The notes beneath the pieces were generated by a model. That model was given only the letters and a program-made list of their open reading frames with translations. It had not been told where the DNA came from and did no database searches. From positions 141,501 to 205,500 of the forward strand of contig LBQD01000001.1 in NCBI GenBank assembly GCA_000990585.1: a stretch of 64,000 nt of DNA, in the 5' to 3' direction. The stretch is from Candidatus Moranbacteria bacterium GW2011_GWE2_35_2-. GTDB taxonomy: Bacteria; Patescibacteriota; Minisyncoccia; Moranbacterales; UBA9337. Below are positions 1 through 64,000 of this stretch, piece after piece. The translations under genes were made by a program, and so were the position numbers. How positions within the stretch are numbered: the stretch's first letter is position 1; the number at the start of each line of letters is the position of its first letter.

Positions 1-102
1 GCGGTTATTCTTCTTTATAACAGAAACGGCGCTTGCCGTAAAAATGGCTAATAATGTAAATATAGATACCATTAACATTAAAATGAATATTTTTTTCTCC
101 AT
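1..102 (-). CDS. Hypothetical protein, N-terminal fragment. The gene starts at about 102 and runs off the window start. The N-terminus is hydrophobic and looks like a signal peptide or TM segment.
   Basis: Minus-strand ATG at ~102 preceded by a GGAGGAG RBS. Translation MEKKIFILMLMVSIFTLLAIFTAS... is hydrophobic. Confidence 0.35.
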   Translation of the reverse strand, partial: MEKKIFILMLMVSIFTLLAIFTASAVSVIKKNNR

Positions 103-172
103 TTTTTTCTCCTCCCCGAGAATATAAGTTTGTGGTATAATACGAATTGTTAAATTAACTATTGATTGACTT

Positions 173-1852
173 TTGATGGTCTCATATTTTCAACAATTTG
201 TCAATGAACCCTCACCCCAGCCCTCTCCCAGAGGGAGAGGGGGATTAAGGGTATGGCTAATTTCGGTTAATGTTTTTTTGGTTTTCTTTTTGATTTTGCT
301 TTTCAATCTTGGGGTTTTGCCGGTGAAAAATGTTGGAGATTTTGTTTTCTTTGCGGTGATTATTCTGTTATTTTCTCTGTACCGACCAGGGTGGGCGTTT
401 TTGTTTTTTGTGGGAACAATTGCTTTGGAAAATGTAAATTTGGCGCCAAAAGAATTGGGATTGGCAGTGCGTCCATATCAACTTTTGGGTGCGGCATCAC
501 TTTTGGCGGTAAGTGTTCGTTATTTGACCAAGCGTCTTTCATTTACATTGCCAAAATGGAATTGGATTGACGCATTGGTTTTGGTTTTTGTTGCCGGCGG
601 ATTTTTCAGCGCTCTAGCAAGCTCGATTTCCAAAGGAATTGCGTTCAAGCAATCGATCGTGATTGTAAGTTTTGCGGCGTTGTATTTTTTGACGAGAATT
701 TTCATTCAGGATATGAAAGACGTGAGAAAAATAATCCCGTATTTTTTGAGTTCGTCAGTAGTAGTCATTATTTTTGGAATTTGGCAAAATTGGCGATTTG
801 TTCGTGGACTTTCCAACTTCGAAGTGATGCCTGGGCGTCCCAACGCGACATTTTCCGAAGCGGACTGGCTGGGAATATTTTTAGTGCTTCTTATTTCTTT
901 TGTATATTCAATATTATATTATTTTCAAAACAAAGCTGGCGATGATGAAGAAAAAATTTCTAATTTCCAATTTCTAATTTCTAAACAATTTCCAATTCTT
1001 AAATTAAATAATTTAAAATTTCAAATTCAAAATTTTTTCTTATACTTAATCCTTACCTTATTATTTTTGATTCTGATATTGACGGTTGCGCGGAGTGCTT
1101 GGCTGGGGGCGGGGGTTGTCAGTGTTCTATTTTTTGTATTTTGTGTTTGGTATTATTTTAAAAATAAAAATTCAAAAATTCTCCGGATTCCCGCCTACGC
1201 GGGAATGACATTCGTAGTTGCTGTTTTGGCAATTCAAATTTTCGGTCTGACGAATTTTGAACTTGGAAATCGGATTCAAAGTACTGGGTCGGGATTGCAA
1301 GAGATTACGATTTCCTGTTTGCCAAAATCGGAGCTCAAATCTGATTTGGTGATTTCGGATGTTGGGGAGTTGGAACAATATGGATGTCGGCATATTAACT
1401 TAGAGGAAATTGAAAGTGAAAAAGCGAAAGGAAATTCCATCGCGCGAATCAAAAGAGATGATCCGAATGTGAGTATTCGCTCAGAGATCTATCAAAAATC
1501 TTGGCAGCAAATCAAAGAGCATCCGATTTTGGGAATTGGCTGGGGAAACATTTCCCAAATTTTGGGAACAGATGAAAGAGGAGCGGGGCTCAATGCGAGT
1601 AATATATTTTTGGAAATCTGGCTGGGATCGGGACTATTAGGTATTGTTAGTTTTATTGTTATTTTAGGATTAATATTAATGCAAGGTATTCGTTTATTGC
1701 ATGAAGGAATCAAGAATCAGGAATCAAGAATTATGATTTTTGGATTTTTTATTATTTTGAGCCTATGCGCGATTATTGTTCCGAATTTGTTTAATTCGGG
1801 AATTATGTTAGGATTTTTGTGGATATATTTGGCGATTGCGCAAATAAAGTAA
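173..1852 (+). CDS. O-antigen ligase / Wzy-like polytopic membrane protein (Wzy_C-type domain). The true start is probably downstream of the 5' hairpin repeat.
   Basis: Many predicted TM segments. The C-terminal half carries the ...HPILGIGWGN... motif typical of O-antigen ligase family loops. The N-terminus overlaps a palindromic repeat, which gives the PSPQPSPRGRGG translation artefact. Confidence 0.55.
   Translation: MMVSYFQQFVNEPSPQPSPRGRGGLRVWLISVNVFLVFFLILLFNLGVLPVKNVGDFVFFAVIILLFSLYRPGWAFLFFVGTIALENVNLAPKELGLAVRPYQLLGAASLLAVSVRYLTKRLSFTLPKWNWIDALVLVFVAGGFFSALASSISKGIAFKQSIVIVSFAALYFLTRIFIQDMKDVRKIIPYFLSSSVVVIIFGIWQNWRFVRGLSNFEVMPGRPNATFSEADWLGIFLVLLISFVYSILYYFQNKAGDDEEKISNFQFLISKQFPILKLNNLKFQIQNFFLYLILTLLFLILILTVARSAWLGAGVVSVLFFVFCVWYYFKNKNSKILRIPAYAGMTFVVAVLAIQIFGLTNFELGNRIQSTGSGLQEITISCLPKSELKSDLVISDVGELEQYGCRHINLEEIESEKAKGNSIARIKRDDPNVSIRSEIYQKSWQQIKEHPILGIGWGNISQILGTDERGAGLNASNIFLEIWLGSGLLGIVSFIVILGLILMQGIRLLHEGIKNQESRIMIFGFFIILSLCAIIVPNLFNSGIMLGFLWIYLAIAQIK
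221..241. repeat. Perfect 9-bp-stem hairpin CCCTCTCCC-AGA-GGGAGAGGG in the 5' region of ORF 173
   Basis: It gives the PSPRGRGG artefact in the ORF track translation. It lies in the divergent promoter / 5'UTR region. Confidence 0.5.
953..1040. repeat. AT-rich dispersed repeat (AATTTCTAATTTCTAA...TAAACAATTTCCAA), in-frame inside ORF 173..1852
   Basis: It encodes the low-complexity ISNFQFLISKQFPILKLNNLKFQIQNF. It is near-identical to the intergenic copy at 18116..18175. Confidence 0.5.
1185..1210. repeat. Dispersed palindromic hairpin repeat (CATTCCCGC-loop-GCGGGAATG family), copy 1, inserted in-frame inside the O-antigen-ligase-like gene
   Basis: GGATTCCCGCCTACGCGGGAATGACA translates as RIPAYAGMTF within ORF 173..1852. 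Confidence 0.6.
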
Positions 1853-1867
1853 TAAAATGAAAGTAAT

Positions 1868-3022
1868 ATGATTATTGGAATTGACATTCGAAATATTGGG
1901 AAAAATCGAACCGGCGATGAGGTGGTGTTTTTTAATTTGGTAAAAAATTTGCAAAAAATTGTGCGCGAAAAGAAACAAGAAGAATGCAATTTTTTGCTTT
2001 TTACAGACATAACTGACAAAAATAAGTTGAAAGAAATCGAGAAGGATTTGGGTATAACGAAAGGCAATGGCTTTGAAATTGTGTCAATTGAGTCAAAAAA
2101 TAGATTTATTTGGAATTTGTGGACATTGCCTCGATATTTGCGAAAAAATCCGGTGGATGCTTATCACACGCAATACATTACGCCCCTTTTTGTTCCTCGA
2201 AAAATAAAAATAATCGCCACTATTCATGACGTGTCATTCAAAACGCACAAGCAATTTATTAAAAAATCAGATTTGTTTTTTTTGAGCATCCTTATTCCGC
2301 TCAGTTTCAAAAGAGCAGACAAAATAATCGCGGTATCGCAGTTTACAAAAAATGAAATCGTCAGGCATTATGGCATGGAGGAGAAAAAAATTGAAGTGGT
2401 GAATAATTCCATCGGGGATAATTTCCGCCGGGAAATTTCACAGGACGAATTAAAGAAGGTTCAAGAAAAATATAAATTGCCACAAAATTTTATTTTGTAT
2501 CTCGGAACGATGCAGCCGCGAAAAAATATTCCGTCATTGGTTGAAGCGTTTGCAAAAATAAAAAAGGATATTTTTGGAGCGAAGCTTGTGTTGGCGGGAA
2601 ATCGCAAAGCTCATAATTTTGACAAAAAGATAGACGAGGTAATTGAAAAAGAAGGATTGCGAGAGGATGTTATTTTTCCCGGATATGTGGATGAAAAAGA
2701 CAAGCCGGCATTGTTCTGCTTGGCAAAAATTTTCGCTTTCTTGTCGTTTTATGAAGGCTTTGGTATTCCTATTTTGGAAGCGATGAGTCAAAATGTTCCT
2801 GTGTTAGCTTCTGATATTCCAGTTTTGCGGGAAGTCGGAGGAGACAGATGTGATTTTGCCGCATCGGGTGATCTTGATGAAATATCAAAAAAGATGTATA
2901 ATCTTTTTATTGATGAAAACCTGCGGAGAGAGTTTATTTTGAGCGGAAAAAAACGAGCGGAAGAATTTTCTTGGGAAAAATCAGCAGAGAAATTACTGGA
3001 AATTTATCAGAGGATAATATAA
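1868..3022 (+). CDS. Glycosyltransferase family 1 (GT4-type)
   Basis: C-terminal EGFGIPILEAMSQNVPVLASDIPVLREVGGD motif, the classic GT1 nucleotide-sugar binding signature. Confidence 0.85.
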   Translation: MIIGIDIRNIGKNRTGDEVVFFNLVKNLQKIVREKKQEECNFLLFTDITDKNKLKEIEKDLGITKGNGFEIVSIESKNRFIWNLWTLPRYLRKNPVDAYHTQYITPLFVPRKIKIIATIHDVSFKTHKQFIKKSDLFFLSILIPLSFKRADKIIAVSQFTKNEIVRHYGMEEKKIEVVNNSIGDNFRREISQDELKKVQEKYKLPQNFILYLGTMQPRKNIPSLVEAFAKIKKDIFGAKLVLAGNRKAHNFDKKIDEVIEKEGLREDVIFPGYVDEKDKPALFCLAKIFAFLSFYEGFGIPILEAMSQNVPVLASDIPVLREVGGDRCDFAASGDLDEISKKMYNLFIDENLRREFILSGKKRAEEFSWEKSAEKLLEIYQRII

Positions 3023-3047
3023 TTTGAATATAATAATACAATAAAAA

Positions 3048-4271
3048 ATGTGGCTTTTTTTAAGAAATAAAAAGAAAACGGGAAATGATTATATTTATAA
3101 TCCGTCAGGAAAGAAAAAAATGAAGACGTGGAAAAAAGTTTTATTGATAATAGGCGGTTTTTTATTTTTGGTTTTTAGTGCGATGGCGTGGAAAACCGGA
3201 AGTGTTTGGAAAAAAGTCGGAAGTGGGGGTATTTTGGAGAATTTATATAATACATTGCCAATCGGAGACAAGAAATTAGAAGGTGAAGATAGTGGTCGAG
3301 TCAATATTCTTCTTCTGGGAATGCGCGGTGAGGGCGTGGAAGGTGGAGGACTTTTGGCAGATACGATTATGATTGCCAGTTTTAAACCGAAAGTCGAAGG
3401 ACAGGAAAGCAAAGCTTCGTTATTTTCTATTCCGCGAGATTTTTATGTGAAAGTTCCCGGAAAAGAGTATCAAGCAAAAATTAACGCAGTATATGCCAGT
3501 GGTGAAGAAAGGACAACGGGTGGAGGATTGGAAGATATGAGTATAATTGTTAGTGAAATTGTTGGTGTTCCGATTCATTACGCGGCAAGTATTAATTTTG
3601 CCGGTTTTCAGCAATTAGTGGATAGCTTGGGCGGCGTTGATATTCATCTGGACCAACCTTTCAGTGAGGCTCTTCAATTTAAGGGATTGGAGCAACGTTG
3701 TGATAAGAATACAGTTTTTACTATTCCGTCGGGAAATTATGAAGAAAAGTGGATTCGCAGAAAAAATGGAACATATTATGATAATCCGAAAAAATATCCA
3801 CTTTGCTATGCTAATAATGCCAGTAAAAACGAGCTGGAATGCGGAGGAGATTTTGAATTGCCAGCTGGTGATATTACATTAAATGGAGAGCAGGCTCTTT
3901 GTTATGTTCGTTCGAGAGTTACTTCCAGTGATTTTGATCGTGCGCGTAGGCAACAGGAGGTCATTCAAGGAATTAAGAAAAAAGCTTTAAGCGTAGGTGT
4001 GTTGTCAGATTTTGGTGCAGTTAATAAAATGCTTGATAGTCTTGGAAATAATACGCGAACCAATATGCAATTTTGGGAGATGAATAGATTTTTTGAGCTG
4101 TATCAACAAGTAGGAGATGTTAAAATAAATCAGAAAGTTTTGGAAAATTCTGAAGAAGGACTTTTATATACTCCAACCGGAGATGAATGGAAGAAAGCGG
4201 GATACATTCTTTTTCCAAGAGGAGATAATTATGACCGAATAAAAGAAGCATTTGCAAAAATACTTGAATAG
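3048..4271 (+). CDS. LytR-CpsA-Psr (LCP) family cell-envelope polymer transferase. The real start is likely the Met at ~3120.
   Basis: N-terminal TM, then LLLGMRGEG...ADTIMIASF...SIPRDFYVKVPG...INAVYASGE, the LCP core motifs. Confidence 0.8.
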   Translation: MWLFLRNKKKTGNDYIYNPSGKKKMKTWKKVLLIIGGFLFLVFSAMAWKTGSVWKKVGSGGILENLYNTLPIGDKKLEGEDSGRVNILLLGMRGEGVEGGGLLADTIMIASFKPKVEGQESKASLFSIPRDFYVKVPGKEYQAKINAVYASGEERTTGGGLEDMSIIVSEIVGVPIHYAASINFAGFQQLVDSLGGVDIHLDQPFSEALQFKGLEQRCDKNTVFTIPSGNYEEKWIRRKNGTYYDNPKKYPLCYANNASKNELECGGDFELPAGDITLNGEQALCYVRSRVTSSDFDRARRQQEVIQGIKKKALSVGVLSDFGAVNKMLDSLGNNTRTNMQFWEMNRFFELYQQVGDVKINQKVLENSEEGLLYTPTGDEWKKAGYILFPRGDNYDRIKEAFAKILE

Positions 4272-4278
4272 ATATTAG

Positions 4279-5544
4279 ATGGAACAAAATAACACGCAAA
4301 ACTTGCAGGAAAAAAGAAAAATCTTCGGCTTATATGCCCGAAGTTTTTTCGTTTTCATTTTGTTGATTTTAAGTTTTTGGTTTGGATTGGAAAAAGGGAA
4401 ACAGGAATCATATTCATTTTCAGCGGAAAAAATTCCACTGGAAGAGTCTATTCTAATTAATAAGGAGGGTGGGAAAGATAATGCAGTGGATTTTTCCTTG
4501 TTCTGGGATGTGTGGGAATTACTTAAAGATAAATATGTTGACGTGAAAGATTTGAAGACGCAAGACTTGATATATGGTGCGATAAACGGAATGCTTTCGG
4601 CGACCGGAGATCCGTATACGATTTTTCTCAATCCTGAAGAAAATAAGCAATTCAATGAAGATATAGAAGGAATGTTCGAAGGTATTGGCGCCGAATTGGG
4701 AGTTCGGGAAGGAGTTTTAACTGTGATTGCTCCATTGGAGAATTCTCCGTCGGAAAAAGCGGGGCTTCGAGCCGGGGATAAAATTATTAAGATTGACGGA
4801 GAAGACGCTGTGGAAATGACAATTAATGAAGCAGTGAAGAAAATTCGTGGTTCAAAGGGAAGTGAAGTAAAACTTACAATATTTCGCAGCGGGGAAACAG
4901 GAGAGACAAAAGAAATTTTGATTGTTCGCGACACTATAAATGTAGATAGCGTGAAATTTGAAGAGAAAGAAAATAACATTTTCTACATTAGTGTGAGTCT
5001 TTTCGGAGATTCGACAATTCGAGAATTTCACAGTGCGATCAGAAATATTCCATCTCAAACACAAGGTTTAATTATTGATTTGCGGAACAATCCGGGAGGG
5101 TTTTTGGATGCTGCGGTGGAAATGTCCAGTCGAGCTTTGTTGAAAGGAAAAATAGTCGTTATTGAGGAAAATTCTCAAGGAAAACGAAAAGAATTGCTCA
5201 GTACCGGAGGAGATGCTTTGAGCAAGATTAAGACTGTAATTTTGATTAATGAGGGAAGCGCCAGTGCGTCGGAAATTATGGCGGGAGCACTCAGAGAAAA
5301 TCGCGATAATGTGACATTGGTTGGAAAAAAATCTTTTGGAAAAGGGTCTGTTCAAGAATTGGTTTCTTTGTCAGAAAACAGTGCTGTGAAAATCACTGTC
5401 GCCAAATGGCTCACGCCGAAAGGAAATCAAATCAATAATGAAGGAATTACTCCGGATGTGGAAGTTGATTTCACAGATGACGATTGGAATAATAATCGCG
5501 ATCCGCAACTAGATAAAGCAATTGAAATCTTGCAACAATCTTAA
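4279..5544 (+). CDS. ctpA: Carboxyl-terminal processing protease (S41 family, CtpA-like) with PDZ domain
   Basis: PDZ segment GIGAELGVREGVLTVIAPLENSPSEKAGLRAGDKIIKIDGE. S41 catalytic region NPGGFLDAAVEMSS...SASASEIMAGAL. Confidence 0.85.
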   Translation: MEQNNTQNLQEKRKIFGLYARSFFVFILLILSFWFGLEKGKQESYSFSAEKIPLEESILINKEGGKDNAVDFSLFWDVWELLKDKYVDVKDLKTQDLIYGAINGMLSATGDPYTIFLNPEENKQFNEDIEGMFEGIGAELGVREGVLTVIAPLENSPSEKAGLRAGDKIIKIDGEDAVEMTINEAVKKIRGSKGSEVKLTIFRSGETGETKEILIVRDTINVDSVKFEEKENNIFYISVSLFGDSTIREFHSAIRNIPSQTQGLIIDLRNNPGGFLDAAVEMSSRALLKGKIVVIEENSQGKRKELLSTGGDALSKIKTVILINEGSASASEIMAGALRENRDNVTLVGKKSFGKGSVQELVSLSENSAVKITVAKWLTPKGNQINNEGITPDVEVDFTDDDWNNNRDPQLDKAIEILQQS

Positions 5545-5566
5545 AAAAAAGCACCTATTTTATTTT

Positions 5567-5593
5567 GTCATTCCTGTGAAGGCAGGGAAGATC
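5567..5593. repeat. Degenerate copy of the dispersed CATTCC(C/T)G...GGGAATG hairpin repeat, sitting just after the ctpA stop
   Basis: GTCATTCCTGTGAAGGCAGGGAAGATC resembles the reverse complement of the copies at 1185 and 7454, with three transitions. A stem-loop can still form. It may act as a terminator. Confidence 0.45.
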
Positions 5594-5629
5594 TATATGT
5601 GATCAATATATAATAGAATTAAGTTAATC

Positions 5630-7126
5630 TTAATACATCAATACTGCTACCGGTTGCATTTTGACTACTGATTTTATGATTTTATTTTCTTCCATTCCGG
5701 AAATCACTTCCTCAATATCTTTGTAATAGGAGCTGTCTTGTAAGACTACTCCTTTGGAAGCGGCGTTGTATAATTTGACATGACGTTTTTCCATTTTTTC
5801 AAACAATTCTTTCTTATTATGCGCGGCATCTTCTTGGCTTTCGGCGCGTTTTCCTGTTCCGTGGCTTGCTGAAAAAAAGGATGAATCATTTTCATCCGTT
5901 CCGACTCCCAAATAGGCAGGAGTACTCATTGAAGATGGAATGAAAACCGGCTCTCCGGTTTGGGAAAACAGAGGATGATTTTTCATTCTTTGCGGACCAT
6001 CGGCGCTCACAGTTCCATTGCGATGCACCCAAACATCTTCGCCAAAATGATTCTCCTTCCGGTTGAAAATATGCGGAGTATCATAGAGTAAATCTAATTC
6101 AACTTGTCTTCCGAAAACTCTTTCCAAAGCGCGATCCAAATTGTCAGTTAGAACTGCCCGGTTGGCAAATCCGAAATTAGCACTGGCTTGGTGGGCAGTG
6201 AGATACATTTTTCCTTCCAGGCTGTCCGCTTCATAGCCCAAAAATTCATCAGAGTTTTGATATTTTTTTATTTTTTCGGCGATATTTTTGTATACTTGTT
6301 TTTTCTGGCTGTCGAAAAATGTTGTTCCGATTTTGAGCATCATTTTTTGACTGAAATGTTCTTTGGTTTTTGGTGTATACATATATGACGCGTATTGTCC
6401 GAAAAGTCCCGAGCCGGTGTGCATCAGAAAAATATATTGTCCGACTTTGAGATTAAACTTTTCCGCAATTTCATTGTCCTTGATTTCCGTTATTTTCATC
6501 AGATCCAAAAAGTGATTTCCGGCCGCTCCCAAAATTCCGAGACGATATTTTCCCACGTGAAAAAAGAATTTCGGAATCGCATCAAAAATATCCCGCTGGC
6601 TGATTTCTTCCGGAACCATATTTCCATTCATTGAGGAATTTTCCAATTCATTTTTTGTGCGACTTTTCAGGTGAGAAAGCAACGGGTCGATTCCTTTATG
6701 GGCAATGTCGACTGCCAATTGGTATGGAATTTTATTGCCGACATATTTTTTTGTCGGAATAACTTCGATCAATTCTTTGAAAAGTTCGTCGATTTTTTCT
6801 TCTGTCAGATTTTGGTCATTCAAATCGGTACGCAAAAAACGCATTCCGCAATTAGGGGCGGTATCGTTGATTTGGGGAAAAAGATGCGTTTTGCTTGCCA
6901 CGATTGTTCCGGTTGGATTTTTGCGTCCCGCCTTGGGATGCACGTCGCTCATCGCGGCGATATGGGAAAAAAGACGCTTGTCTTTTCCGAGGTTTTCCAG
7001 TTGGTCGAAGGTGTGCTGGTTGGGCAAAAGAGCATCCGAAGTGTGAAAAATCACCGGAACACTCATTTCCTTGGTTTGAAATTGCTGAAGATGCAGGTTT
7101 ATTTTTTTTGTTTTAGGTATTGACAT
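5630..7126 (-). CDS. rtcB: RtcB-family RNA 3'-phosphate ligase
   Basis: RtcB motifs in order: MSDVHPKAG (DxH metal site), PNCGMRF, GAAGNHFLDL, HTGSGLFG. The C-terminal PSSMSTPAYLGVGT...SASHGTGK matches the RtcB PGSMGT..Y..GT...S..HGAGR block. Confidence 0.8.
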   Translation of the reverse strand: MSIPKTKKINLHLQQFQTKEMSVPVIFHTSDALLPNQHTFDQLENLGKDKRLFSHIAAMSDVHPKAGRKNPTGTIVASKTHLFPQINDTAPNCGMRFLRTDLNDQNLTEEKIDELFKELIEVIPTKKYVGNKIPYQLAVDIAHKGIDPLLSHLKSRTKNELENSSMNGNMVPEEISQRDIFDAIPKFFFHVGKYRLGILGAAGNHFLDLMKITEIKDNEIAEKFNLKVGQYIFLMHTGSGLFGQYASYMYTPKTKEHFSQKMMLKIGTTFFDSQKKQVYKNIAEKIKKYQNSDEFLGYEADSLEGKMYLTAHQASANFGFANRAVLTDNLDRALERVFGRQVELDLLYDTPHIFNRKENHFGEDVWVHRNGTVSADGPQRMKNHPLFSQTGEPVFIPSSMSTPAYLGVGTDENDSSFFSASHGTGKRAESQEDAAHNKKELFEKMEKRHVKLYNAASKGVVLQDSSYYKDIEEVISGMEENKIIKSVVKMQPVAVLMY

Positions 7127-7248
7127 AAAATTATTTATGTAGTATTATATTGAGTTAATAGTAGTTATTTTGAAAATTTGATATATAAATTGAGGAATAG
7201 TTTGCTTCGTCGCAGATTCCTCGCAAAGACGTTTCAGGGGGTTGCACT

Positions 7249-7479
7249 ATGAAATATGATACCACAATCGAGCCGGGAACGGAAGTTTTTCTGGCTAATA
7301 AAATCATAAGGACAAGGAGGCGCTTTTTTGTCTTAGAGGACAATGGAGAGGTGCTTCTCGTACTTAAAGTTTATGGAAAACCTAATTTTGCTAAGCATCC
7401 AAAATATGGATATCCGGTTGCAATTTGTGACAAGGTAATGTTTCGATCAATTTCTGGATTCCCGCCTTCGCGGGAATGA
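7249..7479 (+). CDS. Small hypothetical protein. Its last ~8 codons and stop are supplied by a hairpin repeat copy.
   Basis: AGGGGG RBS 7 nt upstream of the ATG. The C-terminal ...SGFPPSRE comes from the repeat GGATTCCCGCCTTCGCGGGAATGAC. Confidence 0.4.
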   Translation: MKYDTTIEPGTEVFLANKIIRTRRRFFVLEDNGEVLLVLKVYGKPNFAKHPKYGYPVAICDKVMFRSISGFPPSRE

Positions 7480-7480
7480 C
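7454..7480. repeat. Dispersed palindromic hairpin repeat (CATTCCCGC-loop-GCGGGAATG family), copy 2
   Basis: CTGGATTCCCGCCTTCGCGGGAATGAC: a 9-bp perfect stem around a 4-nt loop. Same family as 1185..1210. Confidence 0.6.
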
Positions 7481-7829
7481 AAAAGAAAAAAAAGGGGGGG
7501 ATATGAAGAAGAAGATTTGTTTTTTGGTTTTAGGGTTGTTGCTTCTGGTTTGCATTCTTGGGAATGCAGGCGTGTTTTTTTCTGAGAAAAAACAACTACT
7601 CCGATTGAGTGAGGAAGTCGTCGCGATTTTTGTGGCATTTCCCGATGGCGAAATTATTTTAAAGCGCAATATTGGGAGTTTCCGGAGTTTATCTCCGGAT
7701 GATATCGCCTTGATTCCGGCAAAAAACGAGGATATTTCGGCGAAGTTTGTGGGGTTTTTTAGAATATCATCAATGGGGTTTGGATATGATATTCTGACGC
7801 CGGTAGCAGAAGGAGAGGAAACTTTATGA
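7476..7829 (+). CDS. Small secreted/membrane-anchored hypothetical protein. The likely start is MKKKICFLV at ~7503.
   Basis: N-terminal hydrophobic signal-like segment. Tandem with the neighbouring small ORFs. Confidence 0.35.
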   Translation: MTKEKKGGDMKKKICFLVLGLLLLVCILGNAGVFFSEKKQLLRLSEEVVAIFVAFPDGEIILKRNIGSFRSLSPDDIALIPAKNEDISAKFVGFFRISSMGFGYDILTPVAEGEETL

Positions 7830-8152
7830 AAAAGATATTTTCTTTTTTTCTTTTTGTGGTTATACTCTCCGGATGTGTCTCGACGTCGGCGTTGTACGAG
7901 CCGGCGGAAGGTGAGGGGATTGGAGAGGGAGCGATCTCTGGAGTCGCCGCCGTTTTCGAAATTTTTGACGAAAATGGCAACCGGGGGTTCCTGACTCATT
8001 ACGAGCCGAGATTCATCGGTTCGTTATATCCCGGAAAAAAAGTTTTTCTTGCTGGCGACAGCGGAAAAACTTACGAAGCCACATTTCGTGGCTTCGTCAA
8101 GGTAAATATGGAAGGAGTCTTTGACGCATCCTTTCCAACAGCAGAGGAATAA
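7826..8152 (+). CDS. Putative lipoprotein
   Basis: Signal peptide ending in the lipobox LSGC (MKKIFSFFLFVVILSGCVST). Confidence 0.45.
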   Translation: MKKIFSFFLFVVILSGCVSTSALYEPAEGEGIGEGAISGVAAVFEIFDENGNRGFLTHYEPRFIGSLYPGKKVFLAGDSGKTYEATFRGFVKVNMEGVFDASFPTAEE

Positions 8153-8185
8153 AAAGGTTCGCAACACCTTTTCAAAAAATTGCAA

Positions 8186-8222
8186 AAAGACCTAGGATCA
8201 TTTGATCAAAGGTCTTTTTTAT
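8186..8222. terminator. Rho-independent terminator, probably bidirectional, between the lipoprotein gene and the convergent GT1 gene
   Basis: AAAAAGACCTAGGATCATTTGATCAAAGGTCTTTTTT: a GC-containing stem flanked by an A-run and a T-run. Confidence 0.6.
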
Positions 8223-9376
8223 ATTTTCTCGTAAATCTCCGCGTATTGTTTTGAAACATTTTTAATGTCAAAGTTTTGCTCGACATACTTTCTGGCGCTG
8301 ATGCCGAGTTTTTTTCTTTTTTCCGGATTATCGTGCAAATCTAAAATCGCAGCGGTGAGTTGCTCGACATTTCCGGCTTCGATTCGCACCGAATTTTCTT
8401 TGTTGGAAAATTCCTCAAGAATCGGAATGTTGGAAATTATCACCGGCTTGGCGCACGCCATCGCTTCCACCACCACCAACGGCACATCGAATTTACCGCG
8501 CATATTTTGTACCGGAAAAATCGAAATATCCGCCATATTATAAATATCCGCCATATTGAATTTCCCGTCGTCATGAAAAACAACTTTTTCCAAAAGGTTG
8601 TTTTTCATTAATTTTTCAACAACCTTATTTTTATTATCAGCATCTTTTTTGTTTTTCACCCGCACCGCCATCGACAATTTTGCCGTCGGAATTTTTCCGG
8701 ATACTTTGATAAAAGCTTCCACAACGTCATCCATCGCTCCCAGGCGCGTGTATTCTCCGGCAAAATTGATCACAAAATCATTCAAAGCGTAATTTTCGTT
8801 TTTCACTCTTGTTTCTTTTGGGGAATAATTTTCCAAATCTATTCCCGGATAAATCCTCTCGACGTTTTTAATTCCCAATGAGAGTAATTTTTCCTTGGCG
8901 AAATCGGAATAAGTAATAATCAAATCTCCAAACATCAAATTTTTCAATTCTTCATCTGAAAATAAATCTTGTCGCAACGTGGCAACGGTCTGAATTGATT
9001 GGATATCTGTCATCCCGGAATTTTTTCCGAAAAATATCCGGGATCCAGAAATATTAAGTACAACTCTCATCATCCCCGTATTGAATTTAGTCGGAGTAAA
9101 AAGCAAGTGTAAGATATCAAATTTATACGCATTTAAAATTAAAAACCAAAATAACCGCAATTTCTGAAAAAATCCGAAATCATTTTGCGAATGAGTATAT
9201 ATCTTTTCCTGAATAACGGAACTTGGCAATTCATCAACTTGTCCGTTAGTCATCAAGTGGAGCTCCAAATTTTTGTTATCACTCAAATCTTTCGCCAAGG
9301 TAAAGGCGAAATTTTTCGACGCTTCATCCCACGGCGGAGCGATGGGGCGGGTAATAAGAAGTATTTTTTTAGTCAT
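8219..9376 (-). CDS. Glycosyltransferase family 1
   Basis: C-terminal PLVVVEAMACAKPVIISNIPILEEF, the GT1 EX7E-type region. Contains an 18-bp in-frame tandem duplication (NMADIY repeated). Confidence 0.7.
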   Translation of the reverse strand: MTKKILLITRPIAPPWDEASKNFAFTLAKDLSDNKNLELHLMTNGQVDELPSSVIQEKIYTHSQNDFGFFQKLRLFWFLILNAYKFDILHLLFTPTKFNTGMMRVVLNISGSRIFFGKNSGMTDIQSIQTVATLRQDLFSDEELKNLMFGDLIITYSDFAKEKLLSLGIKNVERIYPGIDLENYSPKETRVKNENYALNDFVINFAGEYTRLGAMDDVVEAFIKVSGKIPTAKLSMAVRVKNKKDADNKNKVVEKLMKNNLLEKVVFHDDGKFNMADIYNMADISIFPVQNMRGKFDVPLVVVEAMACAKPVIISNIPILEEFSNKENSVRIEAGNVEQLTAAILDLHDNPEKRKKLGISARKYVEQNFDIKNVSKQYAEIYEKI

Positions 9377-9393
9377 AACAAATAGTAAGTATA

Positions 9394-11406
9394 TTAAATA
9401 ATAGAAATTGGATCCCGGTCAATAATCCATCCCGGACCAAGCGATTGAATTGCTTTTTTTATTTTCAAATCCACATCTTTTGTTTTGTATTTTATGATAA
9501 TCTGCTTGCGATGTTTTCCGCGAATATTAGAAAGCATACAATTTTGCGGAGGATATATTCTTGTTCCATCCAAATCTTCACTGACCCATTCCAGTATTTG
9601 AAAAACCCGGTCAGTTTCTTTTTTCGCTTTTTTTTCATTTTGATCTTGAAAAATTAATTTTATCAATTTTCCAAACGGAGGATAATCCAATTCTTTTCTT
9701 TCACCAAGTTCTTTTTCATAGAATTTTCTGAAATCATTTTCTATTGCCGATTTTATAACAAAATTTTCCGGCTGGAAAGTTTGTACGACCACTTCTCCGG
9801 GAAACCGGCTTCCGGGACGCCCGGTTCTTCCCGCAGCTTGTACGATGTGCGCAAACGCATTTTCATTTGTGAATAAATCCGGAAAACTGAGGAGCCCATC
9901 CGCGTCAATAATACCAACAAATCCGACATTTTTCAAATCCCAACCCTTGGTGATCATTTGCGTTCCAATCAAAATATCGATTTTTCCATCAGAAAAATCA
10001 CGCCAAATTTTTTCACGCACTTCTTGGCTCTTCATTGTTTGATTATCCGCAATTTCTATCCTGGCCGAATAGAAATTTTTTCGTAATTCGCGCAATATTT
10101 TTTCCGTCCCGATTCCCACATTTTCAAAAATCATTTCTTTGCAGTTCGGACAAGTCGGAAAATCAGAAGTTTTGTATGAACAATGCAAGCATTTGTAATT
10201 TCCTTTTTTTTGATATATCAGTGCTCGCCGGCACTTGGGGCATTTGAGAACTTCCTTGCATTTTTTGCACACGGAAAACGCACTCATTCCTTGGCGATTG
10301 ACAAATAAAATTGTTTGCAATTTATTTTTCAGCGCGTACTCGATTTCTCCTCTCAATTTCCGAGAGAGGGGAGACTTGTTTCTTACCCAGCGCTCTTTTT
10401 TCATATCGACAACTTCAATATGCGTTGCGTTGTTTCCAATATTCAAATGGGAAAATTTGATCAATTTATACTTCTCGCTTTCGGTGAGATAATAATTTTC
10501 GACACGGGGAGTGGCGGAGCTGAGCAATAAATGCGCACGGAAAAAATCTGTCAGTTTTTCGGCAATCTTTTGCGATTCATATCTTGGAGACGCATCCCAT
10601 TGCTTGAAAGATACATCATGATCCTCATCGATAACTATGAGTTTTAATTTTTTAAAAGGAGCAAAAAGTGCTTGGCGCGTGCCAATGATTACACGAATTT
10701 TTCCTGATTTGATTGCCTGCCAATTGGAATAAAATTGACCTTTTGGAATTTTACTGTGCAGAATGGCAATTTCATTTTCATCAAAATGCGCAAAAATTCT
10801 TTCCGCGATGGGGGATATCTGAGTGAGCTCCGGGACAATAATAAGAAATTGAGTGTCGGGGTCTAGCTGGCTCAGTTTTGCAATCACCTGAATGCACGCC
10901 TCGGTTTTCCCGGAAGATGACGGACCGAAAAGCAATGCCTGACATTTCACAACTTTCAATTTACAATTTTTGTGGTAGATTTTATTAATGAAAGAATTTT
11001 GTGCTTTGGTAAAAACTATGTTTTTTATTTCCGGCTTCGGTATTGAAAATTTTTTTCGCGTTGCGCGCGCTTTGACGCGATCAGGAACAAACATTTTCAA
11101 AACGATTCCCAGTGAAGTGAAATAATATTCAGAAATAAATTTTGCCAGTGCAATTTGTTTCTCGGTTAAAAAACTTTCTTCCAAAATTTTTTCAATTTTT
11201 TTCATTCGATAATTTCCGCTTCGAGTAAAATCATTCTTGCTGTCCAAAACGATTCCATTGATTTTTCTTTTCCCTAAAGATACTTCCACCAGCGATCCGC
11301 TCGGAATTGTTGTATTGGAAAGATAATAAAAAAATTGCTCCCGGGAAAGGGGAATTTTTGTGAGAGGCACAACGCTTACCAAATACTTTTCTTTAATTTC
11401 AGCCAT
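9394..11406 (-). CDS. priA: Primosomal protein N' (PriA helicase)
   Basis: Walker A GPSSSGKTE, DExH-like DEDHD, the Cys4 zinc-binding insert CPKCRRALIY...CLHCSY...CPNCKE, and the helicase C motif QAAGRTGRPG. Confidence 0.9.
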   Translation of the reverse strand: MAEIKEKYLVSVVPLTKIPLSREQFFYYLSNTTIPSGSLVEVSLGKRKINGIVLDSKNDFTRSGNYRMKKIEKILEESFLTEKQIALAKFISEYYFTSLGIVLKMFVPDRVKARATRKKFSIPKPEIKNIVFTKAQNSFINKIYHKNCKLKVVKCQALLFGPSSSGKTEACIQVIAKLSQLDPDTQFLIIVPELTQISPIAERIFAHFDENEIAILHSKIPKGQFYSNWQAIKSGKIRVIIGTRQALFAPFKKLKLIVIDEDHDVSFKQWDASPRYESQKIAEKLTDFFRAHLLLSSATPRVENYYLTESEKYKLIKFSHLNIGNNATHIEVVDMKKERWVRNKSPLSRKLRGEIEYALKNKLQTILFVNRQGMSAFSVCKKCKEVLKCPKCRRALIYQKKGNYKCLHCSYKTSDFPTCPNCKEMIFENVGIGTEKILRELRKNFYSARIEIADNQTMKSQEVREKIWRDFSDGKIDILIGTQMITKGWDLKNVGFVGIIDADGLLSFPDLFTNENAFAHIVQAAGRTGRPGSRFPGEVVVQTFQPENFVIKSAIENDFRKFYEKELGERKELDYPPFGKLIKLIFQDQNEKKAKKETDRVFQILEWVSEDLDGTRIYPPQNCMLSNIRGKHRKQIIIKYKTKDVDLKIKKAIQSLGPGWIIDRDPISII

Positions 11407-11498
11407 AACTCAATTGTATCAGTTTGCCCTTATTATTGACAAGGATTTTAATAACTGCTAGTCTTTATGTACATTAATCAGTTCTTCTTAAGTTGAGC

Positions 11499-11589
11499 GC
11501 CCAGGTGATGGAATTGGTAAACATAACTAGCTCTTTGGGCTAGTGGGCAGGTAATGCCCCTGTAAGTTCGAATCTTGCCTTGGGCGCCA
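11499..11589 (+). tRNA. tRNA with a long variable arm (type II; Leu/Ser/Tyr class) and encoded CCA. The anticodon is unresolved because the anticodon loop is non-canonical.
   Basis: Acceptor GCCCAGG/CTTGGGC, D-arm ATG-GAATTGGTAAA-CAT, T-arm GTAAG-TTCGAAT-CTTGC, variable arm GGGCA-GGTAA-TGCCC, discriminator G, then CCA. The anticodon stem-loop ACTAGC-TCTTTGG-GCTAGT has C at position 33, or must be read as a 9-nt loop. Confidence 0.5.
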
Positions 11590-11593
11590 GTGA

Positions 11594-11671
11594 ACAGGAA
11601 TAACTCAGCCGGGTTAGAGTGCAACCTTAGCAAGGTTGAAGTCGCGGGTTCAAATCCCGCTTCCTGTTCCA
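11594..11671 (+). tRNA. tRNA (class I, 78 nt, encoded CCA) with apparent anticodon AGC and an A1:U72 acceptor start. Identity is uncertain.
   Basis: Acceptor ACAGGAA/TTCCTGT, T8 A9, D-arm ACTC-AGCCGGGTTA-GAGT, anticodon arm CAACC-TTAGCAA-GGTTG, T-arm GCGGG-TTCAAAT-CCCGC, discriminator T, then CCA. It sits 4 nt after the preceding tRNA. Confidence 0.5.
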
Positions 11672-11784
11672 TCGCTATTCCCAAAGTCGAAACAAAAGCA
11701 TCTGTTTTCGGCTTTTTTATTTCTTGAAAAAATTTGGATTAAATGCTAGTATGCTTGGATATTAATATGTTAAAATGAATTTAT

Positions 11785-12330
11785 ATGCAACGAAGAATTT
11801 TTGTGGGCATTAATTTGCCTTCTCAAGTAAAAAAACGCTTGGCGGAAAAAATCAAGAAATGGAATGATTTGCCAATTAAATGGATTAAGGAAGATAATTT
11901 TCATATCACACTTTCTTTTTTGGGTTATCTGGAAGATGAAGATTTGAGTCGAATTTGCACGAGTGTGCGAGAAGCGACTGAAAATATCGAATCTTTTGAT
12001 ATTGAACTTAATAAAATTGAGCTCGGTCCGACTAAAGGAAAAGATGCCCGGCTTGTTTGGTTTTCCGGCAAAGCAAGCGAGGAGCTGAAAAAACTTCAGG
12101 AGGAAATTGAAAAATCTTTCGGATCATTCAATATTGATAAGAAAGAATTTCATCCGCACGTAACACTTGGAAGAATCCGCAAAAACAAATGGCAAATTCT
12201 GGATTCTTTTCCTGAAGTTGAAGAAAATTTCAGAATATCTTTGCCTGTTGACAGTGTGAGTATTTTTGACAGCCGATCAGAAGAAACCGCAGGGGAATTC
12301 ATCGAGATTGAATCTTGTCCGTTGAAATAA
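11785..12330 (+). CDS. ligT: 2'-5' RNA ligase / 2H phosphoesterase (LigT/ThpR family)
   Basis: Two H-x-T-x motifs, HITLSFLG and HPHVTLGRI, about 85 residues apart. Length 181 aa. Confidence 0.8.
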   Translation: MQRRIFVGINLPSQVKKRLAEKIKKWNDLPIKWIKEDNFHITLSFLGYLEDEDLSRICTSVREATENIESFDIELNKIELGPTKGKDARLVWFSGKASEELKKLQEEIEKSFGSFNIDKKEFHPHVTLGRIRKNKWQILDSFPEVEENFRISLPVDSVSIFDSRSEETAGEFIEIESCPLK

Positions 12331-12339
12331 TTTTTTCTT

Positions 12340-13068
12340 ATGGAAATTTTGGGCATTAAAATTGATAATTTTAGTCGAGAGGAGATTTTGAAAAAAGTCG
12401 AAGATTTTCTAAATGAAGAAAAATTCCACCAAATCGCAACAATCAATCCGGAATTTGTTTTAGAGGCACAGAAAAATAAAAAATTTCGAAATATTTTAAC
12501 CAATTGTGATTTGCGCGTGGCGGATGGAGTGGGAATATTTTTTGCATTCCTCCGATTTGGCAAATGGCTCAAATGTCGCTTGACGGGAGTTGAGTTAATG
12601 GAGGATATTTTGCAAATTGCTGAAAGAAAAAATTTGAATATTTTCTTGGCATCTTGGACAGGAAGTCTGAGTTCATGGAAGGAAACTCGCGATGCTATCC
12701 TGAAAAAATATCCGAAATTAAAAATCGACGGGGATAATATTGATTGTAAAAATACGTTTTACGTCTTACGTCTTACGTCTGATATTATTTTTTGCAATTT
12801 TGGAGCGCCAAATCAAGAAATATTCCTAGACTCGCTAAAACATCAAAATAATGCTAAAATAAGGCTGGCAATGGGAGTGGGCGGTAGTTTTGATTATCTG
12901 ACTAAGAAAACGCCCAGAGCGCCCAAATTCGCGCAAATTTTGGGTCTAGAATGGCTTTGGAGATTGATATTAGAACCAAAATATCGTTTTAAGCGCGTTT
13001 TAAGCGCAGTACTAGTTTTTCCAATTAAAATATTATTGGATCATAAAAAAATAATAATTAATAAATGA
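12340..13068 (+). CDS. WecB/TagA/CpsF family glycosyltransferase (GT26, N-acetylmannosaminyltransferase-like)
   Basis: IATINPEFV...DLRVADGVGI...MGVGGSFDYLTKKTPRAP: GT26 family motifs. Contains a 7-nt tandem repeat. Confidence 0.75.
   Translation: MEILGIKIDNFSREEILKKVEDFLNEEKFHQIATINPEFVLEAQKNKKFRNILTNCDLRVADGVGIFFAFLRFGKWLKCRLTGVELMEDILQIAERKNLNIFLASWTGSLSSWKETRDAILKKYPKLKIDGDNIDCKNTFYVLRLTSDIIFCNFGAPNQEIFLDSLKHQNNAKIRLAMGVGGSFDYLTKKTPRAPKFAQILGLEWLWRLILEPKYRFKRVLSAVLVFPIKILLDHKKIIINK
12755..12782. repeat. Heptanucleotide tandem repeat (CGTCTTA-like, 4 units) inside the GT26 coding sequence
   Basis: CGTTTTA CGTCTTA CGTCTTA CGTCTGA, translated in-frame as FYVLRLTSD. Confidence 0.6.
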
Positions 13069-13126
13069 TTTCTGGGTTCCCTTCACTAGTAGGTGGATTT
13101 ACGGGGATAACAGAATAATAAAAAAT

Positions 13127-13534
13127 ATGACGGACAAAGCAAAATTAATTCGTACGATTTATTTGTACTTGGCATCGCTTATCAGCCTGCTTTTTGTTGC
13201 TATTGGCGCCGGAAGAATTTTGAATACTGCTTTGAAATATTATGTTTTTCCGAAAGCGGAAAAAGGCGGATATAGTCAATGTGATGTTCAACCTCCGATA
13301 TATGCATTGGACAAAAGCAATTTGGAAAGAGTGGCGACTGATGACCAAAAAATTCAATTGGAAAATCTTTTGCGAGATTATGAACAATGGAAAAAAGGAA
13401 ATTCCGGAGATGAATGCTATTCGCAGGAACGTCAAAAAAATGTGGTTGACGCGCTTACGATGTTGATTGTGGCATTGCCGATTTTCGGATATCATTGGAA
13501 TGTGATTAAGAAAGAAAAAAAGAAAGAGGAATAA
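13127..13534 (+). CDS. Hypothetical membrane protein
   Basis: Two hydrophobic segments. Sits 4 nt upstream of gltX. No recognisable motif. Confidence 0.35.
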   Translation: MTDKAKLIRTIYLYLASLISLLFVAIGAGRILNTALKYYVFPKAEKGGYSQCDVQPPIYALDKSNLERVATDDQKIQLENLLRDYEQWKKGNSGDECYSQERQKNVVDALTMLIVALPIFGYHWNVIKKEKKKEE

Positions 13535-13538
13535 TTCT

Positions 13539-15056
13539 ATGACAGAAAAAAAAGAAATTCGAACCAGATTTGCTCCGTCGCCGACGGGAGAATTGCATAT
13601 CGGAGCATTGCGAACAGCTCTTTCGGATTTTTTGTATGCAAAAAAAAATAACGGCAAATTCATTTTACGAATAGAAGATACTGATCAAAACAGGCTTGTT
13701 GAAGGTGCGGTTGAGAGATTTCTGAAAATGCTTCAATGGGCGGGCGTTGTTCCGGATGAAGGAGTTGTCCTGGATGAGGACGGAAAAGTGTCGCAGGATG
13801 GAGAATGCGGGCCATATATTCAATCCGAGAGATTGGATATTTACAAAAAATACGTCCAAAAATTAATCGACGAGGGAAAAGCGTATTATTGTTTTTGCAC
13901 CGCAGAAAGACTTGATGAGATGAGGAAAAATCAACAAGTCAGAAAAGAAGCTCCGAAATATGACAGAAAATGTTTGAATTTATCCAAAGAGGAAGTTGAA
14001 GAAAAATTAAAAAACGGAGAAAAATGCGTTGTCCGATTCAAAATTCCGGAAGGAAAAACAGTTTTTGAGGATTTGGTTTATGGAAAAATAGAAGTTGAAA
14101 ACTCCACAGTGGATGATCAAATAGTTTTGAAGTCGGATGGATTTCCCACTTATCATTTGGCGGTAGTAGTGGACGATTATTTAATGAAAATAAGCCATGT
14201 TTTTCGCGGAGCGGAATGGATTTCCAGCACTCCCAAACACATTCTTCTCTACAAAGCCTTTGGATGGGAAAAAGCTATGCCGGAATTCGCCCATATGCCG
14301 AACATCTTGGGAAAAGATGGAAAGAAAAAATTGTCCAAAAGAGAGGGAAGTGTGAGCGTGCAGGATTTCAAAAATCAAGGATATCCGCCACAGGCCATTG
14401 TCAATTTTATTGCTCTGCTTGGTTGGAATCCAAAAACAGAACAAGAGATTTTCACAATGGACGAGCTTATTTCTCAATATGACATTAGAAAAGTAAACAA
14501 ATCCGGTGCGGTTTTTGACATTAAAAGACTTAATTGGATCAGTGCTCAGCACATCAGGAAAATGAGTATTGATGAGATTTATAATCAAGCGTTGCCTTTT
14601 TTGAAAGAAAAAGAATTTTATAAATCATGGAACACAGACCGCGAAACATGGAGCGACAAAGAGAAAGAAGAATATATCAAAAAAATAATTTCAGTGGAAA
14701 AAGACCGCTTGGAAAAATTTGACCAAATAGGGGAGAGCAATCAATTTTTCTTTTCTGATCCGAAAAATATTTCATCAGATGATTTGCGTTGGAAAGACTC
14801 TTCTGATGAGGATATGAAAAACAATTTGCAAAAAGCGAAAAAAGTTTTGGAAAGCATTTCAGAAAGCGATTGGGAGTTGAAAAATATCGAAGAAAAATTA
14901 TTGCAAGCGGCAGGGGACAAGCGGGGAGATTTGCTTTTTCCTTTGCGAGCGGCGCTCACCGGGGAGAAAAAATCCCCCTCGCCGTTTGAAGTGGCATGGG
15001 CGCTGGGAAAAAAAGAATCCATCAAAAGAATAGAGTCAGTAAATAGTGCTATCTAG
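13539..15056 (+). CDS. gltX: Glutamyl-tRNA synthetase
   Basis: RFAPSPTGELHIGALRTAL (HIGH motif) and KLSKR (KMSKS variant). Overall GluRS architecture. Confidence 0.9.
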   Translation: MTEKKEIRTRFAPSPTGELHIGALRTALSDFLYAKKNNGKFILRIEDTDQNRLVEGAVERFLKMLQWAGVVPDEGVVLDEDGKVSQDGECGPYIQSERLDIYKKYVQKLIDEGKAYYCFCTAERLDEMRKNQQVRKEAPKYDRKCLNLSKEEVEEKLKNGEKCVVRFKIPEGKTVFEDLVYGKIEVENSTVDDQIVLKSDGFPTYHLAVVVDDYLMKISHVFRGAEWISSTPKHILLYKAFGWEKAMPEFAHMPNILGKDGKKKLSKREGSVSVQDFKNQGYPPQAIVNFIALLGWNPKTEQEIFTMDELISQYDIRKVNKSGAVFDIKRLNWISAQHIRKMSIDEIYNQALPFLKEKEFYKSWNTDRETWSDKEKEEYIKKIISVEKDRLEKFDQIGESNQFFFSDPKNISSDDLRWKDSSDEDMKNNLQKAKKVLESISESDWELKNIEEKLLQAAGDKRGDLLFPLRAALTGEKKSPSPFEVAWALGKKESIKRIESVNSAI

Positions 15057-15080
15057 CGAATGTGCTATAATTAGGAGGGT

Positions 15081-16295
15081 ATGAATATAAAAATAAAAAG
15101 ATTGCGAGTTACGGCAAGCGCTTTTTTTGGAGTGTTGGTTTTTTTGTTTTCGTGTTCGTTTTTTTTCAATATTAAATTCGGATCAGCTGAAGAAATTTGT
15201 TCTTCAGTAGAAGAATGCGACAAAAAGAAAAAAGCTTATGAAAAAATTATTGAGCTTAAACAGGCACAGCAAGCTACTCTTGGAGGACAAATTAATGGAA
15301 TTGTTTCAGAAATCCAAAACGTTGAAAACAATATCGTAGAAAAAGAAAAAAGTCTTGAAGAAATAAACAACAATATCGAAGAATTGATTCGGAAAATCAG
15401 CCAGCAAGAAGAATCAATAAAACTTCAAAAGAAAATGCTTGGCGGATTGCTTCGAGCTTATTATGACTATGATCAACGCAATGTTATTTCTTTGGTTTTA
15501 AACGGAAAAGGATTTTCTGCCGCAAGTAAGAATCAAGATTATTTGACCCAAGCCAGCGGAAAAGTAAAAGAGATTTTATCAAATATCAAATCGCTGAAAA
15601 ATTCTACCGAAGAAGATAAAAAAAAATTAGAAGGGAGTAGGGAAGATATAGTTTCTATTAAAAATGAACTTGAAGAAAAAAATTCATATCTTGAAAGCGC
15701 GAAAGCGCAGAAAAGAAATTTGCTCGCGCAAGTGCAAGGAGATGAGCAAAAATACAGAGAACTTCTTGATATAATTGAAAATGAAATATATGAATTGGAA
15801 GCCGGAAAGATTGCTGATTTAGACAAACTTCCTCCGGCAAAAGGCGGGTACTTCGATTATCCGGTCGGCAGTGTGCGCATTACGCAAGGCTACGGAATGA
15901 CATCATTCGCAAAAGCTGGAGCCTATGGAGGAAAACCGCATAATGGAGTTGATTTCGGGATTAGTTACGCGCCCATATACGCAGCCGGAAACGGAAAAGT
16001 TATCAGCTCCGGCAATAATGGAAAATATGCTTATGGAAATTGGATTGCAATTGATCATGGTGATGGATTGGTCACCTTATATGGTCATTTGAGCAAGAAA
16101 TCCGCTTCCAAGGGGGATAAGGTGAAGAAAGGGGAGAAAATAGGTATTAGTGGAAATACGGGATATTCCACCGGACCACATCTTCATTTCTCCGTCTTTG
16201 ATAAGGATAGCTTTGGAGTTGTTGAATCGAAATATGTCGACGGACTTTATATCCCAACCGGCGCATCAGTAAATCCAATGAGATACCTTGACTAG
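15081..16295 (+). CDS. M23 family metallopeptidase with N-terminal coiled-coil (EnvC/NlpD-like)
   Basis: HNGVDFG...IDHGDGLVTLYGHLS...GNTGYSTGPHLHFSVF, the M23 LytM catalytic motifs. A long coiled-coil precedes them. Confidence 0.85.
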   Translation: MNIKIKRLRVTASAFFGVLVFLFSCSFFFNIKFGSAEEICSSVEECDKKKKAYEKIIELKQAQQATLGGQINGIVSEIQNVENNIVEKEKSLEEINNNIEELIRKISQQEESIKLQKKMLGGLLRAYYDYDQRNVISLVLNGKGFSAASKNQDYLTQASGKVKEILSNIKSLKNSTEEDKKKLEGSREDIVSIKNELEEKNSYLESAKAQKRNLLAQVQGDEQKYRELLDIIENEIYELEAGKIADLDKLPPAKGGYFDYPVGSVRITQGYGMTSFAKAGAYGGKPHNGVDFGISYAPIYAAGNGKVISSGNNGKYAYGNWIAIDHGDGLVTLYGHLSKKSASKGDKVKKGEKIGISGNTGYSTGPHLHFSVFDKDSFGVVESKYVDGLYIPTGASVNPMRYLD

Positions 16296-16365
16296 TTTTC
16301 ATTACATCCCTTTTTATTCTTCGTGTATTCAAAATTTCTTTTTAATAAAAAATATCGCAAATGAG

Positions 16366-16380
16366 TTGTGCGACATTGTG
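16366..16380. repeat. Left copy of a 14-15 bp direct repeat, TTGTGCGAC(A/G)TTGT, flanking ORF 16441..17076
   Basis: TTGTGCGACATTGTG here, TTGTGCGACGTTGT at 17100..17113. Confidence 0.55.
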
Positions 16381-16382
16381 TG

Positions 16383-16400
16383 TAGGGTATATCTACCCTA
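16383..16400. promoter_or_regulatory. Perfect 7-bp-arm palindrome, TAGGGTA-TATC-TACCCTA, 40 bp upstream of ORF 16441. Candidate operator.
   Basis: The arms TAGGGTA and TACCCTA are exact reverse complements around a 4-nt spacer. Confidence 0.35.
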
Positions 16401-16440
16401 TCGAGAAGAGTGGAGAAACAAACAATAGAGAATAATAAAA

Positions 16441-17076
16441 ATGAAAAATAATAAAATTTGGACACTTGAAAAAGTAAAAGAAGGTTTTGAAAAGTTTTAT
16501 AGTACCTATAATAGATATCCTACTGCATATGATATTGATGATTTTAATTTCCTGCCATCGTCAAGACAAATCCAAAGAAGCTTTGGCGGTTTAGTTAAGC
16601 TAAGAAAAATACTAGAATTAAAAATTGAAAATTATGGAAACGGGAAATCCAGATCTCGGCTAGCACATAATTCAAATATACTGGGTAAAAAATGCGAACG
16701 CATAGTATTGGAGTTATTAAAAAATAAATTCGATGAGAAATTTGTACATATAGAAAAACCAGTAGAAGGGGATTATAAAAATCGCTTTGACTTTTATGTA
16801 TATGCTAAACCTAAAAATTTTGCAATTGATGTTTTTGGAAGTGATGATACTAGGAATCTTGTGAATAATTTCAATATAAAAGAGAAAAAATATTTAAAAT
16901 CAAATAACGAAAAGGAATCTTTGTATTTTATTTATATTGGAGACAAAATAAATGAAAGTAAATTGGCTATTTGGTATCAAAAAAAGAAATCTAAAATACC
17001 AAAAAATTGGAAGATTATAAGTCTTAAAGAATTAAAAAAGGAAATGAATAGGTATGAGGCTTATCGCGCTATATAG
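16441..17076 (+). CDS. Hypothetical protein in an AT-rich island. The C-terminal half has weak PD-(D/E)xK-nuclease-like features. The call is tentative.
   Basis: RFDFYVYAKPKNFAIDVFG and an upstream ExK-like stretch (HIEKPVEGDYK) loosely fit a restriction-endonuclease-like fold. The N-terminal domain (TAYDIDDFNFLPSSRQIQRSFGG) is unrecognised. Codon usage is more AT-rich than the neighbouring genes. Confidence 0.35.
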   Translation: MKNNKIWTLEKVKEGFEKFYSTYNRYPTAYDIDDFNFLPSSRQIQRSFGGLVKLRKILELKIENYGNGKSRSRLAHNSNILGKKCERIVLELLKNKFDEKFVHIEKPVEGDYKNRFDFYVYAKPKNFAIDVFGSDDTRNLVNNFNIKEKKYLKSNNEKESLYFIYIGDKINESKLAIWYQKKKSKIPKNWKIISLKELKKEMNRYEAYRAI

Positions 17077-17099
17077 TATCAAACTTCGTGAAATCTACA

Positions 17100-17113
17100 T
17101 TGTGCGACGTTGT
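17100..17113. repeat. Right copy of the direct repeat TTGTGCGAC(A/G)TTGT flanking ORF 16441..17076
   Basis: TTGTGCGACGTTGT. Pairs with 16366..16380. Confidence 0.55.
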
Positions 17114-17379
17114 TAATTTAGCGCAAAAGCGTACTCTCTACTCTTTTTAAATAAAAAATTAAAAGAAATTATTTTTACAATTTGTTTTTGAGATATATTA
17201 TTTATTCTTTTTTTATAAAAAGTTTTCTGTAAAATAAATCAACCGCTATCTCATCTTAATTATTTTACTAATAGAAAAAATTATCTATATAAAATAAAAA
17301 TAAAAAAAGGCTCCCCTTTTCGGAATATTTCTATTCCTATTTCAGAGAACCCAAGTAAAACTATCTTTTTTGCTGTTTT

Positions 17380-17646
17380 TTATGTGGGGATTATACTAAC
17401 CACTCCACTGCAACAGGCTGAACTTGTATTTAATACGTACTGTTTACCGTTAAGAGAGCATAAACCCTCTTTTTTTGATTTACAGCATAAACACAAGTGT
17501 CGTCCGCGTGTTGCCATGAAGGCATGTGAGCATTCGGCACTGAAGGTAGTGCCTTGAATTTTGCCATAGATAACTCCCTTTTTTAAACAGGAGGGGTTAT
17601 CTTCCTGAATAATTTGAGCGACACAATATAATTGTTCTCTGCTCAC
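17380..17646 (-). CDS. Cysteine-rich small protein (9 Cys in 88 aa; GTG start), encoded immediately downstream of iscU in the isc operon
   Basis: AAGGAG RBS 6 nt upstream of the GTG. Cys residues clustered as ...CLCC... and ...ACCSG.... GC content is higher than the flanking non-coding DNA. Confidence 0.45.
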   Translation of the reverse strand: MSREQLYCVAQIIQEDNPSCLKKGVIYGKIQGTTFSAECSHAFMATRGRHLCLCCKSKKEGLCSLNGKQYVLNTSSACCSGVVSIIPT

Positions 17647-17728
17647 TTTCTTCTCCTTTTCTTTTTTTAATAAGAAAACAACGCACCAAAAAGAACCACC
17701 TCCACCATACCCTATTTAACCAAAAAAG

Positions 17729-18115
17729 TCAAGCTTTACAGGATTGGTATTTTTTGATGGCTTTTTGCAGGGCTGTGGCGGCAAGATTGCTGCAATGAAA
17801 TTTTGGCGCTGGAAGTCCCCCCAGTTCGTCGGCTACCATTTGATTGGTAATCGCGAGGGCCTCTTTCAAGGTCTTACCCTTGGCCATTTCTGTGGCCATA
17901 GACGATGTGGCAATCGCTGCTCCACAACCCAAAGTTTCAAATCCAATATTTTCAATTATTTCCTCTCCCCCTTTGTTTTTTCCAACCTTAATATAAATCC
18001 GCATAATGTCTCCACATTTCGGATTGCCAACAGTCGCCACCGCATCAGCATCCTTGAGTGGTCCCTGATTGCGCGGCTTGGCAAAATATTTCAAAACTTT
18101 TTTTGAATAATTCAT
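17729..18115 (-). CDS. iscU: Fe-S cluster assembly scaffold IscU/NifU
   Basis: GNPKCGDIMRIYIKV...GFETLGCGAAIATSS...KFHCSNLA: the three conserved scaffold Cys motifs. Confidence 0.85.
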   Translation of the reverse strand: MNYSKKVLKYFAKPRNQGPLKDADAVATVGNPKCGDIMRIYIKVGKNKGGEEIIENIGFETLGCGAAIATSSMATEMAKGKTLKEALAITNQMVADELGGLPAPKFHCSNLAATALQKAIKKYQSCKA

Positions 18116-18175
18116 TTTAAAATTTTTAATTTCTAATTTCTAATTTTTAAACAATTTTCAAATATAAAAAATTAA
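18116..18175. repeat. AT-rich dispersed repeat (AATTTCTAATTTCTAA...TAAACAATTTTCAA family) in the iscS-iscU intergenic region
   Basis: Closely similar to the segment at 953..1040 inside ORF1. More distantly related to the inverted arms at 35091..35182. Confidence 0.45.
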
Positions 18176-18199
18176 AAACAAGAAATCTTTATAAAATAT

Positions 18200-19429
18200 T
18201 TATTTAAATTCACTCAAAACATTTCCGGAAATTTTTCGGAGCCTTTGGACAGTTTCTTTGAGTACTTTAACAGTCCTGTCCAGTTCCGCTTTTGTGGTAT
18301 ATTTCCCGATGGTTATGCGCAAACTTCCATGCGCTTGTTCATGCTTAAGTCCCAACGCCAAGAGTACGTGAGATGGCTCAAGCGCCCCGGATGAACAAGC
18401 ACTGCCGGTTGAAGTGGCGATTCCTTCCAAATCCAAAGAAAGAATAAGTCCCTCCCCTTCCACATTATCAAAACGAAAATTAGCATTATTCGGTGAACGC
18501 TTTTCTTTTGAACCATTCAGATATGCGGCGGGAATTTCTGTTAATACTCGTTTAATCAAATAATCCCTTAGTGAAATAATCTTTTTTATTATTGCTTGCT
18601 GTTTACCACTAGCTGTTAGCATATCAACTGCCTTCCCTAGTCCGACAATTCCCGTAACATTGTGAGTTCCGGCGCGGAGTTTGTATTCTTGATCGCCGCC
18701 ATCTTGAATTCTGCGAATCGGCGTACCTCTTTTTGCAAACAAAACCCCCACTCCCTTGGGACCATATATTTTGTGTCCGGAAAATGAAAGCAAATCCACT
18801 CCAATTTTTTTCACATTGCAATCAAAATAATTTACACTCTGGGTTGCATCGGTATGCAACAATGGATAATGAATTCCTTGATTGTTACTTCTCAATTTTT
18901 GGATTAATTTTCCAATTTCCGCAATTGGCTGGACTGTTCCGATCTCATTGTTCACATACATAATTGAAATCAAAATTGTATTTGGCTTGATCGCTTTTTT
19001 GACATCCGCAATTTTCACAATTCCATCCCTCCCTACTGGCAAAAAAGTAATTTCCGCCAAACCTTCTTTTTTCATCGCATGGCAAGCATCCAAAACGCAA
19101 TGATGCTCAAAGACGGTTGTAACGATGTGCGGGATTTCTCCTTTTTTGCGCGAAACGGAATAGAATGATTTTACCACACCTTTAACAGTGAGATTATTGC
19201 TTTCTGTGGCTCCGGAAGTGAAAATTATTTCCGAAGGAGAACAGTTGAAAAATTTTGCCACTCTTTCCCTGGCTGTGTCAATTGCTTGCTGGGCCTCTTG
19301 TCCAAAATTATGCACGGACATTGCATTTCCAAACTTCTCGGAAAAATAGGGTATCATTTCCTTCATTACATTTTTGTCGACTGGCGTAGTCGCCGCATAA
19401 TCCAAATATATTCCCTTATTGTTGTTCAT
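18200..19429 (-). CDS. iscS: Cysteine desulfurase (IscS/NifS, class V aminotransferase)
   Basis: PLP-lysine region SFSGHKIYGPKGVGVL. Active-site Cys in ATSTGSACSSG. Confidence 0.9.
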   Translation of the reverse strand: MNNNKGIYLDYAATTPVDKNVMKEMIPYFSEKFGNAMSVHNFGQEAQQAIDTARERVAKFFNCSPSEIIFTSGATESNNLTVKGVVKSFYSVSRKKGEIPHIVTTVFEHHCVLDACHAMKKEGLAEITFLPVGRDGIVKIADVKKAIKPNTILISIMYVNNEIGTVQPIAEIGKLIQKLRSNNQGIHYPLLHTDATQSVNYFDCNVKKIGVDLLSFSGHKIYGPKGVGVLFAKRGTPIRRIQDGGDQEYKLRAGTHNVTGIVGLGKAVDMLTASGKQQAIIKKIISLRDYLIKRVLTEIPAAYLNGSKEKRSPNNANFRFDNVEGEGLILSLDLEGIATSTGSACSSGALEPSHVLLALGLKHEQAHGSLRITIGKYTTKAELDRTVKVLKETVQRLRKISGNVLSEFK

Positions 19430-19474
19430 ATTTTTTATAAATAAATTTATTTTTTACTTTTTATTTTCTAAATA

Positions 19475-19861
19475 CTATTTTATTAAATCTTCTAGCGTGA
19501 TATTTTTCAATGTTTTTCTAATCTGAATTCCGAGGGCAACCCAGACTTTTTTTGACCGGCAATTTTTGGAAGTACAATGTGAACTTTCGCATTTCATAAA
19601 CTCCAAAGGACCTTCCAGTGTTTCGATAATTTCTCCGACATTAATTTTTTTCGGTTCGCGCGCCAAAACATATCCTCCCATTTTCCCCTTTTGACTCACA
19701 ACCAGATTTTTTTTGCGCATATATCCCATCAAACGTTCCAAATATTTGAAAGAGATTTTCTCTTCTCCGGAAACATCACTAAGACTCTTAATTTCCGGAT
19801 AGGCATCCGCCAAATTAATAATCGCCCGCAGGCCATATTCAGCTTTAGTCGAAAAACGCAT
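19475..19861 (-). CDS. iscR: Rrf2-family transcriptional regulator (IscR-like)
   Basis: N-terminal wHTH MRFSTKAEYGLRAIINLA typical of Rrf2. Heads the iscS-iscU operon. Confidence 0.75.
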   Translation of the reverse strand: MRFSTKAEYGLRAIINLADAYPEIKSLSDVSGEEKISFKYLERLMGYMRKKNLVVSQKGKMGGYVLAREPKKINVGEIIETLEGPLEFMKCESSHCTSKNCRSKKVWVALGIQIRKTLKNITLEDLIK

Positions 19862-20130
19862 AATATATAAATTTATCTAAATCCATCCCCTACTAATCTA
19901 GTATGCTTTAATAATAATACTTTCAAAAAAAGATGTCAATGGCTTCGCAATAGCCCAGCTTGGAATAAATAAAAAATCACACAAACTATTATATAGTAAC
20001 ATTATTTGCCAACAATTCATTATCTAAAATTTAATCAATATATTGCAATTGCCATAATGTGATTAAGAATTAAAGTCAAGATCAATAATTAAATAACTTT
20101 AATAATTAACACCCAGACTATCAATAAATT

Positions 20131-20194
20131 TACTTTTTCCCACGGTCGTGGAAAAAAGTAAATTTTTAACATAATTATACGGTCGTATAATTAT
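20131..20194. promoter_or_regulatory. Two adjacent near-perfect palindromes sharing an ACGGTCGT core. Candidate operators in the iscR / nuclease divergent intergenic region.
   Basis: P1 is TACTTTTTCCCACGG TCGTGGAAAAAGTA at 20131-20159. P2 is CATAATTATACG GT CGTATAATTATG at 20169-20194, with perfect 12-bp arms. Centres are 36 bp apart. Confidence 0.45.
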
Positions 20195-20301
20195 GTTATT
20201 TTTTATTTTCCAAAAAAATATTTATTGGATTTTTCTTTATTGTCGACATTGCTTAGTGGGCGTGATATAATTTTAAATAATCAGTGATAAACAACAAAAT
20301 T

Positions 20302-21432
20302 ATGCGAATATCATATAGCGCGTTGGAAACATATCGTAATTGTCCGCTTAAATACAAATATCAAAATATTGATAAAATCAAAGAACCTAAGAGTAAAGAG
20401 GCGGTTTTTGGGACAATTATTCACAGCGCTCTAAAATTTGCTCATACTCCGGGCATTCTTTCCCCTACCCTTGAACAAACACTGGATTATTTTTCCCGTA
20501 ATTGGAACAGTGATGTTTTTGAAGTGGAAGCTGAAGAACGCGCGGCTTTTTCCCAAGGCGTGGAAATGATTCGAAAATACTATGAAAAAAACAACATTGC
20601 GGCAACTAATATCGTTGATTTAGAGAGTCGATTTGCGATTGATTTAGAAGGTAATGTTATTTCCGGAATAATTGACCGCATTGACAAAACAGATGATGGC
20701 TATGAAATTATTGACTATAAAACTGCCAAAAAAATGCCTTCGCAAGAATATGTTGATAATAATCTTCAGCTGTCGGTTTATTTGAAAGCATTTTTAGTTC
20801 GTTATCCGGAGGAAGCGAAAAATTTAGAAAAAATAAAGGTGAGTTTATATTTTCTTAAACACGGAGTAAAACTCACCGCTAGCCGAAATTTGCAACAACT
20901 TCAAAAAATCGATGAGGAATTTTTGGAAGTTATTAAAAATATCGAGGAGAGAAAATTTGATCCGAATATCACTCCACTTTGTGATTGGTGTGGATATCAG
21001 AAACTTTGCCCGATGTGGCGACACAAATTTAAAAATGAAAGAAAAATTGATACGGAAGATGTGAATCAAATGATCGGAGAATATATCGTCGCTAAAGAAG
21101 AATCTAAGAGTTTGAGATATAAAATAGCCGCGCTTCAAGAAAAAGTTTCACAATATATGGATCAGGAAGGAGTTGAAAGGGTTTTTTCAGAAAATGGAAT
21201 AATCGTCAGAACACTGCGATCAACCTACAAATATGATGAAAAGAAAATAAGAGAAATTCTAGCGCCATTGGGACAATGGGAAAATGTAGTTAAAATTGAC
21301 GCCATCGCTTTGAAAAAGATTATTCCCGCCTTACCTGTTTCTATTCGTAATGAAATAGACTTGGCGCGGGAAATAAGCAAACAATCAAGCAGTTTTAGTA
21401 TTAAAAAGCAAAATGAGACAGAGGAAGAGTAA
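20302..21432 (+). CDS. Cas4/RecB-like PD-(D/E)xK nuclease with a 4-Cys Fe-S cluster motif and a ~170-aa C-terminal extension of unknown function
   Basis: An N-terminal Cys (YRNCPLKY). Nuclease motifs IIDRIDK...YEIIDYKT (D...ExK). A C-terminal C-x2-C-x5-C in PLCDWCGYQKLCP. This is the Cas4/AddB-type arrangement. Confidence 0.7.
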   Translation: MRISYSALETYRNCPLKYKYQNIDKIKEPKSKEAVFGTIIHSALKFAHTPGILSPTLEQTLDYFSRNWNSDVFEVEAEERAAFSQGVEMIRKYYEKNNIAATNIVDLESRFAIDLEGNVISGIIDRIDKTDDGYEIIDYKTAKKMPSQEYVDNNLQLSVYLKAFLVRYPEEAKNLEKIKVSLYFLKHGVKLTASRNLQQLQKIDEEFLEVIKNIEERKFDPNITPLCDWCGYQKLCPMWRHKFKNERKIDTEDVNQMIGEYIVAKEESKSLRYKIAALQEKVSQYMDQEGVERVFSENGIIVRTLRSTYKYDEKKIREILAPLGQWENVVKIDAIALKKIIPALPVSIRNEIDLAREISKQSSSFSIKKQNETEEE

Positions 21433-21439
21433 ATATTTT

Positions 21440-22141
21440 TTATCCAATCAATGTTCCGTCAAATTTTTTCCCATCTAAATATTTATTTAAATTATCCAAA
21501 TCTTTCCCATTCATAATTGCGACTTGAAAGCCTTCTTTCTCTGCCATCTCCGCTGCAATTGGATCAAATGGGGTATTGAGTCCGGGGCTCCATTTTTTTT
21601 CAAACATATTGCGAAAATCTTTCCATGAAATATTTCTTATTTCTCGAGCAGTGAAATACTTTCTAGGATCCTTGTCATATACGTAGCTTATATTTGAAAG
21701 ATTAATGATTTGTTTTATTGCCATCTTTTTCGCCAGACTAACAGCAATATAATCAGTAGAATTTCCCGGCTTCCATCCGGAAGCTATCACAACCATTGCA
21801 TTAGAATTGATACATTCTTCGATTTTTTCCATACTGGTGATTATTTTCATATAAGCATTCTTATAGAAAATAGTTCGAACAAAATGCGCGTTCATTCTGG
21901 TTGCGTGTATTCCAATCCAATCTTTGTCTTCATCGGTAATTTCTCCAACTTCATCTGCTGCTGAAATATAATTACGCGCCAACTTTCCTCCTCCGACAAC
22001 CAAAATAAAACGAAAATCATCCTTTATTTTACTTTCAATTATCTTTTTGAAATCACGAACAAAAGCAACGTCTACTTCTTCCGGAACAACCAATGAACCT
22101 CCCAATGAAATGATAATTGTCTTTATTTCAGTTTTTTTCAT
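21440..22141 (-). CDS. pyrH: Amino-acid-kinase family protein, most likely UMP kinase (archaeal-like PyrH)
   Basis: IIISLGGSLV N-terminal kinase motif. VVGGGKLARNY (GGG loop). GWKPGNSTDYIAVSLA. Confidence 0.55.
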   Translation of the reverse strand: MKKTEIKTIIISLGGSLVVPEEVDVAFVRDFKKIIESKIKDDFRFILVVGGGKLARNYISAADEVGEITDEDKDWIGIHATRMNAHFVRTIFYKNAYMKIITSMEKIEECINSNAMVVIASGWKPGNSTDYIAVSLAKKMAIKQIINLSNISYVYDKDPRKYFTAREIRNISWKDFRNMFEKKWSPGLNTPFDPIAAEMAEKEGFQVAIMNGKDLDNLNKYLDGKKFDGTLIG

Positions 22142-23042
22142 AATTTATTTTTTTATTTTGAATGTTATATCCTGTTATAAGTAAGGCGGATGCGATAAAA
22201 ATTGACGAATATGTTCCAAATGATACCCCGATTAGTAATACTAGCGCAAAATCTTTGATTGATTCTCCTCCGAAAATATAAATTGCAAGTAAGGTTATAA
22301 TAACAGTGATTGAGGTATTGATTGAACGCACTAAAGTTTCATTTAAGCTGCGGTTTACTACGAGAGGAAAACTTTCACCCGAAGAATTTCTTAGTAAATT
22401 TTCACGAATTCTGTCATATACAACAATTGTGTCATGAACGGAAAATCCGAGAATTGTCAGAAGAGCTGCAATAAACGGAATACCAATTTCAGTCCCGTAA
22501 AAATGTCCGAAAATAGAAAATGCTCCAATTGTAATTAATACATCATGAATCAATGCGATAACCGCTCCCACTCCATATTTCCATGACTGAACTGGACGAG
22601 AAACCTTTCGAAAAGCAAAAGCAATAAAAGTCATAATGCCGGCAGTTGCCCAGAAAAGAGCCCAAAGTGAATTTTTTCGCAGTTCATTGGAGACTGATGC
22701 ATCTCGATAATTAACTTTTATCTGCGTTGCCTCGGGATATTTCTCGCTTATTTTTTCCCATACAGCTTGATTGGTGTCATCAGCCAATGAAGCGTAGCTT
22801 AGCAATAGAGAGTCCTCTCCCTTACCTTGAATTGTAAGGCTGTTGAGTTTTAATTCGTTTAATATTTCTAAAGTTTCTTCATTTGTGGGAATATTTTGAG
22901 AAAATTTCACCTCCATCACTGTTCCTCCTGTAAAATCAATTCCAAATCTGAGACCCCATACAAAAAGACTCACAATGCTTAATGTTGTTAATATTAATGA
23001 AAAAATATATGCATATTTGGTTTTTGAAATTATATTAATCAT
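22128..23042 (-). CDS. secF: Protein translocase subunit SecF
   Basis: Six-TM SecD/F architecture with a periplasmic loop. Immediately downstream of secD. Confidence 0.85.
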   Translation of the reverse strand: MINIISKTKYAYIFSLILTTLSIVSLFVWGLRFGIDFTGGTVMEVKFSQNIPTNEETLEILNELKLNSLTIQGKGEDSLLLSYASLADDTNQAVWEKISEKYPEATQIKVNYRDASVSNELRKNSLWALFWATAGIMTFIAFAFRKVSRPVQSWKYGVGAVIALIHDVLITIGAFSIFGHFYGTEIGIPFIAALLTILGFSVHDTIVVYDRIRENLLRNSSGESFPLVVNRSLNETLVRSINTSITVIITLLAIYIFGGESIKDFALVLLIGVSFGTYSSIFIASALLITGYNIQNKKINYEKN

Positions 23043-23058
23043 CGTTTATTTTTTAAAA

Positions 23059-24756
23059 TCAATTATTTTTTTGAGTATCTTCTTTTTTTAATCCAACCAG
23101 CCATAGTTTATTTGAAATCCACTCACCCAAAATAAAATTTAATAATGTTCGGGAAATTATAATTGCTGTAAACATTGAAAGTAATACTCCAACAATAAGC
23201 GTTATTGCAAAGCCTTTCACGAATCCGGTTCCCAATTCAATTAAAATGAAAGATGTGATGATGGAAGAAAAGTTTCCATCGCGAATCGAAGTCCATGCGC
23301 GTTTGAATCCTTCATCCAATGCTCCTGTAATAGTTCTTCCTTTGCGAATTTCCTCTTTTGTTCGTTCAAAAATCAAAATATTCGCATCCACTGCCATTCC
23401 AACTGATAAAATAAATCCGGCAATTCCGGGAAGCGTTAGGGTGATTTGCCAAGGAGTAAGACCGGATAGTTTGAAAATAGATACCATTAAGGCGGCATAG
23501 ATTAATAGTGCTATTGAAGCAATTAATCCTAAAAATCTATAATATGCAATCATGAATAACATAACCAATCCGAGTCCGATATATCCAGCTTTTAAGCTTG
23601 TTATTAGGGATTTTTCTCCAAGAGAAGCATCTACGCTTTCTTGGCTCACCAAATTAATCGGAACAGGCAAAGCGCCTTCATTTAATCTTTTTACCAAATC
23701 TTTTGCCTCATCAAGAGAAAAATTTCCCGTAATTACCGCTTCGCCGTTTGTTATTTCCACTTGAACCGTAGGTGCACTAATGATTTCTCCATCCAAATAA
23801 ATGGCAATACTTTTGCCGATATTGTTTTTTGTGAGTTCGGAGAATAATTTTGTTCCCTCATTATCAAATTTCAACGCCACTTGAGGCTCGGAAAGTCCTT
23901 GGCTTGCAAATTCGACGGTGGCATTTTTCAAATTTTTTCCCGTAAGTCCGGTTGCTTCATATTTCAAATCCGCAAACATATCAATAGTTGCTTTGGCAAA
24001 AAGAATATGCTCGGCTCGCACTTCTTTTTCACCCCCTTCTTCGCGCGATTCCATTTTTTTGATAATATGCCACCCGTAAAGAGTTTCGATTAAATCGGGG
24101 TAGATTTGTCCGTTTTTGACGTCATCATTGAAAAGTATGGCATCAAATTCTTCAACAAATTCTCCTTTTTTCACAAAACCTAAATCTCCTCCCGCGTCTT
24201 TTGAGCCGGGATCTTGACTGTATTCTTTCGCTAATTCTTCAAAATTGCTGTTTTCCGCGAGTGCTTGTGCTAGAACATATTCTGCTTGTTTTTTTGATTG
24301 TTCATTGATCGGATCAAGCACGTTTTTTATTTTTTGATCATTCGGATCAATTTCCCTTTTGAACTCCAAAAGTGGAGTTTCTTTGATTAAATTCTTTGCT
24401 TGATTTATATCTTTTATTCCCGCCAATTCTACAATTAATCTGCGTTGTTCTCCGGATTTTGTCGTATAGATTGTCGGTTCGGCTACTCCAAAAGCATTAA
24501 CCCTTCTTTCAATCACGTCTTGTACCGCTTGCATTGATTCCTCAATTTTTGAGCTATCGATTTTACTCAAATCTGCATCGTATTCAAGATGAATTCCTCC
24601 TTGCAAGTCTAATCCAAGATTTATTTTTAATTTATTAATACTCTCATATATAGGAGAAATAAACTTAACCACGCGAGGATAAGAAACAATTCCGGCCAAA
24701 ACAGCCAGGATAATAATTGACGCGAATTTTATTCTTGTTTTTTTGATTACGTTCAT
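23059..24756 (-). CDS. secD: Protein translocase subunit SecD carrying an embedded parvulin-type PPIase domain in the periplasmic head
   Basis: SecD signature LGLDLQGGIHLEY and the C-terminal TM bundle. The internal segment ...SKDAGGDLGFVKKGEFVEEFD...LYGWHIIKKME has the parvulin GG-LG / GWHII signature. Confidence 0.85.
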   Translation of the reverse strand: MNVIKKTRIKFASIIILAVLAGIVSYPRVVKFISPIYESINKLKINLGLDLQGGIHLEYDADLSKIDSSKIEESMQAVQDVIERRVNAFGVAEPTIYTTKSGEQRRLIVELAGIKDINQAKNLIKETPLLEFKREIDPNDQKIKNVLDPINEQSKKQAEYVLAQALAENSNFEELAKEYSQDPGSKDAGGDLGFVKKGEFVEEFDAILFNDDVKNGQIYPDLIETLYGWHIIKKMESREEGGEKEVRAEHILFAKATIDMFADLKYEATGLTGKNLKNATVEFASQGLSEPQVALKFDNEGTKLFSELTKNNIGKSIAIYLDGEIISAPTVQVEITNGEAVITGNFSLDEAKDLVKRLNEGALPVPINLVSQESVDASLGEKSLITSLKAGYIGLGLVMLFMIAYYRFLGLIASIALLIYAALMVSIFKLSGLTPWQITLTLPGIAGFILSVGMAVDANILIFERTKEEIRKGRTITGALDEGFKRAWTSIRDGNFSSIITSFILIELGTGFVKGFAITLIVGVLLSMFTAIIISRTLLNFILGEWISNKLWLVGLKKEDTQKNN

Positions 24757-24802
24757 ATCTTATCTGAGTATAAACCAATAAAAAAAGGTTTTCAAGTGTT
24801 TG

Positions 24803-27478
24803 TTATTTTCTTCCGCAGCACTTCTTGTATTTTCTTCCGCTTCCGCACGGACACAAATCATTTCGACCGGGAATTTTTTCTACGCGAATAGGTTTTTGTT
24901 TAGGAGTTTCTCCTGATGCGTTGACGGATGCTGATAATTGCTGATTTTTTAAAGTTTGAAATTGTTTCACTTGCTCATCCGCTCCTTGAAATTTCCAATT
25001 TTCTTTTTTGTCATCAATTTGCGATTGTTCGATTGGACGCGCCAAAGTTATTTTGAAAATCGTATTTACGATCGTTAGATGAATATTTTTTATTAACTCT
25101 GTGAAAAGATTATAGGCTTCTTTTTTATATTCAATTAATGGATCGCGTTGTCCATATCCGCGCAATCCGATTCCTTGCCGTAAATAATCAATTTGATCCA
25201 AATGACCTGTCCAGAGAGTGTCAATTGTTTGCAAAATAATCATTTTTTCCACTTTACGCATATTTTCCACTCCGATTTCCTCTTCCTTTTTCGCATAAAC
25301 TTGTTTGGCTTTTCCCATTAAATAATCTAACATCTTGCTTACTTGAGTCGCATTGTCTATGCTTTTATCAGAGCCTATAATTTGAAGCTGTCTTTCGTCC
25401 GCGTCCGCCAAGGGAAAAATTCCTGAAATATCACTCATTATAGTTTTAATATCCCAAGGACAATCACCTTCTTTGCAACGGGAGGAAATAATCATTTCCA
25501 GCTCTTCGGAAATATATTGAAAAATATCATTGCGTGCGCTTGCGATTTCTAGAATTTTTCTCCGTTTGCGATAAATAACTTCTCGCTGTTTATTCATCAC
25601 ATCATCGTATTCCAAAACGTGTTTGCGAATATCAAAATTAAATCCTTCTATTTTTGATTGTGCATTTTCGATAGTACGGGAAATTATTTTATTTTGAATC
25701 GGTTGATCATCCGGCAATCCAAGGGTATTCATCATATTTTTCATTCGATCACCGCCAAAGCGACGCATCAATTCATCTTCAAGGGAAACATAAAATTGGG
25801 AACTTCCGGGGTCGCCTTGTCGTCCGGCGCGACCGCGAAGCTGATTATCAATTCGGCGCGCCTCATGCCGCTCTGTTCCGATAATAAAAAGTCCGCCCAA
25901 TTCGCGTACGCCCTCCCCTAGTTTGATGTCAGTTCCGCGTCCTGCCATATTTGTTGCAATTGTAACGGCGCCTTTTTGTCCGGCATCGGAAATTATTTGC
26001 GCTTCTTTTTCATGTTGCTTGGCATTAAGGACTTGATGTTTTATGTTTTCTCTTTCTAAGAGCTCACTGAGATGTTCTGACTTCTCAATTGCTACTGTTC
26101 CAACCAAGATCGGTTGTCCGGTTTGACTGATTTTTTTTATTTCCTCCACAATCGCTCCGAATTTACTTTTTTCGGTTTTATATATAATATCCGGCAAGTC
26201 TTTTCTTTGCGCATTGACATTTGTTGGAACTTCCACTACATCCAATTTGTATACCTTGGAAAATTCCTCGGCGCTTGTAGTGGCTGTTCCAGTCATACCG
26301 GCAAGCTTTTTATACATTCGAAAATAATTTTGAAAAGTAATTGTTGCCAAAGTTTTCGATTCGCGCTGAATAGCAACGCCTTCTTTTGCTTCAATTGCTT
26401 GATGTAATCCTTCACTATACCTTCTGCCCTCCATCAAACGTCCAGTAAAATCATCAACAATAATTACTTTCCCATCTTTGACTATATAATCTTTTTCTTT
26501 TTTAAAAAGAATTTCCGCTTTTAAAGATTGTTCCAAATGATGCACATAACCGATTTTTCCAGGTTCATATATATTACCTACCCCCAAAAGATTCTCCACT
26601 TTGGATATCCCATTGTCTGTAAGTGTAACCGTACGCATTTTTTCATCTACTATGAAATCATCCTTTTTTTTCAGGCGTGGAATAATTTGCGCAAATTGCT
26701 GATAGAGCTTGGTTGATTCTGTATCGGGAGCGGAAATAATTAATGGGGTTCGCGCCTCGTCTATTAAAATCGAATCAACTTCGTCAACGATTACATAATT
26801 AAAATCTCGCTGGGAATATTGATCCAGGCTATGTGCCATATTGTCCCGCAAAAAATCAAAACCGAATTCATTATTGGTTCCATAAGTAATATCGCACGCA
26901 TAAGCTTCTTTCCTTGTGATTGGAGAAAGATTTTCCATTTCCACACTTACTTCATTTGAATCAATTAGTTTCGGTTCATATTTATAGGAAGTTTCGTGCA
27001 TAATGCAAGCAGTTGAAAGTCCGAGAAAATTAAAAATAGAACCCATCCAATTACAATCACGTTTTGCTAAATAATCATTAACCGTCACAACATGAACGCC
27101 CCTACCAGAAAGCGCATTGAGGTAAATAGGCAAAGTTGAAGTCAGGGTTTTTCCTTCCCCGGTTTTCATTTCGGCAATTTTTCCTTGATGCAGAATTATT
27201 CCTCCGATCAGCTGAACGTCATAATGCCTCTCGCCAATAACACGGTGCGCTGCTTCGCGTACCACTGCAAACGCTTCCGGAAGAATTTCTTCGATGACAT
27301 TTTTCTCATCTGTCGAATTTTCTATCTTCTTTCTAAATTTTTCAGTTTTTTCTTTTAACTCTTCATCAGAAAGATGGGAAATTTTTTCATCTAAAGAATT
27401 TATCTTATCCACAATTGGCTGAAGTTTCTTTATCTCTCTTTCGTTAGATCCGAATAAGTTTCTAAACAATTTCATCAT
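24803..27478 (-). CDS. secA: Preprotein translocase ATPase SecA
   Basis: DEAD-like motor motifs (MKTGEGKTL, DEVDSILIDEARTPLIIS). C-terminal zinc finger CPCGSGRKYKKCCG. Confidence 0.95.
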   Translation of the reverse strand: MMKLFRNLFGSNEREIKKLQPIVDKINSLDEKISHLSDEELKEKTEKFRKKIENSTDEKNVIEEILPEAFAVVREAAHRVIGERHYDVQLIGGIILHQGKIAEMKTGEGKTLTSTLPIYLNALSGRGVHVVTVNDYLAKRDCNWMGSIFNFLGLSTACIMHETSYKYEPKLIDSNEVSVEMENLSPITRKEAYACDITYGTNNEFGFDFLRDNMAHSLDQYSQRDFNYVIVDEVDSILIDEARTPLIISAPDTESTKLYQQFAQIIPRLKKKDDFIVDEKMRTVTLTDNGISKVENLLGVGNIYEPGKIGYVHHLEQSLKAEILFKKEKDYIVKDGKVIIVDDFTGRLMEGRRYSEGLHQAIEAKEGVAIQRESKTLATITFQNYFRMYKKLAGMTGTATTSAEEFSKVYKLDVVEVPTNVNAQRKDLPDIIYKTEKSKFGAIVEEIKKISQTGQPILVGTVAIEKSEHLSELLERENIKHQVLNAKQHEKEAQIISDAGQKGAVTIATNMAGRGTDIKLGEGVRELGGLFIIGTERHEARRIDNQLRGRAGRQGDPGSSQFYVSLEDELMRRFGGDRMKNMMNTLGLPDDQPIQNKIISRTIENAQSKIEGFNFDIRKHVLEYDDVMNKQREVIYRKRRKILEIASARNDIFQYISEELEMIISSRCKEGDCPWDIKTIMSDISGIFPLADADERQLQIIGSDKSIDNATQVSKMLDYLMGKAKQVYAKKEEEIGVENMRKVEKMIILQTIDTLWTGHLDQIDYLRQGIGLRGYGQRDPLIEYKKEAYNLFTELIKNIHLTIVNTIFKITLARPIEQSQIDDKKENWKFQGADEQVKQFQTLKNQQLSASVNASGETPKQKPIRVEKIPGRNDLCPCGSGRKYKKCCGRK

Positions 27479-27547
27479 AATAATATATCTACTAATTAAA
27501 AAATTTTACCCTCCCAAAGATGAGCGAAAAAAAATACGAACACATAT

Positions 27548-27581
27548 TACGATTTATAGTATAGCAACTAAAAAACCCTTG
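27548..27581 (-). terminator. Rho-independent terminator after hpf
   Basis: Minus strand reads CCCTTTTGACCAAGGG followed by TTTTTTAG. Confidence 0.5.
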
Positions 27582-27618
27582 GTCAAAAGGGAATTTTAGT
27601 AGGTAAGGTATTGTGTTT

Positions 27619-27993
27619 TCAGAACCTCGCCGTTTCATCAATTGCCATTTTCTTTTTTATTGAACGCGCACCGCGTACGATCTTTGTTCGAATCTCGTCT
27701 TTTTTTCGACGGATTTGTGTTTTTAGCTGATTCTCAACTAGATCAACCGATCCTTCAACTGATTCAGTGGTTTCCTCGGCTCGATACAAATTGCGCGGAG
27801 TCATCACCATCACTTCTACTCGGAACTTCCCTTTTTTATCTAAATTGATTTCTACTTCAACTTTCAAAGTATCTGGATCATCTCCATCATATTCTTTTAA
27901 TAATTTTTTAATTGAAGAAATTCTTTTTTCAACATATTCTTTTGTTCTATCATCAATTGTCAGCCCTTTGAGCATAATTCTCATGTTTTCCAT
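27619..27993 (-). CDS. hpf: Ribosome hibernation promoting factor (HPF/RaiA)
   Basis: Typical ~120-aa HPF fold sequence with the KFRVEVMV beta strand and a charged C-terminus. Confidence 0.75.
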   Translation of the reverse strand: MENMRIMLKGLTIDDRTKEYVEKRISSIKKLLKEYDGDDPDTLKVEVEINLDKKGKFRVEVMVMTPRNLYRAEETTESVEGSVDLVENQLKTQIRRKKDEIRTKIVRGARSIKKKMAIDETARF

Positions 27994-28012
27994 AATTATT
28001 TTTATTTAATTA

Positions 28013-28963
28013 TTAAAATCCTACCAACTGCACTTCCTCTTGAAGCTGAACGCCAAACCTTGTTCGAACTTTCTGTTTAATTAAACTACTCAAAATTATC
28101 ACATCTTCCGCGGTGGCATCTCCAGTGTTAATAATAAAATTTGCATGCTTTTCGCTCACCTGCGCGCCACCGATTTTTTTTCCCTTTAAACCGACCTGTT
28201 CAATTAACCATCCAGCGGGAATTTTTCTATCTGAATTTTTCACCCCTGTTTCTTTTTCGAATTCTTGGATGATTTTTTCATTTTTAACAAATGGATTTTT
28301 AAAAAAGCTTCCAGCACTCGGATATTTCGGCTGTTTTTTAATTCTTTTCCGAACAATTTCCTTTATTTTAGTATTACTCACTTCAGTGTTTCCTTGTTTC
28401 AAATTCATTATGACAGAAAGTATTATCCAACCGGTATCTTCTTTAAAAATACTGTTTCTATATGAAAATTTACAATCTTCCTTTTTTAGCTTGATAATTT
28501 TCGACTCTGTATTAAAAATTTTCACCGCTCGCACCGAAACAATATTTTGTGCTATTTCTCCGCCAAAAGCCCCTGCATTTCCTCGTACCGCCCCGCCAAC
28601 TGTTCCGGGAATTCCCATCGCCCATTCCAATCCAGTAAGGCTATTTTTAACCGATTCAATGACTAGCTTTGAAATGGCAATACTCGCCCCGCATGTTATA
28701 TTTGTATCTTGTATCTTGTATCTTGTATCTTGTAATTTAATCACCATCCCGTCAAATCCTTTGTCGCTCACTAGGATATTCGATCCTCCGCCTAAAATGA
28801 AATATTCAAGATTATTTTCTTTGGCATATTCCAAAGCCTCAATCAATTCTTCCTCGTTTTTTACCTCAACAAAAAACCTCGCCGGTCCGCCGATTTTAAA
28901 AGTAGTATACGGTGCCAAAAGCACATCTTTTTGAATTTTAATTTGCATTTTCATCTTTTTCAA
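28013..28963 (-). CDS. murB: UDP-N-acetylenolpyruvoylglucosamine reductase
   Basis: FAD-binding ILGGGSNIL and the C-terminal MurB domain GGAQVSEKHANFIIN. Contains a 7-nt tandem repeat. Confidence 0.85.
   Translation of the reverse strand: MKKMKMQIKIQKDVLLAPYTTFKIGGPARFFVEVKNEEELIEALEYAKENNLEYFILGGGSNILVSDKGFDGMVIKLQDTRYKIQDTNITCGASIAISKLVIESVKNSLTGLEWAMGIPGTVGGAVRGNAGAFGGEIAQNIVSVRAVKIFNTESKIIKLKKEDCKFSYRNSIFKEDTGWIILSVIMNLKQGNTEVSNTKIKEIVRKRIKKQPKYPSAGSFFKNPFVKNEKIIQEFEKETGVKNSDRKIPAGWLIEQVGLKGKKIGGAQVSEKHANFIINTGDATAEDVIILSSLIKQKVRTRFGVQLQEEVQLVGF
28712..28746. repeat. Heptanucleotide tandem repeat (TTGTATC x4 plus a partial unit) inside murB
   Basis: The minus-sense ACAAGAT units translate as KLQDTRYKIQDT. 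Confidence 0.6.
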
Positions 28964-29040
28964 TTATACCACACAAAAAATCAGCCTTCCGAATCAATTT
29001 TCATATTTTCCAAGATAAATAATTAATGCAAACCGCTAAG

Positions 29041-29346
29041 CTAATTAAATATCAGTATTTTCTCACTTACAAACAAAAATAATAGGTACAAAAATGCGCA
29101 GTTTTGGAGGATTAGTATCGGGATACCGATTAAAAAATACCATTTTCGGCTTTTGTGGCGGAAGGCAAACATTCCGGCATACACCCCGACACTGCCAAAG
29201 GCTGCAGCCAGAAAAAACAACATCCCTTCTGAAATTCTTTCCGCCCCCGACTTTTTTGACTTGACCTTGTCCAAAAACATCACCAAAAAAGCCAGCAAAT
29301 TAACTGCCAAAAAAAATACTATCAAAAAAAGAAACCGATCGCTCAT
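29041..29346 (-). CDS. DUF1294-family small membrane protein
   Basis: Two TM helices flanking RISEGMLFFLAAAFGSVGVYAGMFAFRHKSRK, the conserved DUF1294 core. Confidence 0.5.
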   Translation of the reverse strand: MSDRFLFLIVFFLAVNLLAFLVMFLDKVKSKKSGAERISEGMLFFLAAAFGSVGVYAGMFAFRHKSRKWYFLIGIPILILQNCAFLYLLFLFVSEKILIFN

Positions 29347-30719
29347 TTATTATCTATTATTTTTCCTGCTAATTCATGCGTTACTTTCCAAACATCTCCG
29401 GCACCAATGGAGATCAGAACATCTTTACTGGAAAGTTTATCTTTGAAAAATTCAACCGCTTCGGGGATTGTGGGAATTAGCTTGGCTTTTTCCGGAAAAT
29501 ACCTATTAATTTGATCGACTAGATTTTGCGAACTTATATTACCTTTTTCTTCTCGGGCACTGCCATAAATATCCAAAACAAAAACATTATCAGCGTCATC
29601 AAAACTTTGTGCGAAATCGGGAAGCAAAGCCTCGGTGCGTGTGAAAGAATGCGGATGAAAAAGTGCGATGATATTTTTTTTGTCATATAATCCGCGTGCG
29701 GATTTGAGCATTGCCTTGATTTCTTCCGGGTGATGCGCGTAATCATCGATTAAAATCGCACCATTTTTTTTTCCGATATATTCAAATCTGCGAGCAGTGC
29801 CTTTGAAAGAGCGCAAAGCATTCGCCACTTCTTTCATATTTAAATTCAATCGATAGCAAACCGAAATAGCCGCCGCGGCATTAAGCAAATTATAATCTCC
29901 TGGTAGTCCGATTTCAAATTCTCTTATTGTTTTCTTTTTATGAATGATTGAAAAATTGCGCATTTTTTTCTCTTCATTCCATGGTTTTTTATTCATAATC
30001 CTAAAATCATTTCCTTCTAGAAATCCGTATGTTGAAATTTTGCACACCGCTGAAAGAGCGATATTTCCTGCCACTGCACTGTCTCCATAGACAACCAGGA
30101 ATCCATGGCGGGGAATCCTGGATACAAAATTGGAAAAAACTTGCCGATATTGCAATTCAGTCGGATAAAAATCCGGATGATCCCAATCAACACTAGTTAG
30201 AACTACAGCATATGGATCGTAGTATTTTAATTTATTTTGATACTCATCCGCTTCAATAATAAAATAATCCCCTTTTCCGGAAATCGAATTTCCACCCCAA
30301 TTCAAAACTCGACTGCCAACAACAGCACTCGGATCTTGTCCGATTTCATTGAGAATATGTGCAATTATTGCGGTAGTAGTTGTTTTTCCGTGAGTTCCGC
30401 AAACGGCGATTCCCAATTTTTGATTGAAAAGTTCTGCTAATGCTTCTGGATACGAAAGCATTCGTAAATCTTTTTTTCGCGCTTCAATTATTTCCGGATT
30501 ATCATCCTTGATAGAAGTGGAAAAAACCACTAAATCAATTTCGTTTGCGATATTTTTTGCTGAATATTCGTCAAAAACTTCGATTCCTTTTTTTGAAAGA
30601 CTTGTGCGATAAAAATGATCACCGTTATCAGATCCGGAAACCGCATATCCCAAATCAAAATACATTTCCGCTAATGCTGAAGTTCCCGCTCCTTCAATAC
30701 CGATAATATAAATTTTCAT
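29343..30719 (-). CDS. murC: UDP-N-acetylmuramate--L-alanine ligase
   Basis: Mur ligase P-loop GTHGKTTTTA. N-terminal MKIYIIGIEGAGTSALAE. Typical MurC length. Confidence 0.85.
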   Translation of the reverse strand: MKIYIIGIEGAGTSALAEMYFDLGYAVSGSDNGDHFYRTSLSKKGIEVFDEYSAKNIANEIDLVVFSTSIKDDNPEIIEARKKDLRMLSYPEALAELFNQKLGIAVCGTHGKTTTTAIIAHILNEIGQDPSAVVGSRVLNWGGNSISGKGDYFIIEADEYQNKLKYYDPYAVVLTSVDWDHPDFYPTELQYRQVFSNFVSRIPRHGFLVVYGDSAVAGNIALSAVCKISTYGFLEGNDFRIMNKKPWNEEKKMRNFSIIHKKKTIREFEIGLPGDYNLLNAAAAISVCYRLNLNMKEVANALRSFKGTARRFEYIGKKNGAILIDDYAHHPEEIKAMLKSARGLYDKKNIIALFHPHSFTRTEALLPDFAQSFDDADNVFVLDIYGSAREEKGNISSQNLVDQINRYFPEKAKLIPTIPEAVEFFKDKLSSKDVLISIGAGDVWKVTHELAGKIIDNK

Positions 30720-30740
30720 AAATTCTATTAGTTATTAGCC

Positions 30741-31850
30741 CTATTGATTTATCATTGCTTCGATTCCTTCTACAATTTTTTCTGCAGCGTCGGGATGGTA
30801 GAATGTTCGAATATTTTCTGACATTTTTTGATACATTTCTTTATCAGCTAAAATTGATTGTATTTTTTTTATTAAAATATGCTCTCCTAAATTGGATTCT
30901 TCTAACATTATTGCTGCATCAATCTCCACTAAACGATAAGCATTCATTCTTTGGTGATCATTGGCGGCGGTGGAAAGCGGAATTAGAATTGAAGGGATGC
31001 CGTTTGCCGCAATTTCTGCAATTGAATTGGCGCCGGCTCGACTCACTGCTAAGCCAGCCAAAGAAAGACAATTGCGCATATCATCGAAATTTAAAAAGGG
31101 AACAGCTGTATATCCTTCTCGGGAATTTTTTATTCCTTCTTTTGCTGCCAAATGTAAAACGTCTTCAAAATTATTTTCTCCTGTTTGATGAATTATTTGG
31201 ACCGTTTCTAAGATATCCGGAAGTGCTTCAATAATCGCTTTGTTGATTATTTGCGAACCCTGACTCCCGCCCAAAGCCAAAAGCACCGGCTTTTCTCCTC
31301 TGATATTAAATTTCTCTCTAGCTGCATCTTTATTACCGGCATTAATTTCATTGCGGATTGGATTTCCAGTAAGCAGAACTTTTGAGGATTGAAAAAATTT
31401 CTCCGCCGACGGATATGAAATAGCTACTCGTTTGGAAAATTTTTCTAAGAACTGATTAGCAATGCCCGGAATAGCATCTGATTCGTGAATCAAAACAGGA
31501 ATACGATAGACCCATGCCGCCAAAACAACTGGTACTGAAGCATATCCGCCTTTGGCAAAAATCGCATCCGGCATTTCCCAAAGTAAAATCCAAAGCGCTT
31601 TGAAAAATCCAAATGGTGTTTTGAAAAAATCAATAAAATTTAAGAACGAAAAATATCTGCGAACCTTTCCTCCGGAAACTTTTCTCATGCGTATCCCTTC
31701 TTTATTCATCACATTTTCCTCCAACTTTCCGCTTGGTCCGATAAAAAGCAAATCAATTTCCTGTTTATATTTTTCTTTTAATTTTTCAGCAACCGCCACT
31801 AAGGGAAAAATATGTCCTCCGGTTCCGCCTCCTGTTAATACAATTTTCAT
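30741..31850 (-). CDS. murG: UDP-GlcNAc:lipid I N-acetylglucosaminyltransferase
   Basis: N-terminal GGGTGGHIFP and GGSQGS motifs of MurG (GT28). Confidence 0.85.
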   Translation of the reverse strand: MKIVLTGGGTGGHIFPLVAVAEKLKEKYKQEIDLLFIGPSGKLEENVMNKEGIRMRKVSGGKVRRYFSFLNFIDFFKTPFGFFKALWILLWEMPDAIFAKGGYASVPVVLAAWVYRIPVLIHESDAIPGIANQFLEKFSKRVAISYPSAEKFFQSSKVLLTGNPIRNEINAGNKDAAREKFNIRGEKPVLLALGGSQGSQIINKAIIEALPDILETVQIIHQTGENNFEDVLHLAAKEGIKNSREGYTAVPFLNFDDMRNCLSLAGLAVSRAGANSIAEIAANGIPSILIPLSTAANDHQRMNAYRLVEIDAAIMLEESNLGEHILIKKIQSILADKEMYQKMSENIRTFYHPDAAEKIVEGIEAMINQ

Positions 31851-32992
31851 ATTTTGGTTTGTTTAGATATATTAAGTAAAATTCCCGCCCCTGCCATCAA
31901 AAAAATAAGCGAAGTTCCTCCATAACTTACAAACGGCAAAGGAATACCTGTAAGTGGAATTATACCAGAAATAGCCGCAATGTTAATAAACGCTTGGAAA
32001 ACAATCCAGGAGGTAATTCCCACTGCCATTAATTTTCCGAATTCATCCGGAGCATTCTTGGCAATTCGATATCCTCGAAAAGCCACCACAACAAATAGCA
32101 GAATCAAAAAGATTGCTCCGACTAATCCAAGCTCTTCTCCAATAACGGCAAAAATCGAATCGCCAATCGGCTCCGGTAAATAATTGAATTTCTGTCGGCT
32201 ATGTCCTAATCCAAGACCGAAAATTCCCCCGGATCCGATTGCCAAAAGAGCTTGATTTATTTGATAGCCAATTCCTTGAGGGTCCACTTCCGGATTCATA
32301 AACGTCAACAAACGATTCATTCGATAGGGTTCGATTTTTATTAAAATCATAAGCCCTGTTAAAGCGGCAATTATTAGTCCGAAAATATGAGAGAGTCTTG
32401 CTCCGGAAACAAAGAAAATTGACATTGCAATCATAATTATTGCACCCATAGTTCCTGTGTCTGGTTGTTTGATAACTAAAAAACTAATTATCCCTAAAAT
32501 TCCTAAAAACGGGAAAAGCCCTTCGTAGATATCCTTAATCTTTTGTTTTCCTTTGCTTTCAAACCATACAGCCAAATAAATTATCAAGGATATTTTTGCC
32601 ATTTCGGAAGGCTGAAAAGATATTGGACCTAGATTAATCCATCGATTTGCGCCATACACTTCCGAACCTATTCCTGGAACAAAAACCAATATTAAAAAAA
32701 ATAATGAACCAATTATTGCCGGAAAAGCCATTTTTTTCCAAAAATGATAATCTGTTCTTTGAAAAAAATATAAAATCAAAAGTCCGGGAATAAATCCATA
32801 CAGAAGTTGATGTTTGAAAAAATATCCCGATTCCCCAAACCGTGTTTTGGAATAAATAACACCAGCACTGGCAATCATAACCAAGCCGAAAACTGTTAGA
32901 GTCAGAATCGCAGAAAGTAATTTCTTGTCTATTTTTTTATTTTTCATTTGATTTTTCTTTTCTCCATTTTTCAATTTCAGCGTGATTTCCAC
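31847..32992 (-). CDS. ftsW: SEDS-family peptidoglycan glycosyltransferase (FtsW/RodA)
   Basis: 10-TM SEDS architecture. Lies in the murG-murC-murB cluster. Confidence 0.8.
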   Translation of the reverse strand: MEITLKLKNGEKKNQMKNKKIDKKLLSAILTLTVFGLVMIASAGVIYSKTRFGESGYFFKHQLLYGFIPGLLILYFFQRTDYHFWKKMAFPAIIGSLFFLILVFVPGIGSEVYGANRWINLGPISFQPSEMAKISLIIYLAVWFESKGKQKIKDIYEGLFPFLGILGIISFLVIKQPDTGTMGAIIMIAMSIFFVSGARLSHIFGLIIAALTGLMILIKIEPYRMNRLLTFMNPEVDPQGIGYQINQALLAIGSGGIFGLGLGHSRQKFNYLPEPIGDSIFAVIGEELGLVGAIFLILLFVVVAFRGYRIAKNAPDEFGKLMAVGITSWIVFQAFINIAAISGIIPLTGIPLPFVSYGGTSLIFLMAGAGILLNISKQTKI

Positions 32993-33725
32993 TCAACAGA
33001 ACATTGGGAACTTTCCAGCTCCTTCCATCAGAAACAGATTTCCCTTCGGGAAAAAATTCTTCCGGTTTGGTATATTGTGGATATTCGTAAATCTTCTTAA
33101 AACTTTCAATTTCACAAGAAGATTTAGTATTCTGATTTTGCGTCAAAGCTGTCATACTGAAACTTTCTTCTATTAGTGATTTCGGATTACCAAGAACTCC
33201 GGGAATTAATCGCGTAATTGAATCAATAACAACCATCGCCGGAAGTTCTCCTCCAGTAAGAACATAATCTCCGATGGAAATTTCTTCATCTGCAATATGC
33301 TCCGCCACTCTTTCATCCACACCTTCATACCGTCCGCAAATCATTATGATAATTTTATATTGGGATAATCTGACCGCATCTTGTTGAGTATATCTCTTGC
33401 CCTTAGCGGAAAATAACACGGTTATTGTATCTTTTTGATTCTTAACTTCTGATCCTTTTTTCTGTTTAATTGCATTGACACAATCAAAAATTGGCTTCAC
33501 TTTCATCACCATTCCCGCACCTCCTCCATACGGAGTATCATCAACTGTTCGATGCTTGTCGGTGGTATAATTACGAAGGTTATGAGTGTTTATTTTGATC
33601 AGATTGTTATTTAATGCTCTTTTTATTATAGACGTGCCAAAATAAGCACAAGAATTTTCATCAGAGGTGGATCCTCCTTGGGCGGAAAAAATTTGCGGAA
33701 AAATTGTAATAATATCAAAAGTCAT
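32937..33725 (-). CDS. trmD: tRNA (guanine37-N1)-methyltransferase TrmD. The track ORF is N-terminally over-extended, and the likely start is MTFDIITIFP at 33725.
   Basis: SPOUT knot motifs CGRYEGVDERV and GGELPAMVVIDSITRLIPGVLG. Confidence 0.85.
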   Translation of the reverse strand: MTFDIITIFPQIFSAQGGSTSDENSCAYFGTSIIKRALNNNLIKINTHNLRNYTTDKHRTVDDTPYGGGAGMVMKVKPIFDCVNAIKQKKGSEVKNQKDTITVLFSAKGKRYTQQDAVRLSQYKIIIMICGRYEGVDERVAEHIADEEISIGDYVLTGGELPAMVVIDSITRLIPGVLGNPKSLIEESFSMTALTQNQNTKSSCEIESFKKIYEYPQYTKPEEFFPEGKSVSDGRSWKVPNVLLSGNHAEIEKWRKEKSNEK

Positions 33726-33846
33726 TTTGTTAATAAAGTATGTACAAATTTTATTTATACTATATATTTCGCATAACTTCATTTTAACATTTTTAAAGAA
33801 AATAAAAAAGTGCAAACTTGCGCGCACCTCATAATTAATTCTTAGT

Positions 33847-34086
33847 TCACTTTTTTGGCACCGGATCGTATCCCCCGTCATTCCATGGGTGGCAGCGGAT
33901 TATTCTTTTTAAACCAATCCAACCGCCTTTTATAATCCCAAATCGATCTATTGCTTGATAGGTGTATTCTGAACAAGTCGGATGAAAACGACAAAAACGT
34001 TCCGAAATTAACCAACTAAAAATACCCTGATCGGGAGAAAAAACCCGTTGATATAATCTGATTAAAAACAAAAAAAATTTTTTCAT
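33847..34086 (-). CDS. yidD: Membrane protein insertion efficiency factor YidD
   Basis: FHPTCSEYTYQAIDRFGIIKGGWIGLKRIIRCHPWNDGGYDPVP matches the YidD family almost motif-for-motif. Confidence 0.8.
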   Translation of the reverse strand: MKKFFLFLIRLYQRVFSPDQGIFSWLISERFCRFHPTCSEYTYQAIDRFGIIKGGWIGLKRIIRCHPWNDGGYDPVPKK

Positions 34087-34134
34087 ATACCAATCCTATT
34101 TCCCATTTCTTCTTTTGTCAATAATATACTTTGA

Positions 34135-35085
34135 GTGTATAATATATCTGAAAATCAAAATAATATAGAAATAAAAATGCGCAACGTAAAATTCAAAAAT
34201 TTAACATGGATTGATTTTGACAACCCTACCGCAGATGACGTTGACTATTTACGGGAAAATTTTAATATTCACCCTATTCCAATTGAAGAATTTATTACTC
34301 CAACTATTCGCCCCAAAGCGACTCAATACAATAACTGTCTTTTTTTGACCGTGCACATTCCTCTTTTTGAAACCAAAAACCGCACAATCTATACCGGTGA
34401 GCTGGATATTATCCTAACGAAAGATCATCTGATTACCGGTCATAAATACGACATATTCCAATTGACATCCTTTTTTGATTCACTGAAGAAAAGCGAAGGA
34501 AAACGTCGCTTATATATGAGCCAAACCCCATCTCATCTACTTTATCAGATTTTGGAAATATTGATTGATTCTTGTTTTCCCAGATTGCAACATATTTCTG
34601 ATACGCTTGCCAAAATTGAAAAAAATGTTTTTAATGGAATGGAAAAGGATATGGTATATGAAATTTCTGTTATCAAGCGCGATACCTTGAATTTCCGCCG
34701 CGCTCTCAAACCGCAAAGATCAATTCTTGAATCGCTAGTGCAAATGAATTCTCCATGGATCGACTCGTCGATAAGACCTTATTATTCAGACTTGATTGGA
34801 ACAAATATCCGCCTCTGGAGCACACTGGAAAGCATTAAGGAAACGATTGAATCATTAGAGGACACAAATAATTCTCTTTTATCCAACAAATTGGATTTCA
34901 CGATGAAAGTCCTTACAATTTTTTCTGCTGTAATGCTTCCAATGACTGTATATTCAAATATTTTGGCAATGAGCGCTGATATTCCCTTCGGAAACAATCC
35001 TTATGGATTCTGGATCCATATCGGAATAATGGGGATGATTTCCTTGTTTACTATTATTTTGTTTAAAACTAAAAAGTGGATTTAA
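34135..35085 (+). CDS. corA: CorA-family divalent cation transporter, with the canonical GMN motif replaced by AMS
   Basis: CorA cytoplasmic domain followed by two C-terminal TM helices. The loop reads YSNILAMSADIP where the YGMNFxxMPEL motif is expected. Confidence 0.6.
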   Translation: MYNISENQNNIEIKMRNVKFKNLTWIDFDNPTADDVDYLRENFNIHPIPIEEFITPTIRPKATQYNNCLFLTVHIPLFETKNRTIYTGELDIILTKDHLITGHKYDIFQLTSFFDSLKKSEGKRRLYMSQTPSHLLYQILEILIDSCFPRLQHISDTLAKIEKNVFNGMEKDMVYEISVIKRDTLNFRRALKPQRSILESLVQMNSPWIDSSIRPYYSDLIGTNIRLWSTLESIKETIESLEDTNNSLLSNKLDFTMKVLTIFSAVMLPMTVYSNILAMSADIPFGNNPYGFWIHIGIMGMISLFTIILFKTKKWI

Positions 35086-35090
35086 AATAA

Positions 35091-35182
35091 GAAATAGGAA
35101 TTAGGAGTTAAAAGTTAAGATTTTTTACTTATATACATATATGAAAAATATAATTCCTAATTCCTAATTCTTAATTTTATTT
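35091..35182. repeat. AT-rich inverted-repeat element between corA and cysS, related to the AATTAG(G/A)AATTAG motif family. It may also act as the corA terminator.
   Basis: Arms are GAAATAGGAATTAGGAGTTAAAAGTTAAG and TAATTCCTAATTCCTAATTCTTAATTTTA around a ~30-bp spacer. Confidence 0.4.
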
Positions 35183-35187
35183 TTAAA

Positions 35188-36618
35188 ATGCTTTTATATA
35201 ACACACTCACTAAGCAAAAAGAAGAATTTAAATCGATAAATCCAGGAAAAATCGGAATGTATGTTTGTGGTCCAACTGTCTACGATTATATTCACATCGG
35301 AAATATCCGCGCCTATTTAAACGCGGATACCTTACGTCGATATTTGGAATATATCGGATATGAGGTGCGGCTAATTAAGAATATCACCGACGTCGGTCAT
35401 CTTACTGGAGATGATATTAATCAAGGAGATAGTGGCGAAGACAAGCTTGCCAAGAAATCACTGAAAGAAAAAAAATCCCCGAAAGAAATAGCCGAATTTT
35501 ACGAAAAATATTTCAAAGAAACAGAAAAAGAAATGAATATTTTGCCAGCTAGCTATTTTCCAAAAGCTACTGCGCATATCGAGCAGATGATTAAAATAAT
35601 CAATGGATTGATCAAAAAGGGATTTGCTTATGAAAAAAATGGAAATGTGTTTTTTGATATTGAGAAATTTTCCCAATATGGAAAGCTTTCTGGAAATACA
35701 TTGGAAAATCTCAAAATCGGAGCTCGCCTCGAAGAGCATCCGGACAAAAAAAATCCGTGGGATTTCGCCCTTTGGCTTAAAGCTCCTGAAAAACATCTAA
35801 TGCGATGGGAATCTCCTTGGTCAGTTGGATATCCAGGATGGCACATTGAGTGTAGTGCGATGAGTACGGAGTATTTAGGTGAAACTATCGATATTCATAC
35901 CGGAGGAGAAGATAATATTTTTCCTCATCACGAAGCAGAGATCGCTCAAACAGAATGCTATACTGGAAAAAAATTTGTAAATTATTGGATTCATGTCAGA
36001 CATTTGCTTGTTAATGGAGAAAAAATGTCAAAATCCAAGAAAAATTTTTACATTCTTGGTGATATAAAAGAAAAAGGATTCAACGCAATGACACTTCGCT
36101 TACTTTTATTATCTTCTCACTATCGATCGAATCTTAATTTTACATGGAAAGGAATGAATCAGGCTAAGGTAAATTTGCAAAAAATTTCAGATTTTGTTTT
36201 GAATCTTGAAATTATGGCAGCGCAAGATTTGGATATAGAAATCTCCGCTAAAATTCCGCTTGATGAATTTCAAAAACGTTTTGAAAGCGCAATGAATGAT
36301 GATCTTAATGCCCCGTTGGCGTTAAGCGTGTTATATGAACTTATTAATGAAGTAAATAAATTAACTTCTGCACAAAGATTGCCTTCAAAAAAATCTCAGG
36401 AAATTCTTTCGCTTTGGGAAAAAATGAATTCTGTTTTTGGATTTAAACTTAACGGTCAAGCAGAAATTCCTGAGGAAATTTTAGAATTAGCGAAAAAACG
36501 CCAGCATTCACGTCAAGAAAAAAAATTTCAAGAAGCAGACAATTTTCGCAAAAATATTGAAGAAAAGGGATACTTAGTGGAAGATACCGGTACAGGCTTT
36601 AATATAAAGAAAAAATAA
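35188..36618 (+). CDS. cysS: Cysteinyl-tRNA synthetase
   Basis: CGPTVYDYIHIGN (HIGH) and KMSKSKKNF (KMSKS). The zinc-binding Cys/His are present. Confidence 0.9.
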   Translation: MLLYNTLTKQKEEFKSINPGKIGMYVCGPTVYDYIHIGNIRAYLNADTLRRYLEYIGYEVRLIKNITDVGHLTGDDINQGDSGEDKLAKKSLKEKKSPKEIAEFYEKYFKETEKEMNILPASYFPKATAHIEQMIKIINGLIKKGFAYEKNGNVFFDIEKFSQYGKLSGNTLENLKIGARLEEHPDKKNPWDFALWLKAPEKHLMRWESPWSVGYPGWHIECSAMSTEYLGETIDIHTGGEDNIFPHHEAEIAQTECYTGKKFVNYWIHVRHLLVNGEKMSKSKKNFYILGDIKEKGFNAMTLRLLLLSSHYRSNLNFTWKGMNQAKVNLQKISDFVLNLEIMAAQDLDIEISAKIPLDEFQKRFESAMNDDLNAPLALSVLYELINEVNKLTSAQRLPSKKSQEILSLWEKMNSVFGFKLNGQAEIPEEILELAKKRQHSRQEKKFQEADNFRKNIEEKGYLVEDTGTGFNIKKK

Positions 36619-36620
36619 TT

Positions 36621-37253
36621 ATGCAAATCATTACTATTTCAGGATTGGATGGATCCGGAAAATCCACTCAGATTCAAATGCTCAAAACTTATCTTGAATC
36701 GCAAGGCAAGCAGGTTTTTTATTTTCATGCCATCGAATTTGGAATTGCCACCAAATTGGCGGAATTAAAGAAAAAATATTGCTTGATTTGTAAAATAAAA
36801 GGGCTATGTCAGATTAAACCATATATCAAAAAAAGTATCACGAAAGCCAATTGGATTCAAATTCAGCTTCGCAAAATATTTTTAAAAATTGATATTTTCA
36901 GATTTGAAAAATTAAAGCGTAAATTGGAAAGCCGAAATTTTGATTATATTCTCAGTGACCGATTTTTTTATGATAGTGTGATTAACATTCAATATCTTTT
37001 GAAAAATTTTGATGCGGAAAATTTGAAAAATTATAAAATCGAGCAACCGTTTCTGGGAATTTATCTTGCAGCTGATCCGAAAATTATTATGAATCGCCAA
37101 CGCAAGCCTGACCAAGGAGTGGAATATCTCAAGGAAAAAAGATCTTTGTATGACGCGGCGGCAAAAATTTGGGATCTAAAAATAATCGATGGAAACAAGG
37201 ATAAAAATGTTATTTTTGAAGAAATTAAAAATATAACAAAAATGGAAACATAA
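36621..37253 (+). CDS. Thymidylate kinase-like P-loop nucleotide kinase, with an internal insertion
   Basis: ITISGLDGSGKSTQ P-loop and an SDRFFYDSVI (DRY-like) motif. A ~40-aa Cys-containing insert lies between them. Confidence 0.55.
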   Translation: MQIITISGLDGSGKSTQIQMLKTYLESQGKQVFYFHAIEFGIATKLAELKKKYCLICKIKGLCQIKPYIKKSITKANWIQIQLRKIFLKIDIFRFEKLKRKLESRNFDYILSDRFFYDSVINIQYLLKNFDAENLKNYKIEQPFLGIYLAADPKIIMNRQRKPDQGVEYLKEKRSLYDAAAKIWDLKIIDGNKDKNVIFEEIKNITKMET

Positions 37254-37313
37254 AAAAAACAGACCGCCCCATGCATTGCAAGGAAACGGTCTGCTGTCGA
37301 TTACGGATTGCTC

Positions 37314-37673
37314 TTATTGGATATTTCTTTTAAAAACCAGAAACGACATTAAAAGAGAAACCCAAAATATTGCCACGAACGCAACCGCCCAACCCAACAT
37401 TATTACCATTTCCTTATTAAGTCCATTGAACTTGTCTAGGAAATGATACACTGGGATAATCGTATCGCAGATAAGCGGAATACTGGAAAGGGCAATTATT
37501 GGAAGAAACATCTGTTGCAGAATTTTCTCCATAAAAAAGCAAACTATCAATAAGGACATCAACAATAATAACATTTCTATGCCCTCTATTCCTAACACTT
37601 CTATCATCTCTCCTCCCCCTCCTAATGATTTTGATAAAAAGAACTGCCAATTTAAATAACCACAGTATTTCAT
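37314..37673 (-). CDS. Hypothetical small membrane protein
   Basis: Three hydrophobic segments. No motif recognised. Confidence 0.3.
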   Translation of the reverse strand: MKYCGYLNWQFFLSKSLGGGGEMIEVLGIEGIEMLLLLMSLLIVCFFMEKILQQMFLPIIALSSIPLICDTIIPVYHFLDKFNGLNKEMVIMLGWAVAFVAIFWVSLLMSFLVFKRNIQ

Positions 37674-37693
37674 ATTAAGATAATATCAAAAAA

Positions 37694-39181
37694 ATGTCAA
37701 AACAACATATTGCAAAATCGGCACTTTGGGTTGTGATCTCGGAGATTGTTTTTAACTTGTCCGGTTATATTATCCATAGCGTTGTCGGGAGGATATTGGG
37801 TCCGGCGGATTACGGACGCTACGGATTGGTCGTTACGCTTACCACAATGGTGATTATTTTGATTGGAAATGGAATCCCTACTGCAATGGCAAAATATATC
37901 AGTGAAATCTTTGACTCTAATCCGGCAATGGTTCTGGCGATTAAGCGGCGGGCAATTTTTTTGCAAAGCGCTATCATTGGAAGTATAACCTTATTGTTTT
38001 ATCTCCTTTCGCCATTAATTGCAAGAATATTGGGAGATCCGACACTCACTCATCTTTTTCGCATCTCAACCTTGATTATTCCGGCATTTGCCGCGGCTTC
38101 TTTTTATTTTTCATATTACACGGGACTTCATCTTTTTAATTTGCAGTCGATTCTCAAGGTTTCCCGTTCCGCAGTAAAAGTTATCGCCATTATTTTGCTG
38201 GCATATTTTTTTCATCTCAAAGGATCAATAGTCGGGTACATTCTTGCTCCGGCATCAGTTTTCCTGATTGCGTGGCTGATCGACAGATTCAGCGTTACAA
38301 AAAAAATTCGTGCTCAAATTACCGCTCAAAAACTTGAAACTGCTTCGTTCCCCTGGCAAAAACTTACGAATTACGCTTGGCAAATAATCATTTTTTTCTT
38401 GGCATACGAGCTTCTTATTAGTATCGATCTTTATCTTGTTAAAGGGATTTTGCATAGCGACTACCAAACCGGAATATATAATGCCGCCCTTACGGTTGGA
38501 CGCATTCCTTATTATATTTTTTATGCTCTTACGGTAATTTTACTTCCAACAATTTCAAAATCAACTTCGGAAAATAATCACGCGGAAACAAACAAAATCA
38601 TCAATCAATCTCTTAAAGTGATGATTATTCTTTTAGTGCCGGCAGTAGTTCTAATGTCAGTATTCGCTGAACCGATCATTAGAATATTCTACACGTCAAA
38701 ATATATTGATGCTGCCGCTCCAATGGCAATTCTCGTTGGCGGTGTTGGATTTTTGACGATATTTTATGTAATGAGTTTTGTAAGTAATGGTGCTGGAAAA
38801 ACTAAGCGACCGATGCTTATTTCTATATTTGGGTTAGTTATAAACACTATTCTCAATTATATTTTAATAAAAAAATATGCCTTAATCGGAAGTGCTATTG
38901 CTACATCTATCAGCTCATTGATTGTTATGTTGGTCGCGCTTTATTATATTCGTAAAGATTTTAAAATTACTTTAAAAATTAAAAATTATCTAAAAATAAT
39001 TTTTGCGGGAATTATTATGTATTCCCTCTCTCTTTTCTTTTCTCAAGGACGGTTTATTTTTATCTTATGGGCAATAATTTTACTTTTCATTTATTTCGCA
39101 ATTTTATATTTTATGGGTGAAATAGAAAAAGAGGAAATAATTTTCTTTCGAAAAATGTTATTTCGAAAAAATAACAAGTAA
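37694..39181 (+). CDS. Polysaccharide/oligosaccharide flippase (MOP superfamily, Wzx-like)
   Basis: About 14 predicted TM helices with Wzx-like spacing. Sits in a glycosylation gene neighbourhood. Confidence 0.6.
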   Translation: MSKQHIAKSALWVVISEIVFNLSGYIIHSVVGRILGPADYGRYGLVVTLTTMVIILIGNGIPTAMAKYISEIFDSNPAMVLAIKRRAIFLQSAIIGSITLLFYLLSPLIARILGDPTLTHLFRISTLIIPAFAAASFYFSYYTGLHLFNLQSILKVSRSAVKVIAIILLAYFFHLKGSIVGYILAPASVFLIAWLIDRFSVTKKIRAQITAQKLETASFPWQKLTNYAWQIIIFFLAYELLISIDLYLVKGILHSDYQTGIYNAALTVGRIPYYIFYALTVILLPTISKSTSENNHAETNKIINQSLKVMIILLVPAVVLMSVFAEPIIRIFYTSKYIDAAAPMAILVGGVGFLTIFYVMSFVSNGAGKTKRPMLISIFGLVINTILNYILIKKYALIGSAIATSISSLIVMLVALYYIRKDFKITLKIKNYLKIIFAGIIMYSLSLFFSQGRFIFILWAIILLFIYFAILYFMGEIEKEEIIFFRKMLFRKNNK

Positions 39182-39231
39182 ACACATATTAAACTATAAG
39201 CCTTGTTTTTCAGATAAAAAATTGCTATGCT

Positions 39232-40704
39232 TTGTTTATGAAAAATTTTCTAATAAATAAGGATTTTTGGAAAGCTCCCGGGTTTATATTATTTTTAATC
39301 CTTTTTTCTTTTTTTTTGCGCGAAGTTTTTTTGGTTGCCGTCTTCCCTATTTTTTCCGGACAAGATGAGGCGCGTCATTATAATACTATCCAATATTTAA
39401 ACGAGCCAAAAGAAAAAGTATGGGAAATTCGAGAAGCTGAGCAAATAAATGAGAAAAAAAATCTTGATACATATAATTTTTCCGAAGAAATAATCAATAC
39501 CGGAAACGCAGCTGAGATATTCGGATTTAAAGACTCTTTAAATAAAATAAATTTTCCCGCAGGAAGCATGGGTCGTAATGAAAATTTGATTAATTCTCGC
39601 CAATGGGAAGCTATAAATAAGAAATATCCCCCGGACATTACAGGCAGAGGCTATCAAGATTTGTATCATAGACTAGGGGCATTTATTGAAAAAAAAATCA
39701 GCAATCAAAGTATTTTAATACGTTTTTATTTGATCCGCATCTTTTCTGTTATTCTAGCGACTATATTTATTTTTCTTTCTTATTTTGTTTTTAAAAATTC
39801 CGGATTTTCCAAACAGCACAGCCTGATAATGACTGCTATAATTTCATTTCAAATGAAATTTTCCACTTATATGACAAATATCAATTATGCTCCATTGATG
39901 TTTGTCTCTTTTGCCGGTTTTACATTAGGAGGGGTTCTTTATCTTAAAAACGGATTACACTGGAAGAATATTTCATTAATGTTGGCGTCTGTTGTTATTG
40001 GAATATTTACCAAAGGTTCGGCTATTGTTTTAATTCCGGTTTTTGTTGGTCTTTTAGGATTTACGACTTGGAAAAAAATTAAAGAAGATAAAATAAACAA
40101 AAAAAACATTATCCTGGTTATTATTCTTTGTATATTTTTAGTATCACTTCTTTGTAGAAGTTATGATGTTTTGTCTTTTTTGCCAAAGACTGGCGGTGGA
40201 ATTGGCAAGACTATAGAATCTTTTTCTGATTATGCGTCCGCCAGTTTGCCAAAGATATACTCTTTATCAAAAAATTATTGGGGAAAAATAGGATGGGTCA
40301 GAATCGATTATGCTCTGAGCTTTATCTGGATAATTTGGATAATAGAAGCATTCGCACTTTATGGAATCGTTCGTTTCTTATTTTTTAAAGACAAAAGACC
40401 TGATTTTATTCCAGAAAGAAAATATATTTGGTTTTTCCTGACATTAATTATAGCATTGCAAATTGGAATTCGTTTTTTTGATTGGAGAATTTTTTCTACT
40501 AGCGGAAAACTAAATCTTGGAACACCGGGTAGATATTTCTTGCCAAATCTCCCGGTTCATATTGCCCTACTTTTTTCCGGATTAGGAATAATTATAAAAA
40601 AGAAAAGTTATTTTGATTATTTGATTGTGTTTTTTTTAATTTTAATATTCTTGCTTTCATTTCACATTATTTTCAATGTGATTGTTCCTCGTTATTACTT
40701 ATAA
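39232..40704 (+). CDS. GT-C fold membrane glycosyltransferase (PMT/ArnT-like)
   Basis: The first extracytoplasmic loop carries an acidic DE motif (FSGQDEARHY). Many TM segments follow. Confidence 0.45.
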   Translation: MFMKNFLINKDFWKAPGFILFLILFSFFLREVFLVAVFPIFSGQDEARHYNTIQYLNEPKEKVWEIREAEQINEKKNLDTYNFSEEIINTGNAAEIFGFKDSLNKINFPAGSMGRNENLINSRQWEAINKKYPPDITGRGYQDLYHRLGAFIEKKISNQSILIRFYLIRIFSVILATIFIFLSYFVFKNSGFSKQHSLIMTAIISFQMKFSTYMTNINYAPLMFVSFAGFTLGGVLYLKNGLHWKNISLMLASVVIGIFTKGSAIVLIPVFVGLLGFTTWKKIKEDKINKKNIILVIILCIFLVSLLCRSYDVLSFLPKTGGGIGKTIESFSDYASASLPKIYSLSKNYWGKIGWVRIDYALSFIWIIWIIEAFALYGIVRFLFFKDKRPDFIPERKYIWFFLTLIIALQIGIRFFDWRIFSTSGKLNLGTPGRYFLPNLPVHIALLFSGLGIIIKKKSYFDYLIVFFLILIFLLSFHIIFNVIVPRYYL

Positions 40705-41425
40705 CCATATGATGTTTTTTAAATACGCAATATCGCGCAAGACATTACTAGGGATATTTACTATCGGTCTTGTTTTAATTTTTGGCAGTCTGATTAAAAA
40801 TTTTTCTTTTCCTGATCAGAATTGGAATTTGGAAAAAGGAAAAAAAATAGGAATAAGCTCCGAAAAAAATGAAGAAGTTATTCAAAAATTCATTGCTAGT
40901 AAGGATAATCTTTCTCGTATAGATATTTTTTTGGGAAATTCAAAGATTGAAAGAGGTGGAACTTTGCAATTGGAGCTATTTAATAAATCATGCGAAAAAC
41001 TTCTCCGTAAAGATAAAATCAGAACCACAAGAATAAAATCTGAAAACTTTTTTACTTTTACTTTTCCAAAAATTCAAAAAACAGCAAATGAAATTCTTTG
41101 TATTAAACTTTCTTTTTATGATTGGAATAGCGACAAAAATAGAAGCGCTCAAGTATTTGTTCGCGACAATATTTTACCTGAAAATGTATTTTTCTCAATA
41201 AATCAAGAAATTATAAAAGGAAAGTCTTTATCTATGCGTCCAGCTTATCAAGAAAATTCGTGGCGAGAAAATATTTGGAAATTAAGCGAAAGAATATCTC
41301 AATATAAGCCGTGGTTTCTAAAAAATATGATCATCTTGTCTGTTTTAGTTATTGCGATTATCTCTTCAATTTTGCTAGTTGTAATAATTATATTTACTAT
41401 CATTAATAAATCTACTCTATCGTAA
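40682..41425 (+). CDS. Hypothetical membrane-anchored protein (N- and C-terminal TM)
   Basis: Hydrophobic termini only. Overlaps the upstream gene end by 23 nt. Confidence 0.35.
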   Translation: MFLVITYNHMMFFKYAISRKTLLGIFTIGLVLIFGSLIKNFSFPDQNWNLEKGKKIGISSEKNEEVIQKFIASKDNLSRIDIFLGNSKIERGGTLQLELFNKSCEKLLRKDKIRTTRIKSENFFTFTFPKIQKTANEILCIKLSFYDWNSDKNRSAQVFVRDNILPENVFFSINQEIIKGKSLSMRPAYQENSWRENIWKLSERISQYKPWFLKNMIILSVLVIAIISSILLVVIIIFTIINKSTLS

Positions 41426-41431
41426 AAAATA

Positions 41432-42844
41432 ATGGATATAAAAAATTTAAAAAAATTAACCCTACTTTTTTTAATTGTTCTTTTTTGTATTTTCTTAAAC
41501 CCGTCTTCGGCATTAACTGCCAGTTATGATTATTATGTAAAATCTTCAGCTTCAAAAGACGGAGACGGGAGTAAAGACGATCCATTTAGATTTTTTTCGG
41601 ACGCATTGGAAGAAGCGGACAATTCTGATAAAATATTTATTGCGAATGGTTTTTACGATGAAGAAGATATTTATATCGGAAAATCAATAAAAATAATCGG
41701 AGAAAGTGAAAACGGAGTTGTTTTTTCCGGAAAAATTTTGATGGGAAATAATTCGTTACTGCAAAATGTCAGTTTAAAAGATGCGCGGTCAAAAATTATT
41801 ATTGAAAAAGATGCCAATGCAACGATTCAAAATTGTACCGTACAAAATTTTTCCGGAATCGGGATTGAATCAATGCCAGGAAGCGGTACGCTTGAAATTT
41901 TGAATTCAAAAATAAAAGGAGGTGATAATAAAGGAATATATGTGCAGCGAGGAAAAAATATTAAAATTATTGGAAGTGAGATTATCGGAAACGAAGAAGA
42001 AGGAATCGATATTCGGTCGAATGTTTCAGGAATTATAAAAAATAATTTAATTACTAATAATAATGAAAGCGGGATTGAACTTATAGTTGGAAGCGCAAAT
42101 TTGAAAATATCCGACAATAAAATAAACGGCAATAATGCAAGCGGGATCGCAACACAATTCTACAAAGAATTTAGCAAAAGAGGAAGTATTTATATTGAAA
42201 ACAATTCATTGAGTGAAAATGGGAAATATGGAGTTGATTGCGCTAATCCGCATAATGGTGCCCCGGAAATTTCTTATTGGAGAAATTCTATTGAGATAAA
42301 TGGGAATGATATTTCGTTGAATGAAATAAAATCTATAAACGATCTTTGTAATTTTATTGATGCCGTAGAAGAAAATGAGGATGCGGACAATTTAATTACA
42401 GAAAATAAGAGTGTAGGAAATAAGTTAATTATGGATATGGAAGAAAAAGAGAAGATTAGAATAGAAGAAGATAAAAAAAGAGAAGAAAAAGAGCAGAAAT
42501 TAAACGAGATCGAGAATATAATAGAAAATCAAATTCAAGAAAATTATAAAACAGACTCCTTTATTGAAAAAATTAATCACCAATCAAAAATTATTAAATT
42601 TTTTATCGGAACAAAAAAAGTAAAACTTGAAATGTTATTGGAAAATATAGAAAAAAATGAAAATCGTCTTAGAGAAGCCGAGCAAATACTAGGAATGATT
42701 CAAGTTGAAGCCGAGGAAGAAGTATCCATTCTAAATACAATAAAAGAAAATCAAGAAAAACTTAGACAACAAAAAGAATTTATTGCCGAAGAAGATAAGA
42801 TCTTTGGTATTTGGAAATGGCTGTCAGGATTATTCAGTGATTGA
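41432..42844 (+). CDS. Secreted right-handed parallel beta-helix repeat protein with a C-terminal coiled-coil
   Basis: Signal peptide. Repeated NxxGIxI / GNNASGI beta-helix (pectin-lyase-fold) repeats. A Glu/Lys-rich coiled-coil tail. Confidence 0.6.
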   Translation: MDIKNLKKLTLLFLIVLFCIFLNPSSALTASYDYYVKSSASKDGDGSKDDPFRFFSDALEEADNSDKIFIANGFYDEEDIYIGKSIKIIGESENGVVFSGKILMGNNSLLQNVSLKDARSKIIIEKDANATIQNCTVQNFSGIGIESMPGSGTLEILNSKIKGGDNKGIYVQRGKNIKIIGSEIIGNEEEGIDIRSNVSGIIKNNLITNNNESGIELIVGSANLKISDNKINGNNASGIATQFYKEFSKRGSIYIENNSLSENGKYGVDCANPHNGAPEISYWRNSIEINGNDISLNEIKSINDLCNFIDAVEENEDADNLITENKSVGNKLIMDMEEKEKIRIEEDKKREEKEQKLNEIENIIENQIQENYKTDSFIEKINHQSKIIKFFIGTKKVKLEMLLENIEKNENRLREAEQILGMIQVEAEEEVSILNTIKENQEKLRQQKEFIAEEDKIFGIWKWLSGLFSD

Positions 42845-42854
42845 TTTGATTTTT

Positions 42855-44594
42855 TTATTTTTGAAAAATTTCTCTCCACATATATCGTTTGGCGTTTTTA
42901 TTTGAATCATAATTAGACACATCGCGCACCAAACTTTTTTTGGAAATATTCTGATTGGTTATAAATTCTTCTTTTTGTTTCAATTGATAAACTGTAAGTG
43001 TTCCAAATTCTTTTTTTTCTCCTATCATGAATCTTTTTTCATATTTTCTGATATATTTATCATAATCAGATTGTGTTCTCACAACAGTAAAATAATTTGC
43101 ATTTTTATATACTTTTGATTTTTCAATATTATCACGAGGAATTTTTCGCATATCTAATAAGAACGTCAATGATCGATTAAACTCACTTTGTGCATTAAAA
43201 AGTATCGGGTATCCATTATTTTTATACGTGTTTTCCATTAGATTAGCGATTTCATTTTGCTGTTTTAATGTTATCCTTGTTTTTTGTTTTAATATTTTAT
43301 CTGTACCAATTTCAATATTTTCACTTTGAGCCAAAGATAATTGCCTGAAAAACCGCATATCAAAAACTATATTCGATATTACAAAAATTAAAACAAATAT
43401 TATTCCCACAATATTTTTATTTATCTTTAAAAGTCTAGTCATCTCTCCTATTAATAATCCAAGAAAAACAAAAGGAACAGCTGCGCTGATCAGAAAAAAT
43501 CTCGGGGATAAATCAAAGGAAATAGGTAAAAATATCACAAATACAACGCTAAACCAAAGAGCGTTTAAGGTTAAAAAATCTTTTTTTGTTATATTTTTTT
43601 CTGTTTTTAGGGCTATAATTAAGGAAAAAATAGATAGTGTTAACAAAATAAACGAGGCCATTCCTTTTACAAGATGATCACGGCAATCTTGATTACACTT
43701 TATGTCAAATCCAATTTTCTCTTTTGAACTAAAATCAATATCAAAAAAAACAACATCTTGAGATCCTGTGAGTATCGTCCAATATCCGGATGAGTGTTGT
43801 AAATAGTTTTCACTTATTTTTTCCGGCAATGTTTTTGGAGTTTCATCAGATTTTTCAGTAATAGCCGAAAAGAATTGTACCGAGTTATCTCCTCCGGTTT
43901 TTATTTCATTTATTATCATCGGTATATTCAGGAATAGAAATAGAAAAATTGATGCAATCCAAAATAAAAAATTTATCCGTGGTCTTTTTATTGAAATAAA
44001 AATAATTCCGATAAGGGGCGCGGCAACAAGTGCCAAGAAGTGAAATTGTACCAAAAAAGACAGTGATACAGATGATATAATAAGCCACCATCCTCTTTTT
44101 TTATCATCTTCATCAACAATGCGTAAAAGCGAATAAAAAAATAATATTCCAAAAAACGGAAGCATATTAGGATTCCATGCAAAACGTGAATATGTAATCA
44201 AAAATAATGAGCAAGAAAAAAGAGCTGTAAGTCCAATTGCCATACTTTTTTCAAAATATCTTCTGGTAAAAAGATAAAATATTCCCAAAGAAAAAATTGA
44301 AAACAATAGAGTCGGATAAGCAATTCCTTGCGGAGTATTTCCAAAAATTTTAGCTCCGACATATTGGATGTAATAAAATATTGGACCGAGTCTTAATATT
44401 GTTCCAGCTGCTCTTGGTCCGAGAAGTGGTAAATCCCCTGCTCCATTTTCAATTGCAGCTTTAATTATAAGAGCATCACGAGCTTGATCTAATTCGAAAT
44501 GAAGCCACGGAGTAAAATTATATGATCGAAAAAAAATTCCAATAAAAAAAACCGCAGTAAGAACTATAAGGAATGAAAAATTATTACGCCTCAT
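42855..44594 (-). CDS. GT-C fold glycosyltransferase (ArnT / GT39/GT83-like) membrane protein
   Basis: N-terminal loop LDQARDALIIKAAIENGAGDLPLLGPRAAGT.. followed by about 11 TM helices. C-terminal soluble domain. Confidence 0.5.
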   Translation of the reverse strand: MRRNNFSFLIVLTAVFFIGIFFRSYNFTPWLHFELDQARDALIIKAAIENGAGDLPLLGPRAAGTILRLGPIFYYIQYVGAKIFGNTPQGIAYPTLLFSIFSLGIFYLFTRRYFEKSMAIGLTALFSCSLFLITYSRFAWNPNMLPFFGILFFYSLLRIVDEDDKKRGWWLIISSVSLSFLVQFHFLALVAAPLIGIIFISIKRPRINFLFWIASIFLFLFLNIPMIINEIKTGGDNSVQFFSAITEKSDETPKTLPEKISENYLQHSSGYWTILTGSQDVVFFDIDFSSKEKIGFDIKCNQDCRDHLVKGMASFILLTLSIFSLIIALKTEKNITKKDFLTLNALWFSVVFVIFLPISFDLSPRFFLISAAVPFVFLGLLIGEMTRLLKINKNIVGIIFVLIFVISNIVFDMRFFRQLSLAQSENIEIGTDKILKQKTRITLKQQNEIANLMENTYKNNGYPILFNAQSEFNRSLTFLLDMRKIPRDNIEKSKVYKNANYFTVVRTQSDYDKYIRKYEKRFMIGEKKEFGTLTVYQLKQKEEFITNQNISKKSLVRDVSNYDSNKNAKRYMWREIFQK

Positions 44595-44618
44595 TTTATT
44601 AATTGCAAAACATTAAAA

Positions 44619-45320
44619 TTATATTCCTACCACGTAACGAAAGAAAATTTCAAGCATACCATAGAGGAATCTTCCTAATAGCGGCGATGCCAAAAAAATA
44701 AACATCAATAAAAGGATGAAACCGAAAGATTCCAGCATTATTTTCGTTTCTGTTTTTATCGGAACAAGATAAAATAAAATTTTAGACCCATCCAAAGGAG
44801 GAATCGGGATTAAATTGAAAAATGCCAAAAAAACATTTATTACTACGATCATCGTAAATAAAAGAAAAAATATTGAAGATAATGAGCCTGAAACAGCAAA
44901 AACCAAGTTTGAATAATCTCCACGCAAAAGTCCGTTGATGATATCGATTTTACCAAGATGATTGATCGCAATGAACCGTGCGCCCAATCCGAAAATCAAT
45001 GCCACTACAATGTTCGATAGTGGTCCCGCCAAGCCAACCAAGGCCGGACCTTTTTTTTGATCCTTTAAATTGTATGGATTATATGGAACCGGCTTTGCCC
45101 ATCCAAATCCGAATCCAAAAGTAAAAATCATAAAAAGTGGTACCAAAAAAGAACCCCAAAAATCCAAATGTCGCAGAGGATTCAAAGTGAGTCTGCCGGC
45201 GTATTTTGCCGTCGAATCACCCAAATACAAAGCTGCCATTCCGTGAGACACCTCGTGAATCACTACGGACATAATAACAATCGAAACTTGGAATACTATC
45301 AGTACTATTTCTCCTGACAT
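44619..45320 (-). CDS. Site-2 protease family (M50) membrane metalloprotease
   Basis: HEVSHGMAA (HExxH) inside a TM helix. M50B-like topology. Confidence 0.75.
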   Translation of the reverse strand: MSGEIVLIVFQVSIVIMSVVIHEVSHGMAALYLGDSTAKYAGRLTLNPLRHLDFWGSFLVPLFMIFTFGFGFGWAKPVPYNPYNLKDQKKGPALVGLAGPLSNIVVALIFGLGARFIAINHLGKIDIINGLLRGDYSNLVFAVSGSLSSIFFLLFTMIVVINVFLAFFNLIPIPPLDGSKILFYLVPIKTETKIMLESFGFILLLMFIFLASPLLGRFLYGMLEIFFRYVVGI

Positions 45321-45488
45321 AATTTTTTATAATTTAAATTGTTATATCCCTTTCTCTTGCCAAAAACTACTTACTATGATACGATGATTTCTGTAATAAG
45401 GCAACCTAATTTCATAAAGCATACAACATAAAACACATAGCAGTAAATGCAAATGTTCTATGTTCCATGCTCTATGTTTTGTGATTTT

Positions 45489-45656
45489 ATGAGTAGAACA
45501 TGTGAAATTTGCGGACGCGGAACCCAATCTGGAAATTCTCGAAGCCATTCCAATATCGCTTCCAAAAGAAAATTCAAGGTTAATGTTCAATCAAAGAAAA
45601 TTGAAGGAAAAAAAATGAAAGTTTGCGCCAAATGCATAAAAACTATTTCCAAGTAA
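45489..45656 (+). CDS. rpmB: 50S ribosomal protein L28. The track ORF is over-extended at the N-terminus, and the likely start is MSRTCEIC.
   Basis: CEICGRGTQSGNSRSHSNIASKRKFKVNVQ matches L28. Confidence 0.8.
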   Translation: MSRTCEICGRGTQSGNSRSHSNIASKRKFKVNVQSKKIEGKKMKVCAKCIKTISK

Positions 45657-45659
45657 TAA

Positions 45660-45692
45660 AAAAACTCCCGGCATGCCGGGAGTTTTTTTATT
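45660..45692. terminator. Bidirectional rho-independent terminator between rpmB and the convergent polyprenyl synthase gene
   Basis: AAAAAACTCCCGGCATGCCGGGAGTTTTTTT: an 8-bp GC stem flanked by an A-run and a T-run. Confidence 0.75.
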
Positions 45693-45707
45693 AGAATTAT
45701 TTTTTCA

Positions 45708-46775
45708 TCAAACATCCCTGCTCATCATATAATCAGCCATTCCTAAAAGAAATTCTTTGGCTTCACTTTTTATCTGAGCACTCTCAATTTCTTTTTTTCC
45801 TTGCTTGATAAAATCAGTGGCTGTTTTTTGCGCATATTCCAATGCACCGGAAGCAATAATCGCCCGACGGAATTCATCAATATCTTTAGATGTTAATTTC
45901 TCTTTCCCCAGCAAACTCTTAATGACCTTTTTTTGATCAGCTTTTCCAATTTCCAAAGCGCGCGCCACTAAAATTGTTTGTTTTCCTTCTTGAATATCTG
46001 AACCAACCGGTTTTCCGATTTTTCTCTCTGATCCAAAAATTCCCAAAATATCATCTTGAATTTGAAAGGCAATTCCGATCGGAATGGAAAAGCGAGTAAT
46101 TTTTTCCAAAAGTTCATCGCCGGCTCCGCCCAAAATCGCTCCCAAATGAAGCGGACCTTCGATGGTATATTTGGCAGTTTTATTTTTGTACATTTGCAAA
46201 ATTTCTTTCTCGCTCGCCTTTCCCGCATATTCAATATATACATCTTGTGATTGTCCGATAACCGTCATAGAAACAATCCCTTGTAATCGGTCCAATGCCT
46301 TCATGATATTTTTTGTGTCAAAATCCGAATTGAAAATGATTTGATTTCCCATTGCCCCTACCATATCCCCCACAATAATCGCGATGGAATTACCAAAATG
46401 CGCGCTGTCTTTTTTGGGAAAATATTTTTTCCCCAATTTGGAAAAATGATAGTGCGCTGTGTCCACTCCGTGGCGCATATCGTCCTTATCAATGATATCA
46501 TCATGGATGAGAAGAAAAGCGTGAATAAGTTCAATGCTTACTGCGGTCTTGAGAGCTTTTTCTCTTTCTTTTCCTCCAGCAGCCAAATAGCCATAATACA
46601 TGAGTGCTGGGCGCAATCTTTTACCTCCGGAAAGCACATATTTTTTCACAAATCGCAAAGCATCGGCGATAAATAGGTCTTCCTTCCCTGCTTCTTTGAT
46701 AGCTTTATCCAGATATTTTTCAATTTCCGGATCCAGTAAATCCTTAAATTTTTTCAGCTCCTCCTTAATGTCCAT
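45708..46775 (-). CDS. Polyprenyl diphosphate synthase (trans-isoprenyl diphosphate synthase, IspA/GGPPS family)
   Basis: First and second Asp-rich motifs, LIHDDIIDKDD and QIQDDILG. Confidence 0.85.
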   Translation of the reverse strand: MDIKEELKKFKDLLDPEIEKYLDKAIKEAGKEDLFIADALRFVKKYVLSGGKRLRPALMYYGYLAAGGKEREKALKTAVSIELIHAFLLIHDDIIDKDDMRHGVDTAHYHFSKLGKKYFPKKDSAHFGNSIAIIVGDMVGAMGNQIIFNSDFDTKNIMKALDRLQGIVSMTVIGQSQDVYIEYAGKASEKEILQMYKNKTAKYTIEGPLHLGAILGGAGDELLEKITRFSIPIGIAFQIQDDILGIFGSERKIGKPVGSDIQEGKQTILVARALEIGKADQKKVIKSLLGKEKLTSKDIDEFRRAIIASGALEYAQKTATDFIKQGKKEIESAQIKSEAKEFLLGMADYMMSRDV

Positions 46776-46962
46776 ATAATTAACATTTGATATAAAAAAA
46801 TAATAAATAAGCGCTTTTTTCCATTTTTACCTACCCTGTTCAGTTTATTCCAAAACACAAAACAAGGCAAGAAAAAACAAAAGTGCGATTCGCAATTTAT
46901 TACGTATTAAAGTGCTTTTTGGTCTCTATAATTCACTACTCCATAATTATGTGCTATAATAA

Positions 46963-47232
46963 ATGCATATGGAAACAATAATGAAAGCGGACATTTTTTT
47001 CTTCATTTCTTCCGTTTCGTTGGTAATTTTAACGATATTATTTTGTATTATCTTGTTTTATCTCATCAAAGCCGGAAGAAATCTTTATTTGATTTCAGAA
47101 AAAATGCAACAACATTTCAAAAGCTCGGAAGAATTCGTTTTTGAACTCAAAGAAAGACTCGAAGAAAATATACTTTTCCGATTATTCTTTCCTCCTTCAA
47201 GAAGACATAAACGTTCTTCGAGAAAAAATTAA
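46963..47232 (+). CDS. Hypothetical small membrane protein
   Basis: One TM helix, followed by a terminator-like hairpin. No motif. Confidence 0.3.
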   Translation: MHMETIMKADIFFFISSVSLVILTILFCIILFYLIKAGRNLYLISEKMQQHFKSSEEFVFELKERLEENILFRLFFPPSRRHKRSSRKN

Positions 47233-47249
47233 TATTCAAGCAAGAAACG

Positions 47250-47283
47250 AAAACAGCCTTCTTTCTGAGAGAGGCTGTTTTTT
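47250..47283. terminator. Rho-independent terminator (plus strand; possibly bidirectional for tyrS)
   Basis: AACAGCCTTCTTTCTGAGAGAGGCTGTTTTTT. Confidence 0.55.
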
Positions 47284-47287
47284 ACTT

Positions 47288-47352
47288 GGCACGCCACAGT
47301 AAAGGACGTTAGAACTATTTTTATGAATAATAAGGATTACATCTATATTCCT
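47288..47352. repeat. Copy A of a ~65-bp direct repeat (core GCACGCCACAGTAAAGGACGTTAGAAC ... ATCTATATTC). It flanks the tyrS / rSAM / small-ORF block.
   Basis: Aligns to 49933..49997 with about 80% identity over the whole length. The 27-nt core differs by one base. Confidence 0.55.
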
Positions 47353-47393
47353 GATTTGAGAGAAACTTGCGATAATATTTCATGCTAACTTAT

Positions 47394-48362
47394 TTATTTT
47401 TTCTCGAATAACTTAACTGCCTTTTCTCTACCATGATAAATCGATACTATTTCTAATGCTAATTTCTTTTTGATTTCATACGGATCCGCAATCTTATTTT
47501 CTAATTTTGTTCTTATGTCAATAATTTCTTTCATTGGTAAATAAGTGCAATCTACAAAAAGTTGATAGATGTTCTCATCTGCTTGGTTCATAATACCTTT
47601 AAACATTTCTTCTGCAGAAAAATCAAGAAATACTCCTGTTCCCATTGACTTGGACATCATTTTTTCTTTAGTTATTGGATTTTCAAGTAAGGTTGTTATA
47701 AAGACAAATTTTTCCTTATTTCTATATTTACCTTGCAAATCCCTGCCTACAAGAGCATTAAATTTTTGATCGTTTCCGCACATCTCAACATCAACATCTA
47801 TCTCAACGGAATCCCAGCCTTGCATTATGGGATAAAAAAGTTCGTGAAGATATATGGGCTTTTCTTCATGTATGCGCTTTTCAAACATATCCCTCTCCAA
47901 CATTTGCTGAACAGTGAAATTACCTGCTAATTCAAGAGCTTTTTTATTATCCATTTTCGAAAACCAATCGTGATTATACATTATCTTAACTGGATTTTCT
48001 CTATTATCCAGATTTATAATCGGCCTTATTTGATCTAACCATGTCTTTGTATTTTCTACAACATCCTTTCTTGTTAATTTTTTTCGGGTAGCCGTTTTAT
48101 CAGTAGGATCACCAATACGCGAAGTAAAGTCACCTATTAAAAAAATTACTTCGTGACCAAGTTGACGGAATTTTTCAAGAATCATGTAGTTTGTTGCGTG
48201 ACCAAGATGCAAAGATGTTCCTGTTGCATCTGTGCCGATATATATCCTTAATCTATCTCCAGAAAGCATTTTCTGCTTTAATTTTTCTTTACTTGGAAGA
48301 ATTTCTGCAACTGAGCGTGTTAATAACTCATCTATTTTATTTTTATTGATAATAACATCCAT
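47394..48362 (-). CDS. tyrS: Tyrosyl-tRNA synthetase-like class I aaRS (short form, no S4 domain; TyrS/TrpS subfamily)
   Basis: IGTDATGTSLHLGH...LIGDFTSRIGDPTDK matches the TyrS HIGH region and GDP motif. KMMSKSMG (KMSKS). Confidence 0.6.
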   Translation of the reverse strand: MDVIINKNKIDELLTRSVAEILPSKEKLKQKMLSGDRLRIYIGTDATGTSLHLGHATNYMILEKFRQLGHEVIFLIGDFTSRIGDPTDKTATRKKLTRKDVVENTKTWLDQIRPIINLDNRENPVKIMYNHDWFSKMDNKKALELAGNFTVQQMLERDMFEKRIHEEKPIYLHELFYPIMQGWDSVEIDVDVEMCGNDQKFNALVGRDLQGKYRNKEKFVFITTLLENPITKEKMMSKSMGTGVFLDFSAEEMFKGIMNQADENIYQLFVDCTYLPMKEIIDIRTKLENKIADPYEIKKKLALEIVSIYHGREKAVKLFEKK

Positions 48363-48459
48363 ATTTTGAGATATTTTAAAATAAGTAGTCCTTAGTAGTT
48401 TATCAAAAAAACAATACTCTGTAAATAATTATACAGAGTATTAGTTGGAATAGTTAAGC

Positions 48460-49503
48460 TCATATCGAGCACTCAGTCTCTACATGGTCCCTGTCAACAA
48501 ACACCTTGTAGTATGCATCACTGGATATCCTCTTAAATCGGCAGTAATCTTTAAGCTTCTCTTCACGACTTAAAACTCTATCACACTGCCAATACCACTT
48601 TGTGTGGCTACACACATCTTGCCATGGACATTCGGTTTGTGGACAAGTCAAAGGCTGATAACTTACGGTATGCACGCCCTTGATAACCTCCTCTATTTTA
48701 TTTCCAAGATTGTCTTGCGATAAATTATAAGAATTCTCCAAATTCAGCTCAAACAGATATGGGTCATCCCCTCCATATGCATATTCTGGGATTATGCTTG
48801 AAAATAGATTAAGCGGAGTCACTGATCCAAAATCATGAACCACGTCATAGAGAACTTTTTGTAAATCCATCCATTCATTCTCTGTCGGTCTTTGATATGA
48901 ATCGTAATTGATTTCACAAATTAATGGAATGTAACCTAGCTCATCCAAGAACCAAGCACAGATATCGTAAAGATTCCTGAAAGCTTTCGTGGGAATCACG
49001 CAAACGCCTGCTCTGATTGGAAACTTATCAGTGTTATATTCCTTTATTAGATGTACGATTCGTTTTGGGTTAGGAGCTCCCGAATCAGGAAAAATTGGAT
49101 TCTCCACAGATACAAAAGCATGACTGATAGCACTATTTTGCGCTGCTAAAACCCAGCTTTTGTTCATTGCTTTTCCAGCAGTTAGGATAAATGGCCTGAC
49201 ATTTGTAATGCTAAACCCTTTATTTGCCAACTTAAACAGTCTCTCTCCGAGAACCATTGGCTCTCCGCCTGAAAATCTATAGGAAAGTTTTCCATCAACA
49301 TATTCATTGCACAGTTTTATAAATCTCATATATATATCAAACTGGCTATCTGATATATCATAAGCAAATTTCTGTCTAGAACGAGACTTAAAATAATGAC
49401 AATAAGTGCAGTTACAATTACACCTCCCTGTAACACCCACGCTAACAGTATAGATTTTTTTTCTGATGTTTTTTTCTGATACACATTGCCCTAAGTCTTT
49501 CAT
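48460..49503 (-). CDS. Radical SAM enzyme with a C-terminal SPASM/twitch-like Cys-rich auxiliary-cluster domain (peptide-modifying maturase-like)
   Basis: GRCNCNCTYC (CxxxCxxC) at residues ~27-36. GGEP motif. At least seven further Cys in the C-terminal third (LTCPQTECPWQDVCSHTKWYWQCD ... C). GGAGG RBS. Confidence 0.75.
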   Translation of the reverse strand: MKDLGQCVSEKNIRKKIYTVSVGVTGRCNCNCTYCHYFKSRSRQKFAYDISDSQFDIYMRFIKLCNEYVDGKLSYRFSGGEPMVLGERLFKLANKGFSITNVRPFILTAGKAMNKSWVLAAQNSAISHAFVSVENPIFPDSGAPNPKRIVHLIKEYNTDKFPIRAGVCVIPTKAFRNLYDICAWFLDELGYIPLICEINYDSYQRPTENEWMDLQKVLYDVVHDFGSVTPLNLFSSIIPEYAYGGDDPYLFELNLENSYNLSQDNLGNKIEEVIKGVHTVSYQPLTCPQTECPWQDVCSHTKWYWQCDRVLSREEKLKDYCRFKRISSDAYYKVFVDRDHVETECSI

Positions 49504-49524
49504 TTTTTACCTCCATATAAAATC

Positions 49525-49558
49525 AGGGGGATACCTTTAAGACATAAGGCATCCCCCT
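49525..49558 (-). promoter_or_regulatory. Strong hairpin between the small ORF and the rSAM gene. Candidate attenuator or partial terminator.
   Basis: AGGGGGATACCTT-loop-AAGGCATCCCCCT: a 13-bp stem with one mismatch. It is followed on the minus strand by a U-rich stretch and then the rSAM RBS. Confidence 0.5.
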
Positions 49559-49588
49559 ATCTGGGTTAAAGGAAAAGGAATTTGTCGC

Positions 49589-49711
49589 CTATGGCCGCAT
49601 ATCCGTGGAATAAGCGATAGTCTTGGAGACATTGTCTCTTTTTTGCGCAGAAACTTGTGCCATCTTCTGTCGAACACGATCCGCTTTGGAAAGAACAACT
49701 TTTTTCTTCAT
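49589..49711 (-). CDS. 40-aa small ORF immediately upstream of the rSAM/SPASM gene. Candidate precursor peptide, or alternatively a truncated S20-like fragment. Not in the ORF track because it is under 60 aa.
   Basis: ATG with an AGAGG RBS 8 nt upstream. Hand translation: MKKKVVLSKADRVRQKMAQVSAQKRDNVSKTIAYSTDMRP. Confidence 0.4.
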   Translation of the reverse strand: MKKKVVLSKADRVRQKMAQVSAQKRDNVSKTIAYSTDMRP

Positions 49712-49932
49712 GACACACCTCTTTTTTGAGTGTTTCTAGCTCTAAAGCGAGCCAGTAATACACGAACTGAAACTAATATCAGCTCGTAGCTAAATTTAAA
49801 CTATCATCAAATTAAAAAATTGTCAATTAACCAGATATTAAATACTAATCTGAACTACAATCCCCTCTAACTAAAATTCCGGATTCATAAGTCATATAAA
49901 AAACAAGGCTCAAAAAAGCCTCGAATTTCATA

Positions 49933-49997
49933 AGCACGCCACAGTAAAGAACGTTAGAACCTTTTTTATAAAGAAAAATGAAATAATCTATATTCTA
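49933..49997. repeat. Copy B of the ~65-bp direct repeat, upstream (minus sense) of the small ORF / rSAM operon
   Basis: GCACGCCACAGTAAAGAACGTTAGAACC...ATCTATATTCT. Pairs with 47288..47352. Confidence 0.55.
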
Positions 49998-50046
49998 AGT
50001 TTATCTGCCGGAGAGGCAGGCCTTTCCATTACAGCATCAGATTTGG

Positions 50047-50931
50047 TTAATTAACCTTATTAATCCAAGCTTTAATCTTCTTTTCTAATTCCTTTGCAAA
50101 GCCTTGGAAATTATGAGGAGTACCTTTCAGGGTAAATATTTCAGCATTTTTTCCTTCAAGCTCTCTGGTGAACCATTCAGCTATTTTAGAAATTTCCCTG
50201 TCTTTATAATCGTCTTCCTCTGCAAGAACGATAAGCAAGGGTAATTTCACACTTTTCAATATTTTCGGACTCTTCTCTGAAGCATAACTGAAAATCTCCT
50301 CAACACTTTCTGGCGTAAAAAGACTAAGAAATCTTTGCGCATCAATAAGATAATGCCATATTTTTTTTGGCAAAAATACATCTCCCTTGCCATCCTTAAC
50401 CATTTTTTTAGCAAATCTTACAGCCTTGTTATAAATCTTCCTATCAGTAAAGGCATACGTATCAGCAAAATCACTCATGGGGGCCAAAAGAATTGCGCTT
50501 TTTATGTTTTTATTTTTCCTTTTGGAAAGATAATAGACGCTTTTCTGGGTTCCCGTAGAATGACCAATGAGAAGAATATTTTTACTACCCAATGATTCAA
50601 CAAATCTAACAGCACCATCAATATCATCAACACAATCAGTAAAAACCTCTTTAGCCATTCCAATCAAATGTTTTTTTCTTCCACTTTTTTCTTTTTTATC
50701 CACCTGGCTAATTCTGGAAAGAACACCACTACCCCTATTATTAAAAAGTAAAACGGAGTTGTTCTTATCAACCAACCTTTCTGCAAGTTCTGCTTGTGAA
50801 AATAAATTACTCCCAAGACCATGAATAAATATGATTACATTTTTAGCCTTAGGTGAACCAAAAAATATTCCATCTAAAAGAAATTTTTTGGGGGTTTGAA
50901 TTTTAACAATTTTTCCTTCCATATGCCTCAA
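50047..50931 (-). CDS. Alpha/beta hydrolase fold protein (esterase/lipase-like)
   Basis: HGLGSN oxyanion-hole region and the nucleophile elbow GHSTG. Confidence 0.7.
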   Translation of the reverse strand: MRHMEGKIVKIQTPKKFLLDGIFFGSPKAKNVIIFIHGLGSNLFSQAELAERLVDKNNSVLLFNNRGSGVLSRISQVDKKEKSGRKKHLIGMAKEVFTDCVDDIDGAVRFVESLGSKNILLIGHSTGTQKSVYYLSKRKNKNIKSAILLAPMSDFADTYAFTDRKIYNKAVRFAKKMVKDGKGDVFLPKKIWHYLIDAQRFLSLFTPESVEEIFSYASEKSPKILKSVKLPLLIVLAEEDDYKDREISKIAEWFTRELEGKNAEIFTLKGTPHNFQGFAKELEKKIKAWINKVN

Positions 50932-51014
50932 ATTACCAATATTTAATGATTTATTAAATATTAAAACTAAAAAGAGGCTTTTGCAAGCCTCAAATTTAGT
51001 TCGATTCTATTCAG

Positions 51015-51085
51015 CACGGGTGGAGAGAATCGAACTCCCGTTATTGGTTTTGGAGACCAACGTACTACCACTGTACGACACCCGC
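51015..51085 (-). tRNA. tRNA-Trp (anticodon CCA)
   Basis: Minus-strand cloverleaf: acceptor GCGGGTG, D-arm GTAC-AGTGGTA-GTAC, anticodon arm TTGGT-CTCCAAA-ACCAA, T-arm GGGAG-TTCGATT-CTCTC. Confidence 0.8.
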
Positions 51086-51117
51086 CTTTGTCCGCCATAG
51101 CGGACTTTTTTGTTTGA

Positions 51118-51279
51118 TTATTTCGCTTCCTTATGCAGAGTATGCTTTTTGCAGAATTTGCAATATTTTTTCATTTCCAATTTCTCCTTCAACTTCTTCT
51201 TATTGCGATTGGAATAATGAGTTATTTTTTTGCACTCATTGCATTTGAATTTAACCAAATTTTCCTTTGTCTTTGCCAT
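51118..51279 (-). CDS. rpmG: 50S ribosomal protein L33 (53 aa). Absent from the ORF track.
   Basis: Hand translation: MAKTKENLVKFKCNECKKITHYSNRNKKKLKEKLEMKKYCKFCKKHTLHKEAK. It has the C..C...C..C zinc-ribbon and the LE(L/M)KKYC..C.KHT.HKE L33 signature. Confidence 0.8.
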   Translation of the reverse strand: MAKTKENLVKFKCNECKKITHYSNRNKKKLKEKLEMKKYCKFCKKHTLHKEAK

Positions 51280-51323
51280 AATCTTTATTACGTATTAAAC
51301 ATATTAACAATACAATTCACCTG

Positions 51324-51396
51324 AGCCGTTGCGCGGAATCGGACCGCGGACCTCATCCTTACCATGGATGTGCTCTACCGACTGAGCTACAACGGC
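51324..51396 (-). tRNA. tRNA-Thr (anticodon GGT)
   Basis: Acceptor GCCGTTG/CAACGGC, anticodon arm CATCC-ATGGTAA-GGATG, T-arm CGCGG-TCCGATT-CCGCG. Confidence 0.8.
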
Positions 51397-51414
51397 TTGT
51401 TTTAAAAGAAATTG

Positions 51415-51497
51415 TGGGCCGGGAGGGAATCGAACCCCCGAAGTCCGAAGACGTCAGATTTACAGTCTGATGCATTTGACCGCTCTGCCACCGACCC
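51415..51497 (-). tRNA. tRNA-Tyr (anticodon GTA), type II with a long variable arm
   Basis: Acceptor GGGTCGG/CCGGCCC, anticodon arm TCAGA-CTGTAAA-TCTGA, an 11-nt D-loop and an extended variable arm. Confidence 0.8.
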
Positions 51498-51523
51498 ATC
51501 ACATCTATTCAATTTAAGCTCTG

Positions 51524-51596
51524 AGCCACCTGCCGGGCTTGAACCGACGACCCGCTGTTTACAAAACAGCCGCTCTACCAACTGAGCTAAGGTGGC
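51524..51596 (-). tRNA. tRNA-Thr (anticodon TGT)
   Basis: Acceptor GCCACCT/AGGTGGC, anticodon arm GCTGT-TTTGTAA-ACAGC, T-arm GTCGG-TTCAAGC-CCGGC. Confidence 0.8.
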
Positions 51597-51726
51597 TTAT
51601 TTACTTTTTTACAAACCAGCTTAGTTCAACCAATTAAAACTTTTTTATTATACACTAATCACTCAAAAAATCAACATGCGTGTTGTGTAAATTTTATATT
51701 ATATTCCGCCATCTTTTCCAAATCGC

Positions 51727-52428
51727 CTAAAACAATTTTCCGATTCTTCCCAATTTTATTTTAACCGCTCTATTAACTGGACTAAGTTTTAACACTTGCT
51801 TATAACAATCAATAGCATCTTTAGTATTTCTTCTCCCATAATAATAATCACCTAAGCGTTCATAGGCTTCCACATCTCTCGGATCAGACGCAATTCGTTC
51901 AATCAGAATATTTTCCAGCTCATCTTTTCTTTCTATTTTCGGAGTTTCCGGATACACAGCGGATTTTCTTATCATCGGACGCCTCATTATTTTTCTTCTA
52001 TTGACCGGAATTGCCATCTCCAAAACCACCTTCTCTTTCTCTGTCTTTTTAATTGTCGCCTCTTTTGAAATAATCTTATTTTTAGTATCAAAATCAATTT
52101 TGTTGTTTTTCTCTTTTGAAATATTCTTTCTATTGCCAGCTCTTTTCTCTTTGATATATTTGAGCCATTTTTCTAATAAATTGTGCACTCGTAAAGAAAA
52201 AACCTTAAAACTGATGGCGGATTTTTCCGATATGCGCAAAAGAAATTGACCGAATTTACCGGCACTCATTTTCAAAATTCCCTCCCTTTGATTTTCTTTG
52301 TAATCGCCATTTTCTGTTTTTTCTTTTTCTGCAAGAATATTTTGCGATTTTCGAGAAATCAAAACAAGTAAAATAGATAAACTCAAAACGATGACAATGG
52401 GCGGGATAATTAGATATAAATATGACAT
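51727..52428 (-). CDS. Membrane-anchored protein with a C-terminal TPR-like repeat
   Basis: N-terminal TM, a Lys/Glu-rich linker, and a C-terminal ...AYERLGDYYYGRRNTKDAIDCYKQVLKLSP TPR motif. Confidence 0.4.
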   Translation of the reverse strand: MSYLYLIIPPIVIVLSLSILLVLISRKSQNILAEKEKTENGDYKENQREGILKMSAGKFGQFLLRISEKSAISFKVFSLRVHNLLEKWLKYIKEKRAGNRKNISKEKNNKIDFDTKNKIISKEATIKKTEKEKVVLEMAIPVNRRKIMRRPMIRKSAVYPETPKIERKDELENILIERIASDPRDVEAYERLGDYYYGRRNTKDAIDCYKQVLKLSPVNRAVKIKLGRIGKLF

Positions 52429-53210
52429 TATTTTAGTTCCTCTTTTTTGATTGTTATTATTTGACCATCGTCCATCTTTATTTTCAAACTTTGATTCAAT
52501 GCATTGATTTCAATTACTGTACCCTTTCCTTTTCCGGTTTGAATAGCGCTGTACAACTCTGGCATTCCTTGCATCATTTTTCGATATTGATAAACCTCGT
52601 AGGAAAGACAGCACATCAACCTCCCGCAAAGACCGGATATTCTATCTGATCCACGATGAGAAATTTGCTGTATCTTTGCCATCTCAGTAGAGATACTGGG
52701 AAGATTTCCGGAGAATCTCACGCAACATAATTCTTTTCCACAAATTCCGCATCCGCCAAGCTTCCTGGCTTCATCGCGAGATCCAATTTGTTGCATGCGC
52801 ACACTTCTATGAAACATCCCGGAAAGATTTTTAACCAAATTTCGGAAATCAACTCTGCCATCAGCTGTAAAAATAATCAAAATATTTCCTTTTCCTAGCG
52901 TAATGTGCGTATCAATAAGCTTCATTTCCAGATTTTCCGCTCGAATTTCACGCTGACATGCCTTAGTTATTTCCTCTTTCTTTTTGGAATTTTCTGTAAA
53001 AACTTCCACATCACGTTTCGTAGCCTTTCGAACGATGACATTTACAGCATCTTCTTCTGTTTTAATTGCAGATTCGAAAATTATACCCAGATCATTTCCG
53101 AAATCGGAGCTTACAATAACCTTGTCGCCATTGACAAACTCAGCATTACTCGAACATAACCGGGGATTTTCCCAGTCATACAATTTAACCGAATATTTAA
53201 ACATAATCAA
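52428..53210 (-). CDS. PSP1 C-terminal domain protein (YaaT/RicT-like)
   Basis: Conserved Cys-rich PSP1 core GGCGICGKELCCVRF...SGLCGRLMCCLSYE. Confidence 0.75.
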   Translation of the reverse strand: MIMFKYSVKLYDWENPRLCSSNAEFVNGDKVIVSSDFGNDLGIIFESAIKTEEDAVNVIVRKATKRDVEVFTENSKKKEEITKACQREIRAENLEMKLIDTHITLGKGNILIIFTADGRVDFRNLVKNLSGMFHRSVRMQQIGSRDEARKLGGCGICGKELCCVRFSGNLPSISTEMAKIQQISHRGSDRISGLCGRLMCCLSYEVYQYRKMMQGMPELYSAIQTGKGKGTVIEINALNQSLKIKMDDGQIITIKKEELK

Positions 53211-53237
53211 TATATTGTATTACCAAAAAATGCGCGC

Positions 53238-53819
53238 TTATAATTCATACCTGATAAACTCTCCTATTTGAATATTTTCACCTATCTTGCCAATTTTTTC
53301 ATTTATCAATTCCTCGACATTCTTTTCCGGTTCTTTGACAAATGACTGAGATAATAGCGCTAATTCTTCTCGAAATTTTTTTTCTTTTCCTTCAATAATT
53401 TTCTTCAAAATATCTTTCGGCTTTTTCTCATTCTTCATTTGCTCCATCCAAATTTCTTTTTCTTTCTCCACAAGCTCGGATGAAACATCTTCTGGCGACA
53501 AAAATTTCGGATCCATTGCGCTGATATGCATTGCGATATCCTTTGCTAAACTGATAAATTCTTCGTTACGAGCGACAAAATCGGTTTCACAATAAAGTTT
53601 AACCATCGATCCGATTTTTCCGTTTGAATGGATATATGAAACCACAATGCCTTCTTTAACCTCTCGTCCTGCTTTCTTTGCCGCTTTGCTCTGACCTTTT
53701 TTACGTAAAAGTTCAATCGTCTTTTCTTCATCACCTTTTGCTTCTTCGATTGCATTTTTTATATCCACCATTCCGGCACCAGTTTTTTCTCTAATTTTTT
53801 TAATCAACTCTAAGCTCAT
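53238..53819 (-). CDS. tsf: Elongation factor Ts (short form)
   Basis: N-terminal UBA-like IKKIREKTGAGMVDIKNAIEEA, the EF-Ts signature. Confidence 0.85.
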   Translation of the reverse strand: MSLELIKKIREKTGAGMVDIKNAIEEAKGDEEKTIELLRKKGQSKAAKKAGREVKEGIVVSYIHSNGKIGSMVKLYCETDFVARNEEFISLAKDIAMHISAMDPKFLSPEDVSSELVEKEKEIWMEQMKNEKKPKDILKKIIEGKEKKFREELALLSQSFVKEPEKNVEELINEKIGKIGENIQIGEFIRYEL

Positions 53820-53866
53820 ATATTTTTACTTCTTAATATTATTTTTATTTTACTGGTAAATTCAAA

Positions 53867-54643
53867 CTATTTGATAATTGTCCGACATACATATCCAAGC
53901 ATCAATTTTATAGAAGAAACTGCGTCATCGTTTGATGGAATAGGATAATTGACTCTTGTCGGATTAACATTAGTATCTACCAATGCAATCACTGGAATAT
54001 TTTTTTTAATCGCTTCAGTAATAGCCGCTGCATCTTCTTTTGTATCAATCGCAAAAATCGCCGCCGGAAGATCGTCCATATTTTTAATTCCTCCCATTCT
54101 TCTTTCCAGTTTTTCTGCTTCTTCTTTTTTCTTCGATTGCTCAAATTTGGTATATTTTTTCAACTCTCCACTTTCTATTTGTGCTTGAAGATCTTTTAAA
54201 TATTTCGTTCTTTTTTTGATATTGGAAAAATTAGTGAATGTTCCACCTAACCATCTTTCGATTACATAAGGCATCTGACATCTCTTGGCGGCGGATTTTA
54301 CCAAATCTTTGGCTTGTTTTTTTGTTCCAACAAAGAGAATTTTTTTTCCACTCTTTTTTATTTCAGAGATATATGCAAGCGCTTTTTCCAAATTTACCGC
54401 TGTTGCTTGCAAATTAATAATATTTACTCCTTTTTTAGTTCCGTATATGAATTGCTCCATTCGCGGATCCCTTCTGGATTTTTTGTGTCCGAAATGCACT
54501 CCCGCTTCAAGCATTTCTTCCATCGTCATTTTTAAATCATCCAAATTAAAATCAGCGAAAAAATCATCTCCTTTCGATTTTTTTACTTCACTAACAGTAA
54601 AATCTTTACTGTTAGTTTTCACTTTTTTTTCTTCTGTTGTCAT
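53867..54643 (-). CDS. rpsB: 30S ribosomal protein S2
   Basis: MLEAGVHFGHKKSRRDPRMEQFIYGTKKGVNIINL matches the S2 N-terminal signature. Confidence 0.9.
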   Translation of the reverse strand: MTTEEKKVKTNSKDFTVSEVKKSKGDDFFADFNLDDLKMTMEEMLEAGVHFGHKKSRRDPRMEQFIYGTKKGVNIINLQATAVNLEKALAYISEIKKSGKKILFVGTKKQAKDLVKSAAKRCQMPYVIERWLGGTFTNFSNIKKRTKYLKDLQAQIESGELKKYTKFEQSKKKEEAEKLERRMGGIKNMDDLPAAIFAIDTKEDAAAITEAIKKNIPVIALVDTNVNPTRVNYPIPSNDDAVSSIKLMLGYVCRTIIK

Positions 54644-54897
54644 TTTTTTTCCTTAAATTAAATTAATTAATCTTCCCAAAAAACATCGGGAAAAACGTCT
54701 ATACTCTCCTTGATAAAAATCTCGAATTTGAACCGATAAATTGGCTTCAAACAGGACAAGATTAGGAGAATATATGTATATTTACCCTTATCGGGCATGT
54801 ATAAAAGTATAGCAGATGCTCCACACTTGTCAATCGCAAATCTTTATGCTAGTCTGATTGGGTAATTAAAAAATAATTTAATATTCGCTAAAAAACT

Positions 54898-55185
54898 ATG
54901 AAAAAAGGAATTCACCCAAAATACTACAATGAGGCTAAGATTTCTTGTGCCTGCGGTGCTGTTTTGGAAACCGGTTCAACTATTGAAAATATGGAGGTTG
55001 AAATTTGCTCCAATTGCCATCCGTTTTTTTCCGGAAAGAAAAAAACAATAGACACCACCGGACGAGTTGATCGCTTTAAAAAGCTCACAGAAAAATCCGC
55101 TGCTAAAAAAGCGGCTGCAATAAAAACAGTGAAAGAAAAGAAGACAGAAAAAAAACCAGAAAAAATCAAAGCGATAAAGAAATAA
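54898..55185 (+). CDS. rpmE: 50S ribosomal protein L31, with a Lys-rich C-terminal tail
   Basis: [10 protein letters not shown]...[12 protein letters not shown]...[11 protein letters not shown] matches L31 including the Zn-ribbon Cys. Confidence 0.9.
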
Positions 55186-55208
55186 AGAAACAATTTTTTA
55201 AAATACTA

Positions 55209-55240
55209 AAAACCGCTCACATAACGCGAGCGGTTTTTAT
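55209..55240. terminator. Bidirectional rho-independent terminator between rpmE and the convergent HtrA-like gene
   Basis: AAAACCGCTCACATAACGCGAGCGGTTTTTAT. Confidence 0.65.
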
Positions 55241-55251
55241 ATATACTTAAC

Positions 55252-56400
55252 TTAAAAATTCACTTCGATATCTGTTTCTTTTTCGAAACGGAGAATGTGG
55301 AAAATTGCTTTGTCTCCGGTTTGATAACGACTTATGATTTCCGCCAAAGAATTATCGGGGTTCACCTCTTTTCCATCGACTGAAATTATTATATCTCCCA
55401 ATAAAAGCCCTGCTTTTTCCCCGTTTGATTCAGACAAAAATGCTAAACTTTGAATTCCAGAAGGAGAAAAAATCAAAGCACCTTTTTCCTTGGAACTTTT
55501 TCCCGATGCGGCATATGATTTCGTCAGCGAAATATAGTAGATTCCCAATTTTGCTCGCTCCTTTAATTTTCCATTTATCACTAATCCAATTGAACGATTG
55601 ATCTCATTAGCGGGAATGATAAAATATTTATCCTGATTATCGATTTTTATTTTCCCGATCAATCCAATCGCATCTCCATTATAATCAACCGCCGGTCCGC
55701 CAATAAATCGATCTGATAAGTCTGCTCCGATTCCCAGCACTCCCTCGAATTTATCTGAAAATGAAACGGTTTTTCCCGCTAGATTAAATGTATTTTCCGG
55801 CGAACTTATGATTCCCATCGCTAACTGGTTTTGATATTGCATAGCGGAATTTCCCAAAACTATTATTTTTTTTCCTGCTTCAATCTCATCTGAATTAACA
55901 AAAGAAATAGTTGGTAGATTTGATTTGGAAATTCGCAAATACACTAGATTAGAATAATCATCAATTCCCGCCAGTTCGGCATCATATTCCGAACCATCGG
56001 AAATAAAAATTTTATATGCCGCGTCTTCCGCAATAATCGCATCAAGATATGTCACAATCAATCCGTCACCAGTAACCACGAAACCCGATCCATTTTTTAA
56101 TAACCCGCTTTTGCCAATGGACAAAATATTAACCATTGCGCTTGATGGACGAGAAATTATTCTCCCAATCGAATCTTCTTCTTTTACTATAACTTGCTCG
56201 GTTTTTTCAATAACAGTAACGTTTTCATTAGCCTTTTTCAAAAAAGCGCACTTGGAAAAAAACGGATATTGGGATATTTTCGGAAGCAAATATCGGTCAG
56301 AAAAAACTCCGCCAATTCCGCCGATCACGAAAATCGCAATCACAAACAGAATAATCTTTATTAGCTTTTTTCCCCCGAATTTTTCGACATTATCATTCAT
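55252..56400 (-). CDS. HtrA/DegP-like trypsin-fold protein with a PDZ domain but an apparently degenerate catalytic triad (pseudo-protease)
   Basis: GSGFVVTGDGLIVT S1C core, but TYLDAII where TNAHVV is expected (His to Asp), and DRFIGGPAV where GNSGGP is expected (no Ser). C-terminal PDZ (GDIIISVDGKEV). Confidence 0.55.
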   Translation of the reverse strand: MNDNVEKFGGKKLIKIILFVIAIFVIGGIGGVFSDRYLLPKISQYPFFSKCAFLKKANENVTVIEKTEQVIVKEEDSIGRIISRPSSAMVNILSIGKSGLLKNGSGFVVTGDGLIVTYLDAIIAEDAAYKIFISDGSEYDAELAGIDDYSNLVYLRISKSNLPTISFVNSDEIEAGKKIIVLGNSAMQYQNQLAMGIISSPENTFNLAGKTVSFSDKFEGVLGIGADLSDRFIGGPAVDYNGDAIGLIGKIKIDNQDKYFIIPANEINRSIGLVINGKLKERAKLGIYYISLTKSYAASGKSSKEKGALIFSPSGIQSLAFLSESNGEKAGLLLGDIIISVDGKEVNPDNSLAEIISRYQTGDKAIFHILRFEKETDIEVNF

Positions 56401-56434
56401 ATTTTTTAAAATTAATTAATTTGAATATCTTACT

Positions 56435-57172
56435 TTACACATTGGGAAGCCAGCGTGAGCTGAAAAGAATAAATCCTATCAGAAAACCAAACAAAACCAT
56501 ATTGGCGACAACTCTTTTTTTTGAAAGCAAATTCAAAAAATAACTTTGCACCATATCCCATATAATATAATAAAACATCAGCAGAATTGCGCCAGTAGTA
56601 AGATAACCAAACGGCCAAAAATTCACCACCCACGAGATTTCCGCCATAATCAATCCCATAATTATACTGTATCTCCACACAGCTAACTTTTCCGAATTTA
56701 TTATTTTCAAATACTGATAACTTACCAAAAAAGTAACTACCAAAAAAACCATCATTAATATCCAAAGAGAAATGGCAAAATTCAAATACACTCCATAGGT
56801 TGATGTATAGAAAAAAAAGAGTGTAGTCATCAAAGAGGCTGCCATCAATCCTTTGGCGGTCTGGTCCATTTTATAACGTTTAAGACGGCATTCACTCAGG
56901 AATGTTATATATTGCATAAAAGAACTCGCTACAATAAATATTTGCTTTTCAATCCCCGTATCAATCAAATATAAAAGTAAAACTGATGAAACTGAAAAAA
57001 CCACCGGAATAATTGAAAAATAATTCTTGCAAGAAATTCTTCTGTTCGCCCAAAAGGCGACAAATGGCAATAGAAACAAAGCATAAAAAAACATCCTCGG
57101 ATAAAAGGCAACTAGCTCCATTCCCGCAAAAAATATCAACGAGAAAAAAAATGACGCAAAATGAAAAAACAC
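56435..57172 (-). CDS. Hypothetical polytopic membrane protein
   Basis: About 7 hydrophobic helices. No motif. Confidence 0.35.
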   Translation of the reverse strand: MFFHFASFFFSLIFFAGMELVAFYPRMFFYALFLLPFVAFWANRRISCKNYFSIIPVVFSVSSVLLLYLIDTGIEKQIFIVASSFMQYITFLSECRLKRYKMDQTAKGLMAASLMTTLFFFYTSTYGVYLNFAISLWILMMVFLVVTFLVSYQYLKIINSEKLAVWRYSIIMGLIMAEISWVVNFWPFGYLTTGAILLMFYYIIWDMVQSYFLNLLSKKRVVANMVLFGFLIGFILFSSRWLPNV

Positions 57173-57226
57173 AAAATTTAGAAATTAAAACTTATCTGTT
57201 TTCTATTAACCGAAAAACTTTCCGTA

Positions 57227-59839
57227 TTACCGCAAAACTATCTTTCCCTTTGAAAGTACCGCATTCACCATATCTCCTTCTCTTATTCTACCCTCAATTA
57301 TCCGAAGCGCCAACTCATCCAAAATTTCCAACTGAATAACTCTTTTTAATGGCCTGGCTCCATATGACGGATCATATCCTTTTTCAGTAAGATATTTTTC
57401 TACTTTATTTTCTATTTTCAAATGAATTCCTTTTTTGCTTAGTCGCTGGCGCACTATTTCAAGTTGCAATTGCACTATTTTTTCCAATGTTTTTTTTCCG
57501 AGCGGATGAAATATTATTATATCATCCAAACGATTCAAAAATTCAGGTTTGAAATTTCTTCGCAAACTCTCCATTATTTTTTCCCGTATTTCTTTTTCGT
57601 TTATAGAACTCCCGTCTCGCTTGTGACGAAAACCAACCTCATGCATTTTATAAATCAAATCAGATCCAATATTTGATGTCATTATTATCACCGCGTTCTT
57701 GAAATTAACAACTCTTCCTTTTGCATCCGTGAGCCTCCCATCATCAAGAAGCTGTAAAAGAATATTGAACACTTGTGGATGCGCTTTTTCTATTTCATCA
57801 AACAAAATCACACTGAACGGTCTGCGCCTAACTATTTCCGTAAGTTGCCCGCCTTCTTCATATCCGACATATCCCGGCGGCGAACCGATAATTTTTGCGG
57901 TTGAATGCGGTTCCATATATTCACTCATATCCAAACGTACCATTGCTCTTTCATCATTAAAAAGCAATTCCGTAAGTGCTTTTGCTAACTCCGTTTTTCC
58001 AACTCCAGTAGGACCAAGAAAAATAAATGAACCGATCGGTCTGTTTTCTTCGGAAATCCCCGCTCGCGATCTTCGAATTGCATTTGCTACCGATTTTATC
58101 GCCTCTTCTTGTCCAATAACTCTTTTTCCGATTTCACCTTCCGCATTCGCCAATTTTTTTATCTCTCCTTGTAACATTTTTGAAACAGGAATATTGGTCC
58201 AGCGCGAAACTACTTTCGCGATATCTTCTTCCACAACTTCTTCTTTTAGTATTCCTTCGTTTTTTTGAATTTTATTCAATTTTACACTTTCCCGTTTTAT
58301 TTTTTTCTCCAATTCCGGAATTTTTCCATATCGAATTTCAGCCACCTTCTCAAGTTTTCCTTGACGCTCCAAAACATCTGCCTCCGATTTTAGCTGATCA
58401 ATTTCCTTTTTCCCTTTTCTTATTGTCATAATCAAATCCTTTTCCGATTTCCATTGGAGACTTATTTTTTGAAATTTCTCTTTAAGATTGGCTATTTCTT
58501 TAGATATTTCATTTATTTTTTTCTTAGTCTTACTATTTTTTTCTCTTTCCAGCGCTTTTTTCTCAATTTCCATACGACGAATATTTCTTTCCATCTGATC
58601 AATTTCCGCCGGCATTGAATCAATTTCTATCTTCAGTGAAGATGCCGCTTCATCAATCAAATCAACTGCTTTGTCTGGCAAAAATCTGTCACTAATATAG
58701 CGCGAGGAAAGGTTAACTGCTGCCAAAATAGCTTCGTCGGTAATTTTTACGCCATGATGAATTTCATATTTCTCTTTGATGCCACGCAAAATTGCTACCG
58801 CATCCTGAATTGAAGGCTCAGAAACCAAAACCGGCTGAAATCTTCTTTCGAGCGCCGCATCTTTTTCAATATATTTTTGATATTCTCTGATTGTAGTCGC
58901 GCCGATTGTTTTCATTTTCCCTCGCGCCAAAGCGGGCTTTAACATATTAGAAGCATCCAACGCTCCCTCACTTGCTCCCGCTCCAACCAAAGTATGAAGT
59001 TCATCTATAAAAACAATATGTTTTCCCGCTGATCTTTCAATTTCTTTTAAAATTGCTTTGAGCCTGTCTTCAAATTCTCCTCTAAACTTGGCACCTGCCA
59101 AAAGAGCACCTAAATCCAAACTCACAATTTCCTTATCGCGGAGATTTTCCGGAACATCTCCAGAAACAATTCTCTGCGCGAGACCTTCAATAATTGCTGT
59201 TTTTCCTGTTCCCGCTTCTCCGATTAAAACAGGATTATTTTTTGTTCTTCGGCTTAAAACTTGCACGACGCGACGAATTTCTGCGTCTCTTCCAATTACC
59301 GGATCCAGCTTTTCATTTCTTGCCAATTGTGTCAAATTAATTGTATATTTTTCCAATGACTGGAATTTACCTTCCGGTTCCGGACTATCCACCCTCTGAT
59401 TTCCGCGAATTTCCGAAAGAATTTTTAATACTTTATCATAATTTATTCCTCTTTTTTCTAGGATTTTTCTTGCTATATTTTGCACAGACAACACTGCTAA
59501 AAAAAGATGCTCGGTGGAAATAAAATCATCTTTCATCATTTCCATTTCCTTTCCAGCCTGTTCTATGATTCTAGTCAGATCTTGACTCACATAAATTTGT
59601 CCGACTGCACCTGCCGAACTCTTTGGCATTTTTTCTATTTCACTCGCAAGCTCTCCGACAATATCATCAATATTAATTTCCATTTTGCGCAAAACAACCG
59701 AAACGATAGAATCACTTTGAACAATCAGTGTAGAAAGTAAGTGAAAAACATCAACTTGCATTTGATTATAGGATAAGGCTTTTTCCTGCGCCGCGCGCAA
59801 CGCTTCTTGACTTTTATTTGTGAGCTTATTTATATCCAT
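57227..59839 (-). CDS. clpB: ATP-dependent chaperone ClpB
   Basis: Clp N domain. Two AAA+ modules ([10 protein letters not shown] and [14 protein letters not shown]). A long middle coiled-coil. Signature [12 protein letters not shown]. Confidence 0.95.
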
Positions 59840-59843
59840 AATA

Positions 59844-61169
59844 TTATTTCCTTTCTTCTAATTTAATTTGGACTTCTTTTATTTCGCCTTTGTGCCAAAA
59901 TTTTACTGCAATATTTTCTCCTACTTCATGTTGAGAAACCAAATCAGAAAGAGTCTTTTTCTCGGTTATTTTTTCTTCTGCTATTTCCAAAATTATATCA
60001 TTCTCTACAATCCCCGCTTTGTCTGCCGGAGAAGCCGGTGTTACTGCTAAATCTGTGATTTTTTCTCCACGAACCACTAAAGCGCCGTAGTCAAAAGGCA
60101 AATTATTTTCTTTTTGTATTTCTCCATTAATAATCGCGTATCTTACCCCAATAAAAGGCACAGAAATTTTTCCATTTTCATTGATTTGATCCAAGGTTTT
60201 TTTCACGACATTTACAGGGAGAGCAAATCCGATATTTTCCGCTCCTTGCGCCACTGCCACATTAACTCCGATAACATCTCCGTTTATATCCAAAAGTGGT
60301 CCGCCAGAATTGCCGGGATTTATCGCCGCGTCAGTTTGTATTATTCCCATAAGTTTTTCAGAATCTCCCATTCCCGAACCGGCAACAATATCTCTCTTTA
60401 ATCCAGAAATTATTCCCAAACTCACACTATTGGAAAATTCTCCAAGCGGATTTCCGATAGCAATCACGGATTGTCCTACTTTCAAATTATCCGAATCTCC
60501 CAAATCAATAGCGGAAAAATTATTTCCTTCTATTTTTAATAAAGCGATATCCATAGTCGGATGCCTCGCAATAATAGTTGCTTTATGTTCTTGGCTGTCA
60601 CTTGTGATAACAGTATATTCCGCATTTTCGTCACTAACTACATGCTTATTTGTCACGACAATTCCATCCATCGAAACAATAAAACCGGATCCGCCACCAA
60701 TTTCCATTTTTTCCGTAGACCCACTATTACTACTATTATCATCAAATGGAGAAAAAAACGGCCTGAACCCAAATGGGTCATCAAAGAAACTTCGAAATTT
60801 TGGAACATCTTTAGAAACTATAATACTCACAACGCTAACATTAGCCTTCTCTACGGCATTTACCACAGAAGATTCCTTATCTGAAATAGAAATAGTTTCG
60901 GACTTAATCCCTTTTATTTCTTCTTTCTTATTAAAATATTTTGCTGTCAACCCTCCAGATAAAAATCCGAACAGCGCACCAAAAAACGAAGAAAAAAATA
61001 TTAACAAAATAACCGCAAAAAATATCTTTTTCTTTGTTCCCGTGCAACATTCCAGTTCGTCTTGAATATTTTGCATCTTTTTGTCTTCCGGTTTATCTAT
61101 ATCAACAATACTATTAAACATATTTTCAATATTTTCTTTTTTTATTTTTTCTTTTTTCATATAAAACAA
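59844..61169 (-). CDS. htrA: Serine protease HtrA/DegP (S1C) with a PDZ domain and a long low-complexity N-terminal linker
   Basis: Catalytic motifs TNKHVV, DIALLK and [10 protein letters not shown]-terminal PDZ. Confidence 0.85.
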
Positions 61170-61213
61170 AACATAAAATTAAAAAATAATTATGTCCATA
61201 AAAGGAACCAGGA

Positions 61214-61232
61214 GAGAGGCGCAAAAAGCGCC
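61214..61232 (-). terminator. Probable terminator hairpin downstream of the ferredoxin gene
   Basis: GAGGCGC-AAAAA-GCGCCTC: a 7-bp GC stem. The T-run is weak. Confidence 0.35.
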
Positions 61233-61257
61233 TCCTCAATTAATACAAAATTTTTTC

Positions 61258-61440
61258 TTATTCTTCGACTGAAATAGCATTTACCGGACAACTTTCCGTT
61301 GCTTCTTGACAATTACAATCTTCACAATTTTCCGAAATAACATGAGATTTTCCATCCTCAATCTTAAACACATTCGGGCAAAGAGCTTCACACGTTCCAC
61401 ACCCGATACAAAGATCCTCACTAACTATTGGCTTTGACAT
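61258..61440 (-). CDS. 2x[4Fe-4S] ferredoxin
   Basis: CIGCGTCEALCP and CEDCNCQEATESCP: two CxxCxxCxxxCP motifs in 60 aa. Confidence 0.8.
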   Translation of the reverse strand: MSKPIVSEDLCIGCGTCEALCPNVFKIEDGKSHVISENCEDCNCQEATESCPVNAISVEE

Positions 61441-61487
61441 ATTTTTTATTTAATTTAATTATTATTTTTTTAAATACCATCACATTA

Positions 61488-62552
61488 TTACAAAATAAAA
61501 CTATCTTCATTTTGTTCAAATTCACGCAAATCACTATCTGAAAATTCAACTGATCCGGAAGATAAATCCCAAAAATATCCATCAATAAAAATCCAAACTT
61601 TTCTTTTTTTCATTTCTTCATTTAACCAATCATTCAAATTAGTTTTAGGGCGAAAGATTTGCCTCACTCTAATTAGCTCTTTGTCATTTTCAATCTTCTT
61701 TTCCTCCACTTCTATGATATGATAGCCTAATTCACTTTCTATTACGCCGCTTCTACCCCCTTCTTTCAATGAAAAAGATGTCTCCGCCAATTCATCCAAA
61801 ATTTGCTCTCGCGAAAACCACCCCAATTCTCCGCCCTGCTCAGCTGTTTCTCCTTGTGAAAATTCCTTTACTATGGAAACAAAATCCCCTCCATTAGACA
61901 ATTTTTCCCAAGCTTGTTGCATCCTATCTTTTTGTTTATCATTTTCTTTTTGATTATATTCCTTTTGAATAATTTTTTCCATCTCATCGCGATACAAACT
62001 TGGACGGACAATCTTCTTTTTAAAATCTTCCATACTCCATCCGTATAATTTTTCCAAATTGTTTTTTATTTTTTCTTCATTTCCAAACTCTTCAATTTTT
62101 CTGGAAACGTTCTGATCAACATCCTCTTTTGAAATTATTATTTTATTTTCTTCTGCCACTAATTCAATAACTTTATCTGCTATCAATTTATTCAAAATAT
62201 CTTTTTCTTTTATTTTTAAACGCTTTTTTCCGTCTTCCGTAGAGAAATCAACACGCAAACCTTCCTTGGAAAAATCCTGATTTTCATAAAAATTTTTAAC
62301 CGATTGCAAATCTTCATTAAGATTTGACAAACTTATAAAATGATAATAATCCACTGCTACAGCGGGAAAATGAATATAAGCAACTATTTTTTTCGCAAAA
62401 CTATTTTCATAATTTCGATAAATAAAAAAACTTAACAAAACAAAAATAAACAGAATAAAAACGCCGAAAGACATGGCTGCCGTCCACCAGCTCACTTTTT
62501 TTTCCTTTTTTTCCTTCCCATTCCTGCTCATTAATTTTTTATAAATTACCAA
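61488..62552 (-). CDS. Parvulin-type peptidyl-prolyl isomerase (PrsA/SurA-like), membrane-anchored
   Basis: N-terminal TM. PpiC core GGELGWFSREQILDELAETSFSLKEGGRSGVIESELGYHII. Confidence 0.75.
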   Translation of the reverse strand: MVIYKKLMSRNGKEKKEKKVSWWTAAMSFGVFILFIFVLLSFFIYRNYENSFAKKIVAYIHFPAVAVDYYHFISLSNLNEDLQSVKNFYENQDFSKEGLRVDFSTEDGKKRLKIKEKDILNKLIADKVIELVAEENKIIISKEDVDQNVSRKIEEFGNEEKIKNNLEKLYGWSMEDFKKKIVRPSLYRDEMEKIIQKEYNQKENDKQKDRMQQAWEKLSNGGDFVSIVKEFSQGETAEQGGELGWFSREQILDELAETSFSLKEGGRSGVIESELGYHIIEVEEKKIENDKELIRVRQIFRPKTNLNDWLNEEMKKRKVWIFIDGYFWDLSSGSVEFSDSDLREFEQNEDSFIL

Positions 62553-62976
62553 AAAAATAACTAAACCATTTTTTATAATTTGCTTCTTTATTTTCCGTTT
62601 TCATTTTCAGATCTTCTTTGTTATCATTATTATTCTCGACATCATCAATTATTGCGGAAACGCTTTGTTTTACGGAAACAATTTGTTCATCCTGTTTTTG
62701 CATATTTAATCTCTCCTTAGCAATCCTTTCCTTGTACGCTTCAGTTTTAAAATATTCAATTTTTTCACTCAAATGAGCATTATTTTCTTTTAACTGCTCT
62801 GCTTGCTTGCTTAATTTTTCTATTTCCTTGTTTATTTTTTGATTTCTATTATATTCATTGAATGAAGGAATAAATAATAAAACAATCAACGCTAAAACAC
62901 CTACAAATATTCCAGTGGAAAAAATTAAATTTGTTCTACTCATCTCAATTGATTTAATATAAAAACAATGGAGCAA
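62539..62976 (-). CDS. Septum formation initiator family protein (FtsB/DivIC-like)
   Basis: One TM, then a coiled-coil (LSKQAEQLKENNAHLSEKIEYFKTEAYKERIAKE). Confidence 0.5.
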   Translation of the reverse strand: MLHCFYIKSIEMSRTNLIFSTGIFVGVLALIVLLFIPSFNEYNRNQKINKEIEKLSKQAEQLKENNAHLSEKIEYFKTEAYKERIAKERLNMQKQDEQIVSVKQSVSAIIDDVENNNDNKEDLKMKTENKEANYKKWFSYFFGNL

Positions 62977-63118
62977 TCAAAAAAACAATCATAGCAACAA
63001 CTGCAAGAAGCGAAATACCTACCCAGATTATTTTGATTTTTTTTCGAAACCTTTTATCATGCATACAATAATCTTAACAAATTTTTTAAAAAAATAAAAT
63101 ACCTCGAAATATCCGGTA

Positions 63119-64000
63119 TTAATTTTCTGAAAATTCCAAATTTAAGTCTTTTTTAAGAATTCCCTCATAATCAAACTCTCCTTTGCTATTTTTCATATGA
63201 ACTTTTATCGGAACATCTCCCACTCCTGACTGCTTTTGAATAAGTAGGCGATACTCCTTTTCCTTAAATTCAGATGGAAGTTCGTATTTTATATATGCTT
63301 CCGTTTGTCCATTGATAAGAACATGGCAGATAAATCCAAAATAAGTTTTTCCAAAATCCTCATCAATCAATGGATAGCTAACCATTTTACGATCAATGAG
63401 TGTTGACCCTTTGGGAACATATACACGCAAATATGAATGATAATCACTAGTTCTCCAATCACCATAAGTGGCATTATGTTTATATAAAATTTTCAACTCG
63501 ACAGTTGGCTTTTCAGTTGTCAAATCAATATTATACGAAACACTGCGATCAATAAAATAATCGGATTTTAACGCTCCCATATTCGCATCCACCATCATCA
63601 AATAATCATCGTTCCAATCCTGAGCAACTTTACCATCCCAATGAACTTTTTCTATGGATGCTTGTAATTGGGCATCATTGAAATTAAACATAACATTTTT
63701 ATTGCGAAGCTCTTCTAAGACAAACTCTGAAATTTTTGGAATATTATTGATATGCGCTAATTTTTCAATAATCACATTTGCCATAATTTTCATTATCGCT
63801 TTTCTATTGGTTGTATCGATATTTGGATTTTCAATGTAAGCTTTTTCCACAACTTCTTCCAGCTTCAAAACAGCATTCTCGCTAGTAAACTCCGTAGCGT
63901 AACCAGGAACAGTGATTGGTCCGGTTAATTTTAAGACATTCGCAAAAACATCCGAATTCACCGCAATAACTCCGTCAAAATTACTATTTCCCCCGCTAAG
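63119..64000 (-). CDS. Hypothetical protein, C-terminal portion. The reading frame continues past the window end.
   Basis: Open frame on the minus strand all the way to position 64000 (…LSGGNSNFDGVIAVNSDVFANVLK…). No recognised motif. Confidence 0.45.
   Translation of the reverse strand, partial: LSGGNSNFDGVIAVNSDVFANVLKLTGPITVPGYATEFTSENAVLKLEEVVEKAYIENPNIDTTNRKAIMKIMANVIIEKLAHINNIPKISEFVLEELRNKNVMFNFNDAQLQASIEKVHWDGKVAQDWNDDYLMMVDANMGALKSDYFIDRSVSYNIDLTTEKPTVELKILYKHNATYGDWRTSDYHSYLRVYVPKGSTLIDRKMVSYPLIDEDFGKTYFGFICHVLINGQTEAYIKYELPSEFKEKEYRLLIQKQSGVGDVPIKVHMKNSKGEFDYEGILKKDLNLEFSEN

What the first reader, a model, noticed from the sequence alone, without database searches (positions are those of the whole stretch)
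23059..24756. SecD with an embedded parvulin-type PPIase domain
The periplasmic head of SecD contains a complete parvulin signature, ...SKDAGGDLGFVKKGEFVEEFDAILF...LYGWHIIKKME. It is followed by a second partial EVRAEHILF element. This is a fusion of the translocon motor subunit with a folding catalyst. A separate membrane-anchored PpiC protein also exists at 61488..62552. A SecD-PPIase fusion would physically couple translocation with prolyl isomerisation. This may be a lineage-specific adaptation of minimal-genome bacteria.
Basis: partly seen in the sequence, partly recalled or inferred. Interest (0 to 1): 0.5.

Follow-up and report, generated by a model that had tools for sequence, protein, structure and literature searches.

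The report
SecD carrying a rearranged prolyl-isomerase domain
The protein-export motor subunit SecD of this Moranbacteria (CPR) genome has a well-conserved PrsA-like prolyl-isomerase domain, with its first strand moved to the end, built into its outward-facing part; this probably places a folding helper at the exit of the secretion channel, and I found no paper describing it.

Summary
Observation confirmed. ORF 23059..24756 (-) is a genuine SecD (TIGR01129, 386 bits), flanked by secA and secF. It carries a parvulin (PpiC/Rotamase) domain at aa 151-236 (Pfam E 4e-20 and 2e-18), between the first P1-base segment and the P1 head.

The "second partial EVRAEHILF element" is most likely not a remnant of a second domain. 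It is this domain's own first beta-strand, carrying a catalytic-site His, displaced to the C-terminal side, so the domain is circularly permuted. Four lines of evidence support this:
- The Pfam match lacks the N-terminal strand.
- Moving the strand to the front restores profile coverage.
- AlphaFold2 (domain pLDDT 92.5) pairs it in a hairpin with the GWHII strand.
- The two His are kept together (179 of 192 short inserts) or lost together (7).

The fusion recurs in hundreds of independent assemblies. Every named carrier is CPR: Moran-, Kerfeld-, Komeili- and Magasanikbacteria. Peregrini- and Uhrbacteria have a longer two-unit form. Other CPR lineages lack the insert.

The likely function is a translocon-tethered foldase or holdase. 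That is inferred, in line with the PpiD-SecD and SurA-SecDF contacts known in trans.

No paper describing the fusion was found. It is a new variant of known parts, of moderate interest.

The parts
23059..24756 (-). secD ORF, 565 aa, with the inserted parvulin domain
   Evidence: ORF list. TIGR01129 386 bits. Pfam SecD_1st, Rotamase, SecDF_P1_head and SecD_SecF_C. 100% identical to a protein named SecD of Candidatus Moranbacteria bacterium GW2011_GWE2_35_2-.
24682..24750 (-). N-terminal transmembrane helix (aa 3-25); everything up to aa ~376 is therefore extracytoplasmic
   Evidence: AF2 secondary structure gives H3-25. Alignment to the SecDF structures 3AQP and 5XAN.
24355..24534 (-). P1 base, N-terminal part (SecD_1st, aa 75-134), ending in the conserved strand LLEFK
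   Evidence: Pfam PF21760, E 1.9e-16. The strand is conserved in SecDs with and without the insert.
23947..24357 (-). Whole insert relative to T. thermophilus SecDF (aa 134-270), including variable linkers on both sides
   Evidence: phmmer alignment to 3AQP: query 43-133 matches Tt 31-116 and query 271-554 matches Tt 160-438. Linker columns are 0.54-0.58 conserved, against 0.76-0.79 for the domain.
24037..24336 (-). Parvulin body (aa 141-240): long helix alpha1, two short helices, strand 191-196, helix 202-208, and strands around 218-224 and 228-240 (GWHIIKK). Contains D182, L192, F200, F204, T225, Y227 and H230
23995..24030 (-).
   Evidence: AF2 gives strands E228-240 and E243-254, and E95-107 and E110-121 at pLDDT 95-98 in the domain model. 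H250, I251 and L252 are invariant in 42 homologues. Moving the strand to the front extends PF13616 coverage from 33-114 to 14-114 and the score from 76.7 to 85.5 bits, while the reversed-strand control gives 78.2. phmmer pairs it with B. subtilis PrsA's own first strand GKIRASHILVAD.
23662..23952 (-). P1 head subdomain (aa 269-365)
   Evidence: Pfam PF22599, E 2.8e-31, profile positions 19-114 of 114.
23116..23628 (-). Transmembrane helices 2-6 (aa 377-547), including invariant D457 in the motif MAVDANILIFER
   Evidence: Pfam SecD_SecF_C. AF2 helices. Aligned to the T. thermophilus motif AAVDGNVLSFER. D457 is invariant in alignment A1.
22128..23042 (-). secF, directly downstream of secD; the partner subunit
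   Evidence: TIGR00966, 275 bits.
24803..27478 (-). 891-aa ORF directly upstream of secD that reads as secA (context only)
   Evidence: ORF. The secA identification comes from reading the translation (SecA-type ATPase motifs and a C-terminal CPCGSG...KKCC zinc finger). It was not scanned against a profile library.
61488..62552 (-). Separate membrane-anchored PpiD/PrsA-like parvulin protein (context). It is colinear with the SecD insert, including a His-less trailing strand ELIRVRQIF
   Evidence: Pfam Rotamase E 2.6e-17 and SurA_N_3 26.8 bits. BLASTP to the insert: 26% identity over 96 aa, E 6e-07, running through the trailing strand.

Best explanation
This is a functional SecD whose extracytoplasmic P1 domain has acquired a PrsA-like, non-phospho-specific parvulin domain. 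The domain is inserted in the loop that links the P1 base strand (LLEFK) to the P1 head.

The domain is circularly permuted. Its body (helix alpha1 through the GWHII strand) comes first. The strand that opens every canonical parvulin (xxRAxHIL, carrying the second active-site His) follows after a short, length-variable hairpin loop, so that it can take the usual position next to the GWHII strand.

Shown: domain identity, fold, position in the chain, conservation of the active-site residues, purifying selection on the domain, and the lineage distribution.

Inferred: because the P1 head is the part of SecDF that grips emerging polypeptides on the outer side of SecYEG, the tethered parvulin would meet substrates as they leave the channel. 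There it would act as a foldase (prolyl isomerase) and/or holdase. It would thus do in cis what PrsA does at the membrane-wall interface of Gram-positives, and what PpiD and SurA do by contacting SecD/SecDF in trans in proteobacteria.
For: SecD identity and insert position.

Parvulin fold:
- The domain-only AF2 model has pLDDT 92.5 and pTM 0.85.

Active-site set, placed by motif comparison with Pin1 and PrsA from my own knowledge:
- D182 lies one residue before the Pin1 C113 position, as in B. subtilis PrsA.
- H230, H250 and T225 are present, with the hydrophobic pocket residues L192, F200 and F204.
- D182, H250, I251 and L252 are invariant, and H230 is conserved in at least 90%, of 42 homologues. 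H230 is His in 91% of 256 fused single-unit sequences. H250 is His in 208 of the 216 where that strand could be aligned; it was unaligned in the other 40.

Permutation:
- Pfam coverage starts at position 16 of 97.
- The de-permuted sequence gains 8.7 bits and about 19 profile positions in PF13616, against 1.4 bits for a reversed-strand control and none for the native N-flank.
- AF2 forms the hairpin between the two strands.
- The loop between them takes 11-14 aa insertions in 8 of 117 close homologues while the strands stay fixed.
- PrsA's own beta1 aligns to the trailing strand.
- Of 192 short inserts, 179 have no HIL motif before the body, a His in the body, and HIL after it. Seven lost both His, at most six lost one, and five of those six may be search-window misses.

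Selection: column conservation is 0.76 for the body and 0.79 for the strand, against 0.54-0.58 for the linkers and 0.83-0.86 for the SecD core.

Functional analogy:
- AlphaFold models place the SurA parvulin domains on the SecDF P1 head (PMC9987972).
- The parvulin-domain lipoprotein Mpn444 cross-links to SecD in M. pneumoniae (bioRxiv 10.1101/2024.09.05.611430).
Against: - No activity or binding data exist.
- I could not inspect model coordinates, so the claim that the trailing strand occupies the canonical beta1 position rests on secondary structure, sequence logic and co-retention, not on a measured superposition.
- The PF00639 score gain on de-permutation is not specific: +3.1 bits against +2.4 for the control.
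- The full-length model has pTM 0.42, so the placement of the domain relative to the head and the channel is unknown.
- Some relatives have lost both His (L033, L058, P0059, P0062, P0154, P0184).
- One Moranbacteria MAG has an in-frame loss of aa 162-262 (L057), so neither catalysis nor the domain is indispensable everywhere.
- From my own knowledge, parvulin domains with intact His can be catalytically silent (SurA P1, PpiD).
Confidence: 0.68

Rival explanations
1. The inserted parvulin is a non-catalytic substrate-binding or chaperone surface that enlarges the polypeptide-gripping area of the P1 head. Its active-site residues are kept for fold stability, as with the inactive parvulin domains of PpiD and SurA P1.
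Against: In the window's own lineage the Asp, both His and the hydrophobic pocket are conserved (D182 invariant, H230 at least 90%, H250 invariant in A1; D182 and H230 in 91% of 256 sequences). The residue pattern matches catalytically active PrsA rather than PpiD. The two-unit forms always retain one intact catalytic set (20 of 24 His in body 2, 22 of 24 His in the strand before it).
Confidence: 0.22
2. EVRAEHILF is a vestige of a second, mostly deleted parvulin domain (a SurA-like P1-P2 tandem). It has no role in the first domain, which works as a three-stranded, truncated parvulin.
For: The query is colinear with the E. coli SurA P1 body followed by the P2 first strand (GFHILKV...EVHARHILLK). 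It is also colinear with B. fragilis PPIase 8hm4 (GFHIIQLIEKRGDRINTRHILLKPK). An origin from a tandem is therefore plausible.
Against: A vestige would drift. Instead H250, I251 and L252 are invariant, and His is lost together with the body His. AF2 pairs the strand with the GWHII strand at pLDDT 95-98. No other strand is available for the central position of the sheet, because the upstream strand LLEFK belongs to the P1 base and is present in insert-less SecDs. Origin from a tandem and present-day integration into one domain are compatible: that is the classical duplication-and-truncation route to circular permutation.
Confidence: 0.06
3. The domain serves something other than substrate folding. 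For example, it could dock a partner such as the PpiD-like protein at 61488..62552, cell-wall or S-layer components, or a host surface, or it could regulate the SecD head swing.
For: The placement of the domain relative to the channel is unknown (pTM 0.42). CPR cells have unusual envelopes and episymbiotic lifestyles (own knowledge). The domain sits on one of the two connections between the P1 base and head, the region that acts as a hinge in the published SecDF structures (own knowledge).
Against: No partner gene is linked: no parvulin ORF lies within 6 kb of secD in 80 loci. Conservation is focused on the catalytic and proline-pocket residues, which a pure docking role does not predict.
Confidence: 0.04

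Closest known systems
PrsA foldase lipoproteins of Firmicutes (B. subtilis 1ZK6/4WO7, Listeria 6XD8, B. anthracis 6VJ6)
   Different: PrsA is a separate lipoprotein. Its parvulin has the canonical strand order and is embedded in an N/C chaperone domain and a dimer. Here there is no chaperone module (no SurA_N hit on SecD). The domain is permuted and is covalently part of the SecD P1 domain.
PpiD-YfgM and SurA working with SecYEG-SecDF in proteobacteria
   Same: In both cases parvulin-containing chaperones act at the outer face of the translocon in contact with SecD. PpiD contacts the SecD periplasmic domain (PMC9643414). AlphaFold models put the SurA parvulin domains P1 and P2 on the SecDF P1 head (PMC9987972). 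The CPR protein looks like the covalent version of that contact.
   Different: Those are non-covalent, transient contacts between separate proteins. The PpiD parvulin is reported to be inactive (own knowledge). The CPR fusion has one small domain and no TPR partner (YfgM) or chaperone module.
B. fragilis SurA-like PPIase (PDB 8HM3/8HM4)
   Different: It is a soluble periplasmic SurA-type chaperone with an N-domain and a second, degenerate parvulin body, and it is unrelated to SecD. I could not see which domain the TRHILL strand packs against in the crystal structure.
Canonical SecD/SecDF (T. thermophilus 3AQP/5YHF, D. radiodurans 5XAN, E. coli 5MG3)
   Same: They share TM1, the P1 base, the P1 head and TM2-6, the conserved MAVDAN Asp, and an adjacent secF.
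   Different: None of the solved SecDs carries a parvulin. Where the references have 43 aa (Thermus) at the base-to-head junction, this protein has 137 aa.
Mpn444/Mpn436 of Mycoplasma pneumoniae
   Same: This is another reduced-genome bacterium in which a surface parvulin-domain protein is physically close to SecD, by cross-links, and is proposed to fold emerging chains (bioRxiv 10.1101/2024.09.05.611430).
   Different: Those are separate large lipoproteins that form trimers. The parvulin is not part of SecD.

Membership tests
SecD (protein translocase subunit, TIGR01129 / RND-superfamily SecDF) | Full-length match to the SecD equivalog model above its curated cut-off | tested here: met
   TIGR01129 scores 386.4 bits against a cut-off of 244.4, covering profile 1-397 over aa 47-539.
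SecD (protein translocase subunit, TIGR01129 / RND-superfamily SecDF) | Topology: TM1, a large extracytoplasmic P1 (base plus head), then five more TM helices | tested here: met
   Pfam Sec_GG, SecD_1st, SecDF_P1_head and SecD_SecF_C. AF2 helices 3-25 and 377-547. Foldseek E 7e-22 to SecDF 5XAN.
SecD (protein translocase subunit, TIGR01129 / RND-superfamily SecDF) | Conserved membrane-embedded Asp of the proton path (T. thermophilus D340, by my own knowledge of Tsukazaki et al. 2011) | tested here: met
   Query MAVDANILIFER aligns to Tt AAVDGNVLSFER. D457 is invariant in 42 homologues.
SecD (protein translocase subunit, TIGR01129 / RND-superfamily SecDF) | Partner SecF encoded alongside | tested here: met
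   secF lies at 22128..23042 (-), TIGR00966 275 bits.
SecD (protein translocase subunit, TIGR01129 / RND-superfamily SecDF) | Proton-motive-force-driven enhancement of protein export | not testable with these tools
   This needs biochemistry or genetics.
Parvulin PPIase domain (Pfam PF00639 / PF13616) | Profile match above the gathering score | tested here: met
   PF13616 scores 73 bits (cut-off 22.5) and PF00639 scores 67.6 bits (cut-off 21.7).
Parvulin PPIase domain (Pfam PF00639 / PF13616) | Parvulin fold: a four-stranded antiparallel sheet packed by helices | tested here: met
   [not shown]
Parvulin PPIase domain (Pfam PF00639 / PF13616) | Active-site residues: two His on neighbouring strands, an Asp or Cys on the loop before GDLG, a Thr/Ser, and a hydrophobic proline pocket | tested here: met
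   H230, H250, D182, T225, L192, F200 and F204 are present and conserved. The mapping onto Pin1 and PrsA numbering comes from my own knowledge of those sequences.
Parvulin PPIase domain (Pfam PF00639 / PF13616) | Canonical chain order beta1-alpha1-alpha2-alpha3-beta2-alpha4-beta3-beta4 | tested here: not met
   There is no beta1 before alpha1 (profile coverage starts at 16 of 97). The HIL strand follows beta4. The domain is a circular permutant of the family fold.
Parvulin PPIase domain (Pfam PF00639 / PF13616) | Measured cis-trans prolyl isomerase activity | not testable with these tools
   This needs an enzyme assay.
PrsA / SurA / PpiD chaperone-PPIase proteins | Parvulin embedded in a SurA_N-type or N/C chaperone module | tested here: not met
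   No SurA_N or related hit appears on SecD at E up to 0.1. The flanks are SecD P1 segments. The separate ORF 61488..62552 does show SurA_N_3, at 26.8 bits, which is just under its cut-off of 27.2.

The most novel reading that the evidence does not exclude
The permuted parvulin sits on one of the two connections between the P1 base and the P1 head, so it may be carried through the proton-driven head swing. If so, SecD would be a PMF-powered foldase or hand-off device: substrate capture, prolyl isomerisation and release would be mechanically timed by the F-form/I-form cycle. The permutation, which puts both chain ends on one side of the domain, together with the nested two-unit forms of Peregrinibacteria, would then be adaptations to that mechanical role. 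This would also be the first natural circularly permuted parvulin.
Probability: 0.15. Interest if true: 0.8.

Novelty: new variant of a known kind. Interest (0 to 1): 0.52.

Why it matters
How polypeptides leaving SecYEG are passed from the SecDF motor to folding helpers is still argued from cross-links, low-resolution EM and AlphaFold models (PpiD-SecD, SurA-SecDF P1 head, Mpn444-SecD).

A natural, widely conserved covalent fusion of a PrsA-like parvulin to the SecD P1 domain is 'Rosetta-stone' evidence that the two activities belong together at that spot. It also offers a compact one-chain system for studying the hand-off structurally.

It further shows how genome-reduced CPR bacteria may economise on envelope proteostasis.

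The domain appears to be a circular permutant of the parvulin fold. I found no paper that pairs the terms 'circular permutation' and 'parvulin'. Related lineages show what looks like a nested or duplicated version.

None of this changes what SecD or parvulins are understood to do. It is a new arrangement of known parts.

Tried and rejected
- **Assembly or annotation artefact (chimeric ORF): rejected.** The identical protein is on 16 contigs, and the architecture recurs in all 120 best homologues and in about 95 of the best 150 clusters at 50% identity.
- **AFDB50 fold search to survey UniProt taxa:** the library was not available.
- **Gene-neighbourhood test:** I asked whether insert-less CPR genomes keep a parvulin gene beside secD. 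None was found within 6 kb in 15 insert-less loci, and no second one in 65 insert-bearing loci. This gave no information either way.
- **De-permutation test on the second PPIase (61488..62552):** there was no meaningful gain (66.4 to 67.0 bits and 62.5 to 64.2 bits). Its trailing strand is too degenerate to judge.
- **De-permutation gain in PF00639:** it is not specific, because the reversed-strand control gains almost as much. Only the PF13616 result is used.
- **The listing of cluster members for taxon names of the divergent architectures:** it returned almost no names. The look-up of encoding contigs gave an assembly accession but no organism.
- **Non-CPR labels on some loci:** these include 'uncultured Bdellovibrionales', 'Gammaproteobacteria' and 'Bathyarchaeia archaeon'. 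I treat them as unreliable MAG labels, because the proteins are 49-70% identical to the Moranbacteria SecD. This was not checked independently.
- **Literature searches:** SecD plus parvulin, PPIase, CPR, rotamase or PpiC, and 'circular permutation' plus parvulin, found nothing describing the fusion. The primary paper for PDB 8HM3 is not in the library.
Full report
**1. What is in the sequence**

The finding's coordinates are exactly one ORF, 23059..24756 on the minus strand, 565 aa. It lies between an 891-aa ORF upstream (24803..27478) that reads as secA (not profile-scanned) and secF (22128..23042) downstream.

It is a bona fide SecD. TIGR01129 scores 386 bits against a cut-off of 244 and covers the whole profile. 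Pfam finds these domains:
- Sec_GG
- SecD_1st, aa 75-134
- SecDF_P1_head, aa 269-365
- SecD_SecF_C, aa 367-542

Between the two P1 pieces Pfam finds a PpiC-type PPIase domain at aa 151-236: PF13616 with E 3.7e-20 and PF00639 with E 2e-18.

Against the solved T. thermophilus SecDF, query residues 43-133 and 271-554 align to Tt 31-116 and 160-438. So 137 residues stand where the reference has 43.

The protein is 100% identical to one deposited as SecD of Candidatus Moranbacteria bacterium GW2011_GWE2_35_2-. All 120 best homologues (65-100% identity, many independent assemblies) carry both Rotamase and SecD Pfam domains.

**2. Anatomy of the insert: a circularly permuted parvulin**

The Pfam match starts at profile position 16 of 97 (33 of 116 for PF13616). 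The first strand of the parvulin fold, which carries one of the two active-site His in the motif xxRAxHIL, is therefore missing upstream. The strand immediately upstream, LLEFK, belongs to the SecD P1 base and is present in SecDs without the insert.

The missing motif appears downstream, 20 residues after the GWHII His: EKEVRAEHILFA, aa 243-254. Several independent observations say this strand is an integral part of the domain.

- **(a) Structure prediction.**
  - Full-length model (mean pLDDT 75, insert 83-92): the GWHIIKK strand (228-240) and the EVRAEHILFA strand (243-254) form a hairpin.
  - Domain-only model (pLDDT 92.5, pTM 0.85): the same hairpin, at 95-98 pLDDT.
- **(b) Conservation.** H250, I251 and L252 are invariant in 42 homologues, as is D182. 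H230 is conserved in at least 90%.
- **(c) De-permutation test.** Cutting the strand and pasting it in front of helix alpha1 extends PF13616 coverage from 33-114 to 14-114 and raises the score from 76.7 to 85.5 bits. The native N-flank gives no gain, and a reversed-strand control gives 78.2 bits. The smaller PF00639 gain is not specific.
- **(d) Direct alignment.** phmmer pairs the strand with B. subtilis PrsA's own first strand, GKIRASHILVAD. The local score is weak, so this is illustrative only.
- **(e) The loop.** The loop between the two strands has a fixed length in 109 of 117 close homologues. It takes 11-14 extra residues in the other 8, which is how a surface hairpin loop behaves.
- **(g) Co-retention of the two His.** Among 192 fused SecDs with a short insert:
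  - 179 have no HIL motif before the body, a His in the body, and HIL after it.
  - Seven have lost both His.
  - At most six have lost one, and five of those six have long loops and may be search-window misses.

I could not inspect model coordinates. The final step, that the strand fills the canonical beta1 slot, is therefore an inference from these data and not a measured superposition.

The arrangement is colinear with the SurA P1 body plus the first strand of P2. An origin from a tandem parvulin by truncation at both ends, the classical route to circular permutation, is therefore plausible.

**3. Is it likely to be active?**

I placed the residues by comparing motifs with Pin1 and PrsA sequences from my own knowledge.
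- D182 lies one residue before the Pin1 C113 position, as in B. subtilis PrsA. This variant is mentioned for PrsA in bioRxiv 10.1101/2024.09.05.611430.
- H250 corresponds to Pin1 H59, H230 to H157 and T225 to T152.
- L192, F200 and F204 correspond to the proline pocket L122, M130 and F134.
- The basic phosphate-binding loop of Pin1 has no counterpart, so the domain is of the non-phospho-specific PrsA/Par10 kind.

Column conservation across 42 homologues is 0.76 for the body and 0.79 for the strand. The two flanking linkers score 0.54-0.58, and the P1 head and membrane domain 0.83-0.86. This is the picture of an independently folded domain on flexible tethers, under purifying selection.

**4. 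Distribution and variants**

*Genome scan.* A scan of GTDB species-representative genomes returned 80 loci. I extracted SecD from each and searched for the insert.
- The insert is present in Moranbacteria/Moraniibacteriota, Kerfeld-, Komeili- and Magasanikbacteria and unnamed Patescibacteria.
- Several MAGs carry improbable labels (Bdellovibrionales, Gammaproteobacteria, a Bathyarchaeia archaeon). Their proteins are 49-70% identical to the Moranbacteria one, so I regard the labels as unreliable. I did not verify this.
- The insert is absent from the SecDs of Doudna-, Portnoy-, Nealsonbacteria, Paceibacterota and others, which are 400-470 aa with a 10-25 residue loop at the same site.

*Cluster search.* An exhaustive HMMER search of 1.84 billion cluster representatives with aa 75-290 gave 41 clusters at E below 1e-30. 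About 95 of the best 150 combine SecD segments with parvulin.

*Long form.* Peregrinibacteria and Uhrbacteria have SecDs of 655-830 aa, or about 1,030-1,075 aa when fused to SecF. Their layout is as follows:
- first, a degenerate parvulin-like body (never His at the H230 position, 0 of 24);
- then an HIL strand (His in 22 of 24);
- then a catalytically intact body (His in 20 of 24);
- then a strand that is usually not recognisable.

In these long forms Pfam sees a complete, canonical Rotamase domain, profile 1-97. The tally is 141 long inserts with HIL before the catalytic body and none after. All named members of this branch are Peregrinibacteria or Patescibacteria.

The pattern of intact strand with intact following body, and degenerate first body with degenerate last strand, suggests one reading. 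The long form may be a degenerate permuted outer domain with a canonical parvulin nested in its hairpin loop. That loop is the very one that varies in length in Moranbacteria.

*Losses.* One Moranbacteria MAG (L057) has an in-frame loss of aa 162-262. L033, L058 and a few others keep the domain but have lost both His.

**5. How it most likely works**

*Shown:*
- The domain is extracytoplasmic, lying after TM1 and before TM2.
- It is attached at the start of the P1 head, through a long N-terminal helix (H141-166) and a variable C-terminal linker.

*Established for SecDF.* In the work of Tsukazaki and colleagues, as summarised in PMC9643414 and PMC9987972, the P1 head binds emerging polypeptide and swings between conformations under proton flow.

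*Inferred.* The tethered parvulin meets substrates as they leave SecYEG. It either catalyses prolyl isomerisation or holds unfolded segments.

Three lines of work on other bacteria put parvulin proteins at this same place in trans:
- PpiD contacts the SecD periplasmic domain and cooperates with SecDF late in translocation (PMC9643414).
- All five AlphaFold models of SurA with SecDF put the SurA parvulin domains on the P1 head (PMC9987972).
- The parvulin-domain lipoprotein Mpn444 cross-links to SecD in M. pneumoniae.

The CPR protein is the covalent version of that association.

The main rival is a purely chaperone-like, non-catalytic role. It is favoured by the His-less variants, but disfavoured for this lineage by the conserved active-site set.

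The position of the domain relative to the channel is not established (full-model pTM 0.42).

**6. Comparison with what is known**

- By sequence the insert is closest to PrsA and to SurA P2.
- In 8HM4 the leading strand of P1 lacks His (TQVEVQIITQQ). The strand after GFHIIQLIEKRG is DRINTRHILL, and the following body is degenerate. The same body-then-HIL pairing may therefore exist in a solved structure, but I could not check the coordinates.
- The protein passes every testable SecD criterion.
- It passes the parvulin criteria except canonical strand order.
- It is not a PrsA/SurA/PpiD-type chaperone, because no chaperone module flanks the domain.

**7. Novelty and verdict**

Seven full-text searches found no paper that describes a SecD-parvulin fusion, and none that pairs 'circular permutation' with 'parvulin'. 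Public annotation calls these proteins simply SecD, although precomputed Pfam hits already list both domains. The parts and their functional association are known; the covalent arrangement, its permuted topology and its spread across several CPR classes are not described.

I rate it a new variant of a known kind, of moderate interest (0.52). It is a useful natural fusion for the translocon-to-chaperone hand-off question and a neat case of domain permutation. It does not challenge current understanding.

Noticed in passing
L061, L065, L078, L080 (Peregrinibacteria) and L063, L064 (Uhrbacteria); proteins P0140, P0160, P0164, P0202 and others: Long-form SecDs carry two parvulin-like units. The order is a degenerate body (never His), an intact HIL strand, a catalytically intact body, and a degenerate strand. 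Pfam sees a complete canonical Rotamase (profile 1-97) in the second unit. The retention pattern suggests a canonical parvulin nested in the hairpin loop of a degenerate permuted one.
   Followed up: partly
L057:6001-7359 (Moraniibacteriota UBA11696): SecD aa 1-161 is joined in frame to aa 263-559. This is a clean loss of the parvulin body and strand in one Moranbacteria MAG, so the insert is dispensable there, unless this is an assembly error.
   Followed up: partly
L033 (Moraniibacteriota), L058; also P0059, P0062, P0154, P0184: These are single-unit inserts that keep the domain but have lost both active-site His together, for example GLFIIK with VAMIAF and AYYVLK with LSQIEL.
   Followed up: partly
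window 61488..62552 (-): The separate membrane-anchored PpiD/PrsA-like protein also shows no HIL strand before its parvulin body. It has a His-less strand, ELIRVRQIF, after GYHIIEV, colinear with the SecD insert (26% identity over 96 aa, E 6e-07). It may share the permuted layout or be related to the donor of the insert. A de-permutation test was uninformative.
   Followed up: partly
[not shown]
   Followed up: partly
window 11499..11589 (+) and 11594..11671 (+): There are two adjacent odd tRNAs. The first has a long variable arm (class II-like) and an irregular anticodon loop (C at position 33, or a 9-nt loop). ARAGORN calls it Lys(UUU) at 91 nt, and Rfam tRNA reaches 39 bits only in the sensitive search. 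The second has anticodon AGC (read as Ala) but an A3-U70 pair instead of G3:U70.
   Followed up: partly
loci L004, L006, L010, L014, L019, L043, L046 and others: MAGs labelled 'uncultured Bdellovibrionales', 'uncultured Gammaproteobacteria', 'Candidatus Saccharibacteria' or 'Bathyarchaeia archaeon' encode SecDs 49-70% identical to the Moranbacteria protein, with the same insert. The taxon labels of these records look unreliable.
   Followed up: no
window 59844..61169 (-) and 61258..61440 (-): Just downstream of the second PPIase lie a small Cys-rich ferredoxin-like ORF and a membrane-anchored ORF with a trypsin-like GNSGGPL motif and a C-terminal PDZ-like region (HtrA/DegP-like, judged by eye). 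This could be a small envelope protein-quality-control neighbourhood. It was not scanned against profile libraries.
   Followed up: no

Follow-up and report, generated by a model that had tools for sequence, protein, structure and literature searches.

The two direct repeats that flank a small ORF, a radical SAM (rSAM) gene and a TyrRS gene in a Moranbacteria contig are members of a previously undescribed family of ~67-bp elements in these CPR bacteria. Family members have a fixed position and orientation relative to genes and a common terminal motif, the cargo found at tRNA-Trp varies between genomes, and whole units have been shuffled between close relatives. Our data suggest that the elements are probably att-type junctions left by the tandem integration of cassettes at tRNA-Trp, each ~67-nt element forming the 3' end of a cassette of 1-4 genes.

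The two repeat copies and the array to which they belong

In the window, i.e. the whole 64,000-nt stretch of DNA analysed here, a repeat search reported positions 47289-47350 and 49934-49995 as the sole direct-repeat family (62 nt, 82 % identity, spacing 2645). The two same-orientation repeats of ~65 bp noticed in a preliminary description are therefore real, the element being 62-67 nt long, and the same applies to the one-base difference in the core and to the conserved tail: the 27-nt core GCACGCCACAGTAAAG(G/A)ACGTTAGAAC, with a single mismatch between the copies, occurs exactly twice in the window when up to three mismatches are allowed (0 matches in 100 shuffles), and the tail ATCTATATTC is common to both. 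The conserved element spans 47286-47352 and 49931-49997, i.e. slightly more than first described, and the widest profile extends the copies to 47283-47363 and 49928-50008. No third copy in the window emerged from profiles built on 3, 8 or 34 family members, the next-best match having an E value of ~0.7.

As had been stated, the repeats flank exactly the small ORF, the rSAM gene and the TyrRS gene, all three on the minus strand. The weak terminator-like hairpins that had been placed ahead of each copy do exist, but the genes are read from the minus strand, so that in gene direction the hairpin comes after the element and not before it. The features of the locus, in gene direction, are as follows.

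51014..51085, minus strand: tRNA-Trp(CCA), proximal anchor of the array (ARAGORN, Rfam)
50998..51013, minus strand: inverted copy of the tRNA-Trp T-arm, TGAATAGAATCGAACT (16 nt, 88 % complementary)
50974..50991, minus strand: terminator-like hairpin GAGGCTTGCAAAAGCCTC, past tRNA-Trp and ahead of the hydrolase cassette
50047..50931, minus strand: alpha/beta hydrolase (DUF1749 / Hydrolase_4), 294 aa, cargo of putative cassette 1
50004..50020, unstranded: small hairpin past the hydrolase stop codon and ahead of copy 2
49931..49997, minus strand: element copy 2, starting 50 nt past the hydrolase stop codon, with the end ...GTTCTAACGTTCTTTACTGTGGCGTGC
49904..49923, minus strand: intrinsic-terminator-like hairpin CGAGGCTTTTTTGAGCCTTG followed by TTTTTT, directly past the CGTGC end of copy 2
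49589..49711, minus strand: precursor-like peptide of 40 aa whose conserved C-terminal core is [I/L]AYSTD, cargo of putative cassette 2
48460..49503, minus strand: radical SAM enzyme of 347 aa that has a CX3CX2C motif and matches peptide-maturase types weakly, cargo of putative cassette 2
47394..48362, minus strand: short TyrRS, 322 aa, retaining HIGH and KMSKS and lacking the C-terminal S4-like tRNA-binding domain, cargo of putative cassette 2
47286..47352, minus strand: element copy 1, starting 42 nt past the TyrRS stop codon; gene strand AGGAATATAGATG...ATAGTTCTAACGTCCTTTACTGTGGCGTGC
47257..47285, unstranded: bidirectional terminator-like hairpin (fold prediction), directly past the CGTGC end of copy 1

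On its proximal side, the array is in fact bounded by the 3' end of tRNA-Trp (51014-51020), whose last 7 nt, read on the minus strand from 51020 to 51014, are CCCGTGC, i.e. the same terminal motif in which the elements end; this heptamer also lies between the T-arm (51021-51036) and its inverted copy. The array is best read as two cassettes, hydrolase and peptide-rSAM-TyrRS, fixed in the species, with copy 2 as the 3' boundary of the former and copy 1 as that of the latter, and the hairpin at 49904-49923 would be the first feature of the next cassette. The small hairpin at 50004-50020 recurs with compensatory changes in an element sub-family of other genomes. The hairpin at 47257-47285, due to its imperfect stem, fails the strict criteria of the family-wide terminator count given below; it also serves a convergent ORF of 89 aa (46963-47232, plus strand).

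The preliminary description spoke of a second aaRS gene and mentioned self-resistance copies in natural-product clusters; for the present TyrRS this is a tentative reading only. No other TyrRS was found within the window, nor a second TyrRS of the same genome among 9 NCBI candidates reached via cluster accessions, and in a more distant relative (L028) a full-length TyrRS adjoins the homologous rSAM gene. The TyrRS of cassette 2 may be the sole TyrRS of the organism, which would be an odd mobile cargo and counts against the cassette model.

The preliminary description had also considered that the block between the repeats was mobilised or duplicated as a unit. A single insertion or duplication of the 2.65-kb block alone, with the repeats as its attL and attR scars, would agree with two co-oriented copies flanking exactly this block and with the lack of any further copy in the 64 kb; nevertheless, it is highly improbable. 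In three related loci (L034, L036 and L037) the block has one element, at its 3' end, and the upstream copy belongs to the preceding cassette, i.e. NUDIX in L002 and MT201 in L036 and L037. Moreover, copy 2 follows the hydrolase stop codon by 50 nt, just as family members elsewhere follow their own genes, and the block is not duplicated in the window. What is supported of the earlier proposal, in modified form, is a cassette with att-like repeats; the two copies are not the scars of one insertion, each ending its own cassette.

A family of elements at the 3' ends of accessory genes

Profile searching recovered ~40 distinct copies in roughly 30 CPR contigs, most of them labelled Moranbacteria (34 in the first search round, the additional ones from L034-L040). 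Since the exact core had 0 matches in GTDB genomes and 1 in JGI metagenomes, a degenerate core pattern was needed, and this matched 20 GTDB species representatives where ~1 chance match was expected; 9 of them are titled Moraniibacteriota/Moranbacteria, and most of the others are CPR or unclassified MAGs. The viral contigs searched gave 0 matches. We found no earlier description of the element in the literature on integrons/attC in Patescibacteria, Moranbacteria repeats and CPR tRNA islands, and likewise none in that on Parcubacteria integrases and TyrRS plus rSAM peptides.

All copies with a callable neighbour (32/32) lie downstream of a co-oriented gene, 18-350 nt past its stop codon. Most copies end in CGTGC, a few diverged ones being off by a base, and the CGTGC end is followed by a terminator-like hairpin in 27 of 36 distinct copies, compared with 3.7 % of random windows; the sequences of these hairpins differ among copies. 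The element of ~67 nt, or ~130-180 nt including the flanking arm, contains an internal palindrome, GGAATAT-N4-ATATTCC, and a proximal motif, (G)TTCTAAC, that is nearly invariant in the family. The cargo is of accessory type, i.e. mostly ORFans, together with Fic (three times), NUDIX, APH, Schlafen/AlbA_2, an alternative sigma factor and methyltransferases, in cassette units of 1-3.4 kb and 1-4 genes.

A shared promoter or leader motif that defines a regulon, the other reading offered initially, does not fit these positions, as all 32 elements with a callable neighbour come after a gene and occupy the interval from its stop codon to the terminator. Copies beside unrelated genes, the sign of a generic promoter, do occur across genomes, but the element is not such a promoter because its copies are located at gene 3' ends, where they delimit swappable units.

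Mutual information over 34 distinct copies revealed no Watson-Crick covariation, and no element matched Rfam 15, in which only tRNAs reached the gathering score. With permissive settings, the sole Rfam match overlapping a copy was sau-19 (window positions 49899-49937; E = 1.8, 21 bits where the gathering score is 80), a match extending over the terminator hairpin plus 7 nt of copy 2. Single-strand folding of the window copies gave z values of -0.4 to -3.7 over both strands, the strong values deriving mainly from the adjoining terminator hairpins. Taken together, the lack of covariation and of an Rfam match and the strong sequence conservation are the pattern of a protein-recognised site.

On the opposite strand, promoter-like hexamers (TTTATG/TTGAGA-N17-18-TATATT) are conserved at fixed spacing, and no gene lies downstream on that strand. 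These hexamers would be in line with a regulatory 3'-end module, i.e. on the gene strand a 3'-UTR element ahead of the terminator, acting as a protein-binding platform or giving rise to a 3'-UTR-derived small RNA, and on the opposite strand an antisense promoter that, together with an upstream operator of 27 nt, silences the accessory gene next to it, the shuffling of units then being a homologous-recombination by-product of dispersed copies. The constant location between stop codon and terminator, due to which the element must be co-transcribed with the upstream gene, points in the same direction, as do the stability of the array within the species and a mosaic element (see below) that suggests gene conversion between copies. 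Nevertheless, we regard a regulatory module as rather unlikely, considering that covariation and a stable conserved fold are lacking and that several copies carry substitutions expected to disable the -10 hexamer, e.g. TATATC and TTTATT.

Further candidate readings were rejected, i.e. a sigma-54 promoter (TGGCACG-N4-TTGC), as most copies are without the GG and the -12 GC; an ECF-type promoter and a T-box, both on position and motif; and a dif/Xer site at GGAATAT-N4-ATATTCC, as the GC skew does not switch at the locus and the junctions mapped to the opposite end of the element.

tRNA-Trp, junctions and the search for a recombinase

In nine genomes, i.e. that of the window and L001, L009, L011, L013, L014, L023, L036 and L037, tRNA-Trp lies directly upstream of the first cassette, and the first gene past it is different in each. 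All nine tRNA-Trp genes end in CCCGTGC and are intact according to ARAGORN and Rfam, so that the site lies at the 3' end of an intact tRNA gene, as in tRNA-targeted elements. A distal direct repeat of the tRNA 3' end is present as well, most elements sharing 5-7 nt: the copy distal to the tRNA matches the 3' end of the genome's own tRNA-Trp at 15/16 nt in L001 and 21/21 nt in L023, and in the window it is limited to the 5-nt CGTGC. Content polymorphism was observed at the nine tRNA-Trp loci, in the first gene, and among L002, L003, L004 and L037, which vary in cassette order and content with breakpoints at the repeats; none was found within the window's own species (24 contigs).

In L036 and L037, tRNA-Trp is followed by an arm of ~112 nt, and the same arm follows three different element ends in L037 and L002, the homology beginning exactly at (C)C(C/T)GTGC. 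A regulatory module leaves unexplained that the heptamer ending tRNA-Trp also ends the elements and is joined exactly there to the same downstream arm, and it leaves equally unexplained the differing first gene past tRNA-Trp in the nine genomes. Around a quarter of the sites have an inverted core copy just beyond the hairpin, and others have the inverted tRNA T-arm there; the occurrence of these two arm types in hybrid combinations looks like the outcome of attP x attB recombination. In the window and in L011, tRNA-Trp is followed by the inverted T-arm and not by the cassette-type arm, which is not predicted by a simple attL model and counts against the cassette model. The similarity of the core to the 3' half of tRNA-Trp is weak (mean local score 13.9, shuffled sequences scoring 10.7 ± 1.1; L036/L037 alone, 17.3), and we therefore do not claim that the core originated there.

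The order of the cassettes differs between close relatives. L002 and L003 are 98-99.7 % identical per block, with a different cassette order and an extra cassette in L003, and the block ends fall within elements; similarly, the order MT201-E-NUDIX in L037 is MT201-NUDIX-E in L002. At one junction (e1), two elements differ at 7 positions until 6 nt before the end and are identical thereafter, which places the junction in the last 5 nt of the repeat, where the flanking identity is too short for the RecA-type exchange that a regulatory module would call for. Against the cassette model, only a few junctions constrain the crossover tightly and the conserved core makes other junctions ambiguous; elsewhere, there is a half-site at L003 2353-2419 and a collapsed element past the TyrRS in L002. 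The L004 element at positions 1-34 resembles a mosaic assembled from two other elements, a pattern that homologous recombination or gene conversion would give. Past a Ddl-like gene, L035 has an element and two ORFs where L002 has 45 nt, a difference that we treated as uninformative because a clean second junction is lacking and a deletion could account for it.

The L035 arrangement could also be taken as the mark of a selfish non-autonomous element, i.e. a MITE-like or IS200/IS605-type derivative that inserts alone at CGTGC beside hairpins, with genes not carried along and only reordered later by recombination between copies. IS200/IS605 elements have target and cleavage sites consisting of a short fixed sequence near hairpins, which the hairpin association and the fixed pentanucleotide at one end of the present element resemble, and a short conserved unit with many copies per genome region and an internal palindrome, GGAATAT-N4-ATATTCC, would suit such an origin. 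We nevertheless consider it improbable: terminal inverted repeats and target-site duplications were not seen, no clean empty site (the same two genes with and without the element alone) was found, the hairpin sequences vary and no Y1/HUH transposase was present in any related locus examined, while NUDIX, MT201, Fic and the peptide-rSAM-TyrRS unit move with their own element into different contexts.

With Pfam, no integrase, transposase or other recombinase was found among the 10 size-appropriate ORFs of the window, no recombinase recurred among 138 ORFs of related loci and none was present among ~30 cassette genes; the gene tables for ~20 kb around the locus contained none either, and a tyrosine recombinase was absent from the window ORFs tested and from the L006 and L029 gene tables. 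An integrase gene inside the element next to the att site, as in tRNA-targeted elements, was thus not found. The array is identical in all 24 contigs of this species examined and has the same base composition as its flanks; therefore, there is no sign of recent mobility here. Synteny breaks in relatives, which the preliminary description had linked to mobilisation, were absent within the species (24 contigs) and seen between species only.

According to the preferred reading as att-type junctions, a cassette would consist, in gene direction, of a terminator hairpin, its own promoter, the cargo gene(s) and the conserved element ending in CGTGC, with cassettes arranged head to tail downstream of tRNA-Trp. 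The mechanism would most likely be site-specific recombination of a circular cassette with an attP-like site, in which the element would be the P arm, CGTGC the crossover core and the terminator-containing arm P'. Integration would target either the 3' end of tRNA-Trp or the CGTGC end of a resident element and, when repeated, would give the succession tRNA / cassette-element / cassette-element / etc. We infer that the junctions were made by a recombinase, with crossover in CGTGC and with the enzyme acting in trans.

Possible role and comparison with known systems

CPR bacteria (Patescibacteria) have very small genomes with few recognisable mobile elements, and few routes of gene acquisition are known in them. 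As a tentative possibility, Moranbacteria may possess a gene-capture platform of a new kind, integron-like in function and built differently, with the tRNA-Trp 3' end as landing site (the equivalent of attI), mini-cassettes with their own terminator and promoter, a ~67-130-nt site crossing over at CGTGC and a dedicated recombinase encoded elsewhere, which might be a main route for exchanging accessory and defence-type genes in these reduced symbiotic bacteria. If so, a lineage-wide cassette system at one tRNA gene would provide a profile-searchable marker of the CPR flexible gene pool, i.e. of Fic, NUDIX, Schlafen-like, methyltransferase and RiPP-type genes and many ORFans, and would raise the question of which enzyme recognises a site so conserved over many species. 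If the elements were instead regulatory, they would represent an unusually conserved 3'-end control signal of accessory genes, likewise a novelty in this group. For annotation, the cassette structure accounts for the TyrRS/rSAM/peptide unit in different neighbourhoods of related genomes, and the two repeats should not be mistaken for a pair of scars peculiar to one insertion.

Intergenic repeat families at gene 3' ends include REP/BIME, ERIC, the Correia elements of Neisseria and the Rickettsia palindromic elements. The present element is likewise a short, lineage-specific, conserved intergenic repeat next to terminators. In contrast to these families, its orientation to the upstream gene is strictly fixed, it is linked to tRNA-Trp and to swappable gene units, and it is mostly non-palindromic and without terminal inverted repeats.

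In integrons, the cassette genes share one orientation, are mostly ORFan or accessory and have an attC site within tens of nt downstream, and clusters of attC without an integrase are termed CALINs; IntI and attI adjoin the integron array and are not required for a CALIN. The attC consensus comprises an inverse core, RYYYAAC, and a core, GTTRRRY, with the cassette boundary at G/TT of the distal core, and attC, an imperfect palindrome maintained by selection, folds as single-stranded DNA into an R box, an unpaired spacer, an L box with extrahelical bases and a variable tip. The arrays described here resemble this organisation, in that their mostly ORFan or accessory genes all point the same way and have a conserved recombination-type site within tens of nt downstream, and GTTCTAAC ... 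GTTAGAAC come close to the inverse-core and core consensus (6/7 positions each). The distal GTTAGAAC is found at +41 to +45 past CGTGC in ~9/37 distinct copies, with no convincing distal core in either window copy. In about a quarter of the sites, the whole stretch of ~95 nt folds, as single-stranded DNA, into helices of 9 and 8 bp that are separated by a 2-nt bulge and capped by a terminal hairpin (9 bp, 4 bp, 2-nt bulge, 8 bp and hairpin for the inverted-arm site of L019); variants in L012, L020, L025 and L002 break arm pairs with no compensation, and in most copies the second arm is absent or decayed. In contrast to attC, the junctions are at CGTGC, i.e. at the foot of the central hairpin and not at G/TT of the distal core, and ~35 more conserved nt lie upstream of the first core; in L036, L037 and L002, the conserved arm continues for ~45 nt beyond the GTTAGAA-like motif. 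Furthermore, neither IntI nor attI was found among the window ORFs tested and the related loci, the array starting at tRNA-Trp, and the cassettes have their own promoters and terminators.

Tandem genomic islands at a tRNA or tmRNA gene, such as the ssrA islands of Dehalococcoides (PMC3146451), and CIMEs, i.e. cis-mobilizable elements formed by accretion (PMC5704250), offer a further comparison. As in these systems, a variable region whose cargo differs between strains lies directly downstream of a tRNA-type gene, the units are in tandem, with short repeats of the 3' end of that gene as the boundaries of each, and some units lack their own integrase and would need one in trans. The Dehalococcoides islands also have an extra conserved motif just upstream of each repeat, of 15 bp there and ~60 nt here. 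However, no integrase was found near the arrays described here, the repeat shared with the tRNA is only 5-7 nt long and the units comprise 1-3.4 kb and 1-4 genes, in contrast to islands of 10-30 kb with an integration module. In addition, the ~60-nt arm is conserved over many species representatives, and each unit begins with a terminator and has its own promoter.

A family of elements between stop codons and terminators

The preliminary description had reported direct repeats of about 65 bp around a block containing tyrS, a radical SAM (rSAM) gene and a small ORF, each copy lying just after a hairpin. A repeat search of the window bore out the pair, which was the only one found (47289-47350 and 49934-49995 on the plus strand, 62 nt, 82 % identity). 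With up to three mismatches allowed, the 64 kb contain the 27-nt core exactly twice; none of 100 shuffles contained it, and profile searches with 3, 8 and 34 family members gave no third copy in the window. The hairpins are also present, but they do not precede the copies: because all local genes are on the minus strand, they lie 3' of them in the sense of transcription, and each copy is preceded by a stop codon (42 and 50 nt away) and followed by a terminator.

Gene order around the array, in the direction of transcription
51279-51118, minus strand: rpmG
51085-51014, minus strand: tRNA-Trp
50931-50047, minus strand: alpha/beta hydrolase gene
49997-49931, minus strand: element, copy 2
49923-49904, minus strand: terminator hairpin
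49711-49589, minus strand: 40-aa ORF
49559-49524: strong hairpin (14 bp), 3' of the 40-aa ORF
49503-48460, minus strand: rSAM gene
48362-47394, minus strand: TyrRS gene
47352-47286, minus strand: element, copy 1
47285-47257, both strands: bidirectional terminator
beyond this terminator, convergent: 89-aa ORF

Searches of related genomes turned the pair into a family. While the exact core had no match in GTDB species representatives, it matched one JGI contig (L001), which shows the same anatomy as the window, i.e. gene, element and terminator. Several diverged copies were found by profile search in the contigs encoding the nearest rSAM and TyrRS homologues (L002-L004). A degenerate pattern of the columns invariant across eight copies, for which about one chance match was estimated, matched 20 species representatives, nine of them titled Moraniibacteriota or Moranbacteria and most others CPR or unclassified MAGs; there were no matches in viral contigs. 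With nhmmer, 43 matches (34 distinct) were obtained, and further copies were later added from contigs L034-L040.

On the gene strand, the consensus reads tttAaaTc.GGAATaTaaAtatatTC.TT.tT.TtcatAAAaAtAGTTCTAACgTCCTTtACtAc.cCGTGC; next come an A-run, a hairpin and a T-run. The element lies 3' of the stop codon of a co-oriented gene in all 32 copies with a callable neighbour, at a distance of 18-350 nt except in one case (median about 55 nt), and a terminator-like hairpin is found within 60 nt past the element in 27/36 distinct copies, compared with 3.7 % of random windows. The 67 nt are free of indels in nearly all copies, with neither Watson-Crick covariation among the copies nor an Rfam match to the element. 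Since the sequence is strongly conserved without structural covariation, the alignment points to a protein-read site rather than a folded RNA. In one sub-family, an extra small hairpin of the TCTGCC...GGCAGA type is located between stop codon and element (window 50004-50020; L013, L019, L017 ~7765-7795 and L015 ~4670-4700), with varying stems but preserved pairing.

The tRNA-Trp junction and cassette shuffling

In the window and at the related loci L001, L009, L011, L013, L014, L023, L036 and L037, tRNA-Trp is located directly 5' of the first element-bounded gene or genes. Its 5' side is conserved (tRNA-Thr, tRNA-Tyr, tRNA-Thr and rpmG; farther away S2, EF-Ts, PSP1 and a TPR protein), while the first gene on its 3' side varies from locus to locus, i.e. 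the hydrolase in the window, an rSAM unlike that of the window in L001, an APH in L009, unrelated ORFans in L011, L013 and L023, ORF144, ORF437 and NUDIX in L014, and MT201 in L036/L037.

Every one of these tRNA-Trp genes terminates in CCCGTGC, and the same motif closes the elements. Judged from the alignments, the clearest evidence for a link is an arm of ~112 nt (AAATAAAATGAAAATACCC...CCTAGCTAAATA, with a terminator inside), which is found 3' of the tRNA CCCGTGC in L036/L037 as well as after the ...YGTGC of the MT201-cassette and TyrRS-cassette elements of L037 and of e3 in L002; the homology starts precisely at the shared motif. As the arm is common to both contexts, the 3' end of the tRNA and the end of an element can replace each other as left partner of the same junction. 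In L001 and L023, a GC-rich module farther downstream ends in a longer copy of the genome's own tRNA-Trp 3' end (15/16 and 21/21 nt); no such long copy was found in the window.

The GC-rich module measures 150-190 nt in AT-rich genomes (L023 1438-1595 and 144-300; L016 1287-1443, 2525-2686 and 2711-2819; variants at L001 ~2310-2500, L003 ~7320-7455 and L018 ~1111-1277) and is placed after elements or tRNA-Trp. It starts with an inverted tRNA-Trp T-arm and ends with the direct copy. Both strands give stable folds (z = -3.3 and -3.7); there is no Rfam match, and the window lacks the module. Elsewhere in the window, ARAGORN called a 91-nt tRNA-Lys(UUU) directly upstream of tRNA-Ala (11499-11589, plus strand), which the Rfam tRNA model did not report at the gathering score; this may be an unusual tRNA, for example one with an intron, or else a miscall.

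The contigs L002, L003 and L004 share 98-99.7 % identity per block, but the block order differs.

Block order in two related contigs (e, element)
L002: e / A (TPP_N, TPP_C, MT274, 364 aa) e / B (rSAM428) C (MT201) e / D (NUDIX) e / E (peptide, rSAM, TyrRS) / Ddl-like gene
L003: B C e / X (SDH protease, 69 aa) e / A e / D e / E

The block ends of L002 and L003 fall inside elements. At the junction before A, the elements of an unrelated upstream gene (L002) and of X (L003) differ at seven positions, the last one 6 nt from the element end, with full identity downstream, and thus the exchange point is limited to CGTGC and at most a few shared A/T. The D cassette begins after a YGTGC motif in three separate contexts, and L037 has the order MT201-E-NUDIX versus MT201-NUDIX-E in L002. 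The main rival explanation regards the element as a 3'-end regulatory module dispersed by homologous recombination; the flanking identity at the junction before A is insufficient for ordinary homologous recombination. Conversely, three observations speak against a purely site-specific exchange: an L004 element is a mosaic of two others (positions 1-34), L003 contains a half-site junction (2353-2419), and the element 3' of TyrRS in L002 is collapsed. On balance, we lean towards the recombination reading of the array.

Downstream of the Ddl-like gene, L035 carries an element and two ORFs (9144-10882; 167 and 279 aa), the corresponding stretch of L002 being a spacer of 45 nt (12261-12305); a second junction motif is not visible in this comparison, and insertion and deletion both fit.

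Cargo genes

More than half of the ~30 genes preceding elements lack a Pfam match. The others include Fic/DOC (three), NUDIX, an APH-type kinase, DUF2326, Schlafen/AlbA_2, a 291-aa sigma-70-type factor, FecR, methyltransferases, a C39 peptidase, an SDH-type protease and radical SAM enzymes. Elements lie close together: L017 has four within 8 kb, L002 also has four, and L012, L015, L016 and L022 have two each. Together, the associated genes and the array density are the profile of a flexible gene pool.

The window TyrRS (322 aa) covers only positions 4-311 of the 406 of the tyrS model TIGR00234 and lacks the C-terminal S4-like tRNA-binding domain present in all ~400-aa CPR homologues; HIGH and KMSKS are kept, with MQGWD instead of the MQGYD of the full-length CPR enzymes. 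Its closest relatives (287-337 aa) share the short form and MQGWD. Such a truncation of the Bacillus stearothermophilus TyrRS reportedly retains Tyr-AMP formation and loses tRNA charging, which makes a full-length TyrRS elsewhere in the genome plausible; there is no second one in the window, and none of nine NCBI candidates was assignable to this assembly. A homologous peptide-rSAM pair adjoins a full-length TyrRS in L028, whereas in L041 and L042 the rSAM (with peptide) has no TyrRS neighbour.

The peptide C-terminal core [I/L]AYSTD is conserved throughout the homologous loci. The small ORF encodes a conserved, precursor-like peptide (also L002 8694.., L028 9816-9950 and L041 3817-3969), and its ~110-nt leader (49712-49830, minus strand), from a TTGACA promoter-like hexamer to the start codon, contains small hairpins and belongs to a window/L002 block of ~88 % identity. 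In L034 (GCA_040769235.1, 5168-7641), the homologous region shows 88-94 % nucleotide identity and retains the short TyrRS and the element, while the gene table lists only small ORFs at the rSAM position; this rSAM gene may have decayed.

The analysis placed the window on contig DODQ01000006.1 of the NCBI assembly GCA_003508935.1, and the exact TyrRS sequence has also been deposited from Rifle 'Candidatus Moranbacteria bacterium GW2011_GWE2_35' genomes. The neighbourhood is the same in 24/24 examined contigs encoding it and the base composition of the locus is unremarkable; therefore, the two-cassette array is old and fixed in the species. The arms after the three CGTGC junctions in the window are mutually diverged.

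Proposed mechanism and known systems

A cassette consists of terminator, promoter, cargo and an element with a CGTGC end. In its circular form, element-CGTGC-arm would serve as an attP-like site, whose partner in recombination would be either tRNA-Trp...CCCGTGC or a resident element at its CGTGC end. Once inserted, the cassette would provide a new terminator for the preceding unit and leave element-CGTGC distally for the next event. This would explain why the orientation is fixed, why a terminator directly follows each element, why gene content varies next to tRNA-Trp, and how the shared junction and the hybrid arms arise. A recombinase, presumably supplied in trans, would place the crossover at this junction, and could be a tyrosine integrase acting on duplex DNA, an integron-like enzyme with folded single strands as its substrate, or an enzyme of the HUH/Y1 type that cuts 5' of the hairpin. 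The locus-level search gave no candidate in the window and none recurrent in related loci.

An inverted core copy (GGGAAGTTAGAACT) lies just beyond the hairpin, at +41 to +45, in ~9/37 distinct copies (background rate 0.03 per 110 nt). An inverted tRNA T-arm (GAGAATCGAAC) is found downstream instead in 6/41 element hits and 3/7 tRNA-Trp genes; in the window, T-arm (51021-51036) and inverted copy (50998-51013) are located either side of the 7-nt CCCGTGC, with 16-nt arms of 88 % complementarity. L011 shows the same arrangement. In the single-stranded DNA fold of the inverted-core sites, a 9-bp helix (AGTTCTAAC/GTTAGAACT) is followed by a short helix, then a 2-nt bulge, a helix of 8 bp and the terminal hairpin. 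This shape is like that of integron attC, and the end motifs agree with RYYYAAC/GTTRRRY at 6/7 positions each. We nevertheless do not class the site as attC, because site variants disrupt pairs without compensation, the second arm is missing from most copies and from both of those in the window, cassette junctions fall at CGTGC and not at G|TT, and there is no IntI nearby. In its role for the array, the site still resembles attC.

The literature searched contained no account of such a tRNA-Trp cassette/element system. The nearest concepts are integron cassette arrays and tandem islands at tRNA/tmRNA genes, whose borders are marked by repeats of the gene's 3' end, such as the Dehalococcoides ssrA islands with a 20-bp repeat and a 15-bp conserved motif (PMC3146451); integrase-less cis-mobilizable elements, which grow by accretion, are related to these islands (PMC5704250). 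In contrast to tRNA/tmRNA islands, the units described here measure 1-3.4 kb without any integration module, and the repeat in common with the tRNA is very short while the conserved arm is long. From integron arrays, they differ in having no maintained palindrome, no IntI, another junction position and a tRNA anchor.

Follow-up and report, generated by a model that had tools for sequence, protein, structure and literature searches.

The cassette described here lies on the minus strand of the 64-kb stretch of DNA that was analysed (the window) and comprises a gene for a candidate precursor peptide (49589..49711, minus; 40 aa) and a gene for a candidate radical SAM (rSAM) peptide maturase (48460..49503, minus; 347 aa), with a linked tyrosyl-tRNA synthetase (TyrRS) gene (47394..48362, minus; 322 aa). 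The small ORF, read from the ORF list together with the sequence, encodes MKKKVVLSKADRVRQKMAQVSAQKRDNVSKTIAYSTDMRP and carries its own ribosome-binding site (AAGAGGTG, 7 nt ahead of the ATG) within a 5′ leader (49712..49740, minus) that was read from the sequence and is kept in close relatives. A TTGACA hexamer is found ~100 nt further upstream, near 49825; a precursor promoter at this site is only suggested, since the consensus promoter scan gave no call there. The peptide is laid out as a variable Lys-rich leader, the core I-A-Y-S-T-D and a three-residue follower, MRP. It matched no Pfam or NCBIfam family and, for this reason, its identification as an S20-like ribosomal protein fragment, raised as a danger by an earlier note on this DNA, was rejected. 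That note had correctly located the 40-aa ORF upstream of the rSAM gene, as well as the GGAGG ribosome-binding site and the CxxxCxxC motif of the latter; the spacing between the two ORFs is 85 nt rather than the 86 nt that it gave.

Between the precursor and maturase genes a stem-loop is followed by a U-rich tract (49524..49559, minus). Read from 49559 to 49524, it consists of 14 pairs (7 of them G-C; the earlier count was 13) closing a loop of 8, and then AUUUUAUAUG. Its fold has a z-score of -3.2 versus shuffles, it is retained in close relatives (with a G.U pair becoming A-U in L001/L042), and at ~19 of 45 other loci a strong, unrelated hairpin (dG ≤ -14 kcal/mol) is found in its place. Terminator-like sites number 7 in the 3-kb region, against 1.3 expected. 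The previously suggested role of an attenuator was given up, albeit not the position assigned to it: precursor genes are commonly followed by partial terminators or stabilisers (a hairpin follows mccA, the precursor gene of microcin C), and the stem-loop is better taken for one of these, probably a leaky intrinsic terminator or a structure that stabilises the mRNA, so raising the precursor:enzyme ratio. A terminator-like hairpin with a T-run also separates the maturase and TyrRS genes (48412..48443, minus; a consensus match), and because it overlaps promoter-like hexamers, themselves consensus matches only, TyrRS may be transcribed partly on its own. In Rfam searches, neither the cassette nor its surroundings contained a riboswitch, T-box or leader, apart from the T-box that precedes tyrS in Butyribacter. 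Reading the small ORF as regulatory RNA was rejected, as no Rfam family was found in the region.

The same small ORF is present in 93-95% relatives (L001, L013, L042), and a small ORF with a (Y/W)-S-(T/S..)-(D) core stands directly upstream of the enzyme in 54 of the 65 non-redundant loci, which come from CPR bacteria, Bacteroidota, Firmicutes, Alpha-, Beta- and Gammaproteobacteria, Bdellovibrionota and plasmids (one IncP-1-type plasmid and the Caballeronia plasmid pNK84). While the N-termini of these precursors vary, the C-terminal core, [L/I]-A-(Y or W)-S-(T)-(D), is almost invariant and is followed by 0-7 more residues. Across 54 non-redundant loci, Y takes position 0 in 49 and W in 5, T is found at +2 in 37 and D at +3 in 44; at +1 all but one have S, the exception having C. 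The motifs found at the conserved position include Y-S-T, Y-S-S, Y-S-V, Y-S-F and W-S-W. The precursors, each with a ribosome-binding site of its own, measure 24-80 aa, apart from one of 9 aa. The reading frame and the amino-acid motif are kept across phyla, while DNA and leader residues diverge completely; homologues only 30-56% identical still have the ORF, its C-terminal motif and often a hairpin upstream of them, and co-conservation reaches the remote homologue L118. With a near-invariant core behind unrelated leaders, these loci show the pattern of a RiPP precursor and its maturase, and the small ORF and the rSAM gene are strongly supported, by comparative sequence analysis, as a real conserved peptide-maturation pair. 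The RiPP-like maturation module put forward in the earlier note, which had asked for a check of co-conservation in CPR genomes, is supported by this co-conservation in many phyla and by the fold and Cys pattern of the enzyme.

The enzyme family is rare and sharply bounded: at E≤1e-30 it forms only 45 clusters (50% identity) among 1.84 billion representatives. A scan of viral contigs gave no true family members, and a scan of a plasmid collection gave one. The peptide/maturase family is apparently undescribed, no earlier account of it having been found in a literature search whose scope was papers readable without a subscription. In two loci that have neither an aaRS nor an MFS gene (L052 and L060), the cassette is followed by genes for a CHASE histidine kinase and a LuxR-type regulator, a sensor kinase and regulator with which a signalling peptide would be in keeping.

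The maturase belongs to the radical SAM superfamily. Its CxxxCxxC motif (C28-x3-C32-x2-C35) is invariant in 83 aligned sequences, and its AlphaFold2 model (pLDDT 92.8) superposes on rSAM structures; PF04055 is recorded for most homologues and scores 19.8 bits for the window enzyme, against a cut-off of 29.5. No family cut-off in Pfam, NCBIfam or PADLOC was reached, the weak matches being only to the rSAM core (including viperin), and a PDB sequence search gave nothing useful. Among the C-terminal Cys residues, C287, C292 and C298 are invariant and C321 is present in ≥90% of the 83 homologues, whereas C308 is not conserved. Judged from this alignment, the four conserved residues are enough to ligate one auxiliary cluster and do not make up a full SPASM motif, which has seven or eight Cys and two auxiliary [4Fe-4S] clusters. 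The enzyme is therefore best described as twitch-like with a single auxiliary cluster; of the Cys-rich, SPASM/twitch-like C-terminus described earlier, the Cys-rich and twitch-like parts hold and the full SPASM assignment does not. No SPASM and no RRE/PqqD match was found in Pfam at E≤0.1, and the barrel of the model begins at residue 16, in agreement with the earlier remark that an RRE-like N-terminal extension is missing. The best Foldseek match is anSMEcpe (E 7e-13, TM 0.62-0.65, a full-length likeness), with ChlB (second best), SuiB and SkfB among the further matches, so the closest solved folds of the modelled maturase are those of peptide-modifying SPASM/twitch enzymes.

The likeness to anSME (the AslB/AtsB family) may extend to the residue acted on: anSME acts on Ser or Cys within a peptide without an RRE, and here the core Tyr is followed by Ser in 53 of 54 loci and by Cys in the other. 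On the other hand, the present enzyme has one set of auxiliary-cluster Cys rather than two, its substrate would be a dedicated small peptide rather than a sulfatase motif (C/S-x-P-x-R), and no sulfatase gene lies nearby or is conserved in the cassette neighbourhoods. Its scores with the anSME models TIGR03942 (29.6 bits versus a cut-off of 349) and NF010321 (24.6 versus 441) and with the MoaA model TIGR02666 (23.3 versus 284) place it in neither family, and the anSME or MoaA identity that might have overturned the earlier proposal was thus not found.

Triceptides (XyeB, GrrM/OscB, ChlB, MicB) offer the other close comparison. Their motifs are of the type aromatic-X-X, e.g. YSK, and MicA has YSK, HAS and FTK (PMC12912966). 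The precursors described here have the same aromatic(1)-X(2)-X(3) core (Y-S-T, W-S-W), are likewise short and are paired with an rSAM enzyme with an Fe-S domain at its C-terminus; a triceptide cyclophane synthase, ChlB, is moreover the second-best structural match. In contrast, the maturase does not fall into the 3-CyFE families, since their models (XyeB, GrrM/OscB, YhhB, AmcB, FxsB) all score 15-26 bits against cut-offs of 310-450 (XyeB, 21 versus 450; GrrM, 14.9 versus 310; YhhB, 26 versus 445; AmcB, 18 versus 425). The system also differs in having four conserved C-terminal Cys, where SPASM has seven or eight, only one motif in each peptide, with an invariant Ser at +1 and Asp at +3, and a linkage to aaRS genes that is not reported for triceptides in the literature searched. 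The triceptide cross-link itself (aromatic ring to the β-carbon of residue 3, with a loss of 2 Da) is putative here. In a distant subfamily Ile or Met replaces the aromatic core residue, and cyclophane chemistry therefore cannot be universal.

The adjacent TyrRS gene was overlooked in the earlier note and is the main clue to function. The window TyrRS scores 263 bits with TIGR00234 (tyrS) over model positions 4-311 of 406 and aligns to residues 1-312 of a 403-aa homologue (L002). Its catalytic and helical domains are present and the C-terminal S4-like tRNA-binding domain is missing, with no remnant of the C-terminus found at the window locus. A TyrRS lacking this domain cannot charge tRNA on its own. 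The motifs HLGH, KMMSKS, Y-x3-Q-x2-D and GNDQ are intact; the enzyme is an ordinary Patescibacteria-type TyrRS with unchanged active-site motifs, in which no resistance substitutions were found, and no second TyrRS is encoded within the 64-kb window. The truncation occurs in at least 5 independent contigs and arose independently in L071/86/91, where, as in the window, the catalytic motifs are kept. We propose that the window TyrRS may be a self-protection (immunity) copy.

A TyrRS gene lies within ~3 kb of the cassette in 25 of the 65 non-redundant loci, the window included. For a single-copy gene, chance would give ~1% or less, and the aaRS linkage is far above this. All 25 TyrRS-linked loci have a Tyr core, both TrpRS-only loci (L023/L070 and L078) have W-S-W cores, and the aaRS types were confirmed by TIGR00234 and TIGR00233 scores above the cut-offs. 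The specificity of the cluster-linked aaRS matches the core residue, albeit the Trp/TrpRS match rests on two loci, which may not be independent and one of which has only a 9-aa ORF. The 27 aaRS-linked groups and the 13 MFS-linked groups have an overlap of 0; a GNAT gene is found at L006, L029/34 and L118, and neither aaRS nor MFS in 19 of 65 groups (plasmid-borne ones included; 8 of the 19 have short flanks). Comparison of these neighbourhoods shows a genetic coupling of the pair to the aaRS matching its core residue (Tyr with TyrRS, Trp with TrpRS) or, where no aaRS is linked, often to an MFS exporter and sometimes to a GNAT.

Several of the linked TyrRS genes look like accessory copies. At L015/L048 there are two tandem TyrRS genes 30% identical to each other; at L011 the pair is situated between relaxase/coupling-protein genes and an integrase gene; and the linked TyrRS of Larkinella sp. 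VNQ87 has its best match in Rufibacter (63%), with no Larkinella/Spirosomataceae relative among the top 120 matches. At L119 TyrRS is kept and the cassette has decayed, and a linked full-length TyrRS in CPR genomes may be the only copy. Local clades common to the rSAM and TyrRS trees point to local co-inheritance. Globally, the pairwise identities of the two proteins are uncorrelated (rho = -0.05), so that the TyrRS genes were recruited locally or are housekeeping genes. No tRNA-Tyr or tRNA-Trp accompanying the cassette was detected when the loci were scanned for tRNAs, which speaks against a tRNA/aaRS pair dedicated to a non-canonical amino acid.

On balance, we think it somewhat probable that precursor, rSAM maturase and linked TyrRS form a three-part module, the product of which would be a TyrRS inhibitor and the linked TyrRS copy of which would be protective. 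The product is probably directed at TyrRS because the cassette so often adjoins a TyrRS gene; we infer its target, and the chemistry of the maturase, along the following lines. As the maturase has no RRE, it would bind the leader directly, and it would modify the Y-S-T core via 5′-deoxyadenosyl radical chemistry with the help of one auxiliary Fe-S cluster. The most likely product would be a triceptide-like three-residue cyclophane joining the Tyr ring to the β-carbon of residue +2, the alternative being an anSME-like oxidation or cross-linking at the invariant Ser; the non-thioether chemistry suggested earlier for this Cys-free peptide fits the evidence. Most transcripts would end at the hairpin after the precursor gene, so that the peptide would outnumber the enzyme. 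Once released and taken up by competitors or hosts, the modified peptide would be trimmed at the small residue before Tyr to a Tyr-headed warhead (in characterised triceptides the cut falls directly ahead of the first cyclophane motif; a cut so placed would here leave Tyr at the N-terminus), and the warhead would occupy the tyrosine/tyrosyl-adenylate site of TyrRS and stop translation. A ring-cross-linked Tyr may, however, fit the tyrosine pocket of TyrRS poorly. The producer would be protected by its linked TyrRS copy, which in its truncated window form could serve as a decoy or could supply the resistant subunit of a heterodimer, and in other lineages by export (MFS) or N-acetylation (GNAT).

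Resistant aaRS copies are known to provide self-resistance in several antibiotic systems, namely agrocin 84 (AgnB2 LeuRS), mupirocin (MupM IleRS), indolmycin (TrpRS) and albomycin (SerRS). As in these clusters, a target-type aaRS adjoins the putative biosynthetic genes here, and it is sometimes located on a mobile element (L011) and sometimes xenologous to the host lineage (L018). Unlike here, their products are not rSAM RiPPs, and the loss of the tRNA-binding domain in some of the present copies is not the usual form of a resistant aaRS. A closer parallel is provided by the tiarins (trifolitoxin-like RiPPs) and microcin C, for which three types of immunity, aaRS, exporter and GNAT, have been reported (bioRxiv 10.64898/2025.12.02.691738). 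Shared with the present loci are the short precursors, an aaRS gene in or beside the cluster that matches one core residue, GNAT and exporter genes as alternative self-protection, and a processing logic (putative here) leading to a warhead headed by the specificity residue. The core motif differs, TyrRS/TrpRS inhibition is putative here, and maturation would depend on a radical SAM enzyme rather than on the nitroreductase/YcaO-type enzymes of tfx or the MccB adenylyltransferase of microcin C; no MccB-type or TfxB/YcaO-type maturation enzyme was found. As the rSAM protein is the only conserved enzyme of the cassette, the system could work like microcin C and the tiarins while being a member of neither family. 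By its gene neighbourhood it appears to bear the signature of the Trojan-horse RiPPs that target aaRSs, with another enzyme as its basis.

The same neighbourhoods allow for a genuine rSAM-modified RiPP having a role other than aaRS inhibition, with TyrRS as a housekeeping neighbour, and we consider this rather unlikely. Such a product might be a signalling molecule, a Tyr derivative resembling a cofactor, or an antimicrobial directed at a different target, and TyrRS could be linked for regulatory or supply reasons, e.g. to coordinate expression with tyrosine availability. The many loci without any aaRS (two plasmids included), the cassettes of L052 and L060 preceding the histidine kinase and LuxR-type regulator, the common Patescibacteria type and unchanged catalytic motifs of the window TyrRS, the absence of a global TyrRS/rSAM co-phylogeny, and the retention of TyrRS beside the decayed cassette of L119, as expected for an essential gene, all speak for it. 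Left unexplained, however, would be why aaRS specificity tracks the core residue and why aaRS and MFS exporters never co-occur, together with the tandem TyrRS genes of one locus, the linked TyrRS inside a mobile element, the xenologous one in Larkinella and the twofold loss of the tRNA-binding domain among linked TyrRS genes.

It is less probable still, and in our opinion improbable, that the linked TyrRS (whole, or as the truncated catalytic domain) serves biosynthesis instead of immunity, supplying an adenylate of tyrosine or a Tyr-like carboxylate to be joined to the peptide or taking part in a tRNA-dependent tailoring step. In fact, the truncated TyrRS has every residue for Tyr-AMP formation without the tRNA-binding domain, and aaRS genes do serve tRNA-dependent steps in some pathways (e.g. 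valanimycin; bioRxiv 10.64898/2025.12.02.691738). In a distant subfamily, moreover, the rSAM is paired with a phosphoribosyltransferase, which hints at nucleotide/ribosyl chemistry in the wider family. But some 40 of the 65 loci manage without an aaRS, which is therefore not required for biosynthesis; no PEARL-like, ATP-grasp or other ligase gene is conserved beside the pair in the neighbourhoods of homologous loci; the peptide already encodes Tyr; and the mutual exclusion of aaRS and exporter fits protection better than synthesis. That the small ORF is untranslated, the region upstream being a regulatory leader and the rSAM acting on a non-peptide substrate (tRNA-Tyr, free tyrosine or TyrRS), as the tyrS linkage and the lack of an RRE could suggest, is very improbable given a frame and amino-acid motif kept across phyla despite full divergence of DNA and leader, a region without Rfam match, and peptide-modifying enzymes as the structural neighbours of the rSAM.

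Returning to the protective-TyrRS module, we tentatively advance, as a real possibility, the wider reading that it represents a new class of rSAM-made, aaRS-inhibiting peptide antibiotics, in which the core residue would set the target, spread would occur by horizontal transfer and immunity would in some cases be conferred by a TyrRS without its tRNA-binding domain. The carriers to which this reading would apply include host-dependent or predatory lineages (CPR/Patescibacteria, Micavibrio, Bdellovibrio-like bacteria, Chlamydiales) as well as free-living bacteria and plasmids. TyrRS is a validated, under-exploited antibacterial target. If the module works as proposed, it would open a new chemical route to aaRS inhibitors, by radical SAM as opposed to adenylation or YcaO-type chemistry, along with a simple rule by which the sequence predicts the target and a resistance marker ready for use. 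The loci would be among the first functionally interpretable natural-product loci in CPR bacteria and would suggest how CPR episymbionts might interfere with host translation, and target-based immunity would gain a new form in a tRNA-binding-domain-less TyrRS that acts as a decoy or makes up the resistant half of a heterodimer. Should the predicted target prove wrong, the family still offers, with its compact RRE-less maturase, single auxiliary cluster and six-residue invariant core, a small, tractable system for new radical peptide chemistry.

An apparently undescribed family of probable radical SAM (rSAM) RiPP cassettes, unusual for a link to aminoacyl-tRNA synthetases (aaRS) that can be tested directly, is represented on the minus strand of the window by a 40-aa precursor ORF (MKKKVVLSKADRVRQKMAQVSAQKRDNVSKTIAYSTDMRP, 49589..49711, ribosome-binding site AAGAGGTG) and a 347-aa rSAM gene (48460..49503, with C28-x3-C32-x2-C35 and a GGAGG site). 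The 85-nt gap between the two holds a hairpin (49559..49524; 14-bp stem with 7 G-C pairs, loop of 8) followed by AUUUUAUAUG. The earlier note, which proposed a RiPP-like maturation module from these elements, was right about the small ORF with its own RBS, the hairpin and the enzyme; the spacing (86 nt) and the stem (13 bp) were each off by one. Compared with dinucleotide shuffles, the folding energy of the hairpin is lower by 3.2 sd; the hairpin is retained in close relatives, and strong, unrelated hairpins lie between precursor and enzyme in ~19/45 loci. A second terminator-like hairpin (48443..48412, minus strand) stands between the rSAM gene and the following gene, which encodes a tyrosyl-tRNA synthetase (TyrRS; 47394..48362, minus strand; TIGR00234, 263 bits), a clue to function that the note had overlooked.

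The setting is an ordinary core-genome stretch, with no island signature in the GC content. Around the cassette lie four tRNA genes and the genes of ribosomal proteins L33 and L28, a DUF1749 alpha/beta hydrolase (50047..50931) and a polyprenyl synthase (45708..46775); the positions recorded for these flanks are 51015..51596 (-), 51118..51279 (-) and 45447..45656 (+). The genes upstream of the cassette are not the same in L001 and L013, two homologous loci from 93-95% relatives.

Homologous loci (L-numbers, each with its own coordinates) were gathered by exact-protein look-ups, scans of GTDB species genomes and metagenomes, and a plasmid collection, and their rSAM proteins were collapsed at 90% identity into 65 groups. 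In 54 of them a small ORF (24-80 aa, plus one of 9 aa) immediately precedes the rSAM gene in the same orientation, a co-conservation that supports the module proposed earlier. The N-terminal parts of these peptides are unrelated from lineage to lineage, and all end in a nearly invariant core (n=54): L/I at position -2; A (29), S (8), Q (5) or G (4) at -1; Y (49) or W (5) at 0; S (53) or C (1) at +1; T (37), S (6), W (3), F (2) or V (2) at +2; and D (44) at +3, with 0-7 more residues following. Even the remote homologue L118 retains ...VGYSTDSY.... Overall, the small ORF and the rSAM gene very probably constitute a RiPP precursor-maturase pair.

The rSAM protein reached no threshold of a curated family in Pfam or NCBIfam: Radical_SAM gave 19.8 bits (cut-off 29.5) and the top NCBIfam match, prokaryotic viperin, 31.7 (cut-off 180), while families named in the note scored far under their cut-offs (anSME 29.6 vs 349, MoaA 23 vs 284, triceptide maturases 15-26 vs 310-450). 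A search of 5.8 billion proteins returned 88 homologues (31-93% identity). When a profile was run against 1.84 billion cluster representatives, only 45 clusters reached E<=1e-30, beyond which scores fall sharply to generic rSAM levels; the family is rare and well delimited. Invariant residues in the homologue alignment include the three rSAM cysteines, C287, C292 and C298, and C321 is kept in at least 90% of sequences, so that the C-terminal domain, judged from sequence, appears twitch-like with enough cysteines for one auxiliary cluster. The CxxxCxxC and twitch-like character noted earlier thus stand, whereas the full SPASM motif is absent, and the Pfam scan found no SPASM domain. Nor did it find RRE/PqqD, and the barrel of a confident AlphaFold2 model (pLDDT 92.8, pTM 0.89) starts at residue 16, in line with the reported lack of an RRE-like N-terminal extension. 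Foldseek against the PDB ranked anSMEcpe first (E 7e-13, TM 0.62-0.65 over full length), followed by ChlB (a multiple-cyclophane, or triceptide, synthase according to Ruel et al. 2025 as cited in PMC12912966), SuiB, SkfB, viperin-like enzymes, PqqE and EpeE.

Clustering the neighbouring genes all against all, extended to all loci, placed a Tyr/Trp-class aaRS within ~3 kb in 27/65 groups (24 TyrRS, one TyrRS plus TrpRS, two TrpRS only) and an MFS exporter in 13/65, with both together in none (0/65); a distant subfamily with a phosphoribosyltransferase accounts for 6/65, and 19/65, eight of them with short flanks, have none of the three. One further locus (L066) carries a TyrRS fragment, and L006, L029/L034 and L118 include GNAT acetyltransferases. 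The core is Tyr in every TyrRS-linked group and W-S-W in both TrpRS-only groups (L023/L070, ending ...SVSWSWAE, with a TIGR00233 TrpRS at 257.6 bits vs a cut-off of 176.75; L078, MDAPCWSWD). Among aaRS-linked loci the Tyr/Trp split against aaRS type has a Fisher probability of ~0.003, the Trp cases being few, possibly related and including the 9-aa ORF. The same logic, an aaRS matching the core residue with GNAT/exporter genes as alternative protection, is known for microcin C and served in a December 2025 preprint (bioRxiv 10.64898/2025.12.02.691738) to establish the trifolitoxin-like RiPPs, or tiarins, as Trojan-horse inhibitors of aaRS. The maturation enzyme of the cassette is unrelated to those systems. 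We found no description of this rSAM family, or of any rSAM-aaRS link, in the literature outside subscription-only papers.

We consider the most likely function, albeit with moderate confidence, to be that the cassette makes a Tyr-headed inhibitor of TyrRS, the neighbouring TyrRS being the producer's putative protection. The main rival, a RiPP with another role adjoining a housekeeping tyrS, appears rather unlikely to us. Several cases count in favour of an extra TyrRS copy. A Paceibacterota locus (L015 4834..7463, = L048) has two tandem TyrRS genes, only 30% identical, after the rSAM gene; in a Rhodomicrobiaceae MAG the pair has relaxase/coupling-protein genes on one side and an integrase gene on the other; and the linked TyrRS of Larkinella sp. 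VNQ87 has its top relative in Rufibacter (63%), with no Larkinella/Spirosomataceae protein among its 120 best matches. The window TyrRS (322 aa) ends after the helical domain; its C-terminal S4-like domain is missing and has left no remnant downstream. This truncation recurs in at least five independent contigs and arose separately in L071/L086/L091, whose sister L072 has a 400-aa TyrRS. Truncated Bacillus stearothermophilus TyrRS forms Tyr-AMP and does not bind tRNA, and heterodimers of a truncated and a full-length subunit are active at one site. By this analogy, the truncated enzyme could act as a decoy or supply one subunit of a resistant heterodimer, but could not work alone as a housekeeping enzyme.

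Against an extra copy count the ordinary Patescibacteria type of the window TyrRS and its unchanged catalytic motifs. Thousands of 400-410 aa homologues are <=73% identical to it, and identities >80% occur only in truncated ones. Pairwise identities of TyrRS and rSAM show no global correlation; their local clades agree. In L119 (9118..10864), a relative with 80% TyrRS identity, the rSAM gene has lost its 5' end (~130 codons) and there is no precursor gene, yet the truncated-type TyrRS (324 aa) is intact, as would suit an orphan immunity gene and an essential gene alike.

As to the chemistry, the core obeys the aromatic-X-X rule of triceptides, the characterised members of which are cleaved immediately ahead of the first cyclophane (PMC12912966); such a cut would leave the cassette Tyr with a free amino group. 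The enzyme stays below the cut-off of every triceptide family model and has no full SPASM motif. The reaction may instead centre on Ser, since that residue is invariant (Cys in one locus) and the fold resembles that of anSME.

Hosts include CPR bacteria (Moraniibacteriota, 95% identical; Paceibacterota; Parcubacteria), Larkinella, Micavibrio, Pseudobdellovibrionaceae, Chlamydiales, gut Alphaproteobacteria and many Clostridia and Bacilli, among them the isolate Butyribacter intestini; a viral-contig scan found no viral members. Plasmid carriers are Caballeronia plasmid pNK84 and an IncP-1-type backbone (KorA, IncC, KorB, KfrA, KfrB, Tra genes), where the pair is inserted between korB and kfrA (L003 4681..6098; also L004, L005, L046, L047) with an 80-aa precursor ending ...ALSYSTDLSE and no aaRS or exporter nearby.

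Among aaRS-linked loci, L043 (806..4535, CPR) has a Tyr-core precursor (...CLAYSTNK), rSAM, TyrRS and TrpRS in a row; the proximal TyrRS of L015 falls in a CPR clade whose signature motifs are changed (HIGR for HIGH, KMSSS for KMSKS, GDTS for GDPT); and in L035 (8263..11142, B. intestini TF01-11) a T-box leader (131 bits) and group II intron domains precede a 639-aa ORF containing TyrRS, ~2.2 kb downstream of the cassette. The distant branch (~31% identity; L089 1204..2997, L092 4726..6553, L095 4791..6565; also L031, L098, L099) has upstream peptides ending VEISTM, VEISVK or GMSTN, with Ile/Met in place of Tyr/Trp, and, after each rSAM gene, a 200-225 aa phosphoribosyltransferase-domain protein (PF00156) in place of the aaRS/MFS gene; L089 has a 1008-aa RelA/SpoT-domain protein further along. 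In Firmicutes loci L025 (about 6926..7702) and L029 and L034 (about 6956..7730, minus), a second, shorter rSAM-like ORF of the same family (257-258 aa) adjoins the main maturase. Proteobacterial L052 (5999..8828) and L060 (6171..9039) have atypical cores (IAYSYSA, IAYCMAG); a histidine kinase with a CHASE domain and a LuxR-type response regulator come after the cassette, and this branch could have a signalling role. In gut-metagenome L064 (4771..10137; also L062, L063, L065), a Trp-core precursor (...EEPMWSSDVYVDGN) is accompanied downstream by a 698-aa protein without a Pfam match, an MFS transporter and a SAM-dependent methyltransferase.
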